A stretch of DNA of 64,000 nt, from contig JACQSF010000034.1 in the NCBI GenBank assembly GCA_016206085.1, positions 26 to 64,025 of the forward strand, given 5' to 3'. Positions 1-64,000 of this stretch are shown piece after piece. The stretch comes from Candidatus Uhrbacteria bacterium (GTDB lineage Bacteria > Patescibacteriota > Patescibacteriia > UBA9934 > GWF2-40-263). The notes beneath the pieces were generated by a model. It saw only the letters and a program-made list of their open reading frames with translations. It made no database searches and was not told the origin of the DNA. The number at the start of each line of letters is the position of its first letter. The first letter of the stretch is position 1. The position numbers and the translations under genes are program-made.

Positions 1-37
1 CGCCGAGCCCGAGCTTAAAAAGAAGTTTGATGTTCAT
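1..37 (-). CDS. First 12 codons (MNIKLLFKLGLG...) of a CDS that runs off the left edge
   Basis: ATG is the reverse complement of 35-37. GGAGGA (rc of 41-46) lies just upstream. Too short to identify. Confidence 0.3.
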   Translation of the reverse strand, partial: MNIKLLFKLGLG

Positions 38-115
38 AGTTCCTCCAAAAAGGTTATATCGCAAAGGATTAAAACACGCGCTTGTTTTGATGTAAACCCC
101 CGCCATTGGGGATTC

Positions 116-144
116 TTGACAAAAGCCTTTGTTTATGATATCTT
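116..144 (+). promoter_or_regulatory. sigma70-like promoter (TTGACA, 17 nt spacer, TATCTT)
   Basis: TTGACA at 116-121 and TATCTT at 139-144, in AT-rich context about 125 nt upstream of the ATG at 272. Confidence 0.5.
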
Positions 145-271
145 ATTCATCTGCTGAAAGTGGCGGGTGATAGTGATTTTGGTGTCATTGCGGCACAAAA
201 CTCACTACCACCCCGCTGCTTCCTGCAGTGTCTCAACCTGCGGGTGGCACAACCTCAACCAGGAGAATCCG

Positions 272-772
272 ATGCCCAGCACCGAATCCGAAACCACCAC
301 CGTCCGCACCCACGGCCACGCCGAAGGTCACAACATGACCAAGCGCAAGGGCTTGCTCGCCACCGTCGTCGGTACCGTTTCCTTCGAGGGGGAACTCGAG
401 CCCTGGACCCACAAGCCGGCGCGCGACGGCCGGCCGGAGATGTACCGCTCGAAGGTCAACGGCGTGGAGATCTGGCTCAAGGGCGTCACCCCGCCCAAGA
501 CCCGCTCCCCGATCGTGGGAGCCATCGAGGTCAAGTCCAACCAGGTCACCCAGCACGTCGACGGCGGCGACGAGGTCAGCGAGTACTTGTACGTCAACGT
601 CCTGCCCCTCCCCGAGGGCACGACGCCGACGGTAACGGTCTCCATCGTCCGCCCGCCCAAGGTCGGCCAGGGCAAGGACCGCGTCAAGATCCTCCCCCAG
701 GACTTCGACGAGGCGACCGACTTCGTGGTCGAGCGCCAGGGTCAGCCCTGGCAGGTGATCACGGTCCGCTGA
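272..772 (+). CDS. Hypothetical protein (166 aa) with extreme GC3 codon usage; orphan, probably horizontally acquired
   Basis: AGGAGA lies 5 nt upstream of ATG 272, in the frame of ORF 167..772. By my manual count only about 10 of ~166 codons end in A/T. I recognise no motif. Confidence 0.7.
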   Translation: MPSTESETTTVRTHGHAEGHNMTKRKGLLATVVGTVSFEGELEPWTHKPARDGRPEMYRSKVNGVEIWLKGVTPPKTRSPIVGAIEVKSNQVTQHVDGGDEVSEYLYVNVLPLPEGTTPTVTVSIVRPPKVGQGKDRVKILPQDFDEATDFVVERQGQPWQVITVR

Positions 773-793
773 CCGACCACGCAGCCCCGCTGC

Positions 794-866
794 GAAGAAG
801 AGTCCCCGAGTGATGTCACATCACACGGGAGGAGACTCGACTTCGTTCGGGGCTCTTCTTTTTGTT
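794..866 (+). terminator. Rho-independent terminator (long compound hairpin plus T-run)
   Basis: GAAGAAGAGTCCCCGAG (794-810) pairs with TCGGGGCTCTTCTT (847-860). There is an inner GTGATG/CATCAC hairpin, followed by TTTTTG. Confidence 0.6.
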
Positions 867-883
867 CAAGAGACCCCTCCCGG

Positions 884-937
884 CCTCCCCTTGTGAAGGG
901 GAGGAGAACGCGTTTACCCCTCCTTGAGAAGGAGGGG
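884..937. repeat. Two tandem REP-like GC-rich hairpins
   Basis: CCTCCCCTT-GTG-AAGGGGAGG (884-904) and CCCCTCCTT-GAG-AAGGAGGGG (917-937). Confidence 0.6.
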
Positions 938-978
938 CTAGGGGAGGTCGCTCCGAGTATGCTAAAATTCATCTGATT

Positions 979-2559
979 ATGGAAAGCTCACCACAAAAAT
1001 TCCAAACCGCGTGGCTTGGATACGACGCTCCCTACAAGGATGTTGAATCTCAGCCCATTGTTGCGCTTGTGCGTAAGCAGGGTGTGAAGAAGCGCCTCGC
1101 GCAGGAAGAACACCACATCACCGTCGGGTATTTTCCTGAAGTGAAGCTTGAAGACGTGAACGAATTTGTTCGATCTGGCGAGAAAGATTTTGCCAAACCG
1201 CTCACGACATCAAAAATCAAATTCGATCGTTACGGCTCCATCGCCACAGACGACGGCCACTATGTGTACTTCTCGCCAAGCGAGGATTCAGCCAGCGAGG
1301 CGCGTTTTCTCAAGTCCAGAATCAGTGAGATCGATGGTGTGAGCCAGACAAGCACGACGACCAATCTTCACCTGAGCGTCGGCGGCAAGGATCCGTTTGA
1401 TCACAACAAGGCCCCGCAGGCACCTCTGCCACAGCCATTCTCCGTCGAAGGCCACCTTATTTTTGTGGGCAAAGCCGGCGAGGAGTTTCAACGCTTTTTC
1501 TGGTCAACAGAGAAACAGACATTTCTCCCCGAGGGGTACAAGGAGCCGATAGCGGCTCTACCTGTCCACACCATCGCCATTTTTCCAAAAGTTCAAGTGG
1601 ACACCCTCGTGAGTATTTATCTGTTGAAGGCGTTTGGTGAAGAAGCATTCCCAGGTGTGAAGGAAGCGAAAATTGCGTTCATGAGCAAGGCGCCAGAGGG
1701 CAAGACGCCCGAGGAAACAGAAGCCGAAGGAATGTTGCTCGTCGACCTGGGCGGCATGTTCGATCACCACCGCACCAACACCGAAAGTGGAAAGCGCCAG
1801 GACTGTGCGGCCACGATCATTGCAAGGTATCTAGGCATCGATAAGGAAAAATATCTTGAGAAACTCCTTCAGTGGGCCAAGCGCGATGACTTGGAGGGCA
1901 AGGGCACGATCAGTGAGGATAGTCTCGACCGCGCGTTTGGGTTGAGTGGGGTCATCAGCAATCTCAACCGTGAACTCAAAGAAACACCGCAACAAATCGT
2001 CGAACTCATCCTGCCACTGATTGAGCACCACGTGGATGAGCAGCGTCATCGCGCAGAGGGCCTTCCCAAACTCTACGCGGAGCTTGAGGACGCTGGAAAA
2101 ACGCGACGCTGGAAAATGAAACAGGGAGCGGCAGAGATCAGTGCGGCGGCAGTCGAGTGTGACGATATCGGCATGGCTGGCTGGCTCAAAGCCGTGAAGC
2201 GCATGGACTTGGTTGTCCAGCGCGCACCCACGGGACACACGAACGTCATCACTCGACAAGAGCGATCAATCGACTTGCGGCCAGTGATCGAGAGACTGCG
2301 CGTCGAAGAAGCGATAGCTCTGGGCACTCCCCTCTCGCTTGATAAAACAAAACTACAATCAACCGGCAAAATCGAAGAAGTTCCGATGTGGTACTACGAC
2401 GACGCCGCGAACACCCTGCAAAACGGTGGCATCGACCCGGGACAAATTCCTCCCACCAGGCTTTCTTTCGACAAGGTTATCGACATCCTCACACAAACCC
2501 TCCCTAGCGGCATCATCGGCGCCCTCAAAAGAAGAAAAGAAAAAGAGCTCAAATCCTGA
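979..2559 (+). CDS. Fusion protein: N-terminal 2H phosphoesterase (LigT-like) plus C-terminal DHH/MYG1-like phosphoesterase-type domain
   Basis: Two H-x-[TS]-x motifs: HHITVG (H46/T48) and LHLSVG (H131/S133), 85 aa apart. The C-terminal half has LVDLGGMFDHH (D262-H264), preceded by HTIAIFPKVQVDTLVSIYLLK. Confidence 0.55.
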   Translation: MESSPQKFQTAWLGYDAPYKDVESQPIVALVRKQGVKKRLAQEEHHITVGYFPEVKLEDVNEFVRSGEKDFAKPLTTSKIKFDRYGSIATDDGHYVYFSPSEDSASEARFLKSRISEIDGVSQTSTTTNLHLSVGGKDPFDHNKAPQAPLPQPFSVEGHLIFVGKAGEEFQRFFWSTEKQTFLPEGYKEPIAALPVHTIAIFPKVQVDTLVSIYLLKAFGEEAFPGVKEAKIAFMSKAPEGKTPEETEAEGMLLVDLGGMFDHHRTNTESGKRQDCAATIIARYLGIDKEKYLEKLLQWAKRDDLEGKGTISEDSLDRAFGLSGVISNLNRELKETPQQIVELILPLIEHHVDEQRHRAEGLPKLYAELEDAGKTRRWKMKQGAAEISAAAVECDDIGMAGWLKAVKRMDLVVQRAPTGHTNVITRQERSIDLRPVIERLRVEEAIALGTPLSLDKTKLQSTGKIEEVPMWYYDDAANTLQNGGIDPGQIPPTRLSFDKVIDILTQTLPSGIIGALKRRKEKELKS

Positions 2560-2567
2560 GCTCTTTT
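2541..2567. terminator. Bidirectional hairpin between convergent genes
   Basis: AAAAGAGCTC-aaatcct-GAGCTCTTTT, spanning both stop codons. Confidence 0.5.
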
Positions 2568-2568
2568 T

Positions 2569-3081
2569 CTATCGCTCGTAGTAATACAATTTCGGCGCTC
2601 CCTCGAGTTCATCGATCTTCATCACCTCCCAATCTGGGATCGGCCAGACGTAGGAGACCACCCGGGCGCCGGGTTTCAATTCTGCCTCGAACTTCGGGCG
2701 GATTTTTTGATAGGTCTCAGGCATAAGGAACACATAGAGCGCGTCGTACTCTGAGAGATCATGCTTGAACGCGTTCTCCAGTTTCATCTTAACGCCTGAA
2801 CCAGCCAGCCGATTCTGCAGCCAGCCCACACCGTACTGGAGGATCGAGAGCTCCACGCCTGTCACGTCGGCCTGTGGCTGTTGCTGCTTGAGGTGTCGAC
2901 ACACCCGTGCGTTCCCACATCCAAGCTCCACAAACTTCTCGCCCGGCTGTAGCCCTAACAGTCCCCCCACTCGCTTCATATCCCGCTTCCACGTCGGCAC
3001 CCACGGTGCGCCCTGAATACCGGCATAGGCGGCACTCCCGAGTAGGACGAGGATGATGACAAATAAAATCTGCCAAATCAT
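2569..3081 (-). CDS. Membrane-anchored class I SAM-dependent methyltransferase
   Basis: Start MIWQILF (ATG is rc of 3079-3081). N-terminal TM helix and motif I VELGCGNA. The rest of ORF 2569..3336 is antisense to tRNA genes. Paralogue of 10710..11258. Confidence 0.7.
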   Translation of the reverse strand: MIWQILFVIILVLLGSAAYAGIQGAPWVPTWKRDMKRVGGLLGLQPGEKFVELGCGNARVCRHLKQQQPQADVTGVELSILQYGVGWLQNRLAGSGVKMKLENAFKHDLSEYDALYVFLMPETYQKIRPKFEAELKPGARVVSYVWPIPDWEVMKIDELEGAPKLYYYER

Positions 3082-3122
3082 ATAGACGAGTATACCAAGA
3101 TCGCGTATTATTTTCTCGTTAT

Positions 3123-3197
3123 CGGGCCATAGCGCAGGGGCAGCGCGCTTGCATGGGGTGCAAGAGGCCGTGGGTTCAAATCCCACTGGCCCGACCA
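3123..3197 (+). tRNA. tRNA-Pro (anticodon GGG), CCA encoded
   Basis: Manual cloverleaf: acceptor CGGGCCA/TGGCCCG, anticodon arm CTTGC-ATGGGGT-GCAAG, T-arm GTGGG-TTCAAAT-CCCAC, then ACCA. Confidence 0.85.
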
Positions 3198-3279
3198 ACA
3201 TTGTCGATGAAGAGAAAAGGCTGTAGGCGCTCCGGTTTTTGAGTTCACGAGACGGGAGAGCGATGTTCCAGTGTGGTGT

Positions 3280-3351
3280 CGGGCTGTAGCGCAGGGGTAG
3301 CGCGCTTCGTTCGGGACGAAGAGGCCGTGGGTTCAAATCCCGCCAGCCCGA
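3280..3351 (+). tRNA. tRNA-Pro (anticodon CGG), CCA not encoded
   Basis: Acceptor CGGGCTG/CAGCCCG, anticodon arm CTTCG-TTCGGGA-CGAAG, T-arm GTGGG-TTCAAAT-CCCGC, discriminator A. Confidence 0.85.
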
Positions 3352-3392
3352 CAGCAGACTGGAACCGATAGCCCAAGAAGTCGAACAAAAAA

Positions 3393-3420
3393 ATCCAGGC
3401 TCGAGAGCCTGGATTTTTTT
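3393..3420. terminator. Bidirectional rho-independent terminator
   Basis: AAAAAAATCCAGGCTC-GAGAGCCTGGATTTTTTT. It sits after the tRNA pair (+) and after the minus-strand gene ending at 3431. Confidence 0.7.
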
Positions 3421-3430
3421 GATGAATCAC

Positions 3431-3907
3431 TTATTGAAGATACTGGGCGACAGATGGAATTTTATGAATCGTGGTCGAGTCGCTTGTCAATCCTGAAGCA
3501 GCGATTGCTTCTTTCACATAGCCCTTGAGAATAACGATTTCAACATCAAACTCTTCGGAAAGACCTTCCAGACCAAATCCTTGAGAGATAAGAAGTCGAA
3601 GAAGATCCGTAGAAATGCCCAGGAGCTCCGCTAGGCCATTGGCGAATTCTTCATTCTTCATCAGCTTTGAAAAAGCTGAGTTACTCCCTTGATTCATATA
3701 ATTGCGTAGGTCGTTGGCTTCAACCCCGTGCGTCTGAGCAATCTCACTCCAGGTCATACCTGAATTGATTTCCTCGATGAGAACTTCCGTTGTCGTGTCC
3801 AAAAACAAGGCAAGATCCTCAAGCTTGTGCGTGGTGGCTGCGAAAGAAGGAGCCGCGACGCTCATACCAATAATGATCGCGAGTGCCATGCTAAAAATCA
3901 TTTTCAT
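3431..3907 (-). CDS. Secreted hypothetical protein (signal peptide)
   Basis: N-terminus MKMIFSMALAIIIGMSVAAPSFA-ATT is signal-peptide-like. No recognised domain. Confidence 0.65.
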   Translation of the reverse strand: MKMIFSMALAIIIGMSVAAPSFAATTHKLEDLALFLDTTTEVLIEEINSGMTWSEIAQTHGVEANDLRNYMNQGSNSAFSKLMKNEEFANGLAELLGISTDLLRLLISQGFGLEGLSEEFDVEIVILKGYVKEAIAASGLTSDSTTIHKIPSVAQYLQ

Positions 3908-3964
3908 AAAGCGTAGAAAATGAATTAATCTAACATGGCAGTCTAGCAGAAAATAGGACTTTTG

Positions 3965-4966
3965 TCAATAATCTAACCCCTTTCTGACCTTCACTCCTGA
4001 ATAAAAATAGTGCTTACGCAGGCGCATGTCCGTCACAAGATGCGCTCGATCAATGAACGCCTGTGGCGCATTCCGACCTGTGAGGACGATCTCAATGTGA
4101 TCAGATTTCTGATCAAGAAGCGTGAGAACCTCACGCTCATCGACAATCCCAAGATCGGTACTGGAGTTAACTTCATCTAAAATCAACAGGTCATATTCAT
4201 TTGATGCAACCAAAACCACGGCCTTTGCTAACCCCTCTGCACCCAATCGACGGTCTTCATCGGTTATCGTGAAATCAAATCGGCCGGTAACAGGATCAAT
4301 TCGATCGCGTCCAAACGCGAACCAGGGCACGCCGAGTTTCTCGAGCACCGCCCGCTCCATATAGTGCTCCCCTCCCTTGTCGAAAAAAATAATCGCCGCA
4401 CGCTTCCCCGCTCCCACCGCACGCATGATCTCCCCGAGCGCGGCGGTCGTCTTGCCCTTACCATTTCCAGTAAAAAGCTGAATCAACCCAAATCCTTCAC
4501 GTCCCTTAATCTCATCATCCGCTGCCACGACGATTCCCTCGTGCTGGCGATACGCGTTTATCACATCGATACCAGGGAGTGGATCTGTGCCAGGAGGATC
4601 CTGCCGAGGATCAATCCACTGGAACTCGTTGTGTTCCTCAGAAAGCCGGATCTCAGGATTGCCAATCAGACGGACGATGTAAAAAATACCGACAATAGGA
4701 TGATTGAGCGTATCCCCACCGACTCCCCAAAGACCCACATGAATCGGCATATCGATTTGAACATCCTTAGGCGTGAAGCCAAGCTCTTCCTGCAATTCTC
4801 GCAAAAGACCCTCCTGTGAGGTCTCTCCTGTATCCATACGACCACCAGGAAAATCCCACTTCCCATCAGCCCCTGTGTGATCGAGTTTCCCCGCGTCACG
4901 CACAAGAAGAATCTTCCCTTGTTGATTGACGATCACGGCCTTATTGGCGACAAATTTCTTTTCCAT
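3965..4966 (-). CDS. Nudix hydrolase fused to ATP:cob(I)alamin adenosyltransferase (CobO/CobA/BtuR family)
   Basis: Nudix box GGRMDTGETSQEGLLRELQEELGF. C-terminal half has FTGNGKGKTTAALG...LLILDEVN...IVLTGRNAP...GVKVRKGLDY, matching BtuR/CobA blocks. Confidence 0.85.
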   Translation of the reverse strand: MEKKFVANKAVIVNQQGKILLVRDAGKLDHTGADGKWDFPGGRMDTGETSQEGLLRELQEELGFTPKDVQIDMPIHVGLWGVGGDTLNHPIVGIFYIVRLIGNPEIRLSEEHNEFQWIDPRQDPPGTDPLPGIDVINAYRQHEGIVVAADDEIKGREGFGLIQLFTGNGKGKTTAALGEIMRAVGAGKRAAIIFFDKGGEHYMERAVLEKLGVPWFAFGRDRIDPVTGRFDFTITDEDRRLGAEGLAKAVVLVASNEYDLLILDEVNSSTDLGIVDEREVLTLLDQKSDHIEIVLTGRNAPQAFIDRAHLVTDMRLRKHYFYSGVKVRKGLDY

Positions 4967-5059
4967 ACAACTCTATGATAGCAGATCAGAACTCTTGATC
5001 TTTTTCTCTCTCTTTTGTATGCTTCATGGCCTCAATTCCACGGAGATTTGGAATCATGA

Positions 5060-5368
5060 GTGATCGACTGCTCTGCCACATCGGCCGGTCGCCGGGAACG
5101 TCACCGGTACCGACCAAAAAAAAAATCATCTGGCCGCATCGGGGTCGGACGACAATGGGAAGAGAATACCCCCGCGGCTGTCCTCGTCTTAAGTGAAGCT
5201 CGCAGGATCAAGAACCGACCCCTTACCTGGCAGGAGGTCCTCGCCATCCTCAAGAAGTCGCCCCCCAAGGACATCCCACCGCTACGCAAGCGAGAAATCC
5301 TCCAAGCCAACGGCCTCATCCGATCCATCGGTGACGGCACCTGGGAGATCATTCCTCCAACTTCCTGA
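5060..5368 (+). CDS. Small hypothetical protein, GC-rich; start uncertain (GTG 5060, or ATG 5056 in another frame before an A10 run)
   Basis: ORF track 5060..5368. G/C-biased third positions. Followed by a CCCACC...GGTGGG-TTTTT hairpin at about 5388-5420. Confidence 0.45.
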   Translation: MIDCSATSAGRRERHRYRPKKKSSGRIGVGRQWEENTPAAVLVLSEARRIKNRPLTWQEVLAILKKSPPKDIPPLRKREILQANGLIRSIGDGTWEIIPPTS

Positions 5369-5429
5369 CGGTCATCCGATCGCCTGCCCACCATCACCCC
5401 AACGGAGACGGTGGGTTTTTCAACTCTCC

Positions 5430-5465
5430 AAAAAAAGAACCAGGGGAAACCTGGTTCTTTTTTTG
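5430..5465. terminator. Bidirectional rho-independent terminator
   Basis: AAAAAAAGAACCAGG-ggaaa-CCTGGTTCTTTTTTT, immediately 3' of the nrdJ stop (5471-5473). Confidence 0.75.
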
Positions 5466-5470
5466 ACAGA

Positions 5471-8400
5471 TCAAGAGCACCCACTCGTGGCTCCACAATT
5501 GAGGCATTTGTAGCACGCGGCGTTGCGCACCATCATGCTGCCGCAGGTGTCACACGCAGGCGCATCGGACTGATTGTCGAATGTCTGTGTATGCACGCTG
5601 CGGAGCTCAAGTGGCTCTGTCTTCTTTGCTTCAAATAAGTTTGGCTGCTTCTCTGCTGTCTCCACCTTACCCACCTCCGCCACCTCTTCCACCTTCGCTA
5701 CCTCCTCAATCTCCTCTCCCCCATTGATTCCGACAGCCAGCTGGCTCTCACGTGGCAAAAACTTCAGCGCGAGCCAACGGAAGATGTAATCGGTTATGGA
5801 CTTGGCAATACGAATCTGCGGATTGTTCGTGTAGCCGGATGGTTCAAAACGCATGTGTACGAACTTGTTGACCAACACTTCCAGGGGCACCCCGTACTGA
5901 AGTCCGATCGAGATGGACGTGGCAAATGAGTCCATGAGTCCAGAAATCACCGAACCCTCTTTACTCATGGTCAAAAACAATTCTCCAGGCGTCCCGTCAT
6001 CATAGAGTCCCACCGTGATGTAACCCTCATGATTTCCAACCGCGAACTTGTGCGTAATAGCGCGACGCTCATCTGGAAGTCGACGTCGTCGCAATTTCTG
6101 ATCGTTCGCAACCTTGACCACCTCTACCACCTTATCCACCTCCTCCACCTTTTTGTCTTCATTTTGTTTCTTGGCGTCACTTTCTTTTGAAGTTGTGAGC
6201 GCCTGTTGACGCTTGGATCCGTCACGATAAATCGCAATAGCTTTAAGCCCGAGTTTCCATCCGGTCATGTACACATCCGCAATCTCTTTCACGGTTGCCT
6301 CGTGTGGCATGTTCACGGTTTTGGAAATGGCGCCAGAGATAAACGGCTGAACCGCCGCCATCATGTGCACATGACCCATGTAATGAATGGTGCGTGTTCC
6401 CTGCGCCGCTTTGAACGCACAGTCGAATACGCAAAGGTGTTCAGATTTCAGATGTGGTGCCCCCTCGATCGTATCTTTCTCTTGGATATACGCAAGGATA
6501 TCCGTGCGTTCACTATCACTGTATCCAAGTCGTGTAAGCGCTTCCGGAACAGTTTGATTGACGATCTTGAGCATACCGCCTCCCACAAGCCACTTGTACT
6601 TCACCAACGCAATGTCAGGTTCGATACCGGTCGTATCGCAGTCCATGAGAAAAGAAATAGTGCCGGTTGGGGCGATGACCGAAATCTGCGCGTTGCGCAA
6701 ACCAAACTTGCTTCCATGCTCCACAACGTTATCCCAGCTCTTACGTGCCTCAGTCAACAAATCCGCAGGGACTCCCTCCTGGGTGATCTGATAGGTTGCG
6801 TCTCGATGCATGCGCATCACTTCAAGGCAGGGTTCCTCGTTCGTTTTGTATCCAGCAAATGAACCAATTTTCTCGGCGATCTTCGCAGACTGGTAGTAAC
6901 AATGTCCGCTCTGAAGACTCGAAATCGCTGCGGCGAGATTTCGTCCCTCATCCGAATCGTAGGCCAACCCTCGACTCATCAACAACGCTCCCAGGTTTGC
7001 GTACCCGATTCCCAGTGGTCGGTAATCATGTGAGTTCTGCTCAATGGCCGGAGTAGGGTACACGCAGTTACTCACAATAATCTCCATGGCTGTGATAATG
7101 ATCTCGTTGGCTTTTTTAAACGCCTCGACATCAAAAATCGTCACACCGTTTTCATCGGGTTTGCGGAAACGCATGAGATTCAAGCTTGCAAGGTTGCACG
7201 CGGAGTCGTTCAAAAACATGTACTCCGAACAATTATGAATCAGAAGCCCGTTTGCTACAAAATGACTTGTACGCGGTTCCGTCAAATCATATACCTCTTC
7301 TATGCCCGCCTCGGTTAAGGACTCAAATTCATCGTAAAAATAATCCGTATACGCTCCCACTTCTTCATTCATTGTACGCAACTTTGCTCGTTTTGGACTC
7401 CCTGAAAGAAACCCTATAGCTCTCTCAAACTCGATGCGTGAATCACGGCTGATACGCAACGAATGCATTTGTTGAACGGGATATTCAGCAACGCCTCCTC
7501 GACCATTTGGCATCATCGTCTGAAATGTTTGTCTTCGATTCTCATATACTTTAGCCTTAATACCAAAACCAAGTAGAAGAAGTTGAACTTGTCGTAAAAG
7601 TAATACGCTGACTGAATCCAAACCAACATACTGCGATTTCTCGCCATAGTTGGCAACCGTCCCGTCAGCGCTAAACAACCCTCGCAAGAGAGCGGCCTGA
7701 GATTCCTTATCCAGCTCAAATATAGCATCTCTAAACTGCTTTTTGAGGGAACCTTGATCTACCAAGGCATATCTCTTAAGCGGCTCGACCACAGCTCGAC
7801 TGCTTGTTCCAATACGCACACCAGTTGGTGTATCTACCACAGAGCTCCATCGCGCACTACGCTGATCTGTGGCCATTTCTTGTTTGTACTCGTTTACTCG
7901 AGTGTTAAAGGATTGAAACATACCGTGCTCCTCCCTTCCTCCACTCACGAAAGCTATCTCTTGCTCCGATGTAAGACATCCATCGCCAACCGTCAATCCA
8001 ATCATTTCCGCAACCACTTCCTCAATATGAACGTTGCCAAAACCAGGCTGTTTGAGTTCAAGAAGATCACCGATTCGCAATTCAGATGCCGGAACATCCC
8101 CGCGATTCGCGGTCCAAACTTTATGATCCTCCGTTAATCTAAGTTGATAACCGCTCTTGGTACGAAGTTCAAAAATCGGTTTTATTCCAGTTGGAAAGAT
8201 ACGTGTCACATGGCTACTTTTTCCATCTGCTGCGATTACACGCGCATCTTTCCCAACCAATTCTCCAATACGTCTGTAGCCCGAATCAGTTGAAATAAGC
8301 GTGTCAGCGGTTACGCAAGGATTTGAAGCATAGATACGATCAGTATTCTTGCAGGTGTGCCAACGGTTGACGGTGGTATCGTACTGCATGCCCGGATCGC

Positions 8401-9856
8401 CACACTGCCAAGCCGCGTCTGACATCATGTTCATGAGCTCGCGTGCGTTGCGCGTCTGAACGGGTTCTCCTGTGGTCACGGCATGAGTCGTCCATGGTTC
8501 ATCATTCTCGACGGCCGACATAAAGCCATCGGTCACACGCACAGAATTATTGGCATTTTGAAAATAGATGCTGGCATATGCATCACCATCGATAGAAGAA
8601 TCGTAACCGGCATCAATGAGAGCCCATGCTTTCTTTTCTTCCTTGACTTTGCACATGATGAACTCATCGATATCCGGGTGATCAATGTCCAAGATAACCA
8701 TTTTTGCGGCACGACGAGTCTTTCCTCCACTCTTAATGACCCCCGCAAAGGCATCGAGTCCTTTCATGAAGGAAACGGGACCGGAGGCTTTTCCGTTGCT
8801 ACCGCCCAAGTACTCATGCCGTGAACGAATTTTTGAAAGATTAGAACCTGTTCCAGAACCACCCTTGAAAAGCATTCCTTCTGTGACGCAAAGGTTCAGG
8901 ATGGAACGCATGTCATCCTGCACGGAGTTAATAAAACAGGCGGAACACTGTTGTGGACGTGGAGTTCCAACATTAAACCAGACCGGAGAATTAAATGCCG
9001 CCATTTGATTCACAAGAATGTAATGAAGCTCGTCATCAAACGCCTGGGCGTCTTCCTGTGTTTGAAAATAACCGTCCTTGCGTCCCCAATTCGCGATGGT
9101 TTTCGCGACACGTCCAACAAGTTGCTTCACGGAATACTCACGATCTTCTTTTCCAATGGTTCCAAAAAAATACTTTGAGACAACAATGTTTGTTGCGGTT
9201 TGTGTCCAGGTCTTTGGAACCTCCACACCCTTTTGTTCAAACACGACCTTTCCCTTGGAATCCGTGATGGAAGCATCACGTGTTTCCCATTCAATCTCGT
9301 CGTAGGGGTGAACGTCAGGTTTGGTAAAATATCGACCGACAACAATCCCGTGACCATACACTTCTTCTCGCGCTTCTTGCTGCAATCGTCCTTTGAACGA
9401 GACGTACCGTTTGGCGACATGTGGAAGATTGTAATCAACCAACGTAACACAAACGAACTCACGCACATCCGCATAGGTCGGCGTGCTGTGCCCATCAAAC
9501 TGACGCGTCAATCGACTCACGACTTGCGAAACAATGCGAGCCACTAACGCCTCTTCTCTCATTCCCGATTCTTCCGCGGCTCGTTTAATGGATCCGTGGA
9601 GCTTCTGTATCTCAAACGGCTGCTCTTCTCCGTTGCGTTTTTGAATGCTTTTCACGGACGTCATAAACGTCCAGACAGCGTCTGAGATGGATCCGGTCAC
9701 AAGACTCGTAGATTGAGCCTTTTTCGTAGCATGGTCCGACATAGGGCGAGTAGGTCGAGACTGTTTAAGAAATGCGCGATCTTGCAACTTGCGGGGCCCC
9801 TCCACCGCCTCATCGTAGGATTTACCTACGCCTCGGCGGCTGGTTTCCCCGCGCAT
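5471..9856 (-). CDS. nrdJ: Class II (adenosylcobalamin-dependent) ribonucleotide reductase with N-terminal ATP-cone, C-terminal Zn-ribbon tail and one intein
   Basis: ATP-cone VKSIQKRNGEEQPFEIQKL. Extein junction YASNP|C...HN|CSEYMFLNDSACNLASLN restores the NPC..E...CNL active-site block. Tail CDTCGSMMVRNAACYKCLNCG. The true start may be M39 or M65. Confidence 0.9.
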   Translation of the reverse strand: MRGETSRRGVGKSYDEAVEGPRKLQDRAFLKQSRPTRPMSDHATKKAQSTSLVTGSISDAVWTFMTSVKSIQKRNGEEQPFEIQKLHGSIKRAAEESGMREEALVARIVSQVVSRLTRQFDGHSTPTYADVREFVCVTLVDYNLPHVAKRYVSFKGRLQQEAREEVYGHGIVVGRYFTKPDVHPYDEIEWETRDASITDSKGKVVFEQKGVEVPKTWTQTATNIVVSKYFFGTIGKEDREYSVKQLVGRVAKTIANWGRKDGYFQTQEDAQAFDDELHYILVNQMAAFNSPVWFNVGTPRPQQCSACFINSVQDDMRSILNLCVTEGMLFKGGSGTGSNLSKIRSRHEYLGGSNGKASGPVSFMKGLDAFAGVIKSGGKTRRAAKMVILDIDHPDIDEFIMCKVKEEKKAWALIDAGYDSSIDGDAYASIYFQNANNSVRVTDGFMSAVENDEPWTTHAVTTGEPVQTRNARELMNMMSDAAWQCGDPGMQYDTTVNRWHTCKNTDRIYASNPCVTADTLISTDSGYRRIGELVGKDARVIAADGKSSHVTRIFPTGIKPIFELRTKSGYQLRLTEDHKVWTANRGDVPASELRIGDLLELKQPGFGNVHIEEVVAEMIGLTVGDGCLTSEQEIAFVSGGREEHGMFQSFNTRVNEYKQEMATDQRSARWSSVVDTPTGVRIGTSSRAVVEPLKRYALVDQGSLKKQFRDAIFELDKESQAALLRGLFSADGTVANYGEKSQYVGLDSVSVLLLRQVQLLLLGFGIKAKVYENRRQTFQTMMPNGRGGVAEYPVQQMHSLRISRDSRIEFERAIGFLSGSPKRAKLRTMNEEVGAYTDYFYDEFESLTEAGIEEVYDLTEPRTSHFVANGLLIHNCSEYMFLNDSACNLASLNLMRFRKPDENGVTIFDVEAFKKANEIIITAMEIIVSNCVYPTPAIEQNSHDYRPLGIGYANLGALLMSRGLAYDSDEGRNLAAAISSLQSGHCYYQSAKIAEKIGSFAGYKTNEEPCLEVMRMHRDATYQITQEGVPADLLTEARKSWDNVVEHGSKFGLRNAQISVIAPTGTISFLMDCDTTGIEPDIALVKYKWLVGGGMLKIVNQTVPEALTRLGYSDSERTDILAYIQEKDTIEGAPHLKSEHLCVFDCAFKAAQGTRTIHYMGHVHMMAAVQPFISGAISKTVNMPHEATVKEIADVYMTGWKLGLKAIAIYRDGSKRQQALTTSKESDAKKQNEDKKVEEVDKVVEVVKVANDQKLRRRRLPDERRAITHKFAVGNHEGYITVGLYDDGTPGELFLTMSKEGSVISGLMDSFATSISIGLQYGVPLEVLVNKFVHMRFEPSGYTNNPQIRIAKSITDYIFRWLALKFLPRESQLAVGINGGEEIEEVAKVEEVAEVGKVETAEKQPNLFEAKKTEPLELRSVHTQTFDNQSDAPACDTCGSMMVRNAACYKCLNCGATSGCS
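7232..8317 (-). mobile_element. Intein (362 aa, aa 514-875) with LAGLIDADG homing-endonuclease domain, inserted at the catalytic NPC cysteine
   Basis: Starts CVTADTLI (TGC is rc of 8315-8317). Block B LTEDHKV. LAGLIDADG motifs IGLTVGDGCL and LLRGLFSADGTV. Ends VANGLLIHN (AAT is rc of 7232-7234), followed by Cys+1. Confidence 0.9.
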
Positions 9857-9972
9857 TGCAATATCATCGCATTTCTTAAACAGTGCTAAAAAGGTGGATT
9901 AATAAACGTCAGATAAAAAGAAGATCCAACATAGGGATCATCTTTCACTCCTGGGAAGGGGAAGGCGCTCCA

Positions 9973-10021
9973 CCACAAGATGTTGTGGTATATCTTCATT
10001 TTAGACCACGATATGTTGTGA
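9973..10021. promoter_or_regulatory. Putative tandem NrdR boxes upstream of nrdJ
   Basis: CCACAAGATGTTGTGG (9973-9988) and CCACGATATGTTGTGA (10006-10021). Each matches the palindromic consensus acaCwAtATaTwGtgt at 12/16. Centres are 33 bp apart, with TAAAAT (rc) between them. Confidence 0.5.
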
Positions 10022-10073
10022 GTCAAAGAACAGGTTATCCACACATTTTGACGACACTTCCAAAAAACGATGC

Positions 10074-10649
10074 CTAAAACCCCATGCTAAGATTAATCGC
10101 GGGGGTGGCCTCCTTGCGAGCAAAATCGACCGGAATCGCCTTACGGCCACCAAGCCGATCCTCGTACGCCAAGGCCCCATACTTCAACCCATATTCGTAT
10201 ACCGCTTTGGTGACTTTCACGTCCTGTAAACAGTAGTCTTTAATTTTCTGGATCTCCCCCTGCTTCCACCACTCCACCGCCTGAAGCCCATGGCCAGATT
10301 TACGAACCCCGACCGTTGCGGCCGCCACATCATCAAGTTTCAGTCGAAATCCCAGAACCTTATGAATCTGCTCAAGCATGTCGAGCTGGACAAAGCGATT
10401 CAGATCCCCTGGATAGTAGTTATTCAAAATGGGCGTATCGAAATACCGAGAGTTGTAACCGATCAGGCGATCACTTTTCTCAAGCCGCTTCCAAAGCTGA
10501 GGAAATTCCTTCTCCTCAAAACACTGGTACTCATCTGTTTCATAAAAATAGACGCCAACGACGGAAATACGCATCTGTTTGAAATCCGCTCCCGCGGCCG
10601 ATTGGGTCTCGATGTCAAAAACGACTTCTGTAGACATAGCGAATGCCAT
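10074..10649 (-). CDS. DEDD-type 3'-5' exonuclease (RNase H-like fold, PolB-exonuclease-like)
   Basis: ExoI VVFDIET, ExoII GYNSRYFDTPIL, ExoIII DYCLQDVKVT. Confidence 0.7.
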   Translation of the reverse strand: MAFAMSTEVVFDIETQSAAGADFKQMRISVVGVYFYETDEYQCFEEKEFPQLWKRLEKSDRLIGYNSRYFDTPILNNYYPGDLNRFVQLDMLEQIHKVLGFRLKLDDVAAATVGVRKSGHGLQAVEWWKQGEIQKIKDYCLQDVKVTKAVYEYGLKYGALAYEDRLGGRKAIPVDFARKEATPAINLSMGF

Positions 10650-10709
10650 TATAACATGAGTGGTTGAATGGTTAAGTCGCTTAGTCTTTGAGGCTTCTTA
10701 TCTCAACGA

Positions 10710-11258
10710 CTAAATCTCATAGACATGAAGTGTTGAACCACCAAATCTCTGGGATTCTATCTTCCGTAGGGTTGGAAAAATAAAATCCCGTGAAACAATA
10801 CGCGTCCCCTCTGGCAAACTCGCTTGCAGGCGTGGTTCAAGTTCTTTGTTCACTTCAGAAAATAAGTAGCAGGCCACAAAAGACGCCTGTGGGATAGGGT
10901 CTTTTAAGATGTCCCCACAAACGAACAAGGCCTTTGTCTGTATCCCCTGCATTCTTGCCCGTACACGCGCAACCCACACCAAAAGACCAAGACGTTCAAT
11001 CCCAATCCCCTCGCCTCCCAAAGCTACCGCTTCAAGAACAATGGATCCATCGCCAGATCCCAGATCAAGCAGACGATCTCCAGGTCGAAAATCGATCATC
11101 TCAAGCATCTTCCTAGACATACGCCTCGTCGTACGAATCCATGGAACCGTCATCATTCCTTGAATCAACAAATATCCAACAATCACCAACGTGATCGCTA
11201 AGATTAAAAGCACTCCCATGGAGAACCAAAAAGCTCCTGCATTCATATTGTTACTCAA
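10710..11258 (-). CDS. Membrane-anchored class I SAM-dependent methyltransferase (paralogue of 2569..3081)
   Basis: TM helix, then VPWIRT...LLDLGSGDGSIV (motif I). Same architecture as the other copy (PWVPT...VELGCGNA). Confidence 0.7.
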   Translation of the reverse strand: MSNNMNAGAFWFSMGVLLILAITLVIVGYLLIQGMMTVPWIRTTRRMSRKMLEMIDFRPGDRLLDLGSGDGSIVLEAVALGGEGIGIERLGLLVWVARVRARMQGIQTKALFVCGDILKDPIPQASFVACYLFSEVNKELEPRLQASLPEGTRIVSRDFIFPTLRKIESQRFGGSTLHVYEI

Positions 11259-12657
11259 CCGCTGTTACGGAAGCGGCCGCTTTAAGTCCCTCCGCATACG
11301 TAGGAAATGCGTGAATCATCCCAGCCATCTTGTCGACCGTCGCCCCTAGATAGATCCCAAGCGCCGCCTCATGGATAAGTTCACCTGCATGCGGACAAAT
11401 CGCATGGGCTCCGATCAATTTTCGAGTCTTTGGGTGAGCGATGAGCTTAATCAAACCTCCTAAAACGTGATCCGTCACGGCTCGACCAAGTGTTTGAACC
11501 TCATAACGCCCGACAAGAACTTTTCCGTACTTCGCGATGGCTTGTGCCTGCGTCATTCCCACACTTGCTACCTCAGGATCAATAAACGTCGCGCGCGGAA
11601 CAACTCGCTCATCTGTTTTGAGCAACCCCCCTTTTTTCTTCAAGACAACGCGAGCCGCATTGTGTCCCGCCACCCAACCCTCATGGTGAGCTGTGTGAGT
11701 GAACATCAGTCCTCCATCCACATCTCCGGCAGCAAAAATATGCGATTGATCCGTTCGTTGTTCTGGGGTGGTTCGTAAATGTGTGCCGTTCGCAAGCCCA
11801 GCATGCTCAAGACCAAGGTGCATCACACGAGGTCGTTTGCCTGCGGCCACAACAACGGTCTCAACGGCAAATATGCTCTCTTGCTTCTGAATCCTCACCT
11901 TCAAACCAATCGCTCCCATTCCGCCGTTGACACACGAGAGTACCTGCGCATCCACAACAACCTCCACGCCGATCGCCTCAAGAGCCTTGTGCGCTCGCCC
12001 AGAAATCTCCTCGTCCTCACGAGCTAAAACCATCGGAGCTGATTGCAAAATAACGACACGCGTTCCAAATGAGGCATAGAACGTTGCGATCTCACAGGCC
12101 ACCGGTCCCCCACCGATAATCGCCATCGACTTTGGTTGACGCGAAGCGGTCAACGCCTCCTTCCATCCCCAAAATCGAATATCCCGCAAACCGTCAATGG
12201 GGGGGATGACCTCTTGCGAACCGGTCGCAATCACAACGGCTCGAGCGATCAAACGCTCATTGTTCACTTCCAGGGTATGGGAATCGATAAATCGTGCCTC
12301 TCCTTTCTTCCAGGTGACCTTGAGACGTTTGAGTATCTGCATGTACCGCTCCCCCATAACTCCTCCAGTAATGGTTGCGACAACGCGTTGGCGATACGCC
12401 TGCACCTTCTTCCAATCAAAACTTCTCCCCGATGCCTCAATCCCAAACTCACGAACATTTCCAAGTGTTCGATACACGCTCGCCGCTTTCAACAGAGCCT
12501 TGGAGGGAACACAGGCGTCGTTGGGACATTCCCCGCCAAGATGTTCACCCTCAATAAGACACACACGAGCCCCCTGACTCACGGCTGCCTCTATCGCGGA
12601 AAATCCCGCTGACCCCGATCCGATGACGATAACATCAAATGGTACTTGCTTTGCCAT
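11251..12657 (-). CDS. Class I pyridine nucleotide-disulfide oxidoreductase (dihydrolipoyl dehydrogenase / mercuric reductase-like)
   Basis: GSGSAG FAD motif, redox-active GGECPNDACVPSK, second Rossmann IIGGGPVACE, C-terminal HAFPTYAE. Confidence 0.8.
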   Translation of the reverse strand: MAKQVPFDVIVIGSGSAGFSAIEAAVSQGARVCLIEGEHLGGECPNDACVPSKALLKAASVYRTLGNVREFGIEASGRSFDWKKVQAYRQRVVATITGGVMGERYMQILKRLKVTWKKGEARFIDSHTLEVNNERLIARAVVIATGSQEVIPPIDGLRDIRFWGWKEALTASRQPKSMAIIGGGPVACEIATFYASFGTRVVILQSAPMVLAREDEEISGRAHKALEAIGVEVVVDAQVLSCVNGGMGAIGLKVRIQKQESIFAVETVVVAAGKRPRVMHLGLEHAGLANGTHLRTTPEQRTDQSHIFAAGDVDGGLMFTHTAHHEGWVAGHNAARVVLKKKGGLLKTDERVVPRATFIDPEVASVGMTQAQAIAKYGKVLVGRYEVQTLGRAVTDHVLGGLIKLIAHPKTRKLIGAHAICPHAGELIHEAALGIYLGATVDKMAGMIHAFPTYAEGLKAAASVTAVE

Positions 12658-12660
12658 AGA

Positions 12661-13671
12661 CTAATTTGTTTTAAAAACATCTCGAGCGGCTTCCCAAAGA
12701 CGGTCGTCCCCAGCTTGTTTAAGCGCGTACCACCATTCCGATCCCCAAAGATACGCTTCAGACACTCCCACCTCACGGGCGAACTTGACGTTGCGGTTAA
12801 ACATTTCAACATCGAATGATTCATACCATTGGGTCAAAGGTCGAGACTCGATGGGCTCCGGGAACCAAGGCTCTGCCTGAAGCTCAGAAATAACCACTTG
12901 ACTTACATCCTCCCCCACAAGAGACGCTCGAAAAAAATAATATTCCGGCGTGAGTGGATACATGAAGTACCCAAAAAAATCATTCCACGTCTGACGATAG
13001 AGAGAAATCCCGAGGATATCAGCGGCCTGAGCCGAGTCCAGCCATGGGCCCAACTCGCCGCTCACGGTCACCTGAATAGGACGATCATCCAGCGATCGCA
13101 CCAAGTCCACACGCTCTTTGAACTGCACCACGCTCATACTAGGACACTCTCCGTAGGGAAAGAACGGTTCGTTTTCCACTTGCCAACGTATGATTGCCGA
13201 TGAACCCTTGTAATGGATCACGGATTCCTCAATAAACGCAAGAACGGCTTGACGCTGGAAGTCCTCGTTAAATGACTCAGCCCAATCTGGAATGTAGCAC
13301 TCAGGCCAGCGAGGAACTTTCATTCCCGTAACAAGCGTGACCTCCACTCCACGATCTTCAGAGATCGCGAGAAGATTGTCGGAAATAGCCCAATCATACT
13401 CTCCCTGAGCACGCTCAATTTCAGACCAATAGAGTGGTAATCGAACATGACGAACCCCTAAATCGTTGACAAGGGCTTGGTACATCTTCACGGGATCCTG
13501 ACCCAGTTGGAGCGCGTAGACCCAAGAGAACGTCACGCCAAACGTGGGTTCCACAAGGCTTCGTGTATTGAGCCAAACGAAGGCGAATGTGAACATGGCG
13601 AGGGTGAGAACCGTCGCCAATGAAGCGAGCATGTAAAAGTATTTGGAATGATGATGTTTCATGTCCTCCAC
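12661..13671 (-). CDS. Membrane-anchored clan GH-A (TIM-barrel) glycoside hydrolase
   Basis: N-terminal TM. VRLPLYWSEIERAQGEYDW. Acid/base WQVENEP. Candidate nucleophile ISELQAEPW. Confidence 0.55.
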   Translation of the reverse strand: MEDMKHHHSKYFYMLASLATVLTLAMFTFAFVWLNTRSLVEPTFGVTFSWVYALQLGQDPVKMYQALVNDLGVRHVRLPLYWSEIERAQGEYDWAISDNLLAISEDRGVEVTLVTGMKVPRWPECYIPDWAESFNEDFQRQAVLAFIEESVIHYKGSSAIIRWQVENEPFFPYGECPSMSVVQFKERVDLVRSLDDRPIQVTVSGELGPWLDSAQAADILGISLYRQTWNDFFGYFMYPLTPEYYFFRASLVGEDVSQVVISELQAEPWFPEPIESRPLTQWYESFDVEMFNRNVKFAREVGVSEAYLWGSEWWYALKQAGDDRLWEAARDVFKTN

Positions 13672-13680
13672 ATCTTCGTC

Positions 13681-15264
13681 CTAAATCTCTTCCTGTTTCT
13701 CACGCAAAAATGCGAGCCAACTTTCCACGATATCAATAGCCGCCTTAAACGGTGCTTCGATGATGAAATCGAAGAAGAACAAAAAGATATTCACTCGAGG
13801 GGCACGCAGTGCGACCCAACGTCCAGTACGGATGATCGGTAAAAACAGCATGTCCGCCACGGTACCAAAGAACCCTCGCGAGAGATCAACGACGACCAGT
13901 TCACGTCGTGTATTGCGTATGCGCAAGCCGAAATAGGCCACCAACGAAAGAAAGAAAATAAAAAAGAAAATCGACAGGCCGTTAAATGCAAACGATTTGA
14001 GAACGGAAGAAACGACAACGATCGTCAACACTAAGATCCCAACGTAAAGCGTGTTGAAAATCCACCAAAGTGCCCCGCGACCCCAACCACGCTTGCGCTT
14101 AAAGATGACCGAAAACTCATCTCCCACTCCGAAGATCGCATGAAGCTCCTCCAAAATCCGCTGAGTATTCTGTTTTCTGGGAATGCGTACACTCAAACTT
14201 ATGAGCATGAGCAAAATCGGCGGAAAAAGAATATTTATCGCCAGCGGAAGATAGTCACTGGTGTGTAAGACGAAAACTTCGTAGGGCAACTCGATCACAA
14301 CGGCCAGAATGGATTTAGTGAGAAGTAAAAACAGAGCCGCGCGAACAACTGTGCGCTTAAGCTTCCCACGGAAGGTGCTGTAGCGGGTCTCTGCCGCCTT
14401 TGTCAACGCGGTATCAATACTTGGAATGTCCCCCCCCTTGAGCGCCTGCCCGAATGCCTCTGGATTGTCCCGTACCACATCAGACAGGACATGGAACACG
14501 ACGGCATGGCGTCGGATAAAGCGATACATCTCATCTTGCGCTGGATGCAAAATTTGGTGTTCAACAGAATTGATCACCTTCATGAGGTTCATCGAAATTT
14601 CCTTCACAACAGCGTCCCCCCCTTGCGATTTACGCCAGGTGTTATAGTAGAGCGTCAAAACACGATACCGAAGCGTCGCCTGATTGGATTTAAGCACGGT
14701 GCGGTGGATGGCAATGTACAATTGAAGATCGCGCTCCTCTCCTTGGAGCGTCTGTGTCTGCCATTCCAGACGTTTCTTGAGTTCTTGATAAGCAAAACTC
14801 GCAAGCGCCTCATCAATACAGGGGGGACCCAGCAAGTACTCAATCTCCACGGAGAGAACGTCCAGGAGCCACTCATAGGCATGCTGGCCATCTTTGCTTT
14901 CTGGATCGAGCGTCGTAAACAGTAATTTGTACTTCTCCAAAATTGTCCCGACCTTCTGGATCATGTTGGTTGGAACTTTGCCATTATGCAGGTAGCGAGC
15001 CCAAATCAACTCTTTGAGGAGCTTGGTCGCCATCTCACGAGACGGCCCATCCACCATGCGACGCTTAAGAATGCGATGAATCGCGTTTCGACGCAACAAA
15101 TGCTCCTCGTCATATTCCAGCGCGTTGCGGACTGTTTCGTAAACCGAAGCGGCCGCGGAAACCGTTTCAGAAACGTTCATCACGTCCTCTTCTTTCTCAA
15201 GTTCCTCGGCCTCTCGTCGCATTTGTACAACCGTCGAAAGAAGATGTTCCAGAGTTTTATCCAT
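13681..15264 (-). CDS. Hypothetical integral membrane protein
   Basis: Start taken at MDKTLEHLL (avoids overlap with the upstream stop at 15269). Soluble N-terminal half, several TM helices in the C-terminal half. Confidence 0.65.
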   Translation of the reverse strand: MDKTLEHLLSTVVQMRREAEELEKEEDVMNVSETVSAAASVYETVRNALEYDEEHLLRRNAIHRILKRRMVDGPSREMATKLLKELIWARYLHNGKVPTNMIQKVGTILEKYKLLFTTLDPESKDGQHAYEWLLDVLSVEIEYLLGPPCIDEALASFAYQELKKRLEWQTQTLQGEERDLQLYIAIHRTVLKSNQATLRYRVLTLYYNTWRKSQGGDAVVKEISMNLMKVINSVEHQILHPAQDEMYRFIRRHAVVFHVLSDVVRDNPEAFGQALKGGDIPSIDTALTKAAETRYSTFRGKLKRTVVRAALFLLLTKSILAVVIELPYEVFVLHTSDYLPLAINILFPPILLMLISLSVRIPRKQNTQRILEELHAIFGVGDEFSVIFKRKRGWGRGALWWIFNTLYVGILVLTIVVVSSVLKSFAFNGLSIFFFIFFLSLVAYFGLRIRNTRRELVVVDLSRGFFGTVADMLFLPIIRTGRWVALRAPRVNIFLFFFDFIIEAPFKAAIDIVESWLAFLREKQEEI

Positions 15265-15268
15265 AAAA

Positions 15269-16618
15269 TTAAACGATAAGCGGAAGTGGTTGAATTTCAC
15301 TCGGACGTCCTAAAACCACGTCCTCTATACGATACGCTCCATGGGTCGGGGCTTCAATATAGCCATTCCAAGCCATGCGGGCGACCCCCCCTGAGGCGAT
15401 CCAGTCAAATAACCATTCGCTAGCGTATCGAGGATCATTTTGGGAAACCCCCCCTCCCACATAAGTGAGCCAGACGCGATTGAATTCCTCTTGTGAGCCG
15501 ATCGGGGGAGCCATCACAATGCCAATCCCAAGTCCACAATAAAATGAAAGCTCGCTGGGCTTGGTCCAAAGCATGTCCGTGGTCTTGAGCGTTTCTGTAA
15601 AATCTGAAAAATAATCTGCCCGTGACGCATGCTCGGGCACACAAATCCACTCCCCGAGTTCTTTTTTGAGTCCAACTTCTTTTACGGCGTCACGATAATA
15701 AGAAACAGCATCACGCCGATACCCGGCCATGAGATTCACGCGCAACTCATGTCTGGCGATACGCGACTTGAGGCTCTTCAAAATTTTCACACCCAAAGCC
15801 CGTTGTGCTCCGGCTCCACCAACCGAGTACGTCAATGTGAGAGGATGTGCGGATGTGGCTCGTTTACAGCGAGCCGGACCCAACTCCGTTTGGAGCGTGC
15901 GTTGATAGCGTTCGTGAAAAATTCCGTTTGGATCAAGATTACACAAACGCTCGGTCAGAAGATCTTTAAGAATCTCTCCCTCTGAACCACCGACAAGTTC
16001 CTTTGGTAGCGGAAACCCCGTGAGAAAAATATGGTCGGCGCGAACCCCATAGAGTTTTAGACGCTCCACGACGCGACCATTGCTGGCCAGATATTTGATA
16101 CGACTCTGTTTTGGATCCAACGGTGCCCAGGCACGCGAAATGTCCGCATCGGTTGTCACACACCAAATGTCACCAGGATAGTCGTAATAATCAGCGAAAA
16201 AAGCGGGAATGAAAAATGTTGTCACGAGCGGGAGAGGGTTGTGTGAAAGTTTATCGATAAGGTGCCGTCCAAACCCACGGTGGATCATGTGGAAAATTTG
16301 ACGGAGTTGAATATTGGGCTTGGAAAGGTCACGGCGTGGATAGAACAAAGGGATCTCCTGCCAATGATCCATCGTTTCAAATAAAAACTTACCAACCACG
16401 GGGAGAGGTTTCATCCTGGAGATGAACTCATACAACTTCCGACTTTCCTGCCAACGCGAGCGGTCCTCAGCCGGTATGCCAGCATAGTCATTGGCAGAAA
16501 GAATATTTCCACCGCTAAGATCCTTGAGCGCAAACGCCGCACGAGAATGCCCATAACCCATGTTGACGTCGACGACCCAAGCTCGCGCAGCGCCGCCATT
16601 GTGCGAATGTTTCACCAT
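15269..16618 (-). CDS. Conserved hypothetical protein (possible GT-B / MGDG-synthase-like N-terminus)
   Basis: NMGYGHSRAAFAL resembles the GGGHxxAAxAL motif of GT28-type enzymes. The functional assignment is weak. Confidence 0.55.
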   Translation of the reverse strand: MVKHSHNGGAARAWVVDVNMGYGHSRAAFALKDLSGGNILSANDYAGIPAEDRSRWQESRKLYEFISRMKPLPVVGKFLFETMDHWQEIPLFYPRRDLSKPNIQLRQIFHMIHRGFGRHLIDKLSHNPLPLVTTFFIPAFFADYYDYPGDIWCVTTDADISRAWAPLDPKQSRIKYLASNGRVVERLKLYGVRADHIFLTGFPLPKELVGGSEGEILKDLLTERLCNLDPNGIFHERYQRTLQTELGPARCKRATSAHPLTLTYSVGGAGAQRALGVKILKSLKSRIARHELRVNLMAGYRRDAVSYYRDAVKEVGLKKELGEWICVPEHASRADYFSDFTETLKTTDMLWTKPSELSFYCGLGIGIVMAPPIGSQEEFNRVWLTYVGGGVSQNDPRYASEWLFDWIASGGVARMAWNGYIEAPTHGAYRIEDVVLGRPSEIQPLPLIV

Positions 16619-16621
16619 ACC

Positions 16622-17356
16622 CTAGAAAAACGTGCGCTCATCAGAGGCACAGATGATGGTCAGCGCTTCTTGAGCAGAATCCACAACCTGAATGAGCTTG
16701 AAATCTTTTGCCGTGATGGTTTTATACTTCCCGACCTGTATCTCTTCCATCCAAGCAAACAGACCAGACCAAAACTCTTTTCCAACGCAGATGACTGGTG
16801 TTGCTTGCATCTTTCCGGTTTCAATTAACGTCACGATTTCAAACAGCTCGTCGAGGGTTCCAAAGCCTCCAGGAAAATAGACGTAGGCCTGAGCCGAAGC
16901 CGCAAGCATGACTTTGCGTGTAAAAAAGTAGTGAAACCCCCGACCCTTGGTGACGAAAGGATTGATGCGCTGTTCGGTCGGGAGTTGAATATTAAGACCG
17001 ATCGATTCACCACCACCTTCTTTCGCTCCCTTGTTTACAGCCTCCATCATTCCAGGCCCACCACCGGTAATGACCGTAAATCCAGATTCGGCCAGAAGCC
17101 GGCCAAGTTTTGTGCCTTCCTTGTACCATCGGTCGTTCTTCTTTGTGCGTGCGGAGCCAAAGAACGTCACCTCACGGCTGGACTCAGATAAAAACTGAAA
17201 CCCCTCGACAAACTCCGCCATAATGCGAAAGATGCGCCAGGTGATTTCGTTGAGGCTTGTTGGCTTGGTGGGAGTCTCTCCTGGAGCCAGGGGCAAGCGA
17301 CAAACAAGCGGTTTTGGTGAATCGTTCAACATATCGGATTTCTTTTTTGTCGACAT
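16622..17356 (-). CDS. LOG family protein (TIGR00730; nucleotide 5'-monophosphate nucleosidase-like)
   Basis: GGGPGMMEAVNKGA and PGGFGTLDELFE signature motifs. Confidence 0.85.
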   Translation of the reverse strand: MSTKKKSDMLNDSPKPLVCRLPLAPGETPTKPTSLNEITWRIFRIMAEFVEGFQFLSESSREVTFFGSARTKKNDRWYKEGTKLGRLLAESGFTVITGGGPGMMEAVNKGAKEGGGESIGLNIQLPTEQRINPFVTKGRGFHYFFTRKVMLAASAQAYVYFPGGFGTLDELFEIVTLIETGKMQATPVICVGKEFWSGLFAWMEEIQVGKYKTITAKDFKLIQVVDSAQEALTIICASDERTFF

Positions 17357-17461
17357 AGCTTCCTTATTTTAGCACAATGCCGATTCTTCTGAAATTTAAT
17401 ACCCTCCAAAGCTCAGAAAGCGAGGGAGGGTCGTTGGGGGTGGACACACTAGAGGTATGGA

Positions 17462-18772
17462 TTAGACGCTTCCTGCGGGAACGGCGCAACCACCGTCGTT
17501 GAGACCGCGCCATCCACCTTCGTTACAACGATCACAAATATCGCAGTTGTTGCAACCGTTGCATATCAGACAGATGTCGCACATGATGCAGGGATTGCAG
17601 AAGTTGCAGGAGCCGGCCGCTGCAAAGGATTCAGCTCGCAGACCTGACGCCTCGATCCCCCGCAGGAGCGCCAGATTGTAGGCGCAGCTGATTTCTGCGG
17701 GCTCGCTCAGCGTGCCGGTTGCCGACAAATTTTCAGCCCAGCAACCGCCACGACAGGCCCCGAGCGCGGGACAGCGGTGACAGCGTTCCGGAACCTCGCG
17801 GGTGTTGAAGAGCGCCCGGAGTTGGCTCCAGGAACCAGGGCCCTCTCCGTCCAGCGTCCGCAGTTCGTAGCCTTCCCAGTTGGACTGGCCTGTGAATCGG
17901 TGACAGGGGAAGATGCGCCCATGGATATCGATTCCCAGGAAAGAATGACAGGCTCCGCAGTGGTACCCATCACCCGCTGGTGGGTGCAGCAGCAGACGGG
18001 CGTAACTGTCGATGGGATGAAGCCTACTCAGACTAGCGAACTGGGTCAGACGAGCCTCCCCGATCAAGCGCGTCTGTTCCTGAACCACCAAGAGCAGATC
18101 CGAACTCCAGGTCTGACGATCGAAGGCTGGGAAGGCGGCAATCGTTGTGAAACCCAGAGATTGCAGATGACGCACGCCGTCAAACATCTGTCCGACTGTT
18201 GCCGGAGTGACGGTCATTCGCGCGCCACGCAATGCGCCGCGTTCACGCAAAATATCCACATGTTGCATCACCGTGCTGGAAGAACCACGCCCACCAGCGT
18301 ACGGCCGATTCCGGTCATGACTGACCGGACAACCGTCAACGGAACAGTGGAAGGCACCACCGGCCTTGAGCACACGCGTCGCGCGCTCGGGGGTCAGCAG
18401 GGTCAGGTTCGAAGTCATGCTCCAAGAGAAAGAAAGACCCTTGTTGGAGCAACGACGGCTTAGCTCACTGGCAAGGCGCAGCGCGTCATCAAGAGCAATC
18501 AAGGGCTCGCCACCCATAAAAGCTACGGTCAGCCCACCGTGCTCAGTGATGACTGGCCAGAGAACTTCCATCGTCCTGAGAACCGATGGAATGTCGACTC
18601 CTTTGCTTCCTGCCGGGCCCTTGTAGCAGTAGGCACAAGCCAGGTTGCAACGTTCAGTGACGTCGATGGTCAAAGCAAGCGAACTGTCGGACGTACCAAT
18701 GGGACTGACTTCAGGCATGGAGACTCCTTGAGAATCCAATCTTGATGCTAGGCCAATAATAGCCATTGTCAA
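17462..18772 (-). CDS. Radical SAM / SPASM-domain enzyme with a C-terminal (Cys-x-x)10 repeat tail
   Basis: CNLACAYC (CX3CX2C). SPASM: C-x14 with G-x4-C (CHSFLGIDIHGRIFPC), then CHRCPALGACRGGC, then ISC. Tail has Cys at aa 389, 392, ...416 (nt 17525-17608). Start is TTG 18772 or ATG 18766. Confidence 0.85.
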   Translation of the reverse strand: MTMAIIGLASRLDSQGVSMPEVSPIGTSDSSLALTIDVTERCNLACAYCYKGPAGSKGVDIPSVLRTMEVLWPVITEHGGLTVAFMGGEPLIALDDALRLASELSRRCSNKGLSFSWSMTSNLTLLTPERATRVLKAGGAFHCSVDGCPVSHDRNRPYAGGRGSSSTVMQHVDILRERGALRGARMTVTPATVGQMFDGVRHLQSLGFTTIAAFPAFDRQTWSSDLLLVVQEQTRLIGEARLTQFASLSRLHPIDSYARLLLHPPAGDGYHCGACHSFLGIDIHGRIFPCHRFTGQSNWEGYELRTLDGEGPGSWSQLRALFNTREVPERCHRCPALGACRGGCWAENLSATGTLSEPAEISCAYNLALLRGIEASGLRAESFAAAGSCNFCNPCIMCDICLICNGCNNCDICDRCNEGGWRGLNDGGCAVPAGSV

Positions 18773-19293
18773 GGTTCAATCGATCCTGGCTCTGGTTGAG
18801 CTTCTGGAGTGGCGAGAAATGTCATGAGAATAACGGATTGTTCTGAATCGACGGCCTGGGTGTCTGTATCCTCGCGGAACTGTCCATCCCCGTCGTCTTG
18901 ATAGAGCATGGCGTAATAGACCTTGTTCTCAACAAGCGGTTCACCTAAAGAGACGGTAAGGTGTTCCCCGCCGGTTTGAAGCAATACCGATTCGCCGACG
19001 ACGGATCCAGGAACGCCACCATCGTCGTTGTAGATCACGATATATCCAGGGACAGATAACACGACGAAACCCACAAGGACTGAGGAACTACCACTCTTTT
19101 GATTCTCCACGTAAATGGCGTTTCCACCCAAATCAAGCATCCCCTCAAACTTCGTATAGCGGGTCGGCTCCGGAACGCTGGATTCCTGCGGAGCAGAAGG
19201 TGGGGCTGAGGGCTCGGAGACAAAAATGGTCGCCACGAGAATGACGACGATAAAAAAGAAAAGAATCCAAAGTTTTGGGACGGCTTGTCGCAT
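18769..19293 (-). CDS. Membrane-anchored extracytoplasmic hypothetical protein
   Basis: N-terminal TM LWILFFFIVVILVATIF, Pro/Ser linker, beta-rich domain. Its stop overlaps the rSAM start (TTGA). Confidence 0.65.
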   Translation of the reverse strand: MRQAVPKLWILFFFIVVILVATIFVSEPSAPPSAPQESSVPEPTRYTKFEGMLDLGGNAIYVENQKSGSSSVLVGFVVLSVPGYIVIYNDDGGVPGSVVGESVLLQTGGEHLTVSLGEPLVENKVYYAMLYQDDGDGQFREDTDTQAVDSEQSVILMTFLATPEAQPEPGSIEP

Positions 19294-19372
19294 ATGGCTC
19301 TAGTTTAACACAGGAGACTAGACAGTCTCAGGGGCTTCGGCTATACTCCCCTCGTCAATAATTCTCTCTTGT

Positions 19373-19618
19373 ATGTCCAAATCCTGCATCATTACGGGCA
19401 AAAAGACCTCCACTGGACAGCTTGTCTCCCACTCCAACGTGAAGGTCAAGCGCAAACTCTTTCCGAACCTCCAAAAGAAACGGCTGGTCAATCCAAAGAC
19501 TGGCAAAACGGTGACGGTCATGATCTCTACTCGAGGTCTTCGAACGCTCAAAAAATGGGATCGCGAAGGAAAGACGTACGATCTCGGCGCCCTCAAAGCA
19601 CAAAATAAACAAGCATAA
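19373..19618 (+). CDS. rpmB: 50S ribosomal protein L28
   Basis: MSKSCIITGKKTSTGQLVSHSNVKVKRKLFPNLQKKR matches the bL28 signature. Confidence 0.9.
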   Translation: MSKSCIITGKKTSTGQLVSHSNVKVKRKLFPNLQKKRLVNPKTGKTVTVMISTRGLRTLKKWDREGKTYDLGALKAQNKQA

Positions 19619-19621
19619 AAT

Positions 19622-19644
19622 CAGCCTCTGGGGGCTGGTTTTTT
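19622..19644 (+). terminator. Rho-independent terminator of rpmB
   Basis: CAGCC-tctggg-GGCTG followed by GTTTTTT. Confidence 0.6.
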
Positions 19645-19697
19645 CTTGAACCTTGACTTCTCATTTTTTAACGCTCAAAGTCGTAGGGAGGTGCGTG

Positions 19698-20138
19698 ATG
19701 ATCCATGAGTTCTTTACCCTTACGGTAAGCCGCTCGCTCTACCGGGTGAGTGATGAGCGCGACCAGAACGGTTGGCCAACGGTGGTCAAGATCGCGGATT
19801 CCGGGACAAGCAATTTCGGTCTTGGAAATCGGCTGGGTCGTGGTCGTTTCGTCGCCGTCACACCCGGCGGGATCGCTCTCTACGCCGCGAATACGGATTC
19901 ACAAGGTCATCCTCAATCTCCATATGAGGTGAGCACCCGTCATTGGGGCGGCACAACAAGCGCTGTCGTCGGTCTTTTTCTTGATGAGCATGAGGCGCGA
20001 GAGGCGTTCTTGGCCAAGTTCCTGAAGTCCTGCGACCCACGCTGGCATGCTCAGACTCGTGCGGTTCTCGCCGCCATCGAACATCACCCGGTCTTCATCC
20101 AGGTTCCCTTCCACGAACTTCTTCCCCCAGCTGCCTAA
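19698..20138 (+). CDS. Hypothetical protein (146 aa), GC-rich orphan
   Basis: GGGAGG lies 6 nt upstream of ATG 19698 (MIHEFFTL...). No recognised motif. Confidence 0.6.
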   Translation: MIHEFFTLTVSRSLYRVSDERDQNGWPTVVKIADSGTSNFGLGNRLGRGRFVAVTPGGIALYAANTDSQGHPQSPYEVSTRHWGGTTSAVVGLFLDEHEAREAFLAKFLKSCDPRWHAQTRAVLAAIEHHPVFIQVPFHELLPPAA

Positions 20139-20148
20139 CCCCCACGCT

Positions 20149-20178
20149 CTGCCGTCCCAACGGCAGATTTTCTTTTTT
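20149..20178 (+). terminator. Rho-independent terminator
   Basis: CTGCCG-tcccaa-CGGCAG followed by ATTTTCTTTTTT. Confidence 0.7.
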
Positions 20179-20244
20179 GGACACCCCTCACCGGCTAATT
20201 TTTGTAGAAGCGCGATGCGACTTCCTGTCGACCATGATGAAAAA

Positions 20245-20281
20245 GGGTACTTTTTTTCGCAGGTGAGAAAAATCGTCACCC
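20245..20281. repeat. 37-nt site containing the 18-nt core TTTCGCAGGTGAGAAAAA; partner of 20818-20855
   Basis: GGGTAC-TTTTTTTCGCAGGTGAGAAAAATC-GTCACCC. It overlaps the stop codon of the Cas2-like gene. Confidence 0.7.
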
Positions 20282-20896
20282 TTTTCTCTGGCCAATGTAG
20301 ACTTGTACCCACCTCTCAACCTTCGCCTTTTGAACAAAGGCAAGAACCTCTCCAGTTACATCCTTGTCTGTCTGCCAAACACTCTGCTGCACCTGTTCAA
20401 AACCGATTCGTTTCAAAAAATACCTTAAGCCATCTCTCCCGGAACCGGCATCCAAAGGGATGTCATACATAACTAAGCAAACAGAGCCGCTTGGAAGTTT
20501 GGGTCTTTCCTGGATCAATCTCCCCAGCAACTCCTCCCTGCCTTGATCTGTAAGTTCGAAAAGCAACTTCTTCTCTATTTTTTTCGTTTTGATGAATTTT
20601 TTTCGCCGGAGATACTTGAGTCGCTTGCGGAACGCCTGTTCTCGCTGGAAATGTTCCTCAGCTAGTTTGTGTTCGCCTTCGTAGCGATACTTCCGCCGTC
20701 TGGCCCACTGTTCGAACATCTCCGAAGCCTCAGTCGTTGCCCCGTCAATCCATCTCAGAAGATCTGTCACCGCCTCTCTTCCGGTAGGTTCGTTTTGATT
20801 CTTCTTCTCCTCCATATGGGATACATTTTTTCTCACCTGCGAAATTTTGTCACCCATTTTTGCACATGTCGGATGTCTTCTTTCACTTAACAACAT
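20276..20896 (-). CDS. Cas2-like / PaaX-C-like ferredoxin-fold protein with coiled-coil N-terminal extension; start uncertain
   Basis: C-terminal VCLVMYDIPLDAGSGRDGLRYFLKRIGFEQVQQSVWQT resembles the Cas2 core (LVxYDI...R..v.k.L...G..vQ.SVf). Alternative starts are M14, V21 and M28. Confidence 0.5.
   Translation of the reverse strand: MLLSERRHPTCAKMGDKISQVRKNVSHMEEKKNQNEPTGREAVTDLLRWIDGATTEASEMFEQWARRRKYRYEGEHKLAEEHFQREQAFRKRLKYLRRKKFIKTKKIEKKLLFELTDQGREELLGRLIQERPKLPSGSVCLVMYDIPLDAGSGRDGLRYFLKRIGFEQVQQSVWQTDKDVTGEVLAFVQKAKVERWVQVYIGQRKG
20818..20855. repeat. 38-nt site carrying the reverse complement of the 18-nt core
   Basis: GGGATAC-ATTTTTTCTCACCTGCGAAATTTT-GTCACCC. Positions 20827-20844 are the perfect reverse complement of 20255-20272. 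Confidence 0.7.
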
Positions 20897-20910
20897 CCTT
20901 CTTTTTAAAT

Positions 20911-21035
20911 TAGGACTTTCTCATTTGGATGAGATGCGCCGTGCTGGAGTCAAGAAAAACTGCAAACGTAGTGCAACCTACGGTGAGGATTTTTCTTGGC
21001 GAAGCACAAGCAGATCGCCAAATGAGAAAGTCCTA
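20911..21035. repeat. Long nested hairpin element A (125 nt), member of the ATGAGAT...AGATCG family
   Basis: TAGGACTTTCTCATTTGG (20911-20928) is the perfect reverse complement of 21018-21035. Inner stems are GTGCT/AGCAC, CAAGAAAAA/TTTTTCTTG and CGTAG/CTACG. Confidence 0.7.
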
Positions 21036-21038
21036 TAA

Positions 21039-21064
21039 ATGTAAAAGCACCCGAGTGGGTGCTT
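21039..21064 (-). terminator. Rho-independent terminator of the frameshifted gene
   Basis: Minus sense: AAGCACCC-actc-GGGTGCTT followed by TTAC ATTT. Confidence 0.6.
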
Positions 21065-21081
21065 GAGCGAGGAAGGTATCC

Positions 21082-21775
21082 TCAGTGTTCGGTGGTGAAT
21101 CGGAACGGGCCGGTGGCCGTGACGCGCAGGCGCCACGGGTACCGGCTCTCCTCGACCGTGGGGTCGATCCAGGACTCTCGGACGATCTCACTGGTGACGT
21201 GAACCCCACAGCGAGTGTACGCGATCTCATTGAGAATCCAGTCTGGCCTCCTATCGAAATGGAGGAATGACTGTACACCCAGGTGCCCACACGTGATGCG
21301 GGCTGTCGTCGTAGACCTCACCCTGGGCGATGCCCAACGCAAGCAGATCTTTCCAGACCCAGGCGTCGCCACAGAAGTCAGGGTCGATCTCGTGAGGATC
21401 AAACCACAATTCAGCAAGGCGAACGCGGATCCCTGGTGGATCCACAATGAGGAGCGGTTGAGGAAGCTCTGGTCGTCTTCTGAAAAACGACACAGCCCCC
21501 TCTGGTCCCCATGTCTGAATGAGGAACGGTTGCTCACCCAGGAACGATGCGAGAGACTTCCCGCAGAAGGGGTCACGAACACGACCACCTACGACGAGCG
21601 TCTCATCGAAGTCGATGAAGCGACATGCTGCTGCTATGCGGCCACGAATCTCCTCCGCGGTCAGGCCTCGCGGCCACTTGACCCGCGTAACCAAATCTTT
21701 GTCCGAGAGCACACGGCTCTCGGGTCTTTCCCGCACCATGTGCCCTCCTTTGTGGGACAAACAAAAATACCCCAT
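21082..21775 (-). pseudogene. GC-rich hypothetical gene split by a 1-nt frameshift (ORFs 21251..21775 and 21082..21588)
   Basis: Both ORFs look coding only in their non-overlapping parts. The frames must switch between about 21254 and 21300. Could be a sequencing error. Confidence 0.5.
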
Positions 21776-21799
21776 TTTTTGGCGTATGTCAATGATTGC

Positions 21800-22942
21800 C
21801 TATGAAAACAGCCTTATTGACAGGCTGTTTTCTATTTGGGCGATGAGGTCGTCCAACCCTTGGTGCTTGGTTGCTGAAATCCAAAGTGGTGGATGCTCCT
21901 CGTGTGTCTTGTCGATGCTTACGCGAGCCTCCGAGGATGTCTGGTCGTTTTTGTTGAAAACGACTATCCGCGGCGTTGACGCGACACCAAGACGCTCGAG
22001 GATCTCGTCCACAACCTTCATCTGTTTGAGCCAGTTCGGATCACTCCCGTCCACGACATGAATGAGCAGGTCTGCGTCGACGGCCTCGGAGAGTGTCGAA
22101 GAAAAAGCGTTGAGAAGCTCGGGGGGTAGATCCTTGATAAAGCCTATCGTGTCAGAAACCAGAGCCGTCCGAGGACGATCAATTGTGTCCGATCGGACAA
22201 AATTGATTCCTGGTAAAAAAAGCTGTCCGACTCGGGTATCAAGTGTGGCAAAGAGTTCGTCGGCCGCATATTCTTTTCGACCGGTAAGGGCGTTCAAAAG
22301 CGTCGTCTTTCCAGCATTGGTGTACCCGACAATCGACACCGTCTTAAAACCCTGACGAGAACGATGACGGCGCGCGAGGTCACGACCGTTCTGATAACCC
22401 TCAAGTTTTTCCTTGATCTTTCGTTCCTTCTCGCGAAGGTGTCGCTTCATGCGCTCGATGTTCGTCTCTCCAATTCCGACCGTTCCGATTCCACCTCCTT
22501 GTCGGGAGAGCTCCATCCCCATACCGAAAATTCGCGGCCCCATGTGCCGCACGCTCGCCAGCTCAATCTCAAGCTTCGCCTCGGTCGTCTTGGCATGCTT
22601 GGCGAAAATCTTGAGAATGAGATCAACGCGATCCCAAACCTGCACCCCATACGGTCGCAGCCTCTCGCTTAGGTCGTACACCTGTCGAGGTTTGAGTTGT
22701 GCGTTCACGATCAACAATTTGGCACCCAACTGTTTAGCTTCCTCTCCCACAAGCGTCACCTTGCCTGTCCCGATGTACGTTTTTGGATGAGGGGCAAATC
22801 GTTTCTGCCACGCCTTCACGATCACAATCCCACCATAGGTATTCACCAACTCCTCAAGCTCAACCATCCGCTCCATCGCATGACGCTTGAGCATTTTTGG
22901 ATGGATGAGATCAATCAAGATCGCTTTTTGTGTTTTATCCAT
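21800..22942 (-). CDS. hflX: GTPase HflX
   Basis: HflX N-terminal domain plus G-domain: G1 GYTNAGKTTLLNALTG, G3 DTIGF, G4 NKND. Confidence 0.9.
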   Translation of the reverse strand: MDKTQKAILIDLIHPKMLKRHAMERMVELEELVNTYGGIVIVKAWQKRFAPHPKTYIGTGKVTLVGEEAKQLGAKLLIVNAQLKPRQVYDLSERLRPYGVQVWDRVDLILKIFAKHAKTTEAKLEIELASVRHMGPRIFGMGMELSRQGGGIGTVGIGETNIERMKRHLREKERKIKEKLEGYQNGRDLARRHRSRQGFKTVSIVGYTNAGKTTLLNALTGRKEYAADELFATLDTRVGQLFLPGINFVRSDTIDRPRTALVSDTIGFIKDLPPELLNAFSSTLSEAVDADLLIHVVDGSDPNWLKQMKVVDEILERLGVASTPRIVVFNKNDQTSSEARVSIDKTHEEHPPLWISATKHQGLDDLIAQIENSLSIRLFS

Positions 22943-22944
22943 AT

Positions 22945-22966
22945 AAGAAAACCGCCTATGCGGCGG
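22945..22966 (-). terminator. Rho-independent terminator of the HU gene
   Basis: Minus sense: CCGCC-gcata-GGCGG followed by TTTTCTT. Confidence 0.6.
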
Positions 22967-22985
22967 CTTCTATTGTACCTGATTT

Positions 22986-23267
22986 TTAGAGGACAGAGTC
23001 CTTTGCGCTCTTTGCAACGCGGAACTTCACGACCGTCTTGGCTGGGATGGAGATAGACTCCCCAGTCAATGGGTTGCGTCCCTGTCGAGCAGCACGTGCC
23101 TTCTTTACGAGCTTACCCAGTCCCGGGAGGTTGAACTCTCCGCCCTGTCGGACCTCCTTGAGGGCCATCGCGACGAAGGCATCCCACTTCTCTCCGGCGT
23201 CTTTCTTGGAAAGGCCGAACATTTCTCCGAGGCTGGCCATGAATTGGCTCTTAGTCATTTTTGCCAT
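22986..23267 (-). CDS. hup: HU family DNA-binding protein
   Basis: FGLSKKDAGEKWDAF...GEFNLPGLGKL...ARQGRNPLTGESISIPAKTVVKFR, typical HU/IHF fold signature. Confidence 0.9.
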   Translation of the reverse strand: MAKMTKSQFMASLGEMFGLSKKDAGEKWDAFVAMALKEVRQGGEFNLPGLGKLVKKARAARQGRNPLTGESISIPAKTVVKFRVAKSAKDSVL

Positions 23268-23337
23268 AGGTGTGGAAAACTTATGTTTTAACGAATTTTA
23301 TGTTAGCACGGGGTCAAATATTTGAAAACACCTGGAT

Positions 23338-23901
23338 TTAGCGCATGTTCATAACTGCGTCAAGGGCTTGGGATAGAATAACGCAGCTTTCCTCGTTATC
23401 AACGGGCCCAGAAAAGTGCTTCATTTTCTCAAGGATTGTCGTTTCGGCACCTAATTCATCTGCCAAAATAGTCGCGTACTTGAGATCCACAAACGGATCG
23501 TCATTAGAATGAATCGAGATAAGGCGTGGAAGGTGCGAACGAATCTCTTTGAAGTCGAGAGGGGTTTCAAAAAAATTATGAATCTCCTCGAACCCAAGGT
23601 CAGTCGTAAATCCAGCAATAAATACCGCTCCGCCGATTGTCTCGGTCTCTCCAAGTGTTTCGAGATAGCGCATGATCGTCGCACATCCGATTGAATGCCC
23701 AACTAAAATGGTGTCCTTATCAGGCTTTCCAACAACATCGGCCAACACCGGAACCCAAAGATCCATCTTCGGCATGGAAGTCTCCGGCATCGCCGGCACG
23801 ATCACCTCAAATCCTCTGGCTTCCAGCTCCCGCTTCAACCATGGGTACCAACAGTACTCCGGATTTCCGTCCCAACAGTGGACAATAATCACTCGTTTCA
23901 T
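23338..23901 (-). CDS. alpha/beta hydrolase, RBBP9/YdeN-like serine hydrolase
   Basis: Start MKRVIIVHCW (ATGA overlap with the upstream stop). Nucleophile elbow GHSIGC. Confidence 0.7.
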   Translation of the reverse strand: MKRVIIVHCWDGNPEYCWYPWLKRELEARGFEVIVPAMPETSMPKMDLWVPVLADVVGKPDKDTILVGHSIGCATIMRYLETLGETETIGGAVFIAGFTTDLGFEEIHNFFETPLDFKEIRSHLPRLISIHSNDDPFVDLKYATILADELGAETTILEKMKHFSGPVDNEESCVILSQALDAVMNMR

Positions 23902-24278
23902 ATCTGGGAACCTTTCGCAGATGCCCACGCTCGCGCCTGTACCAAATCATCAGCGATAATGGCGGCCATTTCCTTTTCTCCTGGAAACGGAATGACATCC
24001 CGTAATTTTTCATGGAGCATAACCTCGATACGCTTGCCGACTAAATCTTGATTCACTCCGAGCAAGTGGACTTCCATTTTGAGATTATATCCTGTGCGCC
24101 CATCGCTGATGCAGATAAGCGCGTCGTGCCATGCTCCATCGACTTGTGCCTCTCCCACATAGACCCCAAGCGCTGGAATGAGAACCCCTTGTTCAACCGC
24201 AATATTGGCTGTCGGGCATCCTAACCCAGTAGCCATCCCTTCCCCACGTTCGACTCGCCCGCTCAGCGTGAACTTCAT
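23898..24278 (-). CDS. Riboflavin kinase (stand-alone RibF C-terminal-type domain)
   Basis: GRVERGEGMATGLGCPTANI...GVYVG...HLLG, riboflavin-kinase blocks. Confidence 0.8.
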   Translation of the reverse strand: MKFTLSGRVERGEGMATGLGCPTANIAVEQGVLIPALGVYVGEAQVDGAWHDALICISDGRTGYNLKMEVHLLGVNQDLVGKRIEVMLHEKLRDVIPFPGEKEMAAIIADDLVQARAWASAKGSQI

Positions 24279-24288
24279 ATCATTTTTC

Positions 24289-24789
24289 TTACCCCTTCTT
24301 GAGCATTTTTACAAGCTCAACCGCCTTCTTCACGATGGGAACCATATCAGGATAGCTTGAAATTTTCTCTACCTTTGACAGTGGTACCCACTTGGCTTCA
24401 TAGACATGCTCTCCGGGATCTGGACGAAGCTCGCTGCGTTCACCGGCCTCAAAAAGATAGTAGTGAATATCTTTATGGATAAGCTGACCTTTCTTGTGAA
24501 ATTTATCTCGGAACCAGATGTCGATCTTCCCTAAATAGTCCAAAAGACGAATTTCTTGGAGTCCAAGCTCCTCCAGTGTCTCCCGCGCAGCCGCTTCTTC
24601 AACATCTTCTCCCTCTTCAACGTGACCTTTTGGAAAAGTCCACTTCCCATACGAATCCTTCATCATCGCAAATGAAAGCGTCCCGCCTGATCGACGAAAC
24701 ACCATCCCTCCTGCGGAAAGCTCACGAGAAACGGGTTCCCTCTTCAATGGTTTACTTAATTTGCTCTGTTTGCCTTTCTTCAAATTCAT
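24289..24789 (-). CDS. Nudix hydrolase
   Basis: Start MNLKKGKQ with GGAGGA upstream. Nudix box PKGHVEEGEDVEEAAARETLEELGL. Confidence 0.8.
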   Translation of the reverse strand: MNLKKGKQSKLSKPLKREPVSRELSAGGMVFRRSGGTLSFAMMKDSYGKWTFPKGHVEEGEDVEEAAARETLEELGLQEIRLLDYLGKIDIWFRDKFHKKGQLIHKDIHYYLFEAGERSELRPDPGEHVYEAKWVPLSKVEKISSYPDMVPIVKKAVELVKMLKKG

Positions 24790-26038
24790 AGGTTCCTCCG
24801 AGAATTTCTCGTGCGGCAATATCTTGAGGATCGATACCTGCCTGATATTCTTCAACGGTGTACTCCACAACGACATCCGGAGCAATTCCCTCTTCGTTAA
24901 TAGATCGACCATTTGGGGTGTACCAAGCGGCCGTGGTGATCTTCACCGCCGAACCATCTGGCAGCTCACGATAATCCTGCACAGAGCCCTTCCCAAATGT
25001 CTGAGTTCCTACAATGGTGGCATAGCCATAATCCTGTAGAGCACCCGAAACAATCTCCGAAGCAGAGGCACTTCCCCCATTGACCAATACAACTGTTGGA
25101 ATCCCTTGAAGTCTTGGTGCAGAGACACCTGAAAACGAATGGACATCAGCTTGCGAACGCTCGATCACCACATCGTCATACCCCACCCACGCGGAAGCAA
25201 TATCAATAGCCGTTGTAAGAAGTCCGCCTGGATTTCCACGCAAATCAAGAATAATTCCTGTCACACCAGAGGAAAGAGCTTCCTGGATCGCTTGGGAGAA
25301 AAGCTCAGATGTATCGTGATTAAAGGTCGAAATGGAAATGGTCATGACACGTTGGTCGTCCACACTCCATTTCACAGAATCGATAACAATCTTGTCGCGC
25401 GTGATGGGGTATTCCGTAATTCCATCGACTCCCTCGCGCGCAATTGTAAGCACAACTTGTGTTCCCTTTTCACCGCGAATCAGAGACACGGCTTTTTCGA
25501 CACTCATCCCCGTGGTCTCGACCCCATCGATCAGCACAATCCAATCTCCTGGTAGGAGTCCAGCTTGGTCGGCAGGCAACCCATCAAGCGGTGAGACAAT
25601 CTGTAAACGATCGTCTTTGATACCAATCTCCGCACCGATCCCTTCAAAGGAACCTTCAAGACTCGCATTAAATTCCTCTGCCTCTTGCGGATCAAAATAC
25701 ACTGAGTAGGGATCATTCAAACCCGAAAGAAGCCCCTTAAGGGAACCATAGTAGAGATCAACATCTGAGACTGGTTGACGGTAGAACTCTTCTTTGACAA
25801 GGTTCCAGATGTCCCAAAATTGCTGGAAGTCGACATCCTGGGTAAGATAGTTGGGAATTTCGCCATCACCAATGAGCTCCCCTTCTCCTTCTGGAACAAC
25901 GGAAGCCACACCTCGCGCTCGACCAACATAAAACCCGAAACTGAAGGCCACAATCACAAGGAGGATAACACACAGGAAGAAAAGCGAACGGGGAGCTGGA
26001 CGCGAAAGTTTCACCATAGATGTGTACAGGATATACAA
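24752..26038 (-). CDS. ctpA: S41 C-terminal processing peptidase with PDZ domain
   Basis: N-terminal TM, PDZ (GDWIVLIDG), LDLRGNPGGLL, VLVNGGSASASEI. Confidence 0.85.
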   Translation of the reverse strand: MYILYTSMVKLSRPAPRSLFFLCVILLVIVAFSFGFYVGRARGVASVVPEGEGELIGDGEIPNYLTQDVDFQQFWDIWNLVKEEFYRQPVSDVDLYYGSLKGLLSGLNDPYSVYFDPQEAEEFNASLEGSFEGIGAEIGIKDDRLQIVSPLDGLPADQAGLLPGDWIVLIDGVETTGMSVEKAVSLIRGEKGTQVVLTIAREGVDGITEYPITRDKIVIDSVKWSVDDQRVMTISISTFNHDTSELFSQAIQEALSSGVTGIILDLRGNPGGLLTTAIDIASAWVGYDDVVIERSQADVHSFSGVSAPRLQGIPTVVLVNGGSASASEIVSGALQDYGYATIVGTQTFGKGSVQDYRELPDGSAVKITTAAWYTPNGRSINEEGIAPDVVVEYTVEEYQAGIDPQDIAAREILGGTYEFEERQTEQIK

Positions 26039-27390
26039 TGAACCTGGTTATGTCCAAATCGTTACGTCTCTTCCTCTTTCTGCTGTTCTTCTTTGCGTTT
26101 TTAATTTCTGCCCCCATCGTTGTTCTGTACACGGCAGGATATCGTGTTGACCTCACACACGGTCGCATTGTGCACACGGCCGTCCTCAACATCTCCAGTA
26201 ACCCGCGAAACGCCTCGGTACGTTTAGACGATGAAACAGTTGCTCAGGAACGAACTCCCGCGGTCATGGATACCATCCTCCCGGGAGAACACACCATCAT
26301 CCTTGAAAAACAAAACTATCTTCCCTGGGAGACCACCCTCTCGTTTGAAAGTCGTGAGGCACGGGTGCTCGGACCTATCGTGTTGTTCTTGGATGAACAA
26401 CCAACTCTCCAACAATCCCTCCAAGCCACGCTCACCTCTGTCCATGCGGAATCCAACCGTTTTGTCTACGCCACCCAAGAAAGTTCCTGGGTAGAAGTCT
26501 GGATCGTCGACGCGACGACATCTCACACAAGACTTCTCATGCGCCTTCCTTATACAGCAACAAGTACCTATGCGTTCAGTTGGTCGGCAAACGCCGAGTA
26601 TCTTGCCCTTATTGAAACGCATGGATCTCGTCAAGACATTTCTGTGACACGGGTGCGTGATGGCATGGCGGTCGATCTCCCGAAGGAAACACAAAATGTG
26701 GAAGCCTCGTGGTGGGACTTGGAAGTTGCCTCACGTCTGTATGTACGCACCGGAACACAAATCACACAGATCGCGATGGAGAGACTTGACACCGTGCGTT
26801 TTCCGTACGCGGCTTGGCTTGTCACAACGCGAGAAGAGAACATCGTAACTCTTTCAGAAAGTGGTAAACGAAGTGTTGTCTCCTTCCAGGAGGGAGAAAC
26901 GGCCTCGATTCTTACGTATCTCCCACTTGGGACATACCATTTCGTAGAGGCTCCAGGGAACCTCATTGCCCTTGAAGATACTCGTCATCATCGACTCGTA
27001 CTTCTGGATCCCGAGAACCGAGAACAACCAATCCTTCTAAACGAAGAAGCGACACTCTGGCGCTGGCATCCCTCTGAAAATATCCTCCTCTATTCAAGTG
27101 GGTACGACCTTAAGCGGTACATACGGTCTGCACATGAAACGCAGACGATCACTCGATTATCAACTCCTATCGATGCGCTTGATTGGTACCCAGAAGGGAA
27201 TTGTGTGCTGTATCGATCAGGCGGTGAACTCGTCGCTTTGAATCTTGACGACGTGACCATCTTGTCCCAAACAGTCCTTACAACGAACTTGCCTGGAACA
27301 TTCTGGTTGAATCCGAATGGGACTTCCCTTTCGTCCCTCATCCAAACACAAACAGGGTGGGAGTGGTGGACAAGAGCCTTACAAAACTAA
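26038..27390 (+). CDS. Membrane-anchored PEGA-domain protein with beta-propeller-like C-terminal region
   Basis: ATG 26038 (MNLVMSKSL), TM helix, PEGA-like NPRNASVRLDDE...GEHTIILEKQNYLPWETTL. Confidence 0.6.
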   Translation: MNLVMSKSLRLFLFLLFFFAFLISAPIVVLYTAGYRVDLTHGRIVHTAVLNISSNPRNASVRLDDETVAQERTPAVMDTILPGEHTIILEKQNYLPWETTLSFESREARVLGPIVLFLDEQPTLQQSLQATLTSVHAESNRFVYATQESSWVEVWIVDATTSHTRLLMRLPYTATSTYAFSWSANAEYLALIETHGSRQDISVTRVRDGMAVDLPKETQNVEASWWDLEVASRLYVRTGTQITQIAMERLDTVRFPYAAWLVTTREENIVTLSESGKRSVVSFQEGETASILTYLPLGTYHFVEAPGNLIALEDTRHHRLVLLDPENREQPILLNEEATLWRWHPSENILLYSSGYDLKRYIRSAHETQTITRLSTPIDALDWYPEGNCVLYRSGGELVALNLDDVTILSQTVLTTNLPGTFWLNPNGTSLSSLIQTQTGWEWWTRALQN

Positions 27391-27409
27391 ACAACCCGTG
27401 CGGGGTTGT
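27391..27409. terminator. Bidirectional hairpin between convergent genes
   Basis: ACAACCC-gtgc-GGGGTTGT. Confidence 0.5.
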
Positions 27410-27414
27410 GGAGA

Positions 27415-28497
27415 TTAGAGTTCGACGAAACTGTTGTCTCCGATCACAAGTCGATGTCCCGTCTTTGGATGCGAACGACGGCAATCAACCAGCTGCGCGT
27501 TTACTCCAATGAGACTGTTGACGATACGTCGTGTCGTATCGATCACCGCCCCGTTTAACACTATCGAGTGCTCTACTTCTGTATCTTTAATCTTGACCTC
27601 ATCGCCAATCGACGTGTAGGGACCAATGTAACTGGATTCAATCTGACAGTTCTTTCCTATTGTCACCGGACCGCGAATCATACAATCTGCGTTAATCGTC
27701 GTTCCTTCTGCGATTGAGACAGGTCCTTGAATTTGAGCTTCTTCGTGTGGGGTACATTGGATGCAGTACGTTTCCCGTGGCATATCGTCCATGATAAGCG
27801 CATTGCCCTCAATAAGGGCGTCAGGCGTTCCCGTATCCTTCCACCATCCGGTAATTTCCTGCGAACCAACCTTCCGATATTCGATGTACCAGTTGATCAC
27901 GTCCATGATCTCATATTCTCCGCGGGCCGAGGGTTTGGCTGTCTTGAAGGCTTCAAAATATTCCGGACTGAAAAAGTAAATCCCCGTCACGGCAAACGGA
28001 GAGGGTGGATTCGCTGGCTTCTCAAACATGCGCACGACCCGACCATCACCATCAAGTTCCGGCACACCGAAACGCTGCGGATCTTTCACTCGTGCTAACG
28101 CGATCAAACAATCAAGGTGTTCACGCTCAAATTTCTCTCGCATGTGACGGATGCCGCCCAACAAAATATTGTCTCCAAGGAAAAAAATAAAAGAATCTCC
28201 CTTGAGGTATTCCTCAGCGTTTGCGACGGCGTGGGCGATTCCTCTTGCCCCGCCCTTTTGTTCGATATACACAATGCGTACCCCTTTGTCCGATCCATCT
28301 CCCAATGCCCCGCGCATGGAATCCCCCTCACCCGGATTCACATTCACAAAAATTTCCGTGATCCCTGCGTCGATCACTTTATCGATCACATGCGCAAGCA
28401 TGGGTCGGTTGGCAAGTGGAATAAGGTGTTTGTTGCGCGTCCAGGTGATGGGGCGCAGGCGGGTGGCATGACCACCGGCCGCAATAAGAGCCTTCAT
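27415..28497 (-). CDS. Sugar-1-phosphate nucleotidylyltransferase (long RmlA-like, with left-handed beta-helix C-terminus)
   Basis: MKALIAAGGHATRLRPITWTRNKHLIPLANRPM (GGxGTRLxPxT-type motif). Hexapeptide-repeat C-terminal part. Confidence 0.8.
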   Translation of the reverse strand: MKALIAAGGHATRLRPITWTRNKHLIPLANRPMLAHVIDKVIDAGITEIFVNVNPGEGDSMRGALGDGSDKGVRIVYIEQKGGARGIAHAVANAEEYLKGDSFIFFLGDNILLGGIRHMREKFEREHLDCLIALARVKDPQRFGVPELDGDGRVVRMFEKPANPPSPFAVTGIYFFSPEYFEAFKTAKPSARGEYEIMDVINWYIEYRKVGSQEITGWWKDTGTPDALIEGNALIMDDMPRETYCIQCTPHEEAQIQGPVSIAEGTTINADCMIRGPVTIGKNCQIESSYIGPYTSIGDEVKIKDTEVEHSIVLNGAVIDTTRRIVNSLIGVNAQLVDCRRSHPKTGHRLVIGDNSFVEL

Positions 28498-28534
28498 AGT
28501 GGCTCGAGTTTACGCTTATTCCCTTGGAAAAGTC

Positions 28535-28691
28535 AAAACCGAGCATGGCCTGTTCCTAAATGAGCGATCTCGACTTTCACGGGCACCCAGGCATCGCTTC
28601 AACGTCCGTTTCAGGACGTTTTCAGCGATCGCCAGCCCGTTCAAGCCGATCTCATCTCATTTAGGAACAGTCCTAGCACATGCTCGGTTTT
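28535..28691. repeat. Long nested hairpin element B (157 nt); same family as D, opposite orientation
   Basis: Arms AAAACCGAGCATG+TGTTCCTAAATGAG (28535-28564) against CTCATTTAGGAACA+CATGCTCGGTTTT (28656-28691). Inner hairpin AACGTCC-gtttca-GGACGTT. Confidence 0.7.
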
Positions 28692-28695
28692 ATCG

Positions 28696-29571
28696 TTAAC
28701 AGCTACACGAACAGTCGGTTCCGCATCCTCCCCCACGTTTCATCCAGGCGTACTTTTCCATGGTGTCTCGCAGGGCTTCCTCAATCGGTCGCATGGTGAT
28801 GCCTCTCTTTGCAAGATTCTCTGACGCGAGAAAATTATTCGATCGTCCCTTGCGAACGAGTCCTTGACTTACAAGTTCGTCGTTTGAGATCCACTCGCAA
28901 GAGTGTGCAGGGTCGACAAGTTCTTTGTAGAGCGCGAGTAAGTCGCGGTGACGCAAGGTTCCAGGATTGGTTACATGAAAAATTCCTGACGCCCGCTTGA
29001 CAAGTAACTGATAGAATACGTCGATCATGTCGTCAAGAATGGTGACAGAGTTTTCGGCGTCGATCACTTTTGCGAATCCGGAGAGTTTATCGATAAGGTT
29101 CCCCGGAGCCGGCATCCAATCAATCGGCATGCGAATACGAGCGACGCCGACGTTTGGGAGTGTTGAGAGGGCAAGGTCAGCCGCCCACTTGCTGCGTGAG
29201 TACACGGGCTTAGGATTTCCAAAGTCGTCTTCGCGCCATGCCTTATCTGGATGAGGCGAGTCGCCGTAAAAAATGCAGCCCGACCCCATGTGCAGCATGT
29301 ACACCCCCGCCTGGCTACAGGCATCCGCAAGCAAGAGCGGCATGGTCGTGTTCCCACGAATCGTCTCGAGTTGATGATCCTCACACCAATCGACGTTTGG
29401 TTTCCCTTTCACACCCGCGGCGTTGAAAACCACGTCGGGTTGGACACGGCGTATTTCGTCCAGCGCATCTTCCACTGTTTGTACGATCACATCGGAAAGT
29501 GTTGCTTCCTCTCCCCACGCCTGCGCGCATCGTTCTCCCATGTATCCCTTACCAAAAATGAGAATTTTCAT
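28696..29571 (-). CDS. Bifunctional NDP-4-keto-6-deoxyglucose 3,5-epimerase/4-reductase of the plant NRS/ER (UER1) type; RmlD superfamily
   Basis: Blocks VFNAAGVKGKPNVDWCEDHQLETIRGN, GCIFYGD, RIRMPID, NSVTILDD, HVTNPG and RSNNFL match my recollection of Arabidopsis NRS/ER. Unusual tail GGGCGTDCSCSC. Confidence 0.7.
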   Translation of the reverse strand: MKILIFGKGYMGERCAQAWGEEATLSDVIVQTVEDALDEIRRVQPDVVFNAAGVKGKPNVDWCEDHQLETIRGNTTMPLLLADACSQAGVYMLHMGSGCIFYGDSPHPDKAWREDDFGNPKPVYSRSKWAADLALSTLPNVGVARIRMPIDWMPAPGNLIDKLSGFAKVIDAENSVTILDDMIDVFYQLLVKRASGIFHVTNPGTLRHRDLLALYKELVDPAHSCEWISNDELVSQGLVRKGRSNNFLASENLAKRGITMRPIEEALRDTMEKYAWMKRGGGCGTDCSCSC

Positions 29572-29589
29572 ATGTTGTTCTTACTTATC

Positions 29590-29722
29590 CTCGTCATTGC
29601 GAGGAGGGAGTTTATCGGCGACCGACGACGTAAAGTCGCGTTGCGACCACGTCGCTTTACGCGAAGCAATCTTCGAAGATTGCTTCCCGCCACGGCTTCG
29701 GCTGGTCGCTCGCAATGACGAG
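29590..29722. repeat. Compound palindromic repeat of the GTCATTGCGAG family
   Basis: CTCGTCATTGCGAG (29590-29603) is the rc of CTCGCAATGACGAG (29709-29722). Internal perfect palindrome GAAGCAATCTTC|GAAGATTGCTTC at 29663-29686. Confidence 0.75.
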
Positions 29723-29733
29723 TAGTATCAATA

Positions 29734-30735
29734 TTAACGTTTTCCGTATTGTTGTTCGTAATATTCCTTATAAGCGCCTGTTCGACATCGGTCGACCCAC
29801 TCGAGATGCTGTTTGTACCATTCCACCGTCTGCGCGAGGCCTTCCTCAAAACTTACTTGCGGTTCCCATCCAAGCTCCGTGCGTAGCTTGTTTGAGTTGA
29901 TGGCGTAACGTCGATCGTGACCTGGTCGATCTGCCACGTACTCGATCGCGTCCTGTCCCCGCCCGGTCAGTTCGAGCAACTTCTTTGTCACATCCAGGTT
30001 GGACACACGATAACCAGTTCCGATATTGTAAACCTCGCCCGGATTCCCTTTGTGAGCAATGAGGTCAATCGCCCGACAATGATCTTGCGTGAAGATCCAC
30101 TCACGTACCTGCATCCCATCGCCATAAACCGGAACCGTCTTGCCTTCAAGCAGGTTCATCGTAAATAGCGGGATAAGCTTCTCCGGAAACTGATAGGGCC
30201 CGTAAAAGTTGCATGAGTGTGTCACGGTGACAGGCACCCCATAGGTGATCGCATACGCCTGGCACAAGTGATCCCCTGCGGCCTTGGACGCTGAGTAAGG
30301 CGAGCGCGGTTCGAACTTCGATCCCTCATCGCTCTCCCCTTCCATAACGGCTCCGAATACTTCATCTGTTGAAATTTGCACGTAACGAGGTGTTTTGTAC
30401 TTACGCACCGCCTCCAAAATGTTGTACACGCCGTAGATGTTGGTATCGATGAACGCCTTTGGTTCAAGAATTGATCGATCCACGTGCGTTTCTGCGGCGT
30501 AGTTAAGGACGAGATCCACCCCAGCAACAGCCTTGTCGACGGCCTCAGAATCTGCGATGTTGCCTTTCATGAATGTGTACCCAGGATTAACGGCCACATC
30601 TGCAAGACTCTCTAAGTTTCCTGCATAAGTGAGATTATCAAAATTTACGATCTCCACATCAGGATACGTGCGCAGAAGATAGTGAATCATGTTGGAGCCC
30701 ATGAACCCGGCTCCACCTGTAAGAAGAATTTTCAT
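29734..30735 (-). CDS. rfbB: dTDP-glucose 4,6-dehydratase
   Basis: MKILLTGGAGFMGSN...YSASKAAGD...DGMQVREWIF, typical RmlB. Confidence 0.9.
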   Translation of the reverse strand: MKILLTGGAGFMGSNMIHYLLRTYPDVEIVNFDNLTYAGNLESLADVAVNPGYTFMKGNIADSEAVDKAVAGVDLVLNYAAETHVDRSILEPKAFIDTNIYGVYNILEAVRKYKTPRYVQISTDEVFGAVMEGESDEGSKFEPRSPYSASKAAGDHLCQAYAITYGVPVTVTHSCNFYGPYQFPEKLIPLFTMNLLEGKTVPVYGDGMQVREWIFTQDHCRAIDLIAHKGNPGEVYNIGTGYRVSNLDVTKKLLELTGRGQDAIEYVADRPGHDRRYAINSNKLRTELGWEPQVSFEEGLAQTVEWYKQHLEWVDRCRTGAYKEYYEQQYGKR

Positions 30736-30736
30736 A

Positions 30737-31105
30737 TCAACGCGAATCTCTCATAAGCGCATAAAGAATCATCGGGGTAAGCGCCGTAAGTAGGACGAGT
30801 GGAACGCGATAGACACCTAGATCAGCGGCAAGACCCCAGGTTAGCACAGCCAAGACAACCCCGAAAGTGATCGCGAGGAGAATATGGATGAGGGGACGCT
30901 GCTCGTATTCTTCCAGCACCATCGACCACAAAATTCCAAAGACTACGGTTGCCAGGAGGAAGATGTGAACCGAAAAGTACCGAGAGACAAATCCTGGTTG
31001 CACAACATCCGCCAGCCAGAAGACGATATAGGATGTGAGGCTCACGAGGAACCCTGTCCGTGTGATCGCTTCTAGAGGCTTGAACATTTTTTGGTACCAA
31101 ATCAT
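30737..31105 (-). CDS. Small integral membrane protein (4 TM)
   Basis: Hydrophobic throughout. Embedded in the glycan cluster. Confidence 0.6.
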   Translation of the reverse strand: MIWYQKMFKPLEAITRTGFLVSLTSYIVFWLADVVQPGFVSRYFSVHIFLLATVVFGILWSMVLEEYEQRPLIHILLAITFGVVLAVLTWGLAADLGVYRVPLVLLTALTPMILYALMRDSR

Positions 31106-31107
31106 AG

Positions 31108-32529
31108 CTAGTAGTGATTGAACCAGGTGTCAATGCGATGGATCAGCAACTCCGCACCCAACTCTTCGATGAGCGGTGTAGAGAAACTAAATTTCCACGT
31201 CTGATCCTCTTCATACAAGTCCGCCACATCAAATGGGACGGTGGCGACGAGCCAGTCGCCTTCTTGTCGGGGAGACTGATACTGAGCCAGGACATAGTCG
31301 ACGCCGAGTTGTTCAATCGTCGTATAGGCGTTGAGTGAGACCGGATCTGGATTGAAGTACTGGGAGGGAGAGAACGAAAACGTTCCTTCCGTGACAGTCT
31401 CGACATCACCAGTAGGCAGGACGACGCTCTCAAGTCCCTCACTGGTGAGTGTGAGTGTATACCACTCGTAGGGTTGTGCGATGTCGAGCTTCTGCTCTCC
31501 GGCTGTAATCGTCTGGATCCCTTGCGCGTGACGCGTTTGAAAACGCAAGCGTTTTGATTCTGTGTAGAGCGTCGTTCCCTGGCTTGGCTCCCGGTAGCCA
31601 ATCTCATCCCCGATAAAAAGCGTATTGAGGAACACCACTTTCTGTTGCGGTGTCTGGATCGTTCGAAAGAAGACATCACGCGTGGTATTCATCACAACCT
31701 TGTACACCCCCTCGGGAAGACTGTAGGCGGTGAGTTGTAATTCCTTGAGTCCATACCCCACAACGGCATCGTCACTCGCATTGCCGTCATCCCCCGCCCG
31801 CGCCTCGGCGACGGGCTGATTCTGCTCATTAAACACGATCACTTGTACCACATCCTCTCCCTCCTCCCGATTCATATCCATGTAATTGAATACGAACGAG
31901 AGGGTTTCGTTCTTGATATACGTTTTGAACTCATGATGTCCTCGCAAAGAAGCGTCGATCGTTTGTATCGAAGTGGTTGGTTGGTACTCCTCAATCCGAT
32001 ACGGCACATCAAAACTCGTGCGATACACCGCGACCTCATCGCGCGACGGTGGATCCGCAAAAAAATCCGCGAGCGAACCGTATGTCTCTTCACGTTGAAG
32101 GAGCACGAGTCCGCCCTCGTCGATCCGGTTCCAGGTCGACTCATCGATCAGACGATTGTGGAGTGGATAGAGGGTATATGTTTCTGGATTCACGCCCGCG
32201 AGCCCGCCGAGTTCGACGATCGGCAGGGCCTTATTTTGAAACCAAACGTCGAAAACAACTTGATCGAAAAACTCTTCGCGGTGCGGATGTAAGAAAAAAA
32301 ATGCTGGATCCTGCTTGATGGCTTGAACCATTTCGTCCTGTTCATTCTCATAGACGTCCGTAACTCGTGTTTCCGGCTTGAGTTCCTCGATGAACGCAGA
32401 GGATGTACCAACCTCATGCTCAACAACGAAGACCCCGCTGGGTACGAACCACAAATTCACAAGCCAGACCATCACCGTAAGCGGGATGGCAACAAGGAAA
32501 AATTGAATGAACCGAGTGAGAAAAATCAT
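31108..32529 (-). CDS. Hypothetical protein with N-terminal TM anchor
   Basis: ORF with ATGA overlap to the upstream gene. No recognised motif. Confidence 0.6.
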   Translation of the reverse strand: MIFLTRFIQFFLVAIPLTVMVWLVNLWFVPSGVFVVEHEVGTSSAFIEELKPETRVTDVYENEQDEMVQAIKQDPAFFFLHPHREEFFDQVVFDVWFQNKALPIVELGGLAGVNPETYTLYPLHNRLIDESTWNRIDEGGLVLLQREETYGSLADFFADPPSRDEVAVYRTSFDVPYRIEEYQPTTSIQTIDASLRGHHEFKTYIKNETLSFVFNYMDMNREEGEDVVQVIVFNEQNQPVAEARAGDDGNASDDAVVGYGLKELQLTAYSLPEGVYKVVMNTTRDVFFRTIQTPQQKVVFLNTLFIGDEIGYREPSQGTTLYTESKRLRFQTRHAQGIQTITAGEQKLDIAQPYEWYTLTLTSEGLESVVLPTGDVETVTEGTFSFSPSQYFNPDPVSLNAYTTIEQLGVDYVLAQYQSPRQEGDWLVATVPFDVADLYEEDQTWKFSFSTPLIEELGAELLIHRIDTWFNHY

Positions 32530-34124
32530 GGAGTGATAATTCGATAGAGAGATTCGTCCCCATACGTCTCAACGAGCTCAATTCGCAGGTTCATCCGTTT
32601 CAAGCGGGAATCGTTGAGATAGGCAAGGTCCTGCTCTGGAAACGTCATGCCGTAATAATACAATGTCGTTGCTTCAACCAAATCGGGCATGGCGTTATAC
32701 GTCGCCTCGTCTCGCAAAGGATACCAAACATGTCGATGTGGAAAAAATAGCTTGTCCGCGCGATCGACAATGATGACGGCGTTCTCTTCTGTGTAGCGTA
32801 AAACAGACTCTTGAATCTGTGCGGATTCTAAGAGTTCCTGTCGCATTTTCACTAACCTATCTTGCCCCTGAATGAAGACTGCATTCATATTGAGACTCAC
32901 AACCGCAAGCAGGAGTGTCACAACAATAAGACCACGAGCCACACGTGTTTTTCCACGTGCGGCAATCCATGCAATGGTGACGGCGATCATGGGGGTGGAA
33001 AATAGGTACATCGGCAACCAGTAGCGGACATAGGAATTGGCCATCGTGATCTGTGTTGGATCTGGATTATCGTGAATCTCCCAGCTGCCGTACATGAAAA
33101 CAAGCCAAAGGCTTACAACGGTCGCAAGTGCGATCGCCCATCGAACCGTATAGCGATGAGATTTCTGCGCAAGCAATAAAAAGAACCCAGGCAAGGCAAG
33201 CACCGACAACCACCAAAACATCGTCACGGCGTATGCGGAAAAATGTCGCCAGGCGTTCATCGGATGGAATCCAAACGGGAGAAGCGCAACCGAATCGATC
33301 GATTCACTCACAACGAGCTCGGTCACTGGTGGTGCTCCCACGGTGTAACCCGTCGTCAGTGGATGACCGTACGTAAGGAAATTCATCAGAAAAAAAAGTC
33401 CAAGTCCAACGAGAAGTCCAAACAGCCCTGCTCGCAGACGTCGCCATGAGAGTGTGCGCCACCAAATGAGTCCCGCGACCGCGAGTTCCACACCGATCCA
33501 AAGAAACTCAGACGTTCGAACAAACAGGGCGAACCCAATACAGAATCCAGCAAACAAATCGTTCCATACGCTCGGATGATTTTTTGTTTTTCCCATTGAA
33601 CGAATCACCCACAGCCACGCGGCAAGAACCAACAAATCAAGAAACAACACGTTGTGCATGAGCCCGCGCGCGCTGTAATACCAGACAGCCGGATGAAACA
33701 AGAAGAGCAGGTACGAAATGTTTGCGATCGTCAAATTTGTGTACCGCTTGACGAGTTGTCGCCACCCAAAAGCTGCGAGAATGGTGAGCAGGGGCGTGAG
33801 GAACCAAAGCGCTATGGGTCCCAGAACCATCACAAAAAATCCATACAGAAACGGTAAACCAAGAAAACTGCCGGGAACAATCTGGCCATTCAACACGAGT
33901 GTGCTACGCGGGTGCAAGCGGTCGAACTGCACGAGAAGTTCGTCGACGGGTCCTGTGAGAGAAAGGGTTTGTGCGAATCTCGTCGCAAAAAAAGCGTTTG
34001 CCGTCTCATCTGGCGAAACGTACACCCGTGCCGGATTCATGAGCACGAGACTCCCAACAAAAAAAAGAACCGCCACAACACTCATCCACACGTGCGTCCA
34101 ACCAAACCGCATCTTAGAGCCCAT
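32526..34124 (-). CDS. Polytopic membrane protein, GT-C (ArnT/PMT-like) glycosyltransferase candidate
   Basis: More than 10 predicted TM helices followed by a soluble C-terminal domain. The assignment rests on architecture only. Confidence 0.5.
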   Translation of the reverse strand: MGSKMRFGWTHVWMSVVAVLFFVGSLVLMNPARVYVSPDETANAFFATRFAQTLSLTGPVDELLVQFDRLHPRSTLVLNGQIVPGSFLGLPFLYGFFVMVLGPIALWFLTPLLTILAAFGWRQLVKRYTNLTIANISYLLFLFHPAVWYYSARGLMHNVLFLDLLVLAAWLWVIRSMGKTKNHPSVWNDLFAGFCIGFALFVRTSEFLWIGVELAVAGLIWWRTLSWRRLRAGLFGLLVGLGLFFLMNFLTYGHPLTTGYTVGAPPVTELVVSESIDSVALLPFGFHPMNAWRHFSAYAVTMFWWLSVLALPGFFLLLAQKSHRYTVRWAIALATVVSLWLVFMYGSWEIHDNPDPTQITMANSYVRYWLPMYLFSTPMIAVTIAWIAARGKTRVARGLIVVTLLLAVVSLNMNAVFIQGQDRLVKMRQELLESAQIQESVLRYTEENAVIIVDRADKLFFPHRHVWYPLRDEATYNAMPDLVEATTLYYYGMTFPEQDLAYLNDSRLKRMNLRIELVETYGDESLYRIITP

Positions 34125-34692
34125 ACGTAAACAAGCTAATCACCGCAAACACGATCGCAAGACTAAACGTCCCCACGGAGATCGGGATGAACAGATCAAA
34201 TCCTGCCCACAGAGCAATCAACAACATCAACACCCCTGATACCTGCAAAAACATCTTTGTCTTTCCAAAAATGTTTGAGCCGATGTATTTCCCCTGGCGC
34301 TTACGAATGTACCCTCCAATGAGTAAAACCGCTTCCACCGCAACGATCAAGAGCCCAAAAATCACATTTACATGCTGAATGACAACCAGGAGAACCACCG
34401 ACCCAATCAAAACTTTATCTGCGAGTGGATCATAAAACGTCCCCCACTCCGTTACCTGATTGCGTAACCTGGCAAGTGAACCATCAATCGCATCCGTGAA
34501 GGCGGCAAACAAAAAAAGGGGCACGCCCACCTCAAATTGGCTCGTATAGAGTAACCAAAGAACAACGGGCGTTATCACAATTCTAAACATGGTAATCATG
34601 TTTGGAGTAACGAAGCTCGGAATCAATGGTATGAGGCTGTAACGCAAGACATGGTCATGCGGGAACAACTTATGCGGATCACGCTCAAACAT
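34114..34692 (-). CDS. CDP-alcohol phosphatidyltransferase family protein
   Basis: DAIDGSLARLRNQVTEWGTFYDPLADKV fits D-x2-D-G-x2-A-R-x8-G-x3-D-x3-D. Confidence 0.85.
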   Translation of the reverse strand: MFERDPHKLFPHDHVLRYSLIPLIPSFVTPNMITMFRIVITPVVLWLLYTSQFEVGVPLFLFAAFTDAIDGSLARLRNQVTEWGTFYDPLADKVLIGSVVLLVVIQHVNVIFGLLIVAVEAVLLIGGYIRKRQGKYIGSNIFGKTKMFLQVSGVLMLLIALWAGFDLFIPISVGTFSLAIVFAVISLFTYGL

Positions 34693-34707
34693 ATGGTAAA
34701 GTGGAGT

Positions 34708-34770
34708 GGTTGAGTCGTTGAGTCATTGAGTGGTTGAGACACTAAACGACTCAGACACTCAACGACTCTC
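34708..34770. repeat. Four tandem octamers (NNTTGAGT) plus a partially complementary downstream arm, in a divergent promoter region
   Basis: GGTTGAGT CGTTGAGT CATTGAGT GGTTGAGA (34708-34739), then ...ACGACTCAGACACTCAACGACTC. Confidence 0.6.
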
Positions 34771-34772
34771 CT

Positions 34773-36896
34773 ATGTTCCATCGTCTCCAGCTTAACATTT
34801 TCTGTGTGCTCTTCCTAGTGCTTTTTCTTTTCAACGCCGCTTCGTTTGAGAGCGTAAGCTTTGGCATTGTGCTTCTGGGTTTCTATCTCGCCGTGTTTGG
34901 CTGGGAGCTTGGTGGCGTCTTCGTCGCAAGTGAAAAAGCGGTTTTGCGCTGGTGGATCGGCATGTGGGTATTGCTCAGTTGCCTCTTGATTGTCCTCACC
35001 GCAAGCTACTATCTCTGGGCCATCACGTCCGAAGTCGTGTTGATCTGCGTACTTGTCACCCCCGCGATCATTCTTTGGTTAACGAAACGATTCAAGACGC
35101 GCTCATTGTTTGGTCACGCCCATGATCTCTGGCATGAACGCCGTCACCGACTTCCGACTCTCACTTGGCTTGTAATTGCCATCGTCTTGTTTCTTTTCGT
35201 CCTGTTCTTTCGTGCTCTTGGAGCGCATCCTGTGACCGATGCCGTTCGCTCAGTCTGGGAACGGCTCCCGAAAAGTTTATTTCTCTTGTTCGCTCTCATT
35301 GCGAGCTTCGTGTTTGGACTCCTGTGGCGAGGTCGCGAGCGTGCTTTGAGCCTCCTGTTGGTCTGTGTACTTCTCTTTGCGACCCTGAGCGTCACAGCCA
35401 TCGCGTTCCCGATCGGATTTGGCTTTGACTCGTTCATCCACAAAGCCACCGAAACACATCTCGCAGAATTTGGAACCATCACCCCCAAACCCTTCTACTA
35501 CATAGGCCAATACGCTCTCGTCTTATTCGCGTATCACGGATTCCAGATTCCCATCGATCTTGCCGACACCTTTCTCGTTCCAATCCTTACGGCACTTCTC
35601 CTTCCCATGGCCTGGTACTTCGCCGCCGCGCACATTACCCGCAAGCGAGGAACCGCCATGCTCACGCTCACGGGACTCTTCCTGCTTCCCCTCTCGCAAT
35701 TTATCGTGACCACCCCACAAGCGCTCGCGAATCTCTGGACGATTCTACTCATCCTTGCTTCCGTGCCGTACCTACTCGAAAAAGAACACCCACGTCTGCG
35801 CGTGCTCTTACTTGCCTCCATAGCCACAGCACTCATCCATCCCATCGCGGGCATTCCGGCGCTCTTGTACTTCATATTCCTCGCCACAGACCCGAGCCGC
35901 ACGAATCCCCACACTCCCAAGACTAACCGGGTTGTGCGTCTCTTCCTCATCGCCTTTGCGTGTGTGGTTCTCCCGCTCTCGTTTGTCGTGAACAGTCTCG
36001 TGAGCGGTCAAGCGCTGGGTCTCAACTGGGCGTCCCTCAATCCTCTTACGTGGGTGTCGAGCCTGAACCTTGCGGTCTTTTTTGAAAATCGTTTTTCCCC
36101 GCTCCTGGATCTTGTCTACCTCTACGGCCTCAATTCCATGTTGATTCTCATCCTGATCGCGGTATTCGCTTGGATCGAGTATCGGCGCGATCTCTCTGTC
36201 CGATTCCGAGCGCTTCTGCTCATGGTCCTGGCGCTCACGGTGAATTATCTCATCATGTCCACGCTCCTGGATTTCACCTTCCTCATCGACTACGAGCGTC
36301 TCAACTACGCCGCCCGCCTCCTGCCACTCATCTCGTTCTTCCTGGTACCCCTCTTGATTCTTGGACTGGGTCATCTGTTCGTAAACATCAAAGGTCAACC
36401 TCTCATCTTGCGTGCGTGTGTCCTGGTTGGGATTGTAGCGATTGCTTCAAGTAGCTTCTACCTCAGCTATCCGCGACGTGATGCCTATGAGTCCAACCGC
36501 GGGTTCAATGTGAGCCAGGCGGATATCGACGCCGTACATCTCGTCGAGTCGATGGCGGCCGGAGTGCCCTATCTCGCACTCGCCAACCAATCGGTTTCGG
36601 CCGCCGCCATCCAAGAAATCGGCTTCCGCTACTATGGCGATCTGTTCTTCTACCCCATCCCAACCGGTGGCGAGCTCTACGCGTCGTTTCTTGCCATGAA
36701 CGAGTCCCCCACACGTGACACCGCCGAGCAGGCACTCGAAATTGTTCCACAGCATGGGGATGTGACGACATTGTTCTTCCTGGTCAACAACTACTGGTGG
36801 AATGCCCCGCGCACTATCGAAACAGCCAAAATGACCGCCGACGATTGGCGGAGCTTGGGCGATGGACAGATTTACTTGTTCCGCTACGATCTCTAA
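34773..36896 (+). CDS. Large polytopic membrane protein (hypothetical; possible glycan polymerase/transferase)
   Basis: About 15 TM helices plus a C-terminal soluble domain. No motif recognised. Confidence 0.6.
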   Translation: MFHRLQLNIFCVLFLVLFLFNAASFESVSFGIVLLGFYLAVFGWELGGVFVASEKAVLRWWIGMWVLLSCLLIVLTASYYLWAITSEVVLICVLVTPAIILWLTKRFKTRSLFGHAHDLWHERRHRLPTLTWLVIAIVLFLFVLFFRALGAHPVTDAVRSVWERLPKSLFLLFALIASFVFGLLWRGRERALSLLLVCVLLFATLSVTAIAFPIGFGFDSFIHKATETHLAEFGTITPKPFYYIGQYALVLFAYHGFQIPIDLADTFLVPILTALLLPMAWYFAAAHITRKRGTAMLTLTGLFLLPLSQFIVTTPQALANLWTILLILASVPYLLEKEHPRLRVLLLASIATALIHPIAGIPALLYFIFLATDPSRTNPHTPKTNRVVRLFLIAFACVVLPLSFVVNSLVSGQALGLNWASLNPLTWVSSLNLAVFFENRFSPLLDLVYLYGLNSMLILILIAVFAWIEYRRDLSVRFRALLLMVLALTVNYLIMSTLLDFTFLIDYERLNYAARLLPLISFFLVPLLILGLGHLFVNIKGQPLILRACVLVGIVAIASSSFYLSYPRRDAYESNRGFNVSQADIDAVHLVESMAAGVPYLALANQSVSAAAIQEIGFRYYGDLFFYPIPTGGELYASFLAMNESPTRDTAEQALEIVPQHGDVTTLFFLVNNYWWNAPRTIETAKMTADDWRSLGDGQIYLFRYDL

Positions 36897-36898
36897 CT

Positions 36899-38101
36899 TT
36901 ACACAATCTCTTTGATGAGCTCCTCCAGTCGGTCGACGTAGTGTTTGATGGAGTATTGATTTGCATACGCACGGATCGTCTCGCTCTTTGCCCACCAGGC
37001 ATCGCGCGTCTCGTGGAGCGTATGCATCGCTCGAGCCAAATCTTTTTCATCACCTGCCCGCACAAGAAGCCCCGTTTCTCCTTGAACGATCAACTCAGGG
37101 ATCCCTCCAATCCGCGAGGCAATCACGGGAACACCAACCAAGTAGCTCTCGTAAATAACCGTCGGTGAATTCTCGTAACAAATGGAAGGCACCACAATGG
37201 CATCAACGGATCGCAATAATTGAATCAGATGATTGAGCGAAACAAAACCATGGAAGTGAACACGCGAGTCGAGCTCCGCGCGTGAAGTGACAAACTCCGC
37301 AAGACTTCCCTCCCCTGCGATGTGAAGTTCCATGTACGAACCTAACCCCTCGACGGTAGCCAACAACTGGCGAATGCCCTTGTGTTCTTCTAGTTGTCCG
37401 ACATAAAGAAATTGCGTCTTTGAAGCCATCCGCGGACCTCGACCCCGCACTTGATCCGGGGGCATGGGATTGGGAAGAATCTCAAGACGCGAATCCATAA
37501 AGAGTCCTCGACCGTGATAGAAGTCGACCAAGAATCGTGAAGGAGAAAGCACAAGGTCAGGCTTCCCTATTTCTCGTTTCACGGTACGCTCGTACCATCG
37601 ACGAAGGAACGATCGATTCAGCCAAGACTGTTCTTGCCCGTCAATCAATAGACCGCTTGGAACCGAAAGTTGAACGTCGTGAAGGGTGTGGATATGCACA
37701 ACACCTTGGCGTTGAATCTCTCGCCCAATCGACACTCCAATTCCTTTCAGATTATGCGTCATGACCACATCGGGATCCTCGTCGTGGATAACACGACGAA
37801 TCGCGCAGCGGCCGCAATAGCTCCAGACGTCGATAAGATGCCAGAGCACACGAATGGGAAATGGGACGTGCGCGTCTTGACGTAGATGATAGACGTTGAG
37901 AGGAAAGAAGCGATACACGGCCTCCAGCGTACGTTCGCGAATACGAGGAAATAAGCTTCTCACCCCCTCAAATGGTTGGGTTGTCAAAACAAACACGTCA
38001 TGCCCACGCTCATACAAGGCATCCGCAATACGTTGAGCCACCAGCTCGGCTCCTCCGCGAGCATCCGGCGGATACAAATTTGAAACGATTCCGATTTTCA
38101 T
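36899..38101 (-). CDS. Glycosyltransferase family 4 (GT-B)
   Basis: C-terminal ENSPTVIYESYLVGVPVIASRIGGIPELI (E-x7-E-type motif). Confidence 0.8.
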   Translation of the reverse strand: MKIGIVSNLYPPDARGGAELVAQRIADALYERGHDVFVLTTQPFEGVRSLFPRIRERTLEAVYRFFPLNVYHLRQDAHVPFPIRVLWHLIDVWSYCGRCAIRRVIHDEDPDVVMTHNLKGIGVSIGREIQRQGVVHIHTLHDVQLSVPSGLLIDGQEQSWLNRSFLRRWYERTVKREIGKPDLVLSPSRFLVDFYHGRGLFMDSRLEILPNPMPPDQVRGRGPRMASKTQFLYVGQLEEHKGIRQLLATVEGLGSYMELHIAGEGSLAEFVTSRAELDSRVHFHGFVSLNHLIQLLRSVDAIVVPSICYENSPTVIYESYLVGVPVIASRIGGIPELIVQGETGLLVRAGDEKDLARAMHTLHETRDAWWAKSETIRAYANQYSIKHYVDRLEELIKEIV

Positions 38102-38102
38102 A

Positions 38103-39266
38103 CTAGTAATGCCGTTTTGACTGTTGGTTCAGAACCGAATCGTAGGTCGATTCGAGTCGATCAATAAGCGGCGGCCAGGCATACTTCTGTTGTGCATTCA
38201 CGCAAGCGGAGAGACCAAGTCGATGACGAAGATCTACTTGTTCAAGAAATAGGAGGATCGCTTTTTTGAGTTCCTCTCCATTCCCTGGTGGAACCAGAAG
38301 CCCTGTATTCCCATCCTGAACTACCGTACGCACTCCAGGTAAATCAGACGCAATCGTTGGAATCCCACTCGCAGCGGCTTCAAGCGCCACAAGTCCAAAG
38401 GCCTCCGCTCGTTTGGTTGATGGAAGAAGATGGATATCTGCCAGACGATAATACCGTGGAAGATCCTCTTGTGAAACATTGCCGGCAAACGTGACGCGGG
38501 ATTCAAGCCCTTTCTCTTGAGTCTGCGCGCGATAGGTTTCTTTCAGATTCCCGTCGCCAACGACCACAAGATGCCAACTGTACTGCTGTACGAGTACAAG
38601 CGTATCAAACAGAAGAGAAAGACCCTTGAACGCGTGCGCGGCATCAAGACCGCCAACAAACAAGAGAACTGGCGTTTGATGAGAAATCTGATGGCGTTTG
38701 CGGAGCTCTGTTTCTTCTCCCGGATGGAATCGTTCCAGATCAACTCCAAATGGATGTTCTTCCAAGCGATCATCAACCTCGAGTTCCGCAAGAGCCGAAT
38801 ATTTTGCGTAATCCAGTGAACTCACTAAGATGCGATCAACACGATTCACCAGCCAAGGAAACAATAGCCGACGATGCGCACTGAAGATCGCTCCCTTCAT
38901 GCCGTCTGCCGCTGCGTCCATGTGATAGGTCATAACAAGTCCTTGATCCGGTCGCATCGCCTTTCGGACGATCACCGGTTCGGCGCCACCAAAAAATGGA
39001 TAATGCAAATGGACGAGATCAAAACCAGCGAGCCGATGAAACAAGGATGGAAGCACGCCCGCATTGCCAATGTGCAAAATAGAGGGAATGCGATGGATGT
39101 GTCGTGGGTCGTTCTCAACCTGACTGTCTTGGATCGTGAACACGTGAACGTTATATCCACGGGCCCGCAGACGTTCCACATACTCAAACGCAACATGACC
39201 CATGCCTCCTCGATACGGAGGATAGGTACAAACAACGTGGGCGATGGTGGCTTTCTTTAAATCCAT
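38103..39266 (-). CDS. Glycosyltransferase family 4 (GT-B)
   Basis: Start MDLKKATIAHVV (ATG is rc of 39264-39266). AEAFGLVALEAAASGIPTIASDLPGVRTVV. Confidence 0.8.
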   Translation of the reverse strand: MDLKKATIAHVVCTYPPYRGGMGHVAFEYVERLRARGYNVHVFTIQDSQVENDPRHIHRIPSILHIGNAGVLPSLFHRLAGFDLVHLHYPFFGGAEPVIVRKAMRPDQGLVMTYHMDAAADGMKGAIFSAHRRLLFPWLVNRVDRILVSSLDYAKYSALAELEVDDRLEEHPFGVDLERFHPGEETELRKRHQISHQTPVLLFVGGLDAAHAFKGLSLLFDTLVLVQQYSWHLVVVGDGNLKETYRAQTQEKGLESRVTFAGNVSQEDLPRYYRLADIHLLPSTKRAEAFGLVALEAAASGIPTIASDLPGVRTVVQDGNTGLLVPPGNGEELKKAILLFLEQVDLRHRLGLSACVNAQQKYAWPPLIDRLESTYDSVLNQQSKRHY

Positions 39267-39268
39267 GG

Positions 39269-40378
39269 CTACTGGATAGCACGTTTTAGGAGGCTCCAAA
39301 GAATCGCAAGGGATGGGTTGATGAGTCGATCAACGAGAGGACTGCTTGTTTCCTGATGCTCAATCTTTCCGATCCAGAGCCGCACGATCTCGCGATCACT
39401 CACCCGACGAAACAACCGGCTCTCGCGACGCTTGCGCATAACGTACATCCACGTGCGTGGGCTCAGAAGATTGATATACACAAGAACTTTCTCCTTGAGC
39501 CATCCGCCCTTGATCGCAAATGCGAGGAGGCCGAGCTCGGCGACGAACATGAACGGGGCGAGCAGAAGAAGGGTCCAGAGTCTCAAGTGTGACGCATGGA
39601 CAATGACGCGGTTTCGTTCCATCCAATAAAATTTCTGGATCGAACGTTTAAACTCGTAGTCGTGGTAGGCAATCGAATCGACCGCGAGGACGTTCTTGTA
39701 TCCCGCGAGTCGGATGCGCCACCCGAGCTCGAGGTCCTCGTGATAGAGGAACAGAAACGGATCGAACACACCAGCTTGTTTGAGCACACTCGACCGATAC
39801 AAGACCGCCGCCCCGCTCGCATAGGCGATCTCAATCACAGGCGCTGCATGGGTACCCGAAACATTTCTTGACCCGGCTTTGCCAGCAAGAAATGTTTCGG
39901 GTACCCATGCAGTGCTCTCCCAGACTTTTCCATTATCGCGAACAAACCCGAAACCCAAAAAGTGCACCATCCCCCCTGTGGCGTTCACGATTTCTGGGTG
40001 TTTCCACAGCATAATCCGCGACTGAACCGCACCAATCTTGTCGTTGGTCTGGGCGAGCTTCACCGCTTCCATAATCGCATCCTGATGAAGTTTGGCATCG
40101 CCATTCAAGAGGGAGACATAATCAGCTCCTCCCAAAATGGCATGACGCATCCCAAGATTATTTCCTTCGGCGAATCCGAGGTTCGTGGCACTGGGCATGT
40201 AGGTGATCCCCGATTGCTGTCTCAGCCACTCTTGGCTCCCGTCCTTGGAATCGTTATCTACAACGACGATCTCTAACTTCTCCGACGGGTAATTCAGCGC
40301 ACGAAGCGACTCAAACACCTCGGGCAAGTAGGACCGGTTGTTATAGCACAGGTAGATAATCGCAACGCGTGGCAGCAT
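39269..40378 (-). CDS. Glycosyltransferase family 2 with C-terminal TM region
   Basis: VAIIYLCYNN...VVVDNDSKDGS...DED-type motif HEDLELGWR. Confidence 0.8.
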   Translation of the reverse strand: MLPRVAIIYLCYNNRSYLPEVFESLRALNYPSEKLEIVVVDNDSKDGSQEWLRQQSGITYMPSATNLGFAEGNNLGMRHAILGGADYVSLLNGDAKLHQDAIMEAVKLAQTNDKIGAVQSRIMLWKHPEIVNATGGMVHFLGFGFVRDNGKVWESTAWVPETFLAGKAGSRNVSGTHAAPVIEIAYASGAAVLYRSSVLKQAGVFDPFLFLYHEDLELGWRIRLAGYKNVLAVDSIAYHDYEFKRSIQKFYWMERNRVIVHASHLRLWTLLLLAPFMFVAELGLLAFAIKGGWLKEKVLVYINLLSPRTWMYVMRKRRESRLFRRVSDREIVRLWIGKIEHQETSSPLVDRLINPSLAILWSLLKRAIQ

Positions 40379-40380
40379 GC

Positions 40381-40716
40381 TCAGTCCCTTTTATCCAGAT
40401 CATCCATCGATAACTTCCTCACCAGCCGTGTGATCTCGCCCTCTCCTTGCTCGATCTTCACATACAAACGGAAGATCAAGTAAAAAATGACAATCAACGA
40501 GAAATAAATCACCACATCTGCCCCGCGTCCAACACCCACGATGCGAGCGAGCGTATCAGCCGTCTGAGGAAGAGCGGCGACCGTTCCCGCTACCATCCAA
40601 AAGAGGATCCAAAAAAGGAGCCAGCTTCTGGTAACGGCTCCCCGTCTAAATTGCAGAACCGTCCGTGTGCCTGCGAATAGAGCAAATACCATAATCAACA
40701 TCTGGATGATCGACAT
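40381..40716 (-). CDS. Small membrane protein of the DUF2304 type (usual partner of polyprenol-phosphate GT2)
   Basis: About 110 aa with 3 TM helices and a charged tail, immediately downstream of a Dpm1-like GT2. Confidence 0.6.
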   Translation of the reverse strand: MSIIQMLIMVFALFAGTRTVLQFRRGAVTRSWLLFWILFWMVAGTVAALPQTADTLARIVGVGRGADVVIYFSLIVIFYLIFRLYVKIEQGEGEITRLVRKLSMDDLDKRD

Positions 40717-40718
40717 AG

Positions 40719-41387
40719 CTATTGAGTGAGTCGACGAACAACAAGTTTTAACAAGGTCTTGAGACCAACCAAGAAACTCTGACCCTTCGAGAGCGAATAA
40801 TCCGTATAGATGGCCTTAATAGGAACTTCGACAAGCATGAGTTTGTTACGTTTTGCCTCCGCAATCAGCTCCGAAGACACCTCCATGCGATTGGTCTTGA
40901 TCTGAATCCTTGAGAGCGCGTACTTGGTGAGGGCACGAAATCCCGATTGACTGTCTGTCACCCATGCCCCAAACAGGAAGAACGTTGCCAGATTTCCAAC
41001 AACTTGAGCCACCCGCCTGTAGACTGGCATGCCCACGAACCCTGTGAGCATCCGAGAACCGATCACCATATCCGCCCCTTGTTCAATCGCTTCGATAAAC
41101 GGTTTTATTTGGGCAGGATCGTGTTGTCCATCTGCGTCCAGAGTGATCACGATATCGGCCCCGAGTTTTTGTGCGGCAACAAACCCTGTTCCAATCGCCG
41201 CCCCGAGTCCTCGGTTAATGACGTGGCTCACCACGATGGCGCCATGGGTACGGGCGATTTCAGCCGTCCGATCTACACTCCCATCGTCCACAACAATGAT
41301 ATCGTCTACATACGGACGGGTGTGTGAAAGTACGTCAGCGATCGACGTCTCTTCGTTATAGGCCGGGATGAGCGCCAAAATTTTCAT
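40719..41387 (-). CDS. Glycosyltransferase family 2, polyprenol-phosphate sugar synthase-like
   Basis: MKILALIPAYNEE...IVVDDGSVDRT...DADGQHDP. Confidence 0.8.
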   Translation of the reverse strand: MKILALIPAYNEETSIADVLSHTRPYVDDIIVVDDGSVDRTAEIARTHGAIVVSHVINRGLGAAIGTGFVAAQKLGADIVITLDADGQHDPAQIKPFIEAIEQGADMVIGSRMLTGFVGMPVYRRVAQVVGNLATFFLFGAWVTDSQSGFRALTKYALSRIQIKTNRMEVSSELIAEAKRNKLMLVEVPIKAIYTDYSLSKGQSFLVGLKTLLKLVVRRLTQ

Positions 41388-41410
41388 AGATCCTATAGAT
41401 CCTCTAGAAC

Positions 41411-42427
41411 CTAGAAGTTCATCAGGAGTAATTTATTTGCTTTCATGTACTCAATCGTCAGTCGCAAACCATCTTCTAGACGAACAAGAGGAAACCACCC
41501 CAGTTCCTTGGCGCGACCGATCCGAGGCAGAGCGAGTTCGGAAAGAAAGATAAAATTCTCTCCTTCAACAATCCGCGAGCTTGATCCGGTCATCGCAATA
41601 ATGTGTTTAGCCACATCTTCCAAAGAGAGATCCATGTCGCTCCCCAGATTCACCGGTCCGGAATATTCAGATGCTGCCATCATGCGCACAATCCCATCAA
41701 TCACGTCAGTAATGTAGCACAAGCTGGTGCGGAATTCTCGACCGCCGTACATGACCAAATCTTTCCCATCAAGCGCATTCAAAATAAAGTCCGGGATGAG
41801 CTGACCATCAAAGAGCGGCATCCGTGGTCCAAATGTCCGGAAGATACGCGCAATGCGAATCTCCAGACTGTGAACCTGACGATACGTTTCAAACATGGTT
41901 TCGGAAAAACGCTTGCCTTCATCGTAACAGGCTCGTGGGGTCAGGTGATCAACGATGCCCATCTCCTCCTCACCCACCAATCCTGTCTTGTTCTTACGCG
42001 CCCCGTACACAACAGAACTGGACGCAAGTAAAATCCGGGCACGATATTTTTTAGCAAGCTCGAGGACGTGATAATTTCCAAGGCTACTTGAGAGGAGCGT
42101 TTGAATTTTGAACTGGTCGAAGTTCTTAATCGATGTTGGACAGGCGAAATGATAAATCTCTTGAATCCCCTGAAAAGGGAGTTTGAACGCCGCAAGCTCG
42201 GCAAAGGATTCAAGTTCAAAAGGCTGGTTGACATCCAGTCGAATAAACCGAAAATTCTGATTCTGAAGGAGCGTGTCGATATTTTTCGTGTCGCCTGTCA
42301 CAAGGTTGTCCACACAAATCACGCGATGTCCATCTGCGAGCAGATGTTCACACAAAAAAGAACCTAAGAATCCTGCCCCACCAGTGACAAGAACATTTTT
42401 ATTTTCAAATAGAAGCGGTTGAGCCAT
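41411..42427 (-). CDS. UDP-glucuronate decarboxylase-like SDR (UDP-xylose synthase family)
   Basis: [39 protein letters not shown], with YDEGKR catalytic block. Confidence 0.75.
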
Positions 42428-42448
42428 ATGACTTAGTATAGCAGATTC

Positions 42449-44527
42449 TCACAAGCCCCATGCGGCGGAATTGATCCCCTCTCGATCGTTTTCGTCGTCG
42501 CTAAAAAACGTCCCAATAAGTTGCGCGTAGCCGTTATAGACACGAATATGGGGGCCTCCTCCAGGACCGGCCGCCGTGATAATCGAGGCACCGGGCCATT
42601 CACTAAGGTTTCCAACAGAAAGGCGCACTCCGCCACGGAATGCTGAGTCGTAGGCAAAAAACGTACCCAACCAAGTTCCCGCTGCATCGAAAATCTGGAC
42701 TTGCGGCCCGCCTCCGTTGTCCGTCCCTGTCACAATCTCGTCATCACCATCGCCATCTAAATCTCCACTGGCAACGAACACCCCCTTATCGTACGTTGAT
42801 GTATAAGCAAGAAACTCGCTGACAAACTCCCCATCTGGTTCGTAAATTCTGATAAGTGGCTCATATCCTTGTCCCAAAGACAGGATAACCTCATCTGTGC
42901 CATCACCGTCCACGTCACCCATTGTCAAGCGAACACTTCGTCCTGCGCTCAGATCCTCAAACGCGTTCAAGGTCGATTCCACCTGTTCTCCACCTCTATC
43001 AAACAGACCAACGCGTGCCGATCCGTCTTCATCGGTGGAGACAGCAATCTCTTCGATTCCATCGCCGTTGATATCTCCCGTTGCCACATACAGACCCGAC
43101 CGCAATGTCGTTTCAAACGCATAAAACTGGCTCTCGAGATTTCCCTCCAAATCGAACACGCGCACCTGTGGTCCGCCACCAGGTCCCGGAACTGTCACGA
43201 TCTCTTCTTGGCCGTCACCATCGACGTCTCCCATGGTCAGGCGAACCCCCCCAGTAAAACTGGAGTCATACGCATCAAATGCTGCCACAACCTCGCTCCC
43301 AGAATTCGTAAACACACGTACGGTGGGTGGACTGCCGGATTCCGGCGCCACGGCAATGCGATAACTCGAAATGGCTTCACGTGCTGACACAGAAGAACCT
43401 GAGTCGCTTGCATCAACAAAAGAGGGAGCCAGCGCAAGAGCGCTCGCGATGTTAAGTCGACCCGAACCCATCTTTCCCTTCGCGTCTCCTGTTGCGGTGA
43501 CGGGATCAACAGAAAGACGAAGGATCAATTTAATATCGTCAGGACTCAGCGAATGGTAGGCGGATTTAAGAAGAGCCGCCGCACCCGCAACCATCGGCGA
43601 AGCCATAGATGTCCCAGACCAGGAATCTTGATACGACCCCTCGCTAAACGCTTCCCAGTCATCGTCCTGATAGACCGCGCTAAAAATATTCTGCCCAGGA
43701 GCCGAGATGTCTGTGCACTCTGCCCCATAGTTTGAAAAATCGGCCTTCACATCGTTTTCATCCGTCGCGGCCACGCCTAGAATCCAATCCTCCTGCGCTC
43801 GCTCTCCAAAGCATGCAGGAAAAATTGCATGTTGGTCGATATTCATGCCCCCATGATCGGCGTTCCCCATGGCGGCCACAACGACGATTCCCGCCTCATA
43901 AGCCTCTTCAATGGCTCGCCGCAAGGCATCATCAAAATCAAACCCCGTGAAACTCAAGTTGATCACGTCCGCTCCGTTAGCGGTCGCGTACTCGACGCCT
44001 TGTCGAGCAAGATTTGAGTCGCCTATTCCCTGGTTATCCAAAATACGAACTGACATGAGCTGCACATCCCAGATGATTCCCGCGATCCCCTCGTCATTGT
44101 CTCCCACCGCACCGATAATACCGGCGATGACGGTTCCGTGCGAGACGGCTCCTTCGTCAAATGCTTCGCCTTGTGTCGGAATCGGTGAACCGTCGTCATC
44201 GATGAAATCGTACCCATTAAAGTCATCAACCCACCCGTTGTTGTCGTTGTCGATTCCATCCCCTTCAATCTCTGCGCTGTTCTTCCAAATATTTTCTTTG
44301 AGATCCGGATGATCCAAATCGATTCCCGTATCCAAAATTGCTACGACAACACTTCCGTCGCCCGTATGCGTGTCCCATGCCGTGTACGCGTCGATATTCT
44401 GCAAATACCATTGCTCCTCAAGAAACTCGTCATCTGGCGTAAAAGCCCGTGCGGGGCTCACGGAAGAAATAATGAAACAAAAAAGAAGACCCAATGGTAT
44501 CCAAGGTGAAAGAATGCGATGACTCAT
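42449..44527 (-). CDS. Secreted S8 subtilisin-like peptidase with C-terminal FG-GAP/VCBS repeats
   Basis: D/H/S triad blocks ILDTGIDLDHPDL, HGTVIAGIIGA and GTSMASPMVAGAAALL. Repeated GDVDGDGxxEIV. Confidence 0.85.
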   Translation of the reverse strand: MSHRILSPWIPLGLLFCFIISSVSPARAFTPDDEFLEEQWYLQNIDAYTAWDTHTGDGSVVVAILDTGIDLDHPDLKENIWKNSAEIEGDGIDNDNNGWVDDFNGYDFIDDDGSPIPTQGEAFDEGAVSHGTVIAGIIGAVGDNDEGIAGIIWDVQLMSVRILDNQGIGDSNLARQGVEYATANGADVINLSFTGFDFDDALRRAIEEAYEAGIVVVAAMGNADHGGMNIDQHAIFPACFGERAQEDWILGVAATDENDVKADFSNYGAECTDISAPGQNIFSAVYQDDDWEAFSEGSYQDSWSGTSMASPMVAGAAALLKSAYHSLSPDDIKLILRLSVDPVTATGDAKGKMGSGRLNIASALALAPSFVDASDSGSSVSAREAISSYRIAVAPESGSPPTVRVFTNSGSEVVAAFDAYDSSFTGGVRLTMGDVDGDGQEEIVTVPGPGGGPQVRVFDLEGNLESQFYAFETTLRSGLYVATGDINGDGIEEIAVSTDEDGSARVGLFDRGGEQVESTLNAFEDLSAGRSVRLTMGDVDGDGTDEVILSLGQGYEPLIRIYEPDGEFVSEFLAYTSTYDKGVFVASGDLDGDGDDEIVTGTDNGGGPQVQIFDAAGTWLGTFFAYDSAFRGGVRLSVGNLSEWPGASIITAAGPGGGPHIRVYNGYAQLIGTFFSDDENDREGINSAAWGL

Positions 44528-44530
44528 ACG

Positions 44531-46543
44531 CTAATAGATAGCGGCGACGGCGCCATAACGATGAACGGAATCAAAAGCGAAAAACCCACCAATGAGTTCC
44601 GTCTGTGTATTAAAGATACGAACCTGTGGACCACCCGCACCTGATGCGGTTACGTAGATCTCGAAGGAACCGTTACGGTCAATATCCCCAGCAACGATTT
44701 CTACTCCTTCACGAAATTCAAACGGGAAGGCAAAAAAGGATTTAAGCAAAACTCCCTTTTGATTATACACATGAACTTTTGGAACGTGTCCTGATCCGGC
44801 AACAACGATCACTTCTTCAATTCCATCGCCATCGATATCCGCATGTCCAATGGACTGTGCGGTGACCCCGCCCAACGCGGTAAAGGAATTCACATATCGT
44901 CCTGTGCCGTCATGAATGATAATTTTGCCGTCCCCATCCCAACCCAAAGTTGAAATGATTTCCTCTTGTGTGTCCGCATCGACGTTGGCGACCGTTACTC
45001 GCACGGGCGACGTCGTACGGCCAAAGGGGAAAATAGCCCCCTTCAGGTGACCATACTGGTTGAAGATACGGACTTGTCCTGTTCCTCCCTGATCCGTCGT
45101 CACAAGAATCTCATCGACCCCATCGCCGTTGACGTCTCCTGTTGCAACAAAAATTCCGTTCCGATCACCCTCATCCAGAGCAAAAAATTGACGTTCAACA
45201 TTCCCGTCAAGATCAAAAATTCTCACTTGCGAACCGCCGCTTGGGCCGGCACCTGTCACGATTTCAACTTCCCCGTCGCCGTCTACGTCTCCCATCGCCA
45301 AACGAACACCCCCGCGAAACGCGGCGGAATATGCGAGGAATTCCACCAAGATTTCACCCTGCCCATTCACTCGACGAACTATTGGTTCAGCTCCTTTTCC
45401 TTGTGCGACCACAAATGATTCAGGATTGTTCTGGAAGGTGTTACGCACGGTGCTTCTTCCCGTGCCGGCAAACACGGTGGCATATTCCAGAGCTCGTAAG
45501 AGGTTCACGCGCCCGGCTCCAAGTCTTAAACGAGCCTCTAAAGAAGTTTCAGCAACGGGATCAACGGAAAGTTTGAGTACGTTACGTACTTGGTCAGGAG
45601 TCAAACTGGGATAGGCTGAGCGCAGGAGTGCTGCGGCGCCTGAAACCATCGGTGCGGCAAGGGATGTCCCCTCCCACGGAGATGCATACGCGGTGATGAA
45701 CGCAAGGTCATTTGCGTTGTGATAGACACTCGCAAAAATATCGACACCCGGTGCCGTCAGATCTGTACATGTCGTCCCGAAATTTGAAAAATCGGCTTTG
45801 TAGTCATATTGATCCGTTGCTGCAACACCAATCACCACGTTTTTTCCGATCTCTAAGTCAAAACACGCGGGATAAATCGGCGTCACGTCTGTATCGATGT
45901 TCCCATTGCCTACAGCCGCGACCATCACAACTCCCTGATCATAGGCCCACTCAATGGTTTCGCGCAGACGTTCATCGTCTCGCGAAAAGGTAAAACTCAG
46001 ATTGAGTACATCGGCTCCGTTCTCCACCGCATACACGATAGCACGACGCACATTCGTCGTGGAACCGGCTCCGAACTCATTAAGCACACGCAATGGCATA
46101 ATTGAGACATCCCAGTTAATTCCCGTAATCCCCAAACCGTTGTTTGCGGTTGCTCCGATGATCCCGGCAATGACCGTCCCATGCGAGGCAACAGTATCAC
46201 TCACGCCTTGATCAAGATCAGGTGAAGGATCTGAGTCACCATCGACAAAATCCCAGCCGATCGTATCATCGTCGTACCCATTCGTATCGTCATCAGTACC
46301 ATCTCCCGCCACTTCGTCTTCATTCTTCCAATACTGCCCTACGAGATCCTCATGATCCAAATCAAACCCCGCATCAAGCACGGCGACAATCGTTTCCTGG
46401 GAACCTGTTTCCGTTTCCCATGCCCCTGGAGCGGACATCTGATCCAAATACCAAAGCTCCGAACGGAACCGATCCGTCACGTCACGGGCGGAGACAGGAA
46501 AAGCCACAAAAGCAACAAGAATAACAACAAAAAAATGCCGCAT
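44531..46543 (-). CDS. Secreted S8 subtilisin-like peptidase with FG-GAP/VCBS repeats (tandem paralogue)
   Basis: VLDAGFDLDHEDL, HGTVIAGIIGA, GTSLAAPMVSGAAALL. Repeated GDVDGDGEVEIV. Confidence 0.85.
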   Translation of the reverse strand: MRHFFVVILVAFVAFPVSARDVTDRFRSELWYLDQMSAPGAWETETGSQETIVAVLDAGFDLDHEDLVGQYWKNEDEVAGDGTDDDTNGYDDDTIGWDFVDGDSDPSPDLDQGVSDTVASHGTVIAGIIGATANNGLGITGINWDVSIMPLRVLNEFGAGSTTNVRRAIVYAVENGADVLNLSFTFSRDDERLRETIEWAYDQGVVMVAAVGNGNIDTDVTPIYPACFDLEIGKNVVIGVAATDQYDYKADFSNFGTTCTDLTAPGVDIFASVYHNANDLAFITAYASPWEGTSLAAPMVSGAAALLRSAYPSLTPDQVRNVLKLSVDPVAETSLEARLRLGAGRVNLLRALEYATVFAGTGRSTVRNTFQNNPESFVVAQGKGAEPIVRRVNGQGEILVEFLAYSAAFRGGVRLAMGDVDGDGEVEIVTGAGPSGGSQVRIFDLDGNVERQFFALDEGDRNGIFVATGDVNGDGVDEILVTTDQGGTGQVRIFNQYGHLKGAIFPFGRTTSPVRVTVANVDADTQEEIISTLGWDGDGKIIIHDGTGRYVNSFTALGGVTAQSIGHADIDGDGIEEVIVVAGSGHVPKVHVYNQKGVLLKSFFAFPFEFREGVEIVAGDIDRNGSFEIYVTASGAGGPQVRIFNTQTELIGGFFAFDSVHRYGAVAAIY

Positions 46544-46586
46544 ATGTACCGCGGCATTGTAGCGATTTCTTTAGAAATTGTCATGT

Positions 46587-47517
46587 GGGGTCAGGTCGGG
46601 AAACGGGAATTTCTAGTGTAACGATAATCATGCACGACAAATTTTGCCAACGGTCGTACGGTCAAGATTCAGATGTCTGGCAATCTCTGTATTAAGATAC
46701 CCGCATCTCAATTTCGCCAATTTTATAGCACGATTTCGTTGTTTAATGGTAGCAACGTTTTGAAAAATCTCTGCCAACGTAGGCCTCCCAACAATCCGTT
46801 GCTCGCGTGGGTATTCCTTTAGATCCTCGACTCCTGCCGTATGATTATCCCATATCCAATGAATAAATTGAGGCGAACCTAGAATAAGATCATGTTCAAG
46901 TTCGTCATAAGGGTCAGGAGCGTCGATTCCATCCATCACAAAACGTCGATACGCTTTTTTCGCGCGTGCGTGAACGATCATCATCAAAATTTCCTAGGAG
47001 CCAATCGACGTTCAGCCACGAGGGCGCGGTGGCTGTCCCGGCTGTGGCGTTGTAACTGCACCATTTCCATTTACGCGGGTGATCGACGAACCCTGCACGC
47101 ACCGCGTTGAGCACGATGTATCGCGCCACCGCAAGCAGATACGCTTCTTTTTCAATGATAAACGCTTTGTAGCGACCTTGAAACAGGTGACCGACCCCAC
47201 CATGGCGTGCATGAAACCACTGCGTGTAGTTCCCGTTGAGATCGCGCATGGCGGTGGAGAGATTTGCGTCGGGTGTTTCAATGAGCAGGTGAAAGTGGTT
47301 ATCCATGAGGCAATACGCATGAACAACAAGGTTGTGCAACTTCACGGCATCTTCCAGCCAATCGAGAAAGCCGCGTCGATCTTTATCGTCGAGGAAGATG
47401 TTTTGTTTATTGTTTCCACGAACAATGACGTGGTACAGGGCGCCTTCATAGAGGACGCGGAGGGGTCTAGACATAGGATGTCATTGTACCAAAATTCCCG
47501 TTTCCCGACCTGACCCC
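46587..47517. mobile_element. IS200-like (Y1/RAYT-like) transposase unit bracketed by 26-bp perfect inverted repeats
   Basis: GGGGTCAGGTCGGGAAACGGGAATTT (46587-46612) is the rc of 47492-47517. TCATGT is also shared just outside both copies. Confidence 0.65.
46628..47474 (-). pseudogene. Y1 (HUH) transposase, IS200-like/RAYT-like, with C-terminal DnaA-C-like HTH; split by a frameshift into 186-aa and 119-aa ORFs
   Basis: HUH motif DNHFHLLIE, Tyr motif ARYIVLNAVRAG, C-terminal ORF LRCGYLNTEIARHLNLDRTTVGKI. The frames overlap at 46914-46987. Confidence 0.7.
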
Positions 47518-47544
47518 AAAACGACATGAGTCGTCATTCATTCT

Positions 47545-47575
47545 CAAAAAGATAAAACCGCCAGAGTGGGCGGTT
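47545..47575 (-). terminator. Rho-independent terminator of the ClpP-like gene
   Basis: Minus sense: AACCGCC-cactct-GGCGGTT followed by TTATCTTTTTG. Confidence 0.65.
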
Positions 47576-47586
47576 GAGAGAACGGC

Positions 47587-48147
47587 TCAGCGGGGTTGCC
47601 AAGGAAACCGTTCGGTGACGTTGTGGACGATTCCGTAACGGAGAGCCTCGTGGGCACTGAGTCTGGCCTCCTCGCGCATGAGACCCAGGAAGGTACCCGT
47701 GTCGACATTCGTCTGCGCGCGCAGGAAGCGAACGAACCAGCTTTGCGCATCGCGCATCGACGCGAGCCATGCTTCGTAGTGCTCGCGCCCCTCGCGGGAC
47801 ATGCGGCTGCGGTATTCCTCGAAGCCTTCAAGATCTGTCACCGTGATGGGGCCGCCCATGGATCCGGCCGGGAAGATACGAACCTCGTGGAAAAGGAAGG
47901 TAGACCTCGGATGAGCGATCCGTCGGTGTCCCAGCAGGTAGAGCAACACGGCGGCTGACTCAACATCACCCGCAAAGGTTGTGACATCACGTCTGGCAAT
48001 AGCCGGACCCAGACGCGAGAAGAAGTCGAAGGTACCACCCGGGGAGTGGACAAAGAGTCCTGTGCGGCCGTTTTCACGCCGTAACTCCTGCAAGAGGAGT
48101 TCTATACGCTGTTCAGAGATTTCCCCTGTGAAGGACATAAGTCGCAT
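47587..48147 (-). CDS. ClpP/S14-like serine peptidase family protein, GC-rich; start uncertain
   Basis: LFVHSPGGTFDFF...GDVESAAVLLYL...FLFHEV resemble ClpP blocks. Start taken at MRLMSF (M87 of ORF 47587..48405) to avoid a 107-nt overlap with the upstream gene. Confidence 0.5.
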   Translation of the reverse strand: MRLMSFTGEISEQRIELLLQELRRENGRTGLFVHSPGGTFDFFSRLGPAIARRDVTTFAGDVESAAVLLYLLGHRRIAHPRSTFLFHEVRIFPAGSMGGPITVTDLEGFEEYRSRMSREGREHYEAWLASMRDAQSWFVRFLRAQTNVDTGTFLGLMREEARLSAHEALRYGIVHNVTERFPWQPR

Positions 48148-48298
48148 GAACCCTCCATCGTCTTGGAGAGACGAGCGATCAAAGATATAGCACGAGAGCC
48201 GTTCCGTCAATCGGTGCACTGGTAAGAAAAGCCGCCCGACAGAGGGGTCAGACGGCGGCGCGTGTGTCACGTGGTTGAGCCACTCCACTTCAAATATT

Positions 48299-49666
48299 CT
48301 ACCATTCGTGGATACTTTGATATTCCGGTACGACCACCTCGGTTTGGAGAGTGTGGCGTAGGTGGGTTGCAAAAACCTCTTTCGCTTCAGGATCGCCGTG
48401 TACAAGAAAAATCTTCTGTGGAATTTTTCCGTCTTCAGGCTTGAGCCATCGCGTGAGCTTGTTCATGTCCGCGTGTGCCGAGAATGCGCCAATTGCGCTC
48501 ACCTGAGCATGCACCTCTACATCCTCGCCAAAAATACGTACCTTCTTTGCTCCCTCATACAGTCGTCGACCAATCGTTCCCTGCGCTTGATACCCAATAA
48601 TCAAGAGCCGATTATTTTTATCGGGAAGATATCGAATAAGGTGGTGCATGATTCGTCCGCCAGACATCATGCCCGAACCGGCGATAATAATTTTTGGTGG
48701 CACCGCATCATTAATCGACTTAGACTCGGCAACGGAAAGAGTCTCTCGCAAATTTGGAAAGCTAAAAAAATCTTTATCCGGGTCTTTCAAAATCGACTCA
48801 TCGAATTTTAAGAAATTCTTAAAGTGACGATACAGAGCCGTCGCTTTAATGGCCATGGGGCTATCTAAAAATATCGGAAGCTTTGTGTGGAGCTCTTCGA
48901 GAAGCAGTTTATTAATCTCATACAGGAGCTCCTGCGTTCGTTCAATCGAAAACGCTGGGATCATGAGAACGCCTCGCTGCTTGATGATATCCTGAATGGC
49001 TTCCCGCAACTTGTCGCCTCGAGTATTCGCGCCCTCGTGCTCGCGGTGCCCGTACGTCGACTCACAGATCACCACGTCGGCGTGCGAGATGGGTTCTGTG
49101 TCAGGCAAGATAGGAACATCGTCATTCCCAATGTCGCCAGAGAACACGACTCGCTTCCCTTCTGCATCCACGGAAATATAACTCGAGCCAAGCACATGGC
49201 CTGCCTCATGAAACACCACCGTAATTCCAGACGCAAGTTCAATGTGCTCGTGATAGCTGACAGTCTTCACCTGCTCAAATGTTGACGTGAGATCTTCCAT
49301 CTCATACAACACAGAACTTCCACACTTTTCAGATTCTTCCTGCATGATGTGATGGGCATCCTCAAGCACCAACTTTGCGAGTCCCGCGCACGGCTCTACC
49401 ATGTAAATCGGTCCGGTGAATCCCTCTTTGACGAGTTTGGGCAGGCGTCCTGTGTGGTCTGCATGAGGATGGGAAATAAAAACGGCTTCAATCGCTGAAG
49501 CATCAAACCCAAACGGGGTCATGTTCTTATCCCCACACATGTGCTCGCCCTGGAACATCCCACAATCTAACAGGATGGCGTGCGACTTTTTGTTTGCATC
49601 AAGAAATTCAAGGCGATGACAGGAACCAGTCACTTCTCGCGCCGCGCCGTGGAATGAAAGTTTCAT
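48299..49666 (-). CDS. MBL-fold beta-CASP ribonuclease (RNase J/CPSF-like)
   Basis: Start MKLSFHGAA (ATGA overlap). HPHADHTG motif 2. beta-CASP and C-terminal H motifs (SAHAD, LVHGD). Confidence 0.85.
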   Translation of the reverse strand: MKLSFHGAAREVTGSCHRLEFLDANKKSHAILLDCGMFQGEHMCGDKNMTPFGFDASAIEAVFISHPHADHTGRLPKLVKEGFTGPIYMVEPCAGLAKLVLEDAHHIMQEESEKCGSSVLYEMEDLTSTFEQVKTVSYHEHIELASGITVVFHEAGHVLGSSYISVDAEGKRVVFSGDIGNDDVPILPDTEPISHADVVICESTYGHREHEGANTRGDKLREAIQDIIKQRGVLMIPAFSIERTQELLYEINKLLLEELHTKLPIFLDSPMAIKATALYRHFKNFLKFDESILKDPDKDFFSFPNLRETLSVAESKSINDAVPPKIIIAGSGMMSGGRIMHHLIRYLPDKNNRLLIIGYQAQGTIGRRLYEGAKKVRIFGEDVEVHAQVSAIGAFSAHADMNKLTRWLKPEDGKIPQKIFLVHGDPEAKEVFATHLRHTLQTEVVVPEYQSIHEW

Positions 49667-50094
49667 ACGCGTTCTGATCGGTAATTCAAAAACGAAAGGA
49701 CAAGAAGGGCCGCGATCGTTGCTTGCGAGGCAAGACACACGATGCACCAGGCATGCAGGACAAAGGCCTCGAGTCCGGTCAAATAAAGCGCGAAGAGAAA
49801 TCCACCAGTTGTAGCGACGAACAAGAATGTTGAGAGACTCCGATCTGTGGGATTCTTTCGTTTAAGAAATGCCGCAACAAATACGAAAAGATATCCCACA
49901 ACACCGATGCCGGCGATCGGAATACCCAGAATCTCCGAGTACGGCCCCTGGTTTACAATGTCGCAGCTAAAGGTATCGCTGAGATTGCACAGCGCCCCAG
50001 AGGTAAACCCTGTTTTGTGTGCCAAGGAGTAGGTCGAAAGGACGATCCCCAACAAAGAAACGCCCATAATCCAGTTGAGGATCGTCTTATTCAT
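49663..50094 (-). CDS. Vitamin K epoxide reductase (VKOR) family protein
   Basis: Start MNKTILNW. Loop cysteines CNLSDTFSC. Active-site CIVC in the last TM. Confidence 0.8.
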   Translation of the reverse strand: MNKTILNWIMGVSLLGIVLSTYSLAHKTGFTSGALCNLSDTFSCDIVNQGPYSEILGIPIAGIGVVGYLFVFVAAFLKRKNPTDRSLSTFLFVATTGGFLFALYLTGLEAFVLHAWCIVCLASQATIAALLVLSFLNYRSERV

Positions 50095-50491
50095 AACGGG
50101 AGTCAGGCAGGACACAGCCAGATTTATCCGCAAGTGTCCCCAGTGTCTGTTCACCACTTGCGCGCGATCCGTCTGCGAATTCCCACGTCGGGTATCCTTG
50201 GATCCCTGCATCTTTACAAGTTTGATTCATGGTACGAGCGGCCGTAGAACATTCGATGTAGTTGATAGAGTCAAACGCATTTCCAAAAAGTTTTTTCTGA
50301 TTCTCACAATGCGGACACCACCAGGCGCCATACATGGTCACGCCGGAGGTGGTGAGACATTGCGCAAACTCAGCATAGGGTGACGGAGCATCATCACCAA
50401 CGGCATTATTAGCCGCAAAGACGACAAGCCCGACAACTACGAGAGCCGCAGCTCCGTATAAATAATAGGAAGATTGTTTCAATTTAGACAT
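50087..50491 (-). CDS. Membrane-anchored thioredoxin-like protein (VKOR partner)
   Basis: N-terminal TM. GAWWCPHCENQKKLFG (CxxC). Confidence 0.75.
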   Translation of the reverse strand: MSKLKQSSYYLYGAAALVVVGLVVFAANNAVGDDAPSPYAEFAQCLTTSGVTMYGAWWCPHCENQKKLFGNAFDSINYIECSTAARTMNQTCKDAGIQGYPTWEFADGSRASGEQTLGTLADKSGCVLPDSRYE

Positions 50492-50544
50492 ACGACATTA
50501 GTATACTTGATATAAATCGATTTTTCGAGTAGTCTCGTTTCGTT

Positions 50545-51606
50545 ATGATTCTTCACTGGTCACAACTTCCACGACCGATTATCGCGCTCTCCCCCATGGC
50601 GGACATGACGGATTCTTCTTTCTGCCGTACGGTTCGACTTATGTGCTCCACCACCTTTCCACCTTCCCACCTCTCCACCTCTTTCATTGTTTTTCGTGAG
50701 ATGGTGAGTGCAGAGGCGGTCGTGCGCGGTAACGACAAGACACTCACGATGACAGAGATTCATAAGGATGAACGGCCATTGGTACAGCAACTGTTCGGAA
50801 GCGATCCAGCGACGATGGCAGAGGCTGCGCGCGTCATCGAGGAGCAACATCATCCAGAAGGCTTTGATGTGAACATGGGGTGTCCGGTCTACAAGATCGT
50901 CCACAACTTCAACGGTGCGGCGCTCATGAAAGAGCCTGAGCTTGCGGCAAAAATTATCAAAGCCATGAAAGCGGCGATCACGGTTCCCCTCTCCATTAAG
51001 ATCCGTGCGGGCTGGGATGATCCACGCGAGTGTCTTGAGTTCTCCAAAGTAGTCGAGGATGCTGGAGCGGATCTCATTACGATGCATGGCCGCACCAAAA
51101 CGCAGGGCTACTCGGGACAATCAGATTGGAACCTCATCGGCGAGGTGAAAAAGGGATTATCGATCCCTCTCCTGGCCAACGGTGATATCCACACACCTCC
51201 ATTGACTTTGAACGCTCTGGAAACAACCGGCGCGGATGGAGTCTTGATTGCACGAGGAGCGCTCGGCAACCCGTGGATCTTCTCGCAGATCGAAGACCTG
51301 CTCGCTGGACGAGAACCAAAAGCCATTACACTTAAGGAACGCGTCCGCATCGTGAAACAACACTTGGCGTACCACATCGAGCAATATGGGGAGCGCGGCA
51401 TCGTCACGTTCCGCAAACATCTCTCGTGGTACTTTCGTGGAATCAATGGCGCCAAACCGTACAAGGAACGTCTCCATACGGCTACAAGCCAGGCAGAAGT
51501 CGACTCAATCCTTCAAGATATGCTCTTGCATGGGTTGATCGATGGTCTCTCAACGCGCGATGCTGTACATCCACAAGCAACGGAACGTGTCTTCATGAAA
51601 AAATAA
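50545..51606 (+). CDS. dusB: tRNA-dihydrouridine synthase
   Basis: ALSPMADMTDSSF...EMVSAEAV...DVNMGCPVYKIV...HGRT. Contains a low-complexity insert STTFPPSHLSTSF. Confidence 0.85.
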   Translation: MILHWSQLPRPIIALSPMADMTDSSFCRTVRLMCSTTFPPSHLSTSFIVFREMVSAEAVVRGNDKTLTMTEIHKDERPLVQQLFGSDPATMAEAARVIEEQHHPEGFDVNMGCPVYKIVHNFNGAALMKEPELAAKIIKAMKAAITVPLSIKIRAGWDDPRECLEFSKVVEDAGADLITMHGRTKTQGYSGQSDWNLIGEVKKGLSIPLLANGDIHTPPLTLNALETTGADGVLIARGALGNPWIFSQIEDLLAGREPKAITLKERVRIVKQHLAYHIEQYGERGIVTFRKHLSWYFRGINGAKPYKERLHTATSQAEVDSILQDMLLHGLIDGLSTRDAVHPQATERVFMKK

Positions 51607-51607
51607 T

Positions 51608-52501
51608 ATGAACATCGGAATTCTCATTTTCTCCGGATCGCGCGATGAGGGCTATACGGGTGTCGATCGCCTCGTGGAAGCAGGCCAGGCGGCGGGGCAT
51701 ACGATCGTAAAAATTTACGAGCCGCATCTTTCATCTTTGGATGGACAGATTTTTCAGGACGGCCAGCCACTCCCCACACTCGACCTCATCATCTCTCGAC
51801 CAAACTTTGTCGAGGAACCAAGTCTTCGCACCTATGCGATCCAGCTTCTCAAAGATGCTGGGTATCGAATCGTAAATGGAAACGTCGGATTTACCTGGGC
51901 AAAAAACAAACTCATACAGCACGTCCTCTTTGCACAACATAGACTCCCCTGTCCACGCTGGGGCATCGCCCGCAAACCCGACGATGCGGTGGCGGTCGCC
52001 AAAAAACTGGGCTTCCCCACCATTGTAAAAGTTGCGTTCGGGACGCATGGTAAGGGTGTCTTCCTTGCCAAAGATGAGGAGTCTCTCTGGCCCATCGTTG
52101 ATTACCTTGGTATCCGCGATGGGAACCCCATGATCGTCGAAGAGTTTATCGCGGAGGCAAAATCGTCGGATCTGCGAGCGTTCGTCATTGGGGGAAACGT
52201 CGTTGCAGCTATGCAGCGAACAGCCTCGGCTGGAGATATACGTGCAAACACGTCAAACGGTGGAACCGGATCGATCGTGGAACTCAGAGAAGAAGAACGT
52301 GCGCTTGCTGTGCGCGCCGCTGAGGTTTTTGATCTGGAGATCGCGGGTGTAGATCTCATCCGCTCAAATCGCGGGACGCTCATTCTTGAGATAAACGCGA
52401 ACCCTGGATTCAAGGAACTCGAGGCTGTGACAAAGATCGACATCTCCCGGTTGATTATCGATTATGCCGTATCAACGATTCCACTTCAGGATTCACGATG
52501 A
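51608..52501 (+). CDS. rimK: RimK-family ATP-grasp alpha-L-glutamate ligase
   Basis: ATP-grasp blocks FPTIVKVAFGTHGKGV, DLRAFVIGG, AGVDLI...LEINANPG. Confidence 0.8.
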   Translation: MNIGILIFSGSRDEGYTGVDRLVEAGQAAGHTIVKIYEPHLSSLDGQIFQDGQPLPTLDLIISRPNFVEEPSLRTYAIQLLKDAGYRIVNGNVGFTWAKNKLIQHVLFAQHRLPCPRWGIARKPDDAVAVAKKLGFPTIVKVAFGTHGKGVFLAKDEESLWPIVDYLGIRDGNPMIVEEFIAEAKSSDLRAFVIGGNVVAAMQRTASAGDIRANTSNGGTGSIVELREEERALAVRAAEVFDLEIAGVDLIRSNRGTLILEINANPGFKELEAVTKIDISRLIIDYAVSTIPLQDSR

Positions 52502-52796
52502 CGCTTTCTCATGTCAATAAGGTATTGTTTGCTATAAGTAAAGTTCACGACATCGTTGACGCTCGTCTAACGAAATGTTACTCTTGCGACCGTAAGTAAT
52601 CGATATTGCTCGCTCCACTCCCGGATATCGTCCTGGACGATATCCGATCGTTCCGTTCGAATGGAAAAAACGGAAGTGTTTTTTACATCACTCACTTCGC
52701 TCCCGGATCTGCCCTCGACACGCTTCGCGGTTCTCGGTCAGATTCCGGTCGTTCGCTCGAGAAAGCCCGAGCAAGCTCAGGCTTTCCCTCACTCAC

Positions 52797-52870
52797 TCCC
52801 GGATCGTCTAACGGCAGGACGACTGGTTCTGGTCCAGTTAATCGGGGTTCGAATCCCTGTCCGGGAACCA
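52797..52870 (+). tRNA. tRNA-Gln (anticodon CUG), CCA encoded
   Basis: Acceptor TCCCGGA/TCCGGGA (U1:A72), D-arm GTCT-AACGGCA-GGAC, anticodon arm ACTGG-TTCTGGT-CCAGT, T-arm CGGGG-TTCGAAT-CCCTG, ACCA. Confidence 0.85.
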
Positions 52871-52991
52871 CAAAATTACTCACCTTTTGGTGGGTGATTT
52901 TGTTTTCTTTAACTTATCAACACTTGAACCAAAATAGTATTCATGATAGTCTTCTGCCGCGTTGCTATCCTCATTACGCTAAAGGAGTTCT

Positions 52992-53153
52992 GTGCTGACC
53001 ATCATCTGTGCTTGGTGCAATAAACATCTCGGAGAAAAGCCGGCTGTCCTGTTCGGCGTCTCCCATGGCATCTGCGCTTCCTGTCGGGACACGCTCATGG
53101 AAGAGGAGGAACCCCCCAAGGATCCTCCCCCTGAAATGGAGTCCACATGCTAA
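52992..53153 (+). CDS. Unannotated 53-aa zinc-ribbon-like small protein (below the ORF-track cutoff)
   Basis: AGGAG lies 6 nt upstream of GTG 52992. VLTIICAWCNKHLGEKPAVLFGVSHGICASCRDTLMEEEEPPKDPPPEMESTC with two CxxC pairs. TAA at 53151-53153. Confidence 0.5.
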   Translation: MLTIICAWCNKHLGEKPAVLFGVSHGICASCRDTLMEEEEPPKDPPPEMESTC

Positions 53154-53245
53154 ACGTAAAAGCAGGCACATGATTTCCCACGTCTACGCCTGAGGCAATG
53201 CACTCCCTGCCCACCCTAGCTCAACAAGCGACGGCGGGCTTTTTT

Positions 53246-54733
53246 TTACACAAGACTTCCTCCAAACTCTTGCAGAAGCACTCCGACCGTTTCATCCTCT
53301 GATGCCTTCATTTTTTTCTGAATAGCTTTCACGCGTAGTTTCTTTCCCAGTACCTGCTCAAAGACCCCCTCGATAAGCCGTCGATTCTTTTCTTGATTAA
53401 TCGTCTCGACATACAAACCATACTCAAACCCAAGCTCCACATGCTCTCCTTCTATGCCACAGACCTCGCAGGATTGCATCAACAAAGGAAGCGAAGTGTT
53501 ACACGACTTGATCTGTTCGTACACTTCTGGCCATTTATTTTTGACGTCTTCCAGACTGATGATGGGAACAGTATCGAAGATAATCCTATTCTCGTCATTG
53601 CGAGGGAGCTCTGCGACCGAAGCAATCTCCAAATCGGTGGATTGCTTCGCGTGGCTCGCAATGACATCGATATGCATCGAATCAACCCCCTGCTTCTGAA
53701 AATCCAGCCCGCAAATCTTGATCACAGCCAGCTCAACGGGAAGTTGCGGCAACTGTTCGTTGGCTCGTGTTCGCTGTGTTGCCAACAATTCCTCTATCGC
53801 CGTTTGTAAAAAGCTAACGGAAAATTCCTTCTGTGTTCCCCCAACCGTCTCCAGCAGTCGATCACGCAACCAAGAAATCGTATCTGAAACAAATTGTCGG
53901 AGGTCGACGCCTGACTCGAGATATTCGTTGAGCTGCGTGATCGCTTGAGCTGCCGTATGGTCTTTCAGGGATCCGACGAACGCTTCTACAAGAACGATTT
54001 GAGTCGCAGGCAGCACCAGCGATGCTTCCTTCATTCCAATTTCCATTTCCCCAAGGGCTAACACTTGTCCCAAAAGACTCTCCGCATCACGCGCACATCC
54101 GCCGCTATGCCGAGCGATCTCACGTAATACCACCTCGTCCACCTTCACTCCTTCTTCTTTCACAATTCCTTTCATGCGTTCCACAAGTTCATCCGAGCTG
54201 ATCCGTTTAAAATCAAACCGCTGGCAACGACTGATGATCGTTTCAGGAACTTTGTGGATCTCGGTCGTCGCCAACACAAACAGCACGTGCTCTGGTGGTT
54301 CCTCAAGGGTTTTCAAAAGCGCATTAAAGGCCGAGGTCGAAAGCATGTGTACCTCGTCAATGATATACACTTTCTTTTTCAACACATTAGGAGCAAAGCG
54401 CACTGAATCGATCACCGTTTCACGGACGTTGTCGACACCCGTGTGCGATGCCGCATCAATTTCATACACATCTAATGCTTGTCCTGAAGCAATCGAAACA
54501 CAGGCATCGCAGGTATTGCAGGGCTCATTCTTTTTTGGCGAAAGACAATTCACCAGCTTGGCAATAAGCCGAGCGGTGGTTGTTTTTCCTACACCGCGAG
54601 GACCCGTAAACAAATAGGCGTGAGCGGTAGACCCAGAGGCATGTTGGTTCTGCAATGTTCGAACCACATGCTCCTGCCCGCTCACCTCCTGAAATGTTTT
54701 GGGTCGATAGGTGCGATAGAGAACTTTAGACAT
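53246..54733 (-). CDS. dnaX: DNA polymerase III subunit gamma/tau
   Basis: YRPKTFQEVSGQEHV, Walker A GPRGVGKTT, Zn module CNTCDAC, SRC motif ISRCQRF. Confidence 0.9.
   Translation of the reverse strand: MSKVLYRTYRPKTFQEVSGQEHVVRTLQNQHASGSTAHAYLFTGPRGVGKTTTARLIAKLVNCLSPKKNEPCNTCDACVSIASGQALDVYEIDAASHTGVDNVRETVIDSVRFAPNVLKKKVYIIDEVHMLSTSAFNALLKTLEEPPEHVLFVLATTEIHKVPETIISRCQRFDFKRISSDELVERMKGIVKEEGVKVDEVVLREIARHSGGCARDAESLLGQVLALGEMEIGMKEASLVLPATQIVLVEAFVGSLKDHTAAQAITQLNEYLESGVDLRQFVSDTISWLRDRLLETVGGTQKEFSVSFLQTAIEELLATQRTRANEQLPQLPVELAVIKICGLDFQKQGVDSMHIDVIASHAKQSTDLEIASVAELPRNDENRIIFDTVPIISLEDVKNKWPEVYEQIKSCNTSLPLLMQSCEVCGIEGEHVELGFEYGLYVETINQEKNRRLIEGVFEQVLGKKLRVKAIQKKMKASEDETVGVLLQEFGGSLV
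53594..53665. repeat. 72-nt GTCATTGCGAG-family palindromic element inserted in frame in dnaX
   Basis: GTCATTGCGAG...GAAGCAATC-tccaaatcggtg-GATTGCTTC...CTCGCAATGAC. It encodes VIASHAKQSTDLEIASVAELPRND in the dnaX linker. Confidence 0.75.
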
Positions 54734-54743
54734 AGGGGGCAGA

Positions 54744-54800
54744 CTGTTAGGTTGTAGGCTGTTAGGGTGTAGGAACTCGAAACGCTACAACCTACAACCT
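54744..54800. repeat. Two 15-nt direct repeats folding against a complementary arm (intergenic hairpin)
   Basis: CTGTTAGGTTGTAGG and CTGTTAGGGTGTAGG (54744-54773). CTACAACCTACAACCT (54785-54800) is complementary to AGGTTGTAGGcTGTtAG. Confidence 0.6.
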
Positions 54801-54814
54801 ATCTGCCTATTAGC

Positions 54815-55432
54815 CTAGTTGTTCAAACGTTCTACCGCTGCCCAAACGGAAGTTCCTCCGCTTGGAATAAGGATCACAACTTCATCACCCGGAATCCCCT
54901 TGAAGTAAGAGACGCTCGCGACAAGGACTTTATACACGTCTTGATCGACCTGCACAATCGGTTCCTGTGTGGATGAATCTATGCCGAGTCTTCCAACCAA
55001 GCGGCGACGTTCCACCGGACCAATTTGTTTAAATACGTAATTTCCGTTTAATTTTACTATGAGTTTGAGGATATCCCCCTCAACGAGCTTGGACTTAGAC
55101 GCGTAATTCTCCGGTACGGTATAGCGCACCCCATCAGCCCCGACCATCCCCTGGCCATCAAAAACACCCTCAATCACTCGCATCTCCATACCGGACTCGA
55201 GTTCGGTCTCGACCAATTTCTTCTGTGAAACAAAATGAACCATTTGTCTCGTGGCACGTGTCGTATCCCCCTCTTCGAGTAACTGAATCACGTGCGACAA
55301 ACTGTCACGGGTTTGTTTAAGCATTTGCAGGGCGAGTCGATTGCGTGCGTCGCCATGCTCACGCTGGTTTGCATGTACGTCAACATCCGGCTCCGTTTCA
55401 AATGTGTAGGTATCTCCTTCACTCTCAGACAT
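54815..55432 (-). CDS. Hypothetical protein (205 aa)
   Basis: ORF only; acidic N-terminus. No recognised motif. Confidence 0.6.
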   Translation of the reverse strand: MSESEGDTYTFETEPDVDVHANQREHGDARNRLALQMLKQTRDSLSHVIQLLEEGDTTRATRQMVHFVSQKKLVETELESGMEMRVIEGVFDGQGMVGADGVRYTVPENYASKSKLVEGDILKLIVKLNGNYVFKQIGPVERRRLVGRLGIDSSTQEPIVQVDQDVYKVLVASVSYFKGIPGDEVVILIPSGGTSVWAAVERLNN

Positions 55433-55440
55433 AGATTACT

Positions 55441-55567
55441 TTGAATTACGAAACTCGATGAGATTTGCGTGAACGGGCTGACGATCCCCGCGAACCCTAT
55501 GAAAACATAGGGAGAGCGGGGTCGGCGGGCGCCCGTGAACGCAAAGATCGCGAGTTTCGTAATTCAA
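55441..55567. repeat. Long nested hairpin element D (127 nt), ATGAGAT...AGATCG family
   Basis: TTGAATTACGAAACTCG (55441-55457) is the perfect rc of 55551-55567. Inner stems are TTTGCG/CGCAAA, GGGC/GCCC, CCCCGC/GCGGGG and CCCTAT/ATAGGG. Confidence 0.7.
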
Positions 55568-55573
55568 CATAGG

Positions 55574-58129
55574 TTAAAATTCGCTTACTTCTGGAATGGC
55601 AGGAACTACTCCTCCCCGATTTCCCAGCGCCGTTCGCTCCATAATCTCGGCCTCGACAATCGCCCGATCGCGACCATACTTCAGACGTGAAAGTTCCTTA
55701 ATCGCGTTGGCAAGCTCTACATCTCCTTTAGGTGGTGGGGTGAAATTGAGGGTGAACGGTTTCTGCTGGGCGTTATCGACAATCATTTTAACGTACCAGG
55801 TAAATTTATCCGAATTGATGAGATCGTATCCGGAAAATTCCGGTGCATAAATCTTCTCAAGTGTTTCCACGTCCTCAGGACCGATACGAGCAACAAAATT
55901 CGTCCCCACGTTCCCAAAGACGGCATCACGAATCTTTGTATCATTATTTTTGACGAGCTGTCCGATGTACTGGTGCGCGATAATGAGATTTAATCGATAC
56001 TTACGAGCCTCGGACAAAATGGTCGCGATGGAATCGGTAATAAAATTTTGGAACTCGTCAATATAGAGGTAAAAATCATGACGCTGATCCTCCGGGAGAT
56101 CTGCCCGTGTGAGCGCGGCCATCTGAAGTTTAGAAACGATAACAAGTCCAAGAAGCTCGGCATTGACATCTCCCGTCTTTCCCTTGGAAAGGTTCACGAG
56201 CAAAATCTTCTTGTTGTCCATGATATCACGGAAGTTGAAACTCGACTTGGCCTGACCGATGATGTTGCGCATCATTTCGTTTTCGACAAAGCGACCAACC
56301 TTGGACACAAGGTACCCCATCATTTCTGACTTATGATAGTCGCTCGTGTTGTCAATTTCGTCTTCCCAGAAAGATCGCACGACCGGATCTTTCAGTCTAG
56401 AACGCCAAAGATCTTGAAACTTCTTGTCCGTCACCATGCGCGGGATCTCCGCGATGGTTCCTGGATTCTCCGGATCTGCCATGAGCGTCAACATGAAGTT
56501 GCGCATCTGGTGCTCGAACATCGGACCGATCATCTCTGGCGGGAACAACTTGTAAAAAATCGAGATCATTTCCTGCACAGCAAAATCCTTCATGGCGTCG
56601 TTGGGCGCCTCAAGCATATTAAGACCCATGGGACGTTCCATATCCGATGGATTAAAAACGACCACGTCGTCCACGCGTTCTTTGGGAATATTCGCCAAAA
56701 TAAGTTCGATGAGATCCCCGTGTGGCTCCACGACCGCCACACCATGACCCGCCTTAATATCCTGGATGGCAAGGGCAGCGATAAGCTGAGACTTTCCGGA
56801 ACCGGATTTACCTACCACGTACATATGGCGGGTACGGTCGACGGACCTCATCCAAATGGGAGTACGAATTCCACGGAACATGTTGTACCCAAGCTCAATA
56901 TCTCCGTCCTCTGGCCCAGGGATTCCCGAAGGTGCCGGACCTTTGCGTGCGCCGAGCCACTTGATATTGGGTGTCTCGGTCCAGGGAAGAGGAAGATGCC
57001 ACAAACTCGCCATCTCCTCCGCATTGAGGACGATCGTATTGCTCTGGTTGAAGCCTCGATAAATAAAATCCCGGATGATACGTTTCTTGCGTCCTGGAAC
57101 AACCTTCACGAACGAATTTCCATATTCATAAATGTTGTACTGGGCAAAAGCATTCAACATGTTCTGCAAAAGCGTCTGAGCATTTTGCAACGACTTGGAT
57201 GAGGTCACAAGACGAATACACACATCCATTCCCGCTTTGCTCGCTTTGGTCTCAAGACCTTTGACGATTTGTTCCTCTAAAGGCGAAAGTCGATATTCTT
57301 TTTCTGGTTCTTGCGGCTTGTTTCCCCCAAATCCTGCAAGCTCAGCCCAACCAACCTTTCCCTTCTTCTTTCCTTTCAACGCCTCAGTAAGTTTCATTCC
57401 CTGCTGCATGTTACTGGCGATTTTTATCCCTTTCTTGCGCCACTTCGCATAGGAAGAACGCACCAAAAACTGAAACGCCGCGCCACCCCCTTCCGGAATT
57501 TTTGAAAGCACATTTGTGATCGCGTTGAGCGGATCCTTCTCAAGTTCCCGATAGGTCTTGATTGGGAACGCATGCTCCCGACGAAAGACAAGATGACTTC
57601 CCAGGATGACGCCATCGGGTTGGAAGATATTGTAATCTTCGACTTCCTCGGTATAGGCGTCTGGATAGGCTGCGGAGAGTTGTTGTTCGAGAAACTCACG
57701 CAGCTCAACAGGGGAACTCACATAAAACTTGATGAGCTTTTTCTCAACCACAATCTCAAACGAAAACTCATCCTGCCGTCCCAAGAACCACGCCTTAAAA
57801 CCACGCTGAGCCTTAAGCCCGCCGACAGAAGAGAAGAACGACTCGGAAGCCGCTATGGCCTCCTGTACCTGATCTTTCGACGGACCACGTTCACTTTCCT
57901 CTTCTCGACGAAATTTTGGGAGAGTCACCAGCAAGGTCACACGACGAAACGTTGCCTGTTTTGCCAGCGAAAGTCGGTGCAGGATAAAGCGGCCAAGAGA
58001 CAGAAACCCGATCAAAACTCCCAGGCCAAGAACACCCCACAAAATAACTCCAGCCATAAAAAGATCCCCCTGCGCCGCCCTGGCAACGGATGATGTGTCG
58101 GCTTGCATCCCAAATTGAAGTACGTACAT
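55574..58129 (-). CDS. Type IV secretion coupling protein-like (TraG/TraD/VirD4-type) membrane ATPase
   Basis: N-terminal TM. Walker A VVGKSGSGKS. Walker B FYLYIDEFQNF. ARKYRLNLIIAHQ. ATG 58129 overlaps the upstream stop (TGATG). Confidence 0.65.
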   Translation of the reverse strand: MYVLQFGMQADTSSVARAAQGDLFMAGVILWGVLGLGVLIGFLSLGRFILHRLSLAKQATFRRVTLLVTLPKFRREEESERGPSKDQVQEAIAASESFFSSVGGLKAQRGFKAWFLGRQDEFSFEIVVEKKLIKFYVSSPVELREFLEQQLSAAYPDAYTEEVEDYNIFQPDGVILGSHLVFRREHAFPIKTYRELEKDPLNAITNVLSKIPEGGGAAFQFLVRSSYAKWRKKGIKIASNMQQGMKLTEALKGKKKGKVGWAELAGFGGNKPQEPEKEYRLSPLEEQIVKGLETKASKAGMDVCIRLVTSSKSLQNAQTLLQNMLNAFAQYNIYEYGNSFVKVVPGRKKRIIRDFIYRGFNQSNTIVLNAEEMASLWHLPLPWTETPNIKWLGARKGPAPSGIPGPEDGDIELGYNMFRGIRTPIWMRSVDRTRHMYVVGKSGSGKSQLIAALAIQDIKAGHGVAVVEPHGDLIELILANIPKERVDDVVVFNPSDMERPMGLNMLEAPNDAMKDFAVQEMISIFYKLFPPEMIGPMFEHQMRNFMLTLMADPENPGTIAEIPRMVTDKKFQDLWRSRLKDPVVRSFWEDEIDNTSDYHKSEMMGYLVSKVGRFVENEMMRNIIGQAKSSFNFRDIMDNKKILLVNLSKGKTGDVNAELLGLVIVSKLQMAALTRADLPEDQRHDFYLYIDEFQNFITDSIATILSEARKYRLNLIIAHQYIGQLVKNNDTKIRDAVFGNVGTNFVARIGPEDVETLEKIYAPEFSGYDLINSDKFTWYVKMIVDNAQQKPFTLNFTPPPKGDVELANAIKELSRLKYGRDRAIVEAEIMERTALGNRGGVVPAIPEVSEF

Positions 58130-58662
58130 CACAAATCTTCGCTTCGCTTTTTTTCTTCCTCGCTTACGAACAAAATTTTATCGGTCTTAATTTTTGCCTC
58201 CTGCTCCAAAAAAAATCGATTCACACCAGGGATGATCTTGAGCCAGTCTCGAATGAGATGAAAAATCTTTTTCGCGTTGATCTTGGCCGAACGAACGATT
58301 TGACGAATCCTGGAGCGCGTCTGCTCGCCCTTTTCACAAAACTCTGCCTGCTTGTCTGGTGACATCGTCAGGTACAACTCCTTCAAATCCTCCTCAAGAA
58401 TATCCTCAATTTCCTCCTCCAGTTTGTCAGTTTGCTTTATCCCAACCGACGCAGCCCTGCGTGATGTCACAAGCTGATCCTTGTGTGAAGTCTCCCCTAC
58501 CGGAGAAGATTCTGATGACGAAGAACGCTCTGGTTCTCTTGGTTGTTCTACTACCGACTCCTGGCTGGTCTGGATCTCCACCACCGGTTCAGAACCCCGA
58601 GGAACCTCTTTTGTCTCGGGAGTTTGAATTCCTATTTTTTGCTTGAGGATATCTTTTGCCAT
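58129..58662 (-). CDS. Hypothetical protein (177 aa), translationally coupled to the T4CP-like gene
   Basis: ORF only. Ser/Glu-rich N-terminal half. Confidence 0.55.
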   Translation of the reverse strand: MAKDILKQKIGIQTPETKEVPRGSEPVVEIQTSQESVVEQPREPERSSSSESSPVGETSHKDQLVTSRRAASVGIKQTDKLEEEIEDILEEDLKELYLTMSPDKQAEFCEKGEQTRSRIRQIVRSAKINAKKIFHLIRDWLKIIPGVNRFFLEQEAKIKTDKILFVSEEEKKRSEDL

Positions 58663-58680
58663 ATCGCAAATATTCTACCA

Positions 58681-58716
58681 CAAAACAAAGAGAACGCGGG
58701 GTTTTTGCGTTCTCTT
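58681..58716 (-). terminator. Rho-independent terminator of cysS
   Basis: Minus sense: AAGAGAACGC-aaaaacccc-GCGTTCTCTT followed by TGTTTTGT. Confidence 0.7.
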
Positions 58717-60115
58717 ACAATGTTTTTACCTGAGGACCTTGATCCGTATCCTCAACAACGTAACCAAAATCCTGAATTTGATCACGAAGTTCATCTGAAC
58801 GTATCCAATCTTTTTGTTTTCGCACTGCCTCTCGTTCTTGGACAAGTTGCTGAATCTGCTCTGGGATGTTGAGCGTATGACCCAGATATTCCTCAAGGTT
58901 CAGCCCCAGTACCCGATCCATCCACAAGAGGGTCTTTGCTTTCACTTCCGTTGGGAGATCCTCGTCAACAAGTTTCCACACAACGGCCAGTGCTTGCGGG
59001 GTTCCCAGATCGTCATTGAGCGCGGCGAGAAATTCGCTCTCTAAGTCAGCGCACCCAATCTTCCCCGACACAGTCCACGAACGAATCATCTCGCGCAACT
59101 TGTGCAGGGCATTCTGTGCGGCGTCGAGCGCCTCAAATGTGAAGTTGAGCTTGGACCGATAATGCCCACCCAGCACAAAGTATCGATACGCAAGCGGATC
59201 ATAGCCCTTGGCGACAATCTCATCGACGGTAAACAAATTTCCCAACGACTTACTCATCTTGCCGTCATCGACCGTGAGAAACTCGTTGTGCATCCAAATG
59301 TTGGCCTCAAGTACTCCTTCGGCTCCCATGGTCTGGGCGATCTCGTTCTCATGGTGCACGGCAATATGGTCGACACCGCCTGTATGGATATCAAATGGAA
59401 CATCAAGATACTTGAGCGACATGGCAGAACACTCAATGTGCCAGCCAGGGAAGCCTATTCCCCAAGGCGAGCTCCACTCCATCAACCGTTCATGCGGTTG
59501 ATGCCCTGAGCCTATCGAAGGGCTGAGCTTCCACAGCGCAAAATCTGTCGTGTTACGCTTCTTTCCCATCTCTACGCGAGCGCCTGCTTTTTTCTCCTCG
59601 GATTTCTGGCCAGACAATCGGCCATAGTCCGCTAGCTTAGACGTATCAAAATACACCCCGTCGCTCGTCTGGTACGTGAACCCATTTTTCTCAAGCGTCT
59701 GAATCATGTCGATCTGTTCAGCGATGTGATCCGTGGCCTTTGGGTAAATATTCGCTGGCTTGATGTTCAGTGTCTCGAGATCTTTTTTGAACGCCGCAGT
59801 ATAAAACTCCGCGATCTCATACGCGGTCTTCCCCTCCCGCTTCATGGCGACGATCATCTTGTCCTCACCATCATCCATGTCCCCTGTGAGATGACCAACG
59901 TCCGTGATGTTCATAACCTGTTTCACCTCATAGCCATTGAGCTCAAGCGTCCGCCGCAAAACATCGGCGAACAAAAAACTTCGCATGTTCCCAATGTGGG
60001 CAAACCAATACACAGTCGGACCACAACTATACATCCCCACTTTGCCCTCATGGAGAGGTCTAAACTCCTCCTTTTGTCGAGTCAATGTGTTGTAGAGGCG
60101 GATCATATTTCGCAA
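58715..60115 (-). CDS. cysS: Cysteine--tRNA ligase
   Basis: HIGN (HIGH-type) in CGPTVYWFAHIGNMRS. KMSKS in GKMSKSLGN. Confidence 0.9.
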   Translation of the reverse strand: MRNMIRLYNTLTRQKEEFRPLHEGKVGMYSCGPTVYWFAHIGNMRSFLFADVLRRTLELNGYEVKQVMNITDVGHLTGDMDDGEDKMIVAMKREGKTAYEIAEFYTAAFKKDLETLNIKPANIYPKATDHIAEQIDMIQTLEKNGFTYQTSDGVYFDTSKLADYGRLSGQKSEEKKAGARVEMGKKRNTTDFALWKLSPSIGSGHQPHERLMEWSSPWGIGFPGWHIECSAMSLKYLDVPFDIHTGGVDHIAVHHENEIAQTMGAEGVLEANIWMHNEFLTVDDGKMSKSLGNLFTVDEIVAKGYDPLAYRYFVLGGHYRSKLNFTFEALDAAQNALHKLREMIRSWTVSGKIGCADLESEFLAALNDDLGTPQALAVVWKLVDEDLPTEVKAKTLLWMDRVLGLNLEEYLGHTLNIPEQIQQLVQEREAVRKQKDWIRSDELRDQIQDFGYVVEDTDQGPQVKTL

Positions 60116-60136
60116 CCAGTATACCGTCTGACTCCC

Positions 60137-60184
60137 AAAAACAAAAGCCGGCCTGGATCGAGCTGAGCTCGGCGGCTGGCTTTT
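60137..60184 (-). terminator. Rho-independent terminator
   Basis: Minus sense: AAAGCCAGCC...GGCCGGCTTT followed by TGTTTTTGG. Confidence 0.6.
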
Positions 60185-60209
60185 GTGTTCACCTCTGAAT
60201 TATTTTCAC

Positions 60210-60698
60210 TTAAGAGGCATCTGGTTCAGGTCGGGCGGATGGAGCTCCAGGATGAGCCGGACGCAGGGGTTTCTCCTCAAAGAGAATAACGTGATCAGCG
60301 TCGATTTCAGCGACGTATTGTTCTGAGTCCCAGTTCACGATTCCATTTACATGGATCTTATCTCCAACAGAAACGGATGATTCATCGGCATCTTCACGCC
60401 CTTCTGAGAAAGTCGTCTGGTCATCATAGGTGACAAAAACGTACTTGACCTCACCATCTTTGCTGGGTCGTAGGGACTTCACAAGAATCGTATTGGCATT
60501 GGGATCAACTTCGACGACTTCCCCGATATGGAATCGTGGAGGAAGTCGTTTGTCCATATTCGTAGGTGGCTGATGTCGAGGTTCTTCATGAGAACCATCC
60601 AACTCTGCCGCAGAGGCAAAAAACGTGGGAACGACAAGTAGGGATGCAAGCGCAAGCATGGTAATCGGCACTCGCACCGCTTTGAGTATCATTGGCAT
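60210..60698 (-). CDS. Secreted hypothetical protein
   Basis: Signal-like N-terminus MPMILKAVRVPITMLALASLLVVPTFFASA. Confidence 0.6.
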   Translation of the reverse strand: MPMILKAVRVPITMLALASLLVVPTFFASAAELDGSHEEPRHQPPTNMDKRLPPRFHIGEVVEVDPNANTILVKSLRPSKDGEVKYVFVTYDDQTTFSEGREDADESSVSVGDKIHVNGIVNWDSEQYVAEIDADHVILFEEKPLRPAHPGAPSARPEPDAS

Positions 60699-60711
60699 AA
60701 CATTTTATTGG

Positions 60712-61374
60712 TTATCGTCCGTCGAACTGGTTGCGCGCGCGACGCCCCATCTCGAACAGACGGATGAGTTCATCTTCGGAAAGCTCATGTCCCTCGACGC
60801 GCAATCGCAAGGACTCAAGCGCTCCGGTCTCTTCCTCGTTTTCCTGTACACGAACTGAGAGTTCAAGGTAACGGGCGCGATGAAGTGAAAGGGATTCAAT
60901 AAGTTTCTTTCTCATCTCATCCTTCACCCCTTCATCGAGTGCTGAGATCGTTTGTTCGAATTGTTCAGCCGCTTCATCCAACGATGGGGGGACACGATCT
61001 GGTCGATGAGGCAACTGATATTCCCCTTCTGCCAAACGACGCTCCATCATTTCTGCATGAAACTGTGCACGAGCTTCTGGAGATCGGGCGAACCCACCTT
61101 GTATCGACTCGAGTCCTGACTTCACAAAGTACAGTGGGTGACCTTCTGTCACCTGTGGGCTTTCATAGGCATACACCCCAGCTCCCATACCAAAAAACAA
61201 CACAAGTGATGCAAAACTCACGCCTGCAAACTGAATCAGGAACGGACGTCGCTGTGGACAACCGTATTCTTGGTCATAGGCAAGACTCAATTCCGACAAC
61301 AAACGTCCGCGAAACGCCTTCGCGGGCGCGCTTGACTGCTTGGCTTTCTTTAATTGTCGTTTGAGGAAAAACAT
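60712..61374 (-). CDS. Single-pass membrane protein downstream of the ECF sigma factor (possible anti-sigma/DUF5667-like)
   Basis: Overlaps the sigma gene by 25 nt. Central TM FAGVSFASLVLFFGMGAGVY. Function inferred from position only. Confidence 0.45.
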   Translation of the reverse strand: MFFLKRQLKKAKQSSAPAKAFRGRLLSELSLAYDQEYGCPQRRPFLIQFAGVSFASLVLFFGMGAGVYAYESPQVTEGHPLYFVKSGLESIQGGFARSPEARAQFHAEMMERRLAEGEYQLPHRPDRVPPSLDEAAEQFEQTISALDEGVKDEMRKKLIESLSLHRARYLELSVRVQENEEETGALESLRLRVEGHELSEDELIRLFEMGRRARNQFDGR

Positions 61375-61865
61375 ACTTTGAGTTTCTTCATGGCACGATG
61401 GGTCGCGACTTTTAACGCGTCCGACTTCTTCTCAATCATTAAGGCCATTTCTTTGTATGAGTACCCTTCAAGGTACTTCATCGTTACGAGTTTGCGATCT
61501 TCCGGTGGAAGGGTTTCCAAAGCTTCGTACAGTTTCATTTCTTCTTCCCGGTCTTCGAATGTCTTGCGTCCATCTTCCCCTACGAGAGTAAAACTCACGT
61601 CTTCCAGATCTACATCTCTCTTTTGATCTCGAAAATAATTGGCCAAATGGTTATGTGCGATGCGATAAATCCAGGCGGATTGAGAAATCTCTGGATCAAA
61701 CTTGTGAAAATTCTTGAGCGCTTTCATGAAAATCTCCGAGACGAGATCTTCCGCAACGCTCACATTGCGCCCTACACGAAAAAACACGTATCGATAGATA
61801 CGGTCAATATTCACCTTATAAAATTGTTCAAACGCGTGTTTATCCATGCGTGGCTCACTATACAC
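61350..61865 (-). CDS. ECF-type RNA polymerase sigma-70 family factor
   Basis: Region 2 IYRYVFFRVG...DLVSEIFMKAL. Region 4 YLEGYSYKEMALMIEKKSDALKVATHRAMKKL. Confidence 0.85.
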   Translation of the reverse strand: MYSEPRMDKHAFEQFYKVNIDRIYRYVFFRVGRNVSVAEDLVSEIFMKALKNFHKFDPEISQSAWIYRIAHNHLANYFRDQKRDVDLEDVSFTLVGEDGRKTFEDREEEMKLYEALETLPPEDRKLVTMKYLEGYSYKEMALMIEKKSDALKVATHRAMKKLKVCFSSNDN

Positions 61866-61891
61866 GAGTCGCGTTTATCAGGTTACATCCC

Positions 61892-62452
61892 TTAATCCTC
61901 TTTCGCTCCCCCACCAAATAGAGCCATCGCGACAACAGGAAGTGTAACCCACACAGCGCGCGCAATGTCACTCATAAAAAGGGCTTGGCTCAATGGCGAA
62001 AGGACGTTGGCGAGGTCGGCGGGAAAAAATGAAAGCGTGACACTGATGAGCAACCCAACATGTAAAAACGAGTAGATCATCACTTGCCAAAATTTACCCT
62101 GAGCAGAAGTTCCATGACCGAACGCTTTCATCAAAGCGGAATGCGAAAGGAAAAAGAAGAGGAGAATAAAAACACCAAGAAACACAGAGACGCGCAAGGC
62201 GAAGGTGTCGTTTACGGAAACTTCTGCCGTGCTCACGCCTGTCAGGAAGGGCATGTAGTTCACGATCGCCAGCGCCATGTAAATCGAGACAAGGATCACG
62301 ATGATACGATCACGTCCAAGCGAGACGCCGTAAATCAGGGAGGCGACGACAAAAAAGAGAATAATAAAAAGATCCCAAGTGGGTTCGAGCCAGTTCACGT
62401 TGTTGACCGCGTTCACGACAGTGTCCGGGTCAAAGAGTGCGGTCTGAAACAT
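61892..62452 (-). CDS. Integral membrane hypothetical protein (5 TM)
   Basis: ORF with hydrophobic segments throughout. Confidence 0.6.
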   Translation of the reverse strand: MFQTALFDPDTVVNAVNNVNWLEPTWDLFIILFFVVASLIYGVSLGRDRIIVILVSIYMALAIVNYMPFLTGVSTAEVSVNDTFALRVSVFLGVFILLFFFLSHSALMKAFGHGTSAQGKFWQVMIYSFLHVGLLISVTLSFFPADLANVLSPLSQALFMSDIARAVWVTLPVVAMALFGGGAKED

Positions 62453-62467
62453 ATCCTCCTAACTAAC

Positions 62468-62504
62468 CCTCGTCATTGCGAGGAGCGAAGCGACAAAGCA
62501 ATCC
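62468..62504. repeat. Half-copy of the GTCATTGCGAG repeat family
   Basis: CCTCGTCATTGCGAGGAGCGAAGCGACAAAGCAATCC. Confidence 0.6.
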
Positions 62505-62524
62505 TTGAACATCAGTATATCACG

Positions 62525-63142
62525 TCAAGAACGGGCGATGAACTCAGCTGATGATTTGTATGTAGCCTGTACATTCTTCGAGGATCCACGCGCGAGTACA
62601 TTGTCGAGCAAATTGTGTTCGTCGATCTTGAGCGTTGCCAAGGCAATCTGCACCGAACCGCCGAAGCCGATCTGTTTCCCATCGAGAGCTGCGATCGCGA
62701 CAGCGGTGGCGCGATGGTGGCCTTCCATGCAGACAATGCGATCGGTTCCCTCGATTTGTAACCCAATGAAGGTGGTCAACGGTGGAAAGTTCTTCATCAT
62801 GGAAACGACTTTCTCATAAGCACGGAAGAGGAGCTCCTGTTCGGGAATGTGTACGAGATCGGCAAATGTGTGTTTATTGGGCGCGGGCAACCTCGACTGC
62901 CAACCTGTGAACGGACCTACGAGCATGCTGGGAATCTCACTCATGGGATCCGTCAGTTCGAATATCGCCCACTCCCGCTGCGACGCTTTGATCTGCTCCG
63001 CCGTAAACCGTCTCCACGCCTCCCAGCTCTCCCAACCTTTCAAGACCGTCGCACAATGAATCCAACCCGGATCATTCCCCTCGCGTTGTTTCCAATCTTG
63101 GAAGACTTCTTGCCACGTTGTTGGCCGGATACGTTTGAGCAT
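62525..63142 (-). CDS. Hypothetical protein; possible ParB/Srx-like (GHHR) C-terminal segment
   Basis: IVCMEGHHRATAVAIA resembles the DGHHR motif of ParB-like nuclease domains. Weak. Confidence 0.5.
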   Translation of the reverse strand: MLKRIRPTTWQEVFQDWKQREGNDPGWIHCATVLKGWESWEAWRRFTAEQIKASQREWAIFELTDPMSEIPSMLVGPFTGWQSRLPAPNKHTFADLVHIPEQELLFRAYEKVVSMMKNFPPLTTFIGLQIEGTDRIVCMEGHHRATAVAIAALDGKQIGFGGSVQIALATLKIDEHNLLDNVLARGSSKNVQATYKSSAEFIARS

Positions 63143-63358
63143 AACTGGTAGATAGTACCATACAGGTCAGTGTCATCCCGAGCGACCCCGAACCTGTCGA
63201 GGGGGAGCCGAGGGATCTCGAGTTGACGACAAAAGTTCGCACCTGCGAAAATTTGTCGTCAGTCAAAAAGCACATAACCCGACCTGACGTATAACTACGA
63301 CCCCACAACGAAACATAAAAGCGTACCAGAAAGGTACACTTTTAAGTATGACTGTTTT

Positions 63359-63643
63359 CTAACCCTTTTGTTCATCCCGCCACTTTTCGATGGCCGCTCT
63401 AATGGCTCCGTCTGTATGCTCTTCATTCTCATCCTTTAGGTATTTTTCTACGAAATCCGCTGGGGCGACCCAAAAATCCACTGTCCCTGTTTCCTCATCG
63501 GCAGGATAAAAACCCGCGTCATCTAGAGTAGTACCAACAGACCAGGCGCCACTTGAGGTTTCGGTCAAATGCCAGTTTAATTTCCTCTCCTTTTCTTTTA
63601 CTGCTTCTGGTGGAGCCTCCTTGTGTATCTCAGACATAGTCAA
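63359..63643 (-). CDS. Small acidic hypothetical protein (94 aa)
   Basis: ORF only. Confidence 0.5.
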   Translation of the reverse strand: MTMSEIHKEAPPEAVKEKERKLNWHLTETSSGAWSVGTTLDDAGFYPADEETGTVDFWVAPADFVEKYLKDENEEHTDGAIRAAIEKWRDEQKG

Positions 63644-63715
63644 AACACTAAATTATTAGATATGTATGAGTATACCCCCCCCCCGCCCGAATCCTTCAAG
63701 TCAACTATCACGAAA

Positions 63716-63747
63716 CCAAAAAACAGCCCATCTTGGACTGCTTTTTT
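63716..63747 (-). terminator. Rho-independent terminator
   Basis: Minus sense: GCAGTCCA-aga-TGGGCTGT followed by TTTTTGG. Confidence 0.6.
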
Positions 63748-63754
63748 GATGATC

Positions 63755-64000
63755 TTATTCCGCCATGGCGAAGGTGGGTTCGGAGCCGGAAATGTAATTT
63801 GGCATCTCGGCCTCGACGAAACCGAGCATCTTCACCGACTTCGCTACATGGTCGAGGGATTGACTCTTACGCGTCTCGAGTTCGAGATTCTGGTTCATGA
63901 GGCTGAGTTCATCAAGTTTGTTTTCAAGCTCACGGATCTGATATCCCTGTGAAATCGAAGCGTTCACTTGGAAAATATAGCCCGCGACCAAGAGCACAAC
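63755..64000 (-). CDS. C-terminal part of an FtsL/septum-formation-initiator-like protein (runs off the right edge)
   Basis: TM segment then coiled coil QIRELENKLDELSLMNQNLELE. The N-terminus is outside the window. Confidence 0.45.
   Translation of the reverse strand, partial: VVLLVAGYIFQVNASISQGYQIRELENKLDELSLMNQNLELETRKSQSLDHVAKSVKMLGFVEAEMPNYISGSEPTFAMAE

Follow-up and report, generated by a model that had tools for sequence, protein, structure and literature searches.

The window analysed here, a stretch of 64,000 nucleotides from Candidatus Uhrbacteria, a CPR bacterium with a tiny genome, carries a complete gene whose product is predicted to join a 2H phosphoesterase domain to a module resembling MYG1 and other DHH enzymes (Table 1). 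Full-length orthologues of the fused protein number about 50, with identities of 40-93%, and its AF2 model is obtained with a mean pLDDT of 95.1 and a pTM of 0.80. A palindromic hairpin lying across the stop codon is a candidate bidirectional terminator, identified by pattern match and common to this gene and a convergent methyltransferase gene. On the 5' side lies a partner gene, homologs of which also precede the closest stand-alone copies of the module, the association being one of position only. Its product corresponds exactly to the hypothetical protein HY626_04300, has only 7 close homologs and returns no match in Pfam, PADLOC or PHROG; the weak designed-ankyrin matches that a PDB profile search yielded for it are regarded as spurious. 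The gap of 130-260 nt upstream of the gene contains nothing above the Rfam threshold and no sequence conservation, its hairpins being locus-specific only. Two tRNA-Pro genes adjoin the gene, an adjacency that is not conserved elsewhere, and a motif scan detects no canonical DHH gene in the rest of the window.

Table 1. Position and basis of the features assigned to the fused gene and its surroundings (nt, window numbering; aa, numbering of the fused protein unless stated otherwise).
Feature	Position (nt)	Strand	Basis
Upstream partner gene, 166 aa from M36	272..772	+	homologous ORF, same strand, directly 5' in 25/29 fused loci
Complete CDS, 2H phosphoesterase + MYG1/DHH-like module	979..2559	+	ATG to TGA, 526 aa, ORF list
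2H phosphoesterase domain, aa 1-185	979..1533	+	Foldseek to LigT 5ldm, drCPDase 5h7e
2H motif 1, H46-I-T48-V	1114..1125	+	H in 60/62, T in 57/62 orthologues
2H motif 2, H131-L-S133-V-G-G	1369..1386	+	H in 58/62, S in 59/62, G135-G136 in 62/62 orthologues
Linker, aa 186-195, short	1534..1563	+	alignment A1; orthologue insertions of up to ~70 residues
N-lobe, aa 196-270, three strands and helices, motifs I-III	1564..1788	+	model secondary structure, hhalign to MYG1
Motif I, Q206-V-D208-T209	1594..1605	+	aligned with MYG1 H-C-D-E
Motifs II and III, D256-L-G-G-M-F-D262-H263-H264	1744..1770	+	in register with MYG1 VDVGG...YDHH; D256-L-G-G at 1744-1755, D262-H-H at 1762-1770
Helical region between lobes, aa 271-371	1789..2091	+	helices H277-371 in models
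Motif IV-like acidic loop, R302-D-D304-L-E-G-K-G-T310	1882-1908	+	aligned with MYG1 EEVDAVDNG
C-lobe, aa 372-526, alpha/beta	2092..2556	+	fold alignments
C-lobe element G419-H420-T-N	2233-2244	+	conserved
C-lobe element W471...Q481-N-G-G484	2389-2430	+	conserved
Palindromic hairpin across stop codon, T-runs on both strands	2538..2570	.	terminator-like scan, 15-pair stem

The earlier note had proposed a 2H domain from two motifs, HITV at aa 46-49 and HLSV at aa 131-134, both of which are present in the reading frame. Shuffling that preserves composition yields two Hx[TS][LIVM] motifs at a distance of 60-110 residues in 0.35% of trials. The proposal is borne out by the fold of the domain model, which in Foldseek searches matches LigT/ThpR (5ldm) and the CPDase of D. 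radiodurans (drCPDase, 5h7e) with an E-value of 4e-5 and a probability of 1.0, and also Usb1, ASCC1 and viral 2'-5' PDEs (E-values from 4e-5 to 1e-2 and probabilities of 0.95-1.0 overall), as well as by the annotation of PF13563 in two orthologues (P0013 and P0042) and by the conservation of the motifs. Loss of the His and Thr/Ser residues among homologs had been named as grounds for rejecting the assignment, and these residues are kept in 57-60 of the 62 orthologues. Only the extent of the domain needs amending, from the ~165 residues given at first to about aa 185, where the secondary structure of the model places its end. The domain shares the 2H fold and the two HxT/S motifs with LigT/ThpR (PF13563, PF02834) and with the CPD domain of fungal and plant tRNA ligases (PF08302), but it belongs to a divergent subtype, with a conserved HLSVGGxDPF extension, no match to any of these three Pfam profiles at E<=10 and an E-value of ~2e-4 at best against the other 2H subtypes found fused to the module. 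The combined evidence supports the identification of aa 1-185 as a divergent 2H phosphoesterase in which both catalytic motifs are intact and activity is predicted.

The query, including the module at aa 196-526, has no match among Pfam, NCBIfam and PDB sequences. Such matches as came up with the whole query, with either half of it or with three profiles of the family were discarded as noise, examples being EGFR, MHC and a designed helical bundle. Neither DHH (PF01368) nor DHHA1 (PF02272) nor PF03690/UPF0160 is matched by the query at E<=10. Marginal PF01368 matches occur in 3-4 family members (1/48 and 3/100 relatives), and DHHA1 and PF03690 are not among the families listed for relatives, the lists covering all 8 families for one set of relatives and the best 25 of 50 families for another. 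Structural comparison, on the other hand, converges on a single superfamily. The best 16 PDB fold matches of the module are all DHH-superfamily enzymes (E-values from 4e-4 to 5e-2), and Foldseek aligns it with phage and giant-virus DHH phosphohydrolases at E-values from 5e-7 to 6e-5 and a probability of 1.0 at best. DHH-DHHA1 enzymes align across 313-400 columns of the 337-aa module, the TM-scores of the fold matches being only 0.18-0.27 with high rmsd. Both module models have a pLDDT of 95-96, and their N-lobe is reduced to three strands, the DHH sheet being usually five-stranded.

Profile-profile comparison points in the same direction. Aligned by hhalign with a profile of 15 real MYG1/PF03690 proteins, the A4 profile of the family attains a probability of 92.2% and an E-value of 5.9e-7 over ~146 columns, with motifs I-IV in register. 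The same register is recovered with A1 (E 2.9e-5), A2 (E 2e-4) and A6 (E 6e-3), the A6 alignment covering the stretch aligned in A4 and those of A1 and A2 a shorter part within it, and reversed-profile controls give E-values of 0.17-0.39. The C-lobe, compared with the C-half of MYG1 (including the conserved His344 region), scores no better than controls (E 0.09-0.14), and the link to MYG1 is limited to the N-lobe and the helical region. A by-eye pairing of WYY[D/H]..N.L.NGG with MYG1 FVHASGFIGG was dropped, the similarity of the C-halves not being significant, and a single RecJ sequence searched against the family profile was uninformative (E 0.21). The MYG1/DHH resemblance on which the earlier note had drawn from motifs is thus upheld by the 16/16 DHH fold matches, the viral DHH matches (E 5e-7) and the MYG1 alignment (E 6e-7 against the controls); an assignment of the C-terminal region to an unrelated fold by profile searches would have spoken against it, and no such assignment resulted. 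Together, alignments and models support aa 196-526 as a two-lobed and previously unannotated DHH-superfamily module distantly akin to MYG1/UPF0160, and we hold both the architecture and the superfamily assignment of its two domains to be highly probable.

At the level of individual residues, the LVDLGGMFDHH segment singled out initially is present in the reading frame; the spacing reported ahead of it (H-x13-D) has to be corrected to H197-x10-D208. Composition-preserving shuffles produce DHH with a chance of 1.8% and DxGG-x(2-12)-DHH with a chance of 0.005%. Counting non-gap positions among 265 module relatives, conservation amounts to 255/256 for D208, 245 for D262, 248 for H264 and 247/258 for D304, and motifs II and III (D256...H264) show no variation in 41 fused homologs. 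Canonical DHH enzymes carry DxD or HxD as motif I and an Asp as motif II, which act as acidic metal ligands; the query has D256 in motif II, and its motif I, QxD, contains one Asp and is neither of the canonical forms. With DHH-DHHA1 enzymes such as NrnA, GdpP/DhhP, RecJ, family II pyrophosphatase and NrN the module shares two lobes and the DHH motif, but it differs from them in its reduced N-lobe, in a helical region of ~110 aa between the lobes and in the absence of a GGGH motif from the second lobe, where G419-H420-T-N and N482-G-G are conserved instead. The C-lobe, which has weak matches to the C-Ala domain of AlaRS, is possibly DHHA1-like.

The relatives of the module fall into two classes, A and B, which are homologous over their full length and are divided by a coordinated switch at six positions (206, 209, 256, 263, 420 and 474) that spans both lobes. 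In class B motif I reads H-x-D-E (H for Q206, E for T209), position 256 is occupied by G and DEH replaces DHH, and H420 and D474 of the C-lobe co-vary with N-lobe residues. Because this switch extends over both lobes while D208, D262, H264 and D304 remain fixed, D208, D256, D262-H263-H264 and D304 appear to behave, together with H420 and D474 of the second lobe, as one inter-lobe active site. The likeness to MYG1 comprises the order and tight spacing of the motifs (motif I lies on the first strand-helix, DxGG stands only a few residues ahead of DHH, and the acidic loop comes next) and the HxDE form of motif I carried by class B relatives. The query, in contrast, has QxDT in motif I, lacks a PF03690 match and shows no detectable similarity in its C-half; moreover, the MYG1 proteins retrieved are single-domain and eukaryotic, whereas the module family belongs to CPR bacteria and frequently occurs as a fusion with 2H.

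A non-catalytic role for the module, as a ligand or metal sensor in the manner of the ChrB regulator with the 2H domain as sole enzyme, could be read into the replacement of DHH by DEH in class B and into matches to the Pfam family ChrB_C (PF09828), for which no biochemical function was found in the literature searched. By sequence, no Pfam model comes closer to distant class B members than ChrB_C. It is matched by 13/100 distant stand-alone members, one of them above the gathering score. These matches fall on the N-lobe, as in the class B protein P0240 (29.6 bits for a cut-off of 25), but the query and class A have no match. Against such a role, the full DHH-type constellation of acidic and His residues is near-invariant in both lobes, and in the fused lineage P0010 both histidines of the 2H domain are gone although the module is intact, which argues that the module carries the primary activity. 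We consider a purely sensory module very improbable.

The module family comprises 879 representative clusters at 50% identity, annotated only as hypothetical. Every named or titled source is a member of the Patescibacteria/CPR, as are 50/50 genome loci. Its sole recurrent fusion partner is the 2H domain, which occurs in three subtypes, at either end of the module or encoded by a neighboring gene (as next to the stand-alone modules of L015, L049 and L065). Of the extensions that the module carries, those at the N-terminus have two HxTx motifs in 18/18 cases and those at the C-terminus in at least 11/13. N-terminal and C-terminal versions match each other in the long type (E 7e-18) and in the short type (E 3e-34), the query type being distinct, and other fused partners match the Pfam 2H families PF13563, PF02834 and PF08302 directly. 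Since three 2H subtypes have been fused to the module independently, and at either end, the two domains are very probably coupled in function. In 30 loci, the majority of those with a stand-alone module, no 2H gene lies within 4 kb; the module can therefore work without an adjacent 2H domain. Among the unannotated neighbors of the stand-alone modules in L004, L011 and L014, no cryptic 2H domain was found. A full-length Foldseek alignment also brought up gp013 of Rhodococcus phage ReqiPepy6 (531 aa), which was rejected as an equivalent: it combines 2H with an unrelated Gly-rich/DUF7211 region and is not a 2H-DHH protein. No prior description of a 2H plus MYG1/DHH-like protein turned up in the literature searched, which likewise contained nothing on a link between ChrB and DHH, on a Patescibacteria nanoRNase or on 6MTZ.

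The size of the family (879 clusters), its all-Patescibacteria loci, the lack of PADLOC or PHROG matches and the presence of ordinary genes as neighbors, including RNR/CobA and RelA/SpoT, suggest a housekeeping role rather than one in defence. The same observations bear on the possibility that the protein clears cyclic or 2'-5' signals (cOA and A2>p products, c-di-AMP/pApA or CBASS-type molecules), as an off-switch or for anti-defence. Such a function would suit the resemblance of the 2H domain to Acb1 and viral 2'-5' PDEs and that of the module to GdpP, DhhP and the SAM-AMP-degrading NrN, but CRISPR, CBASS and cyclase genes are absent from the sampled neighborhoods and the distribution across the CPR is broad and housekeeping-like, so that we judge signal clearance to be quite unlikely.

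The earlier note had put forward that one polypeptide could open cyclic-phosphate or 2'-5' ends and then degrade the product, and the recurrent, independent 2H fusions give this idea a better motivation. We assign a probability of roughly 0.5 to the product being a cytoplasmic bifunctional phosphoesterase of nucleotide or RNA ends, for which turnover and salvage of RNA fragments would be the most likely use. According to this model, the 2H domain, which needs no metal, would act first on an RNA fragment or oligonucleotide by opening its 2',3'-cyclic phosphate (or cutting a 2'-5' bond); ends of this kind are left by transesterifying RNases and toxins, and such ends block ordinary 3' exonucleases. 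With the help of divalent metal, the MYG1-like module would then remove the exposed 2'/3'-phosphate and/or trim nucleotides from that end, and both domains together could achieve the full turnover of fragments to reusable mononucleotides in a salvage-dependent bacterium, as CPR bacteria generally are. The substrates of DHH enzymes differ widely (PPi, pAp, nanoRNA, c-di-AMP, ssDNA) and homology therefore does not fix the substrate; we give slightly less than even odds to the particular substrate and sequence of events proposed here. MYG1 has been shown experimentally to be a 3'-5' RNA exonuclease for which the DHH motif is required (PMC6582341).

The coupling of the two domains fits equally well with a pathway confined to mononucleotides, in which the 2H domain would turn free 2',3'-cNMP into 2'- or 3'-NMP and the module, as a 2'(3')-nucleotidase or pAp-type phosphatase, would release nucleoside and phosphate, RNA chains not being substrates. 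The same two-step chemistry is performed by CpdB, a periplasmic, bifunctional 2',3'-cyclic-nucleotide 2'-phosphodiesterase/3'-nucleotidase composed of a calcineurin-like metallophosphatase and a 5'-nucleotidase C domain; a single polypeptide first opens the 2',3'-cyclic phosphate, and the phosphate so produced is removed in a second step. The analogy is one of function only, the folds being unrelated. NrnA-type DHH enzymes, in addition, hydrolyse pAp, and the fused gene has genes for nucleotide metabolism (class II RNR, CobA and NUDIX) in its vicinity, both in the window and in one further locus, L008. Also in favor of this pathway, DHH domains are stated to hydrolyse 2',3'-cAMP non-specifically in a passage of PMC7824862 that cites Rao et al. 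(2010). On the opposite side, that gene neighborhood is conserved in one clade only, MYG1, the nearest characterized relative by profile, is an RNA exonuclease, and among the 2H subtypes found in fusions two are similar to enzymes that heal RNA ends, namely the tRNA ligase CPD domain and LigT. Restriction to mononucleotides hence seems rather unlikely to us.

Healing of RNA ends could, in turn, be the purpose of the whole protein, both domains converting >p ends to 2',3'-OH and a separate ligase or CCA-adding enzyme restoring tRNAs or rRNAs cut by ribotoxins. The match of some fused 2H domains to the CPD domain of fungal tRNA ligase would be in keeping with such repair, as would the weak resemblance of the C-lobe to the tRNA-binding AlaRS C-Ala/DHHA1 fold. 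None of ~52 non-redundant neighborhoods, however, showed an RNA ligase, RtcB, kinase or Hen1, and the adjoining tRNA-Pro pair is not a conserved feature; we deem a repair function improbable, and turnover and salvage of RNA fragments stays the preferred reading.

Since it combines two known superfamilies, the protein does not represent a new type of system. If the assignments are correct, they provide a fold, a superfamily and a biochemical hypothesis for a family of 879 clusters annotated only as hypothetical, in minimal-genome CPR bacteria, for which RNA turnover and nucleotide salvage are presumed essential but are poorly mapped. They would also add a new bifunctional architecture to the enzymes that deal with the 2',3'-cyclic phosphate termini produced by ribotoxins and metal-independent RNases, and, as a Rosetta-stone link, the joining of 2H cyclic phosphodiesterases with MYG1-like DHH enzymes would hint at the RNA ends that MYG1-family enzymes may handle. 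A broader and doubtful extrapolation is that the recurrent independent 2H fusions define an unrecognized two-enzyme pathway for RNA or nucleotides with 2',3'-cyclic, 2'- or 3'-phosphate termini, which would predict, by homology, that the poorly understood eukaryotic MYG1, and perhaps the ChrB C-terminal domain, likewise act on such ends. Were this true, MYG1 would gain a testable class of substrates and CPR bacteria a missing enzyme for the clean-up of nanoRNA and cyclic phosphates.

Translation of the fusion gene (see the table) bore out the open reading frame that the earlier note had put forward, together with its two 2H signatures, HITV (from H46) and HLSV (from H131), and the LVDLGGMFDHH stretch, which supplies D256 and D262-H263-H264. 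Two details had to be corrected: the upstream His-Asp pair, described as H-x13-D, is in fact H197-x10-D208, and the 2H domain, thought to end near residue 165, extends in the structural model to about residue 185. Short motifs on their own would be weak evidence; in combination they seldom arise in shuffles of matched composition, where two Hx[TS][LIVM] motifs with the spacing of a 2H domain appear in 0.35%, DHH in 1.8% and DxGG-x(2-12)-DHH in 0.005%. Across 62 orthologues the 2H motifs are well conserved (H46 in 60, T48 in 57, H131 in 58 and S133 in 59), and D256, G258, D262, H263 and H264 are invariant in 41 fused homologues.

The AlphaFold2 model of the fusion protein, built from 85 sequences, reached a mean pLDDT of 95.1 and a pTM of 0.80. 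In fold comparison its N-terminal part matches Escherichia coli LigT/ThpR and the Deinococcus radiodurans CPDase (E 4e-5, probability 1.0), followed by Usb1, ASCC1, plant CPDase and viral 2'-5' phosphodiesterases, and in a viral structure library it matches RNA 2',3'-cyclic phosphodiesterases and Acb1. Two orthologues carry PF13563. We conclude that the N-terminal domain is a divergent 2H phosphoesterase, predicted to be catalytically intact; the fold matches to LigT and CPDase, PF13563 in the orthologues and the conserved HxT/S motifs all uphold the original 2H assignment. In one fused lineage, P0010 (57% identity), both 2H histidines are gone, as is part of the 2H domain, and all motifs of the C-terminal module (C-module) are kept.

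Residues 190-526 were also modelled on their own, from 100 diverse relatives and with similar quality (pLDDT 96.2, pTM 0.90). The best 16 PDB fold matches of this model are all DHH-superfamily enzymes (E 4e-4 to 5e-2), including family II pyrophosphatase, the H. pylori structure 6mtz, NrN, GdpP, RecJ and DhhP, with the DHHA1-like C-Ala domain of AlaRS as a weaker match behind them. There are also matches to phage and giant-virus proteins that carry a DHH phosphohydrolase annotation (E 5e-7 to 6e-5). TM-scores in these comparisons are low (0.18-0.27), which is likely to reflect the hinge of the module, an N-lobe with only three strands in the model and the roughly 110 residues of helices that part the lobes. 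For comparison with MYG1, an approximate MYG1 sequence was used as bait only, to retrieve genuine PF03690 proteins named MYG1 exonuclease at source; 15 of these were aligned into a profile and compared with ours by hhalign. The 100-sequence family profile matches it at E 5.9e-7 (probability 92.2%, 146 columns), the alignment of fused homologues at E 2.9e-5, a further family sub-alignment at E 2e-4 and class B, the more distant residue-pattern group, at E 6e-3, against 0.17-0.39 for reversed-profile controls. The class B match spans the same stretch as that of the family profile, and the other two are shorter, lying inside it around motifs I to III. The motifs align in register: QVDT with HCDE of MYG1, VDLGG..FDHH with VDVGG..YDHH, RDDLEGKG with EEVDAVDNG, and FGLSGVISNLN with TTTLSARVARLN. 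The C-lobe alone, however, shows no significant similarity to the C-terminal half of MYG1 (E 0.09-0.14). We therefore place the C-module inside the DHH superfamily, as a remote sister to MYG1 and outside PF03690. The DHH/MYG1-like designation of the earlier note holds for the fold and for the motif-bearing region; the link to MYG1 does not extend to the C-lobe.

The most informative result is the coupling of this module with 2H domains. Among the fetched relatives, all 18 N-terminal extensions of the module and at least 11 of the 13 C-terminal ones contain two HxTx motifs, with LigT_PEase, 2_5_RNA_ligase2 or tRNA_lig_CPD as their Pfam domains. Three 2H subtypes are involved: a long LigT-like type and a short CPD-like type, each found at both ends of the module (N- and C-terminal sets match at E 7e-18 and E 3e-34, respectively), and the query's own type, no more than a remote relative of the other two (E about 2e-4). 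This distribution implies at least five architectures and several independent fusion events. In three genomes (L015, L049 and L065) a separate 2H gene also sits beside a stand-alone module; 30 stand-alone loci lack any 2H gene within 4 kb. At locus L048 (867-2109) the 2H part and the module occupy overlapping reading frames, which looks like a frameshifted or split copy of a fused gene.

Against Pfam, NCBIfam and PDB sequences the fusion protein gave no match even at E<=10, and the family profiles gave no meaningful match to PDB sequences. Of the 172 proteins that a word-index search for homologues brought up, about 50 are full-length orthologues (40-93% identity) and many consist of the module alone (305-345 aa); an exhaustive search with E<=1e-3 yielded 879 representative clusters, of which nearly all align to residues 195-510. 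The 50 loci recovered by scanning species-representative genomes all belong to Patescibacteria/CPR lineages (Uhrbacteria, Parcubacteria, Minisyncoccota, Collier-, Doudna-, Komeili- and Saccharibacteria). Several bulk TPA MAGs with this CPR-type gene (L016, L028-L030, L032-L035, L055 and others) are titled 'uncultured Gammaproteobacteria' or 'Pseudomonadales'. The taxonomy in these titles looks erroneous or like a placeholder: the L055 contig is identical to that of L015, and the L016 protein is 92% identical to the Uhrbacteria fusion protein.

Nine positions (D208, D262, H264, D304, R441, E444, W471, N482 and G483) are almost invariant among 265 relatives, and six others switch in concert between class A, which contains the query and all 2H fusions, and class B, about 40 distant stand-alone proteins: Q206 to H, T209 to E, D256 to G, H263 to E, H420 to N and D474 to H. 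The two classes are homologous from end to end (hhalign probability 100%, E 7e-66), and the switching positions are spread over both lobes. The simplest reading of this covariation would be that they line a single catalytic site between the lobes, as DHH enzymes also have. The relatives that match Pfam ChrB_C (13/100) are class B members, among them P0240, which scores 29.6 bits over the N-lobe (cut-off 25); this is a hint that ChrB_C may itself belong with the DHH/MYG1-like domains. That the C-module might instead be non-catalytic and serve in ChrB-like sensing seems highly improbable.

Coordinates of the fusion gene, its neighbours and compared features
Feature	Position	Strand	Remarks
Fusion CDS	window 979-2559	+	ATG to TGA, 526 aa
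Small upstream ORF	window 272-772	+	directly 5' of the fusion gene, same strand
Upstream-ORF homologues	L002 5256-5867; L008 4311-4829; L017 3140-3745; others
Small class I SAM-methyltransferase	window 2569-3111	-	convergent, downstream of the fusion gene
SAM-methyltransferase homologue	L007 6563-7057	-
Tandem tRNA-Pro genes (GGG, CGG)	window 3123-3197, 3280-3352	+	about 0.6 kb downstream
NUDIX hydrolase-ATP:corrinoid adenosyltransferase (CobA/BtuR) fusion	window 3965-4966	-	333 aa
Ribonucleotide reductase-like ORF	window 5471-9856	-	1461 aa
Rhodococcus phage ReqiPepy6 gp013	L066 10681-12276		N-terminal 2H (PF13563), annotated hypothetical, beside terminase gene

The small upstream ORF, fast-evolving (about 165-290 aa across loci) and without any domain match, occurs at 25 of the 29 fused loci as well as ahead of the closest stand-alone modules, and has the core motif ...GV.IHLRDGL.P...G.IEIK.R.V...Y.YVN.FP. 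The 130-260 nt that separate this ORF from the fusion gene are free of any conserved RNA element; a sub-threshold match to the Rfam Whalefall-1 sRNA in the 5' leader (914-949, +; 19.4 bits, gathering 37, E 0.13) is probably due to chance. The convergent methyltransferase gene recurs in 18 loci, and its product has a hydrophobic N-terminus, weak Pfam methyltransferase matches and a partial match to PADLOC mad2 (E 1.4e-10) that probably reflects generic methyltransferase-domain similarity. At nine non-redundant loci (including L001, L006, L009 and L019-L021), and not in the window, a RelA/SpoT-type (p)ppGpp synthetase/hydrolase gene lies 3' of the fusion gene, in the same orientation. Because all these loci fall within one clade, shared ancestry may explain much of the conserved context. 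Further downstream in the window, the tRNA-Pro pair overlaps a spurious long antisense ORF (2569-3336), and the NUDIX-CobA/BtuR gene adjoins that of a B12-dependent-type ribonucleotide reductase. A candidate intein was seen by eye in this reductase (junctions at the slashes: ...NPC/VTADTLIS ... LLIHN/CSEYMF...), and its homologue at L008 has the Pfam domains ATP-cone and RNR.

2H enzymes need no metal to open 2',3'-cyclic phosphates or to cleave 2'-5' bonds, and DHH enzymes rely on two divalent metals for the hydrolysis of phosphomono- or diesters of nucleotides and short nucleic acids. MYG1 itself is a 3'-5' RNA exonuclease whose activity depends on the DHH motif (PMC6582341). We propose that the 2H domain would open cyclic-phosphate termini on RNA fragments and that the C-module would then take off the exposed phosphate, trim nucleotides, or both, so that such fragments may be recycled in a salvage-dependent CPR cell. 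A CpdB-like pathway acting on free 2',3'-cNMPs, which would draw on the same two chemistries, is a less favoured and rather unlikely alternative. The sampled neighbourhoods contain no RNA ligase, RtcB, CRISPR or CBASS gene, and the fusion protein matches no PADLOC or PHROG family; end-healing in RNA repair is doubtful, and we give equally little weight to the clearance of cyclic or 2'-5' nucleotide signals.

No description of the 2H plus C-module architecture was found in the literature searched. A phage candidate, ReqiPepy6 gp013, was rejected, its 2H domain being followed by DUF7211 and a Gly-rich tail. The fusion protein is assembled from two known superfamilies; the family to which its C-module belongs is unannotated, and its relation to MYG1, DHH and ChrB_C is only remote. 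The fusion constitutes a well-supported, testable lead, and one that may also inform the biology of MYG1.

Follow-up and report, generated by a model that had tools for sequence, protein, structure and literature searches.

A radical SAM/SPASM enzyme of Candidatus Uhrbacteria with a clade-wide C-terminal cysteine repeat, a candidate maturase fused to its own substrate

QhpD forms thioethers between Cys and the side chains of Asp or Glu in a polypeptide other than a classical leader-core peptide, and its substrate, QhpC, remains a protein subunit once modified; QhpC belongs to a defined enzyme, quinohemoprotein amine dehydrogenase, as its separate gamma subunit, and its gene is part of a conserved operon. 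The substrate of CteB, a SCIFF (Tte1186-type) thioether maturase with an N-terminal RRE, is a separate 45-residue peptide with six Cys, and in the CXXX-repeat system the substrate is a periodic Cys repeat that is encoded by a separate small gene with a leader. PapA, the freyrasin precursor, is likewise a separate precursor with a leader and carries six C-X3-D/E motifs. Its maturase PapB binds the leader through an N-terminal RRE, which comprises residues 1-86 (PMC12715619), and links the Cys of C-Xn-D motifs (n of 0-6) to Asp or Glu (PMC9413430). Removal of the RRE does not abolish cross-linking by PapB in vitro (PMC12715619), and the enzyme also works in vitro without the leader (PMC9413430, PMC12715619). 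In borosins (OphMA-type self-methylating precursors; bioRxiv 10.1101/2021.12.24.474128, PMC8429565) the core peptide is fused C-terminally to its own modifying enzyme, and this fusion removes the need for a leader or an RRE. In the openly available literature that was searched we found no description of a radical SAM/SPASM enzyme to which a Cys-repeat tail is fused.

The window analysed here is the whole 64,000-nucleotide stretch of contig JACQSF010000034.1 from a Candidatus Uhrbacteria bacterium (assembly GCA_016206085.1), and one of its genes encodes a radical SAM/SPASM protein that ends in such a tail (Table 1; residues are numbered on the 436-aa ORF unless stated otherwise). The ATG at 18718, which is M19 in the long ORF, is likely the start, because AAGGAG lies just upstream of it and because the N-terminus then matches that of the homologues P0002 and P0003; the NCBI record for this protein, P0001, is a 403-aa version. 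The sequence-only reading had taken the gene to be translationally coupled through a TTGA overlap to the upstream gene for a membrane protein. This did not hold up, since the ATG has a Shine-Dalgarno sequence of its own and the TTGA belongs to the promoter-like site, and therefore coupling to the upstream gene, which encodes a DUF7282 protein, is not supported. The promoter-like site is a consensus match only, promoters of bacteria of the Candidate Phyla Radiation (CPR, Patescibacteria) not being characterised. The DUF7282 protein was also considered as a partner of the enzyme and was rejected, as it is absent from all homologous loci and as the gene has its own Shine-Dalgarno sequence and promoter-like site. 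An internal start that would yield the tail as a separate peptide was rejected as well, as there is no in-frame ATG, GTG or TTG in the linker of the gene.

Table 1. Features of the gene and of its upstream region, in positions of the window
Feature	Position	Strand	Remarks
Longest ORF	17462..18772	(-)	TTG start, 436 aa
Re-annotated whole gene, radical SAM/SPASM protein with Cys-repeat tail	17462..18718	(-)	418 aa, from the likely ATG start
Shine-Dalgarno AAGGAG	18724..18729	(-)	5 nt before ATG 18718; read directly from the sequence
Promoter-like site TTGACA-16 nt-TAGCAT	18745..18772	(-)	consensus scan, 10/12 matches
Radical SAM core	18230..18661	(-)	aa 38-181 (436-aa numbering); Pfam PF04055
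SAM-cluster motif C42-x3-C46-x2-C49	18626-18649	(-)	Cys positions from the sequence
SPASM domain	17684..17959	(-)	aa 272-363; TIGR04085
SPASM terminal helices and short linker	17609..17683	(-)	aa 364-388; ends in A-A-A-G-S, the junction to the first tail Cys
(Cys-[Asn/Asp/x]-x)10 repeat CNFCNPCIMCDICLICNGCNNCDICDRC	17525..17608	(-)	aa 389-416; candidate fused substrate
Distal tail NEGGWRGLNDGGCAVPAGSV	17465..17524	(-)	aa 417-436; last Cys C429 at nt 17486-17488
Stop codon	17462-17464	(-)	

The catalytic part of the protein is that of a radical SAM/SPASM enzyme. The Pfam profile PF04055 scored 45.6 bits against a cut-off of 29.5, which places the protein in the radical SAM superfamily, and the canonical CX3CX2C motif that had been read from the sequence is present as CNLACAYC (C42, C46 and C49) and is invariant or nearly so in the family alignments. 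The SPASM profile TIGR04085 scored 45.3 bits against a cut-off of 27. The motif that defines this subfamily, CX9-15GX4C ... CX2CX5CX3C ... C, provides for two auxiliary [4Fe-4S] clusters, and in an alignment of 23 sequences its seven Cys were invariant (C272, C290, C331, C334, C340, C344 and C363). The seven-Cys signature recognised earlier thus stands, except that its first Cys had been placed at C275 whereas the family-invariant one is C272. It was also correct that there is no room for an N-terminal RRE, as the radical SAM motif begins at aa 24 of the 418-aa protein, and the alignment to CteB begins only at CteB residue 94. CteB is the nearest solved structure, followed by anSME, by both sequence and fold (CteB: sequence E of 1e-13, Foldseek E of 3e-18 and TM of 0.68). 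CteB and this protein have exactly seven SPASM Cys each, which fits an open coordination site on auxiliary cluster I where, as we infer from CteB, the Cys of a substrate could bind, but CteB has its RRE and this protein does not. In the AF2 model the pLDDT of the radical SAM core is above 90, helices follow at 342-358 and 362-368 (418-aa numbering), and beyond them it falls below 50. In the structure prediction that the sequence-only reading had called for, the tail is thus predicted to be disordered.

When curated families were compared, the PapB ranthipeptide maturases (NF047865) were always the top family for this protein and six of its relatives. The match covered all 330 positions of the profile and the score was 188.7 bits against a cut-off of 340 (167-196 bits for the relatives), so that the protein resembles this family and falls short of membership. 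The nif11-type, QhpD and SCIFF maturases came next, and these are mostly thioether formers on Cys-rich peptides. QhpD (TIGR03906), the third-best curated match, scored 113.9 bits against a cut-off of 453, and there are no qhp genes at this locus; the SCIFF maturase profile TIGR03974 scored 83 against 425. The CXXX-repeat maturase profile TIGR04115 scored 91.8 bits against 350, and no gene for a target adjoins the enzyme. Since all of these scores lie far below their cut-offs, the reaction of the enzyme could differ from theirs. PapB shares the architecture of a radical SAM core and a seven-Cys SPASM domain with this protein, and the repeated Cys...Asp of PapA resembles its tail. However, this protein lacks the RRE of PapB, and its repeat is part of the enzyme, with neither a leader peptide nor a separate precursor gene. 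In this repeat Asn occurs as often as Asp, and its period is 3 whereas that of the freyrasin repeat is about 6. Similarly, the CXXX-repeat targets are rich in G, S and T between their Cys, unlike this tail which is rich in D and N and is fused, and the enzymes of that type are only 23-27% identical to this protein. With the borosins the gene shares its architectural logic, here with a fusion that is clade-wide and a self-modification that is putative. The borosin enzyme is a SAM-dependent N-methyltransferase with unrelated chemistry and no homology to this protein, and therefore the resemblance is in how it works and not in family membership.

The tail itself is as it had first been read. Its ten repeat Cys stand at an exact period of 3 (aa 389, 392 and so on to 416), eight of the ten are followed directly by N or D, and one further Cys lies at aa 429. 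In the period-3 tail each Cys is accompanied by D/N at both +1 and +4. The tail matched no Pfam or NCBIfam domain (the tail-only NCBIfam scans covered three tails), and it contains no ferredoxin-type CX2CX2CX3CP motif. The ending GLDDGCAAPAGST recurs in P0003, and P0001 and P0003 have in common the distal pattern GL(N/D)DGGCA(V/A)PAGS(V/T). The same tail was found in P0002-P0004, which come from independent assemblies and are 71%, 65% and 52% identical, and this speaks against a frameshift or an assembly error, one of the ways in which the sequence-only reading might have failed.

In a neighbour-joining tree of 97 catalytic cores, built without support values, the tail-bearing proteins formed one clade in which about 24 of the 27 members have a tail and identities span 25-72%. 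The tails of this clade have 7-29 Cys in about 35-160 aa, with a Cys content of 20%, and successive Cys are spaced by 3 in 53% and by 4 in 22% of the cases. The residue at +1 of a tail Cys is D, E, N or Q in 55-72%, compared to 11-25% at the other positions between Cys. In subclade A the Cys columns are invariant and the residues between them variable. In P0007 the module IPVSGEASC[IV]xxDxCxVCDCS is present twice, and a G-[S/A]-C junction is common to this protein, P0002, P0003 and P0005-P0008. Because the tail defines a clade, follows the C-[D/E/N/Q] rule at +1 and has invariant Cys columns in subclade A, comparison of the sequences indicates that it is under selection, and its variable Cys number and length are as expected for core peptides. 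A conserved set of extra Fe-S ligands, which had been named as a possible refutation, is unlikely because both the number and the spacing of the tail Cys vary; with this variability, no domain match and a pLDDT below 50, the tail does not have the character of a ferredoxin-like or fixed auxiliary-cluster domain. Among the genomes of GTDB species there was only one close relative, the P0007 locus, and the remaining 79 GTDB loci belong to a different family that bears an RRE and is without a tail.

It had been suggested that homologues be sought in which the Cys repeat is a separate gene, and relatives without a tail that have separately encoded Cys-repeat proteins or peptides were indeed found. 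The first of these are the P0009-type enzymes, an uncurated group known here from loci L089-L105, which are 29-32% identical to this protein, have no RRE and match PapB best, at 242 bits. Their partner is encoded by a same-strand upstream gene and is a Tat-signal protein with C-x5-C repeats, with N (63%) or D (19%) at position -2. This partner thus carries the same [N/D]-x-C unit that is repeated in the period-3 tail, but it is a separate gene of 160-290 aa with a twin-arginine signal, its period is about 6 and it is not fused to the enzyme. In the CXXX-repeat-type enzymes a small ORF with a leader and CxxxC repeats lies directly downstream (L150, L152, L153 and L164), and one such ORF matched TIGR04117 ('Cys-Xaa-Xaa-Xaa repeat radical SAM target protein') with an E of 1.3e-3. 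Finally, P0044, which is a member of the tail clade without a tail, is encoded in a gene cluster of the classical peptide-modifying kind, alongside a separate PqqD, a transglutaminase-like peptidase and an M16 peptidase; among the small ORFs of this cluster (L166) a precursor was not found.

The sequence-only reading had offered two views of the tail, a metal-binding or multi-cluster appendage and a core peptide fused to the enzyme that modifies it in cis, and the comparative evidence favours the fused core peptide, because the tail is clade-defining, hypervariable and predicted to be disordered and yet keeps the C-[D/E/N/Q] rule, and because the tail-less relatives have separate Cys-repeat partners and, in P0044, a separate PqqD. 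On balance, then, the tail is more likely than not a covalently fused substrate that is cross-linked by thioethers from Cys to Asp/Asn, and the known Cys-to-Asp/Glu chemistry of PapB fits its composition. We infer the formation of thioethers from homology and tail composition, and likewise the acceptor residues, the action in cis or in trans and the release of a product. The gene would be a self-contained single-gene module, a PapB/CteB-like thioether synthase that carries its own substrate as a disordered C-terminal tail. The [4Fe-4S] cluster held by C42, C46 and C49 would cleave SAM to a 5'-deoxyadenosyl radical, which would take a hydrogen from a side-chain carbon of the Asp/Asn next to a tail Cys, or of Glu or Gln in the sister subclade. 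The sulfur of the Cys, which as in CteB probably occupies the open site on the first auxiliary cluster of the SPASM domain, would capture the carbon radical to give a thioether, and repetition along the (C-[D/N]-x)n track would give a densely cross-linked peptide. Covalent tethering would replace recognition through a leader peptide and an RRE. The enzyme could modify its own tail in cis or the tail of a second enzyme molecule; the first tail Cys, only a few residues past the last helix, may be unable to reach the active site in cis. The product could then be freed by some protease near the G-[S/A]-C junction or could stay attached.

More tentatively, we suggest that this may be the first case of a RiPP-like radical SAM system whose core peptide is genetically fused to its maturase, a leaderless and RRE-less, poly-thioether, horizontally moving one-gene module in CPR and other uncultured bacteria. 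If this is true, RiPP mining that relies on a small precursor, a leader or an adjacent RRE would systematically miss such genes, and the logic of a core fused to its enzyme, so far that of the borosin methyltransferases, would be extended to radical SAM thioether chemistry. It would also provide a minimal one-gene system for leader-independent, iterative thioether formation and a compact scaffold for making poly-thioether peptides, and would add a natural-product-like capability to very small CPR genomes.

The main rival explanation, though an unlikely one, is that the tail is a metallothionein-like reservoir of metal or iron-sulfur, or a thiol buffer, and that the true substrate lies elsewhere. 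Its Cys would act as chelators of Fe, Zn or Cu or as assembly sites for labile Fe-S clusters, and would thereby keep the enzyme's three catalytic clusters supplied or protected, in an organism whose capacity for Fe-S assembly is reduced. A precedent for this is known from metallochaperones, on which hypervariable tails rich in His or Cys occur, and the clade tails have their 20% Cys in CxxC and CxxxC units; an apo-metallothionein-like segment would likewise look Cys-rich, disordered and hypervariable, and low AF2 confidence is expected of an apo metal-binding segment. However, the wide variation in Cys number and spacing does not suit a defined cluster site, and neither does a tail that has no ferredoxin-type motif or recognised domain. 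The examined loci have no protease or exporter to release a product, which would agree with a reservoir, but neither does any other conserved substrate gene adjoin the enzyme in them, and Cys-repeat proteins adjoin the related enzymes. Simple thiolate chelation also leaves unexplained why the preference for D/E/N/Q is restricted to +1, where it agrees with the acceptors used by PapB, QhpD and NxxcB. Less probable still is that the tail is modified but never released, and stays on the enzyme or serves as a structural or regulatory element, perhaps an autoinhibitory pseudo-substrate in the active site or a protease-resistant knot, as with QhpC modified by QhpD. The rank of QhpD among the curated matches, with a protein subunit as its substrate, the lack of a dedicated protease or transporter in any examined locus and the conserved distal ending would agree with this, but the hypervariable length of the tail and the duplicated module of P0007 better fit a product under diversifying selection, cleavage could take place at the conserved G-[S/A]-C junction, and no second function is apparent for the catalytic domain. 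That the tail is a low-complexity extension without a function, or an artefact of annotation or assembly (frameshift, read-through), is very improbable and is effectively refuted by its clade-wide conservation, for although this exact protein is on one contig only, tails with conserved Cys columns occur in many independent assemblies down to 25% identity, a position-specific composition rule is common to them, and the DNA of the tail uses both TGC and TGT codons and does not form a simple tandem repeat.

The genomic context agrees with a gene that stands by itself, as a fused substrate would allow. As had been noted earlier, there is no small precursor ORF in the flanks, and no small Cys-rich ORF of any kind was seen there; when all six frames of the entire window were searched for (C-x2-3)n, the tail itself was the sole match. 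The neighbours of the gene in the window are LOG, DUF7282, L28 and HflX, and neighbours differ across all nine loci examined, in none of which was a conserved RRE or recognition protein, protease or exporter found near the gene. A reading of the gene as part of a defence system was rejected, as PADLOC gave only generic viperin matches to the N-terminal radical SAM core. There was no sign of a phage origin, viral contigs giving two distant matches only, and no convincing direct repeats, tRNA or integration scars flank the gene. The GC-rich one-gene islet that had been pointed out from the sequence was borne out when GC and tetranucleotide composition were computed in sliding windows: the GC content of the gene is 0.590 compared to 0.508 for the window (z of 3.65), a value reached by only 0.5% of windows of the same size, and its tetranucleotide distance is the largest among all windows.

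The radical SAM/SPASM gene was described accurately by the sequence-only reading with respect to its open reading frame, its CX3CX2C motif (C42-x3-C46-x2-C49 in 436-aa numbering), its SPASM domain and its ten cysteines at a period of three, and the protein scored above the cut-off in two family scans, with 45.6 bits for Pfam Radical_SAM (cut-off 29.5) and 45.3 bits for NCBIfam SPASM TIGR04085 (cut-off 27). The seven-cysteine SPASM signature stood as a domain, but its first invariant cysteine in the family alignment is C272 and not C275. The last SPASM cysteine is separated by 25 residues from the repeat, in which eight of the ten cysteines are directly followed by Asn or Asp, and an additional cysteine lies beyond it at aa 429. 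The start at 18772 is not the likely one: the best start is ATG 18718, which gives 418 aa, has a perfect AAGGAG 5 nt upstream and yields an N-terminus (MPEVSP...) that agrees with that of the homologues P0002 and P0003. The proposed translational coupling to the upstream DUF7282 gene was unsupported, as the overlapping TTGA is part of a promoter-like site by consensus match, TTGACA-16-TAGCAT, and the gene seems to be transcribed on its own.

Coordinates of the radical SAM gene, of two neighbouring genes and of loci of relatives
Feature	Position	Strand	Details
Radical SAM gene, longest ORF	17462..18772	minus	436 aa, ORF call
SPASM domain	aa 272-363	minus	TIGR04085 profile match
Cys repeat of tail	aa 389-416, nt 17525-17608	minus	ten Cys, spacing exactly 3 residues
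Class II (B12-dependent) ribonucleotide reductase	window 5471-9856	minus	1461 aa; intein-interrupted, with LAGLIDADG homing-endonuclease domain; ATP-cone and TSCPD domains
S41 C-terminal-processing peptidase	window 24752-26038	minus	PDZ and Peptidase_S41; 6 kb from radical SAM gene
P0009-type gene pair	L097 6951-7685 and 7794-9092	same strand	repeat protein and rSAM/SPASM
P0009-type gene pair	L091 7005-7703 and 7743-9101	same strand	repeat protein and rSAM/SPASM
P0009-type gene pair	L089 6897-7757 and 7761-9131	same strand	repeat protein and rSAM/SPASM
P0044 cluster	L166 3751-9518		also NTP_transf_5, PqqD, Transglut_core3, Peptidase_M16

In the NCBIfam scan the best curated family was the PapB ranthipeptide maturase, whose profile was covered in full (330 positions) but at 188.7 bits, below the cut-off of 340, and the runners-up were the nif11-type, QhpD, CXXX-repeat and SCIFF maturases; six relatives gave the identical ranking with PapB first. 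The nearest solved structure was CteB and the second anSME, both by sequence and by the fold of the AlphaFold model, whose core has a pLDDT above 90. The CteB alignment starts at CteB residue 94, past the leader-binding RRE of that enzyme, which has no counterpart in our protein, and the RRE of PapB, residues 1-86 (PMC12715619), is missing as well, which bears out the claim that there is no N-terminal leader-recognition domain. Because the alignment starts past the RRE and the best profiles stay below their cut-offs, the protein, as judged from sequence, falls within the neighbourhood of the SPASM enzymes that form thioethers, has no RRE and lies outside every curated family.

All seven closest homologues (34-71% identity) carry a Cys-rich C-terminal tail, and when 1.84 billion representative proteins were searched, a second, remoter tail-bearing group (25-31% identity) emerged, with tails that are longer still. 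Proteins with such tails group into one clade in a neighbour-joining tree, without bootstrap support, of 97 catalytic cores, about 24 of the 27 clade members having tails, and no comparable repeat tail was found outside the clade among the proteins of these 97 cores; the few non-clade proteins with at least six C-terminal cysteines are double-rSAM fusions or have long, Cys-sparse extensions. Over 23 tails, the Cys share was 20% compared to 4% in the cores, and the Cys-Cys spacing was 3 in 53% and 4 in 22%. The residue directly after a tail cysteine was D/E/N/Q in 55-72%, at both spacings alike, compared to 11-25% at the remaining inter-Cys positions, with D/N preferred in subclade A, to which our protein belongs, and E/Q/D in subclade B. 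In the alignment of subclade A no Cys column varies, in contrast to the residues in between, and in the tail of P0007, a close homologue, the conserved module IPVSGEASC[IV]xxDxCxVCDCS occurs twice. From residue 367 on the AlphaFold pLDDT is below 50, and the tail is predicted to be disordered. The pattern fits selection for a periodic Cys-acceptor rule and not for a fold. The family is rare, since all 10 subclade B representatives looked up were singleton clusters and only one close relative was present among 185,579 GTDB species genomes.

Homologues were found in which the Cys repeat is separate, and one in which it is absent. Upstream of the P0009-type enzymes, which are tail-less, RRE-less relatives (29-32% identity; 242 bits to PapB, their best match), there is consistently, at 0-2 kb and on the same strand, a repeat-protein gene. 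Its product of 160-290 aa carries the twin-arginine signal SRRxF[VI]R ahead of 15-31 cysteines at a period of about 6, with N in 63% and D in 19% two positions before each cysteine. The C-[D/N]-x-C of the period-3 tail holds the [N/D]-x-C unit of these partners. No NCBIfam model matched the repeat proteins of L089-L105, and these loci look like an uncurated two-gene system. For remoter enzymes of the CXXX-repeat type, a short ORF located downstream encodes a leader and a core of CxxxC repeats; one such ORF has a weak match to TIGR04117, 'Cys-Xaa-Xaa-Xaa repeat radical SAM target protein'. P0044, a clade member that lacks a tail and has an N-terminal ScmC/HprK-like domain fused to its rSAM/SPASM core, belongs to a gene cluster of classical type that also encodes a separate PqqD protein and two peptidases, one transglutaminase-like and one of the M16 family; no precursor peptide was found in this cluster, which is a high-GC region. 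Taking the P0009-type and CXXX-type partners and the P0044 cluster together, the enzymes of this region of the radical SAM tree thus adjoin periodic Cys repeats. Enzymes with a fused repeat lack recognition machinery, and in P0044, the one tail-less clade member examined, it is present.

At nine loci from both subclades the neighbours differ entirely, several of the loci are in variable or mobile DNA beside integrases, HicAB, Fic or TrwB, and no RRE or PqqD protein, protease or exporter is common to the nine. A window-wide scan found no Cys-rich small ORF other than the tail itself, in agreement with the earlier failure to see a small precursor ORF near the gene. At L088, the locus of a relative on a 124-kb contig of 30% GC, a 66-aa ORF (6446-6646, plus strand) located 1.2 kb upstream of the tail-bearing gene has two CxxCxGxG motifs like those of DnaJ zinc fingers and is probably unrelated to that gene.

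The likeliest explanation of these sequence patterns, to which we give slightly better than an even chance, is that the tail serves as a substrate joined covalently to its own enzyme. The SAM cluster would give rise to a 5'-deoxyadenosyl radical that takes a hydrogen from the side chain of Asp or Asn (in subclade B, of Glu or Gln), and the adjacent Cys sulfur, which probably binds auxiliary cluster I at its open site, as in CteB, would form the thioether; the reaction would be repeated along the Cys track, in cis or between molecules, and the product may be cut free at the G-[S/A]-C junction, which is conserved. Cys-Asn links are made by NxxcB. By analogy, the tail as substrate would fit the chemistry of PapB, which joins Cys to Asp or Glu, accepts C-Xn-D with n = 0-6, makes nested and in-line rings and is active in vitro without leader or RRE (PMC9413430, PMC12715619). 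The architectural logic parallels that of the borosins (OphMA), homology being absent.

That the tail is instead a metallothionein-like reservoir of metal or Fe-S is doubtful, and it would leave unexplained the position-specific D/E/N/Q rule, the missing alternative substrate and the Cys-repeat partners of related enzymes. It is rather improbable that the modified tail stays attached in a structural or autoinhibitory role, like QhpC. A fixed extra cluster site appears unlikely because the 23 tails, of roughly 35-160 residues, hold 7-29 cysteines at variable spacing. An artefact, including the frameshift or assembly error raised as an objection, is ruled out by conservation of the tail across many independent assemblies. 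Among the curated NCBIfam models (June 2026 release) none covers the tail clade, and no published description of it was found in the literature searched; the sequence-only reading likewise knew of no described radical SAM enzyme with such a periodic CXX tail. If borne out, SPASM thioether maturation of a substrate that is part of the enzyme itself would be of note in RiPP biology.

The identical protein in NCBI (P0001), from a contig of 64 kb assigned to a Candidatus Uhrbacteria bacterium, is annotated as a 'SPASM domain-containing protein', and its gene is surrounded by housekeeping genes. The neighbours include a LOG-family protein and what we take, by eye from the translations, to be ribosomal protein L28, HflX and HU. 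The S41 peptidase is a generic housekeeping enzyme, yet it is the nearest candidate for trimming a C-terminal tail, and such a role for it here is purely speculative. The 'GC-rich one-gene islet' was upheld, as the GC of the gene is 0.590 compared to 0.508 for the window, a level reached by only 0.5% of equal-sized windows, and its tetranucleotide deviation is the largest among all windows compared; at the locus of the closest homologue the contrast is similar (0.603 compared to 0.527). A scan of the flanks found no convincing flanking repeats or tRNA genes around the islet. Such an islet suggests horizontal acquisition of the gene. Two ORFs of 161 aa (19653-20138, plus strand) and 174 aa (21251-21775, minus strand), with a GC of 0.56-0.58 compared to 0.51 and no match in Pfam, PHROGs or PADLOC, may be further foreign genes near the islet. 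A 206-aa protein (20276-20896, minus strand) matches Cas2 weakly in PADLOC and carries a PaaX_M (Cas2-like) domain at its C-terminus. A second GC-rich stretch (at least 0.57) opens the window at 1-1658, and two neighbouring tRNA genes are located at 3123-3194 and 3280-3351.

Follow-up and report, generated by a model that had tools for sequence, protein, structure and literature searches.

A probable dimer of CGTC-tagged palindromic repeat units read in frame within dnaX of a Candidatus Uhrbacteria bacterium

The palindromic repeats closest to the element described here belong to the superfamily of CGTC-tagged REP sequences, which includes RPE-4 and RPE-6 of Rickettsia conorii (Di Nocera, De Gregorio, Rocco 2013, BMC Genomics 14:522; PMC3733652). 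The units of this superfamily have a stem of 8–9 bp that starts with complementary A-T and T-A pairs, a loop of 4–5 nt and a 3′ tail that is mostly CCA. They often carry TGTC or CCTC in place of CGTC as the unpaired 5′ tag, occur predominantly as inverted dimers and have no dedicated transposase; some units of Bradyrhizobium, K. olearia and M. prima have atypical loops. In-frame intragenic copies have been published as dimers of 20–30 amino acids, especially from genes for DNA replication and repair (PMC3733652). The Rickettsia palindromic elements (RPEs) were first described as sequences of about 150 bp and form 10 families in Rickettsia, where coding insertions are the rule, with 44 of them in R. 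conorii (Ogata et al. 2000; reviewed in PMC10969869). REPINs have GTAG-type tags, are extragenic and co-evolve with a single-copy RAYT, and hence differ between genera (Bertels & Rainey 2011; PMC3116915).

The window analysed here is a stretch of 64,000 nucleotides from a Candidatus Uhrbacteria bacterium (contig JACQSF010000034.1), in which a palindromic element of 72 nt lies inside dnaX. We estimate a probability of about three in four that the element is a tags-outward inverted dimer of CGTC/TGTC-tagged REP-type units from the superfamily of RPE-4 and RPE-6, which was inserted in the linker of an ancestral dnaX and has been kept by exchange among copies. The locus is a real and clean example of what has previously been reported from other bacteria. 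It would extend in-frame insertions of the REP/RPE type to the tiny genomes of the Candidate Phyla Radiation (some 93% coding, as estimated from a crude ORF map), and add dnaX to the published pattern of CGTC-type repeats residing often in replication and repair genes.

The dnaX element and its relatives in the window

The dnaX gene (53246..54733, minus strand) encodes the gamma/tau subunit of DNA polymerase III, which has 495 residues and an intact reading frame. The assignment is based on domain matches (DNA_pol3_delta2 at 3.9e-44, DNAX_ATPase_lid and a weak DnaX_C at residues 391–475) and on 100% identity to the NCBI protein 'DNA polymerase III subunit gamma/tau' of Candidatus Uhrbacteria bacterium. 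Residues 344–390 have pLDDT values below 50 and lack secondary structure in the AlphaFold model. Therefore, the segment encoded by the dimer is located in a disordered linker, and the domain map together with the pLDDT values bears out the original prediction, which had put the element in the variable linker after domain III. The length of this linker among 120 orthologues ranges from about four residues in P0061, measured from the DFxKQGVDS block to VF(D/E)T(V/I)P, up to more than 100 overall. The inserted 72 nt contain no stop codon and leave intact both the ORF and the C-terminal domain that follows.

The element occupies positions 53594..53665 (minus strand), where the letters quoted in the original prediction were found verbatim. 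The distance from 54733 to 53665 is 1068, or 356 × 3, and therefore the 72 nt are exactly codons 357–380, which agrees with the predicted length of 24 codons; they are translated as VIASHAKQSTDLEIASVAELPRND. The 5′ half in the sense of dnaX is a short unit, (T)GTCATTGCGAG-CCACGC-GAAGCAATC (53640..53665, minus strand), and the 3′ half is a long unit, (C)GTCATTGCGAG-GGAGCTCTGCGACC-GAAGCAATC (53594..53627, plus strand). The spacer between them, TCCAAATCGGTG (53628..53639, no strand), is placed by sequence and folds as the apical loop region. The inner part of the long unit is similar to that of an intergenic copy, L086:2779, and the inner part of the short unit is one nucleotide off the short arm of a dimer in a Methylosinus plasmid (L088). 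The dimer folds at −35 kcal/mol as RNA (z = −3.2) and at −22.7 kcal/mol as DNA (z = −4.6), and each fold was equalled in stability by 1 of 200 shuffles. Both folds uphold the hairpin that had been predicted, but its description as near-perfect was overstated, since an asymmetric internal loop of 14 nt versus 6 nt separates the outer stem of 11 bp from the inner stem of about 10 bp.

Three more elements were found in the window. An intergenic dimer of the same family (29590..29722, no strand), 133 nt long and with perfect terminal arms of 14 nt, lies between the co-directional minus-strand ORFs 29734..30735 and 28696..29571. The element CGTCATTGCGAGGAGCGAAGCGACAAAGCAATCC (62468..62504, plus strand), also of the same family, lies between the co-directional minus-strand ORFs 62525..63142 and 61892..62452; it is a single unit, not a dimer, and is one nucleotide off a 33-mer present at 100% identity in a Methylosinus plasmid. 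The fourth element, additional to those listed in the original prediction, was recognised by motif comparison as a single unit of a sister type, TGTCATCCCGAG...CGAGGGATC (63171..63219, plus strand), with the stem ATCCC/GGGAT instead of ATTGC/GCAAT, so that the changes are paired. Two of the four window elements are thus inverted dimers. The motif GTCATTGCGAG has five exact matches in the window (29593+, 29709−, 53594+, 53655− and 62472+), and six with at most one mismatch against 1.7 expected, and GAAGCAATC occurs seven times against 0.95 expected, a count reached in none of 100 shuffles. Units were searched for by regular expressions plus alignment, which the variable middle of the unit made sufficient. 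The alignment of 21 half-units contained GTCATTGCGAG and AAG(C)AATC as invariant parts around a variable middle of 6–60 nt. Therefore, the predicted likeness of the dnaX element to the intergenic copies at 29590–29722 and 62468–62504, in termini and inner motif, holds in a formal alignment as well as in exact motif counts.

Distribution of the family and comparison with described repeats

The window and related loci were compared with viral contigs and plasmids. Near-identical units occur in Alpha- and Gammaproteobacteria, on plasmids of Cyanobacteria and on many IMG/VR contigs, and there are copies within ORFs for phage portal, terminase, ligase and methylase proteins (Pfam-confirmed). The repeat family is not lineage-specific. 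The near-identical units on plasmids of Proteobacteria and Cyanobacteria and the copies in phage portal and terminase genes point to phages and plasmids as possible vehicles. L082, L086 and L084 carry a sister-type dimer in the neighbouring rimK-like gene, the copy in L084 being decayed, whereas the corresponding sites are empty in the window and L085; comparison of the rimK-like insertion with the empty sites revealed no target-site duplication. Neighbouring units most often form an inverted '+−' pair with under 40 nt between them (26 of 95). The loci compared gave no direct indication of recent movement. The original prediction of a repeat family in coding sequence is supported by the copies in dnaX, rimK-like genes and phage ORFs, with a qualification: the word 'colonising' suggests an ongoing invasion, but the dnaX insertion is old. 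Three of the four window elements lie in the roughly 7% of the sequence outside the crude longest-ORF gene map.

The dnaX dimer fits most features of the CGTC-tagged REP superfamily, in which it is placed by comparison with the described features. The shared features are the 5′ CGTC/TGTC tag, the stem beginning with AT, the prevalence of inverted dimers with outward tags, the location mostly between co-directional or convergent ORFs, the lack of a transposase alongside, and the in-frame copies in replication and repair genes. All 28 units of the Uhrbacteria loci have the tag, as TGTC in 18 and CGTC in 10, and so do 169 of the 180 units in viral contigs (TGTC in 118, CGTC in 51), where the scan pattern fixed the G for at least one unit per locus. 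In the window, CGTC is found in both units at 29590, in the unit at 62468 and in the long dnaX unit, and TGTC in the short dnaX unit. The stems of all units begin with AT (ATTGC/GCAAT or ATCCC/GGGAT), but the search pattern imposed this start, and the test is partly circular because both the patterns and the units picked for alignment had to contain these motifs. Short 3′ tails follow the stem here too, as CTC, CCA, CCC, CTT and CCT; the tail CCA accounts for 39 of the 180 viral-contig units and for 1 of the 28 units from Uhrbacteria.

The units differ from the published ones in their stem and loop. Instead of 8–9 bp and 4–5 nt, they form about five canonical Watson–Crick pairs, followed by G/A mismatches, and the 'loop' of the aligned half-units often holds nested hairpins; over all units, the middle with its mismatches and nested hairpins measures 5–75 nt (median 15 in viral contigs and 24 in Uhrbacteria). 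The host phylum Patescibacteria and the host gene dnaX are outside the survey of PMC3733652. The layout of the dnaX dimer is like that of the R. conorii CGTC-1 dimer SFLRKQES...DSRFRRND. The peptides VIAS, VIAR, SLRG and LAMT occur in none of the five supplementary text files of PMC3733652, its intragenic table included, and ATTGCGAG and CGTCATTGC are absent from that supplementary text, the consensuses of the paper's four families appearing only in its Figure 2.

The element was originally called RPE-like, and the resemblance is closer than was then realised, since it shares the tag and the AT-first stem of the superfamily that holds RPE-4 and RPE-6, whose CGTC-tagged units begin with CGTCATT as do those described here. 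RPEs are likewise palindromic repeats in frame in unrelated, often essential, protein genes, where they are tolerated as an added peptide. In contrast to RPEs of about 100–150 bp, the dnaX element has 72 nt, and its family is spread over several phyla and phage-like contigs, with most copies intergenic. The element falls outside the Rickettsia RPE families by its length and its Patescibacteria host, and only the CGTCATT start, compared by description, is common to it and RPE-6-type units.

The dimer resembles REPINs in that two short palindromic units stand inverted around a spacer and form a long hairpin, in that doublets exceed expectation, and in that new units land in or beside old ones. 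It differs from them by the CGTC/TGTC tag, by units near-identical across phyla, and by the lack of a RAYT-like ORF: a crude regex motif screen of about 1.3 Mb of sampled DNA (window, related, viral and plasmid loci) found no RAYT/HUH/Y1-like ORF. The 603 ORFs located no more than 600 nt from a unit in these partial genomes showed no enrichment of any transposase family. The transposase beside a Calothrix copy is an unrelated zinc-ribbon fragment of the IS1595 type. Terminal inverted repeats like those of MITEs of the DDE-transposase type are present, but target-site duplications were not found at the dnaX and rimK-like sites. Rfam gave only chance miRNA-like hits, with the whole window at gathering thresholds and both dimers at permissive E-values. 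Literature searches with the DNA motifs and their peptides as strings retrieved nothing relevant, and nothing was found on palindromic elements in the Candidate Phyla Radiation. We also considered, and rejected, a possible relationship to the intervening sequences of 23S rRNA and to genes for four-helix-bundle proteins (S23p): the paper on the Coxiella intervening sequence offered no matching termini, and no such ORF lies between the arms in the loci.

Age and upkeep of the dnaX insertion

All related loci were retrieved through dnaX and form a biased sample; a contig search with the DnaX alignment leaned on generic AAA+ peptides, and while most of its hits came from unrelated phyla, just two were Uhrbacteria loci. 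A dimer with intact DNA motifs is present at the identical codon position in L081, L082 and L083, whose orthologues are about 80% identical. Its boundaries are the same to the nucleotide in these three loci and the window, 13 nt past the conserved GTTGATTC and 12 nt ahead of GTCTTYGAY. Decayed remnants of the dimer occupy the same position in L087 and L084, unrelated hairpins are found in its place in L085 and L214, and the dimer is absent from more distant DnaX, such as P0061 and many others. Therefore, the insertion is old. The alignment with orthologues, which had been proposed as a check, favours insertion, and every orthologue with a homologous segment of 24 residues also has the DNA repeat. 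In L212 and L213, independent units occupy this linker with different offsets and frames. One short linker has been struck many times by several repeat types. Remnants of dimer arms were looked for in the P0002/P0005 clade, whose DNA instead shows another palindrome, GTTACGG..CCCAGGC..GCCTGGG..GTAAC, CCCTGCCTGCCGGCAGGCAGGG.

The dimer-bearing dnaX orthologues share only 0.48–0.57 of codons at identical residues, and synonymous sites between the species are saturated, yet the repeat motifs are identical. Moreover, AAGCAATCC in dnaX of L081 is translated in another frame, giving SNP versus KQS. The dimer is therefore conserved as nucleotides and not as a peptide. Each of the 5′ halves in the window, L081 and L083 corresponds to a different standard variant of the family, and the inner insert of the dnaX half in L083 (GCCGCGAGCGAAGCGTGGCGGG) recurs in four intergenic copies of that locus. 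From this sharing of variants we infer gene conversion among copies. No intact unit was found in the 21 and 18 kb of flank of L084 and L087, respectively, the two loci with decayed coding copies. L081 has an intact dnaX dimer and no further unit within its 18.8 kb; if the rest of the genome also had no other unit, this would speak for selection acting on the dnaX copy itself.

The following history of the element can be proposed. A copy may have been inserted in the short disordered linker between domain III and the C-terminal domain of DnaX in the ancestor of a sub-clade of Candidatus Uhrbacteria. The insertion would have persisted owing to a length divisible by three, a frame free of stop codons and a permissive site, and it would have added 24 residues to the linker, probably with no role for DnaX itself. 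Continued exchange of sequence between the dnaX copy and its counterparts elsewhere in the genome, through gene conversion or re-mobilisation via the conserved arms, would hold the dnaX motifs at the family consensus. In genomes from which the family has vanished, the dnaX copy would decay to ordinary linker. The locus may thus serve as a compact natural experiment on the upkeep of transposase-less CGTC repeats and on protein linkers built from repeats.

An alternative to a single ancestral insertion kept similar by gene conversion is that dnaX contains one strictly preferred target, at which the window, L081, L082 and L083 each acquired their dimer separately and more recently. Such a history would suit the three different variants among the 5′ halves, the arms that are perfect despite saturated synonymous divergence, and the clearly independent units that other Uhrbacteria carry 5–14 nt past the same block in other frames. 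However, both boundaries are nucleotide-identical in the four genomes, while the immediate flanks are unconserved and show neither a target motif nor a target-site duplication. The 3′ halves, that is the long units, of the window and L081 differ at only 1 of 34 nt, and the remnants in L087 and L084 stand at the same position. Furthermore, the ancestral linker has only about 4–8 codons in insert-free orthologues, and therefore closeness to the block needs no targeting. We consider separate insertions unlikely.

The conserved block upstream of the dimer

A nucleotide block outside the repeat, GATTTTCAGAAGCAGGGGGTTGATTC (53679..53704, minus strand; DFQKQGVDS, residues 344–352), is located 13 nt upstream of the dimer and has the highest synonymous-site conservation anywhere in dnaX. 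Codon identity within GATTTT..CRGGRGGTTGWTTC is 0.98, compared with a gene mean of 0.48, and the block is kept down to P0073, an orthologue listed at 57% identity. The dnaX element lies where other bacteria split tau from gamma. In E. coli, the −1 frameshift cassette of dnaX consists of a stable mRNA hairpin just past domain III, an SD-like sequence upstream and a nearby −1 stop, and a classical −1 frameshift stimulator stands 5–9 nt from the slippery site. Literature on dnaX frameshifting in Patescibacteria was searched for and nothing was found.

The hairpin may accordingly be viewed as a host-level RNA signal in dnaX mRNA, which together with the block and its SD-like AGGRGG would cause pausing, frameshifting or mRNA cleavage where domain III meets the C-terminal domain and give a short gamma-like DnaX, by analogy with E. 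coli. The likeness to the E. coli cassette comprises the hairpin just past domain III, the SD-like sequence upstream of it and the −1 stop, which in 13 of 13 orthologues lies within 21 nt of the T4 run of the block, at varying positions; there is only one other such place in the gene. The conservation of the block, the repeat motifs kept at the nucleotide level while synonymous sites saturate, and the different hairpins found in this linker in different lineages would also be expected of a signal. On the other hand, no slippery heptamer X XXY YYZ is present at the block in the 13 orthologues, 3 of these do not conserve the −1 TGA, and the SD-like sequence is downstream of the only T run. The dimer begins 32 nt past the T run and 19 nt past the G run, distances too great for a classical stimulator. 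The hairpin is dispensable: its type, frame and distance from the block (5 to more than 70 nt) all vary among orthologues, its copies decay in L084 and L087, and many orthologues (P0014–P0020, P0023 and P0061) have the block with no recognisable repeat insert in a protein-level survey. The repeats are, moreover, mostly intergenic and also present in unrelated genes. A role of the hairpin as an RNA signal is therefore improbable. An internal start codon past the SD-like run was rejected, being present in some orthologues only.

A related idea, which we regard as highly doubtful, is that the linker block, with its SD-like run and the −1 stops close by, is a functional nucleotide site that makes a short gamma-like DnaX or pauses the ribosome at the end of domain III, and that REP hairpins landing shortly downstream have been repeatedly co-opted to tune it. 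If so, a reduced-genome bacterium would have taken up a selfish repeat into a recoding signal within an essential replication gene.

Scarcely credible is the view that the 24 residues are native DnaX linker with a chance likeness to intergenic repeats, or an assembly chimera: linkers are variable and low in complexity and the source contig is metagenome-assembled, but the exact motifs of 11 and 9 nt occur twice each in inverted order and are common to the intergenic copies and to plasmids of other phyla, more distant orthologues lack the segment, one motif is translated in two different frames, and the same insertion is found in independent NCBI and JGI sample assemblies. The dnaX insertion is not an assembly artefact. 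The ancestral insertion of a CGTC/TGTC-tagged dimer also bears on annotation, since peptides such as VIAS..KQS..PRND, SLRG..RSNL and ..LAMT within real proteins should be read as repeat-derived.

A repeat dimer in the linker of DnaX

The dnaX element (positions 53594–53665, identical in sequence to that quoted in the original prediction) is an inverted dimer of a palindromic repeat family, inserted in frame into the disordered linker of DnaX. The minus-strand dnaX ORF (53246–54733, 495 residues) encodes a protein 100% identical to the DNA polymerase III subunit gamma/tau of Candidatus Uhrbacteria bacterium in NCBI, with Pfam matches to DNA_pol3_delta2 (3.9e-44), the DnaX ATPase lid, and, weakly, DnaX_C at residues 391–475. 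Codon 357 starts at 53665, where the element begins in gene sense; therefore, the 72 nucleotides constitute exactly 24 whole codons, as had been claimed, translated as VIASHAKQSTDLEIASVAELPRND. In the AlphaFold model of DnaX, calculated from the orthologue alignment, residues 344–390 lack secondary structure and have pLDDT values below 50; they follow the final helix of domain III (330–340) and precede the C-terminal domain (from 394). The linker ranges, among the 120 best DnaX orthologues, from a few residues past the conserved block, which encodes DFQKQGVDS just upstream of the element, up to well over 100 residues overall. The element is thus predicted to occupy a permissive, disordered segment, in agreement with its proposed location in the variable linker after domain III.

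The folding energy of the element is −35 kcal/mol as RNA (z −3.2 relative to shuffled sequences) and −22.7 kcal/mol as DNA (z −4.6). It folds better than shuffled sequences, but the description as a near-perfect hairpin has to be relaxed, since an 11-bp outer stem and an approximately 10-bp inner stem are accompanied by an asymmetric internal loop. The window contains five exact copies of the motif GTCATTGCGAG: two terminate the dnaX element, two terminate the inverted dimer at 29590–29722, and the fifth is at 62472 in the single unit at 62468–62504. Allowing up to one mismatch gives six matches compared to 1.7 expected. GAAGCAATC occurs seven times compared to 0.95 expected, a number reached in none of 100 shuffles. 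When 21 half-units were aligned, taken from the window, from related genomes, and from three further phyla, GTCATTGCGAG and AAGCAATC were invariant on either side of a 6–60-nt middle. Therefore, the basic unit is a short imperfect palindrome of the form tag-ATTGC...GCAAT-tail, and the three elements have their termini and inner motif in common, as originally predicted. The element at 63171–63219 is a single unit and belongs to a sister type, TGTCATCCCGAG...CGAGGGATC, with the stem ATCCC/GGGAT differing from ATTGC/GCAAT by paired changes. In a crude map built from the longest ORFs, genes cover about 93% of the window, and three of the four repeat elements lie in the remaining 7% or so, between co-directional genes.

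Other features of the window were also observed. An antisense ORF of 138 residues (53393–53809, plus strand, containing ..VIARELCDRSNLQIGGLLRVARND..) covers the dnaX element and the conserved block, and is most likely spurious and repeat-created; such ORFs are a source of "hypothetical proteins" in which ARND or LAMT motifs appear. Segment 54815–58132 contains a TraG/VirD4-like ATPase (about 850 residues; DUF8128, T4SS-DNA_transf, and TrwB domains), and then a protein of about 205 residues without a match in a Pfam search; dnaX comes next, and this gene order is kept across Uhrbacteria (loci L081–L087 and L213). An unrelated hairpin with 18-nt arms TGACGACAAAAGTTCGCA/TGCGAAAATTTGTCGTCA (63224–63261) directly follows the sister-type unit (TGTCATCCCGAG...CGAGGGATCTC). 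Four hairpins of one geometry, with 17–18-nt arms around 89–93 nt, are located at 9760–9884, 20911–21035, 28547–28673, and 55441–55567, the last of which fills the spacer between the 205-residue ORF and the TraG-like gene. No two of them have the same arm sequence, three arm pairs are perfect, that at 28547 contains a single mismatch, and the 9760 and 28547 hairpins have some loop sequence in common. None of the four matched Rfam, and they may represent a second family of repeats or a structured element that has so far escaped recognition.

Age of the insertion and probable exchange between copies

The best DnaX matches are Uhrbacteria and Patescibacteria proteins with identities down to about 50%, and the DNA of 13 dnaX orthologues was compared. 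Loci L081, L082, and L083, the DnaX proteins of which are about 80% identical to that of the window, contain a dimer of like kind at the same position to the nucleotide, 13 nt past the conserved GTTGATTC and 12 nt ahead of GTCTTYGAY. The dimers are 75, 96, and 105 nt long, respectively, each a multiple of three. Locus L087 retains a decayed 3′ half alone, GAGCTTCCCCGCGTTGAA, clearly homologous to GAACTCCCTCGCCATGAC of L082 and its preceding sequence, and in L084 GCCATTGCACAG stands where others have GTCATTGCGAG. In more distant DnaX proteins of the P0061 type, just MRST separates the flanking conserved motifs. Codon identity at identical residues is 0.48–0.57 between the orthologues. The same-site dimers, decayed copies, and empty distant orthologues show that the segment is an insertion, yet an old one, common to species with saturated synonymous sites.

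The linker site of L085 and L214 contains different palindromes. GC-rich palindromes of other kinds were observed there in close relatives (L085:8898–9100 and L214, which hold the dnaX linkers of P0002 and P0005, and the L002 linker), including CCCTGCCTGCCGGCAGGCAGGG and GTTACGG..CCCAGGC..GCCTGGG..GTAAC, translated as PAGRGFSLGEA or GFPARHSFSDGGSLGE. The linker therefore gathers several unrelated hairpin repeats.

The window, L081, and L083 have identical terminal and inner motifs even though synonymous divergence is saturated. L081 translates the inner motif AAGCAATCC in another frame (SNP versus KQS); therefore, the DNA motifs, and not the peptide, are the conserved entity. The 5′ halves of the three dimers are three distinct standard variants of the family. 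The short arm of the window dimer differs by 1 nt from that of a Methylosinus plasmid dimer, the L081 half matches the intergenic unit L083:14080 and the L213 unit, and the L083 half shares its inner insert with four intergenic copies of L083. Drift from one ancestor would not remake standard variants, which suggests that gene conversion or replacement via the conserved arms acts on the dnaX dimer. Consistent with such exchange, L084 and L087, with decayed coding copies (in L084 in a second gene too), contain no intact unit within 21 and 18 kb of flank, respectively, in what is a small and biased sample.

The dimer is located 13 nt downstream of the conserved block (GATTTTCAGAAGCAGGGGGTTGATTC, 53679–53704, minus strand, residues 344–352), which raises the alternative that the dnaX hairpin has a host-level RNA role. 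Synonymous conservation in dnaX peaks at this block (identical codons 0.98 versus 0.48), which is retained in all 13 Uhrbacteria orthologues, down to P0073, listed at 57% identity; in our sample it is unique to Uhrbacteria dnaX and absent from non-Uhrbacteria DnaX loci. Besides an SD-like AGGRGG, it includes a T4 run, which is followed within 21 nt by a −1-frame stop in 13 of 13 orthologues, an arrangement with one other occurrence in dnaX, and E. coli splits tau from gamma at this position of the gene. However, a slippery heptamer is absent, the hairpin is 19–32 nt away from any run, and its type and distance differ among orthologues. Furthermore, many orthologues have the block without a recognisable repeat insert, and the dimer decayed in two lineages. 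We consider a host-level RNA role improbable. An assembly artefact is ruled out, since the same insertion is present in independent NCBI and JGI assemblies.

The dnaX element, an inserted repeat, probably has no role for DnaX. Insertions would survive only if they were stop-free, a multiple of three in length, and located in permissive sites, and exchange with other copies would keep the dnaX copy similar to its family. The ORFs within 600 nt of 175 units showed no transposase enrichment, and a crude motif screen of the sampled DNA detected no HUH/Y1-like ORF. The commonest inner sequence of the units includes GCGAAGC, which forms an unusually stable DNA mini-hairpin and would fit a single-stranded DNA intermediate.

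Assignment to the CGTC-tagged REPs

REPs have been sorted into GTAG-tagged and CGTC-tagged superfamilies (Di Nocera, De Gregorio, Rocco 2013, PMC3733652). CGTC REPs have a 5′ CGTC tag, often TGTC, A-T pairs at the stem start, and a short tail; they form mostly head-to-head dimers between co-directional or convergent ORFs, lack a dedicated transposase, and occur in five phyla (PMC3733652). CGTC-1 and CGTC-4 of R. conorii are RPE-6 and RPE-4, and intragenic copies are known, in many cases within genes for replication and repair; the dimers among them encode 20–30 residues (PMC3733652). All 28 Uhrbacteria units and 169 of 180 viral-contig units have TGTC or CGTC as the tag. The units begin with AT, though this was imposed by the search pattern, have CTC, CCA, or CCC tails, and are mostly inverted dimers. 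They differ in having about five canonical pairs, G/A mismatches, and variable, nested middles. By the published description, the element is therefore filed under the CGTC-tagged superfamily on most features, with a stem/loop type and a host that this description does not list. The predicted RPE-like character stands at the level of this superfamily, but the element is not an RPE in the strict sense. The supplementary files of PMC3733652, including the table of intragenic copies, contain none of the peptides of this family. In-frame REP/RPE-type palindromes in replication genes are already a published phenomenon; the host phylum and gene, the repeated insertions into one linker, the nucleotide-level evidence of maintenance and decay, the in-frame copies in phage structural genes, and the cross-phylum near-identity of the unit type are new.

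Spread of the family and insertions in other genes

The 33-nt unit GTCATTGCGAGGAGCGAAGCGACGAAGCAATCC has a 100% identical copy in Methylosinus trichosporium plasmids. In pOB3b1 of strain OB3b (L088:2501–2582), an inverted dimer with the long-arm/short-arm asymmetry of the dnaX element is flanked by convergent genes, and its 33-nt unit is 1 nt apart from the window unit at 62468, a case of cross-phylum near-identity of a 30-nt repeat. Close matches were found in plasmids of Methylocystis, Novosphingobium, Calothrix, Aulosira, Tolypothrix, Legionella, and Halomonas, and an IMG/VR scan identified at least 120 contigs with units. Uhrbacteria loci contain 24 units in 231 kb, compared to one in 1.18 Mb of dnaX loci of other bacteria.

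At least 12 of the 120 best DnaX matches have linker peptides of this family or sister types, in several frames (VIAS..PRND, SLRATEGSEAIS, SLRG..DEAIS, ..ARND, SSRA..EPRDL, VIPS.., and VILSEAKDL) and at two sites flanking the conserved DFxKQGVDS motif. The dnaX of L212 contains a canonical GTCATTGCGAGCGAAGCGAAGCAATC 6 nt past the conserved block, and that of L213 an intact single unit 14 nt past it in a different frame; these are independent insertion events.

The family also inserts in frame outside dnaX. The rimK-like ATP-grasp gene beside dnaX (window 51608–52501, plus strand; L082:14253–15203, L086:12913–13863, and L084:13332–14267) contains a sister-type dimer CHPERSEGSPHDQEIPRHVTPRDD (TGTCATCCCGA-type) in L082, a single unit in L086, and a decayed copy in L084. 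The site is empty in the window and in L085, and comparison with these empty sites revealed no target duplication. Of 133 elements in 80 IMG/VR loci, 20 are located far inside long ORFs. Pfam-confirmed hosts on these contigs are SPP1-type portals, Phage_portal/Mu-F, large terminase, a DNA-ligase-domain protein, and type III methylase (L113:3846–5330, L170:38–1450, L130:7918–9504, L115:4465–6654 and 7311–9068, L108:102–2387, and L144:3152–4291). Overall, the original observation is confirmed and its interpretation is supported.

Beside or between units of six viral contigs, we observed a small Cys-rich HTH protein (WDLLPEEFPYEDxGCE...EIARIFxVSxRTVQRWLK) with weak HTH_23, GerE, and Sigma70_r4 matches, in a cluster of six loci including L161:5996–6376, L113:5549–5857, L116:7735–8097, and L127:4668–5024. 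Its recurrence may reflect mere relatedness of the contigs.
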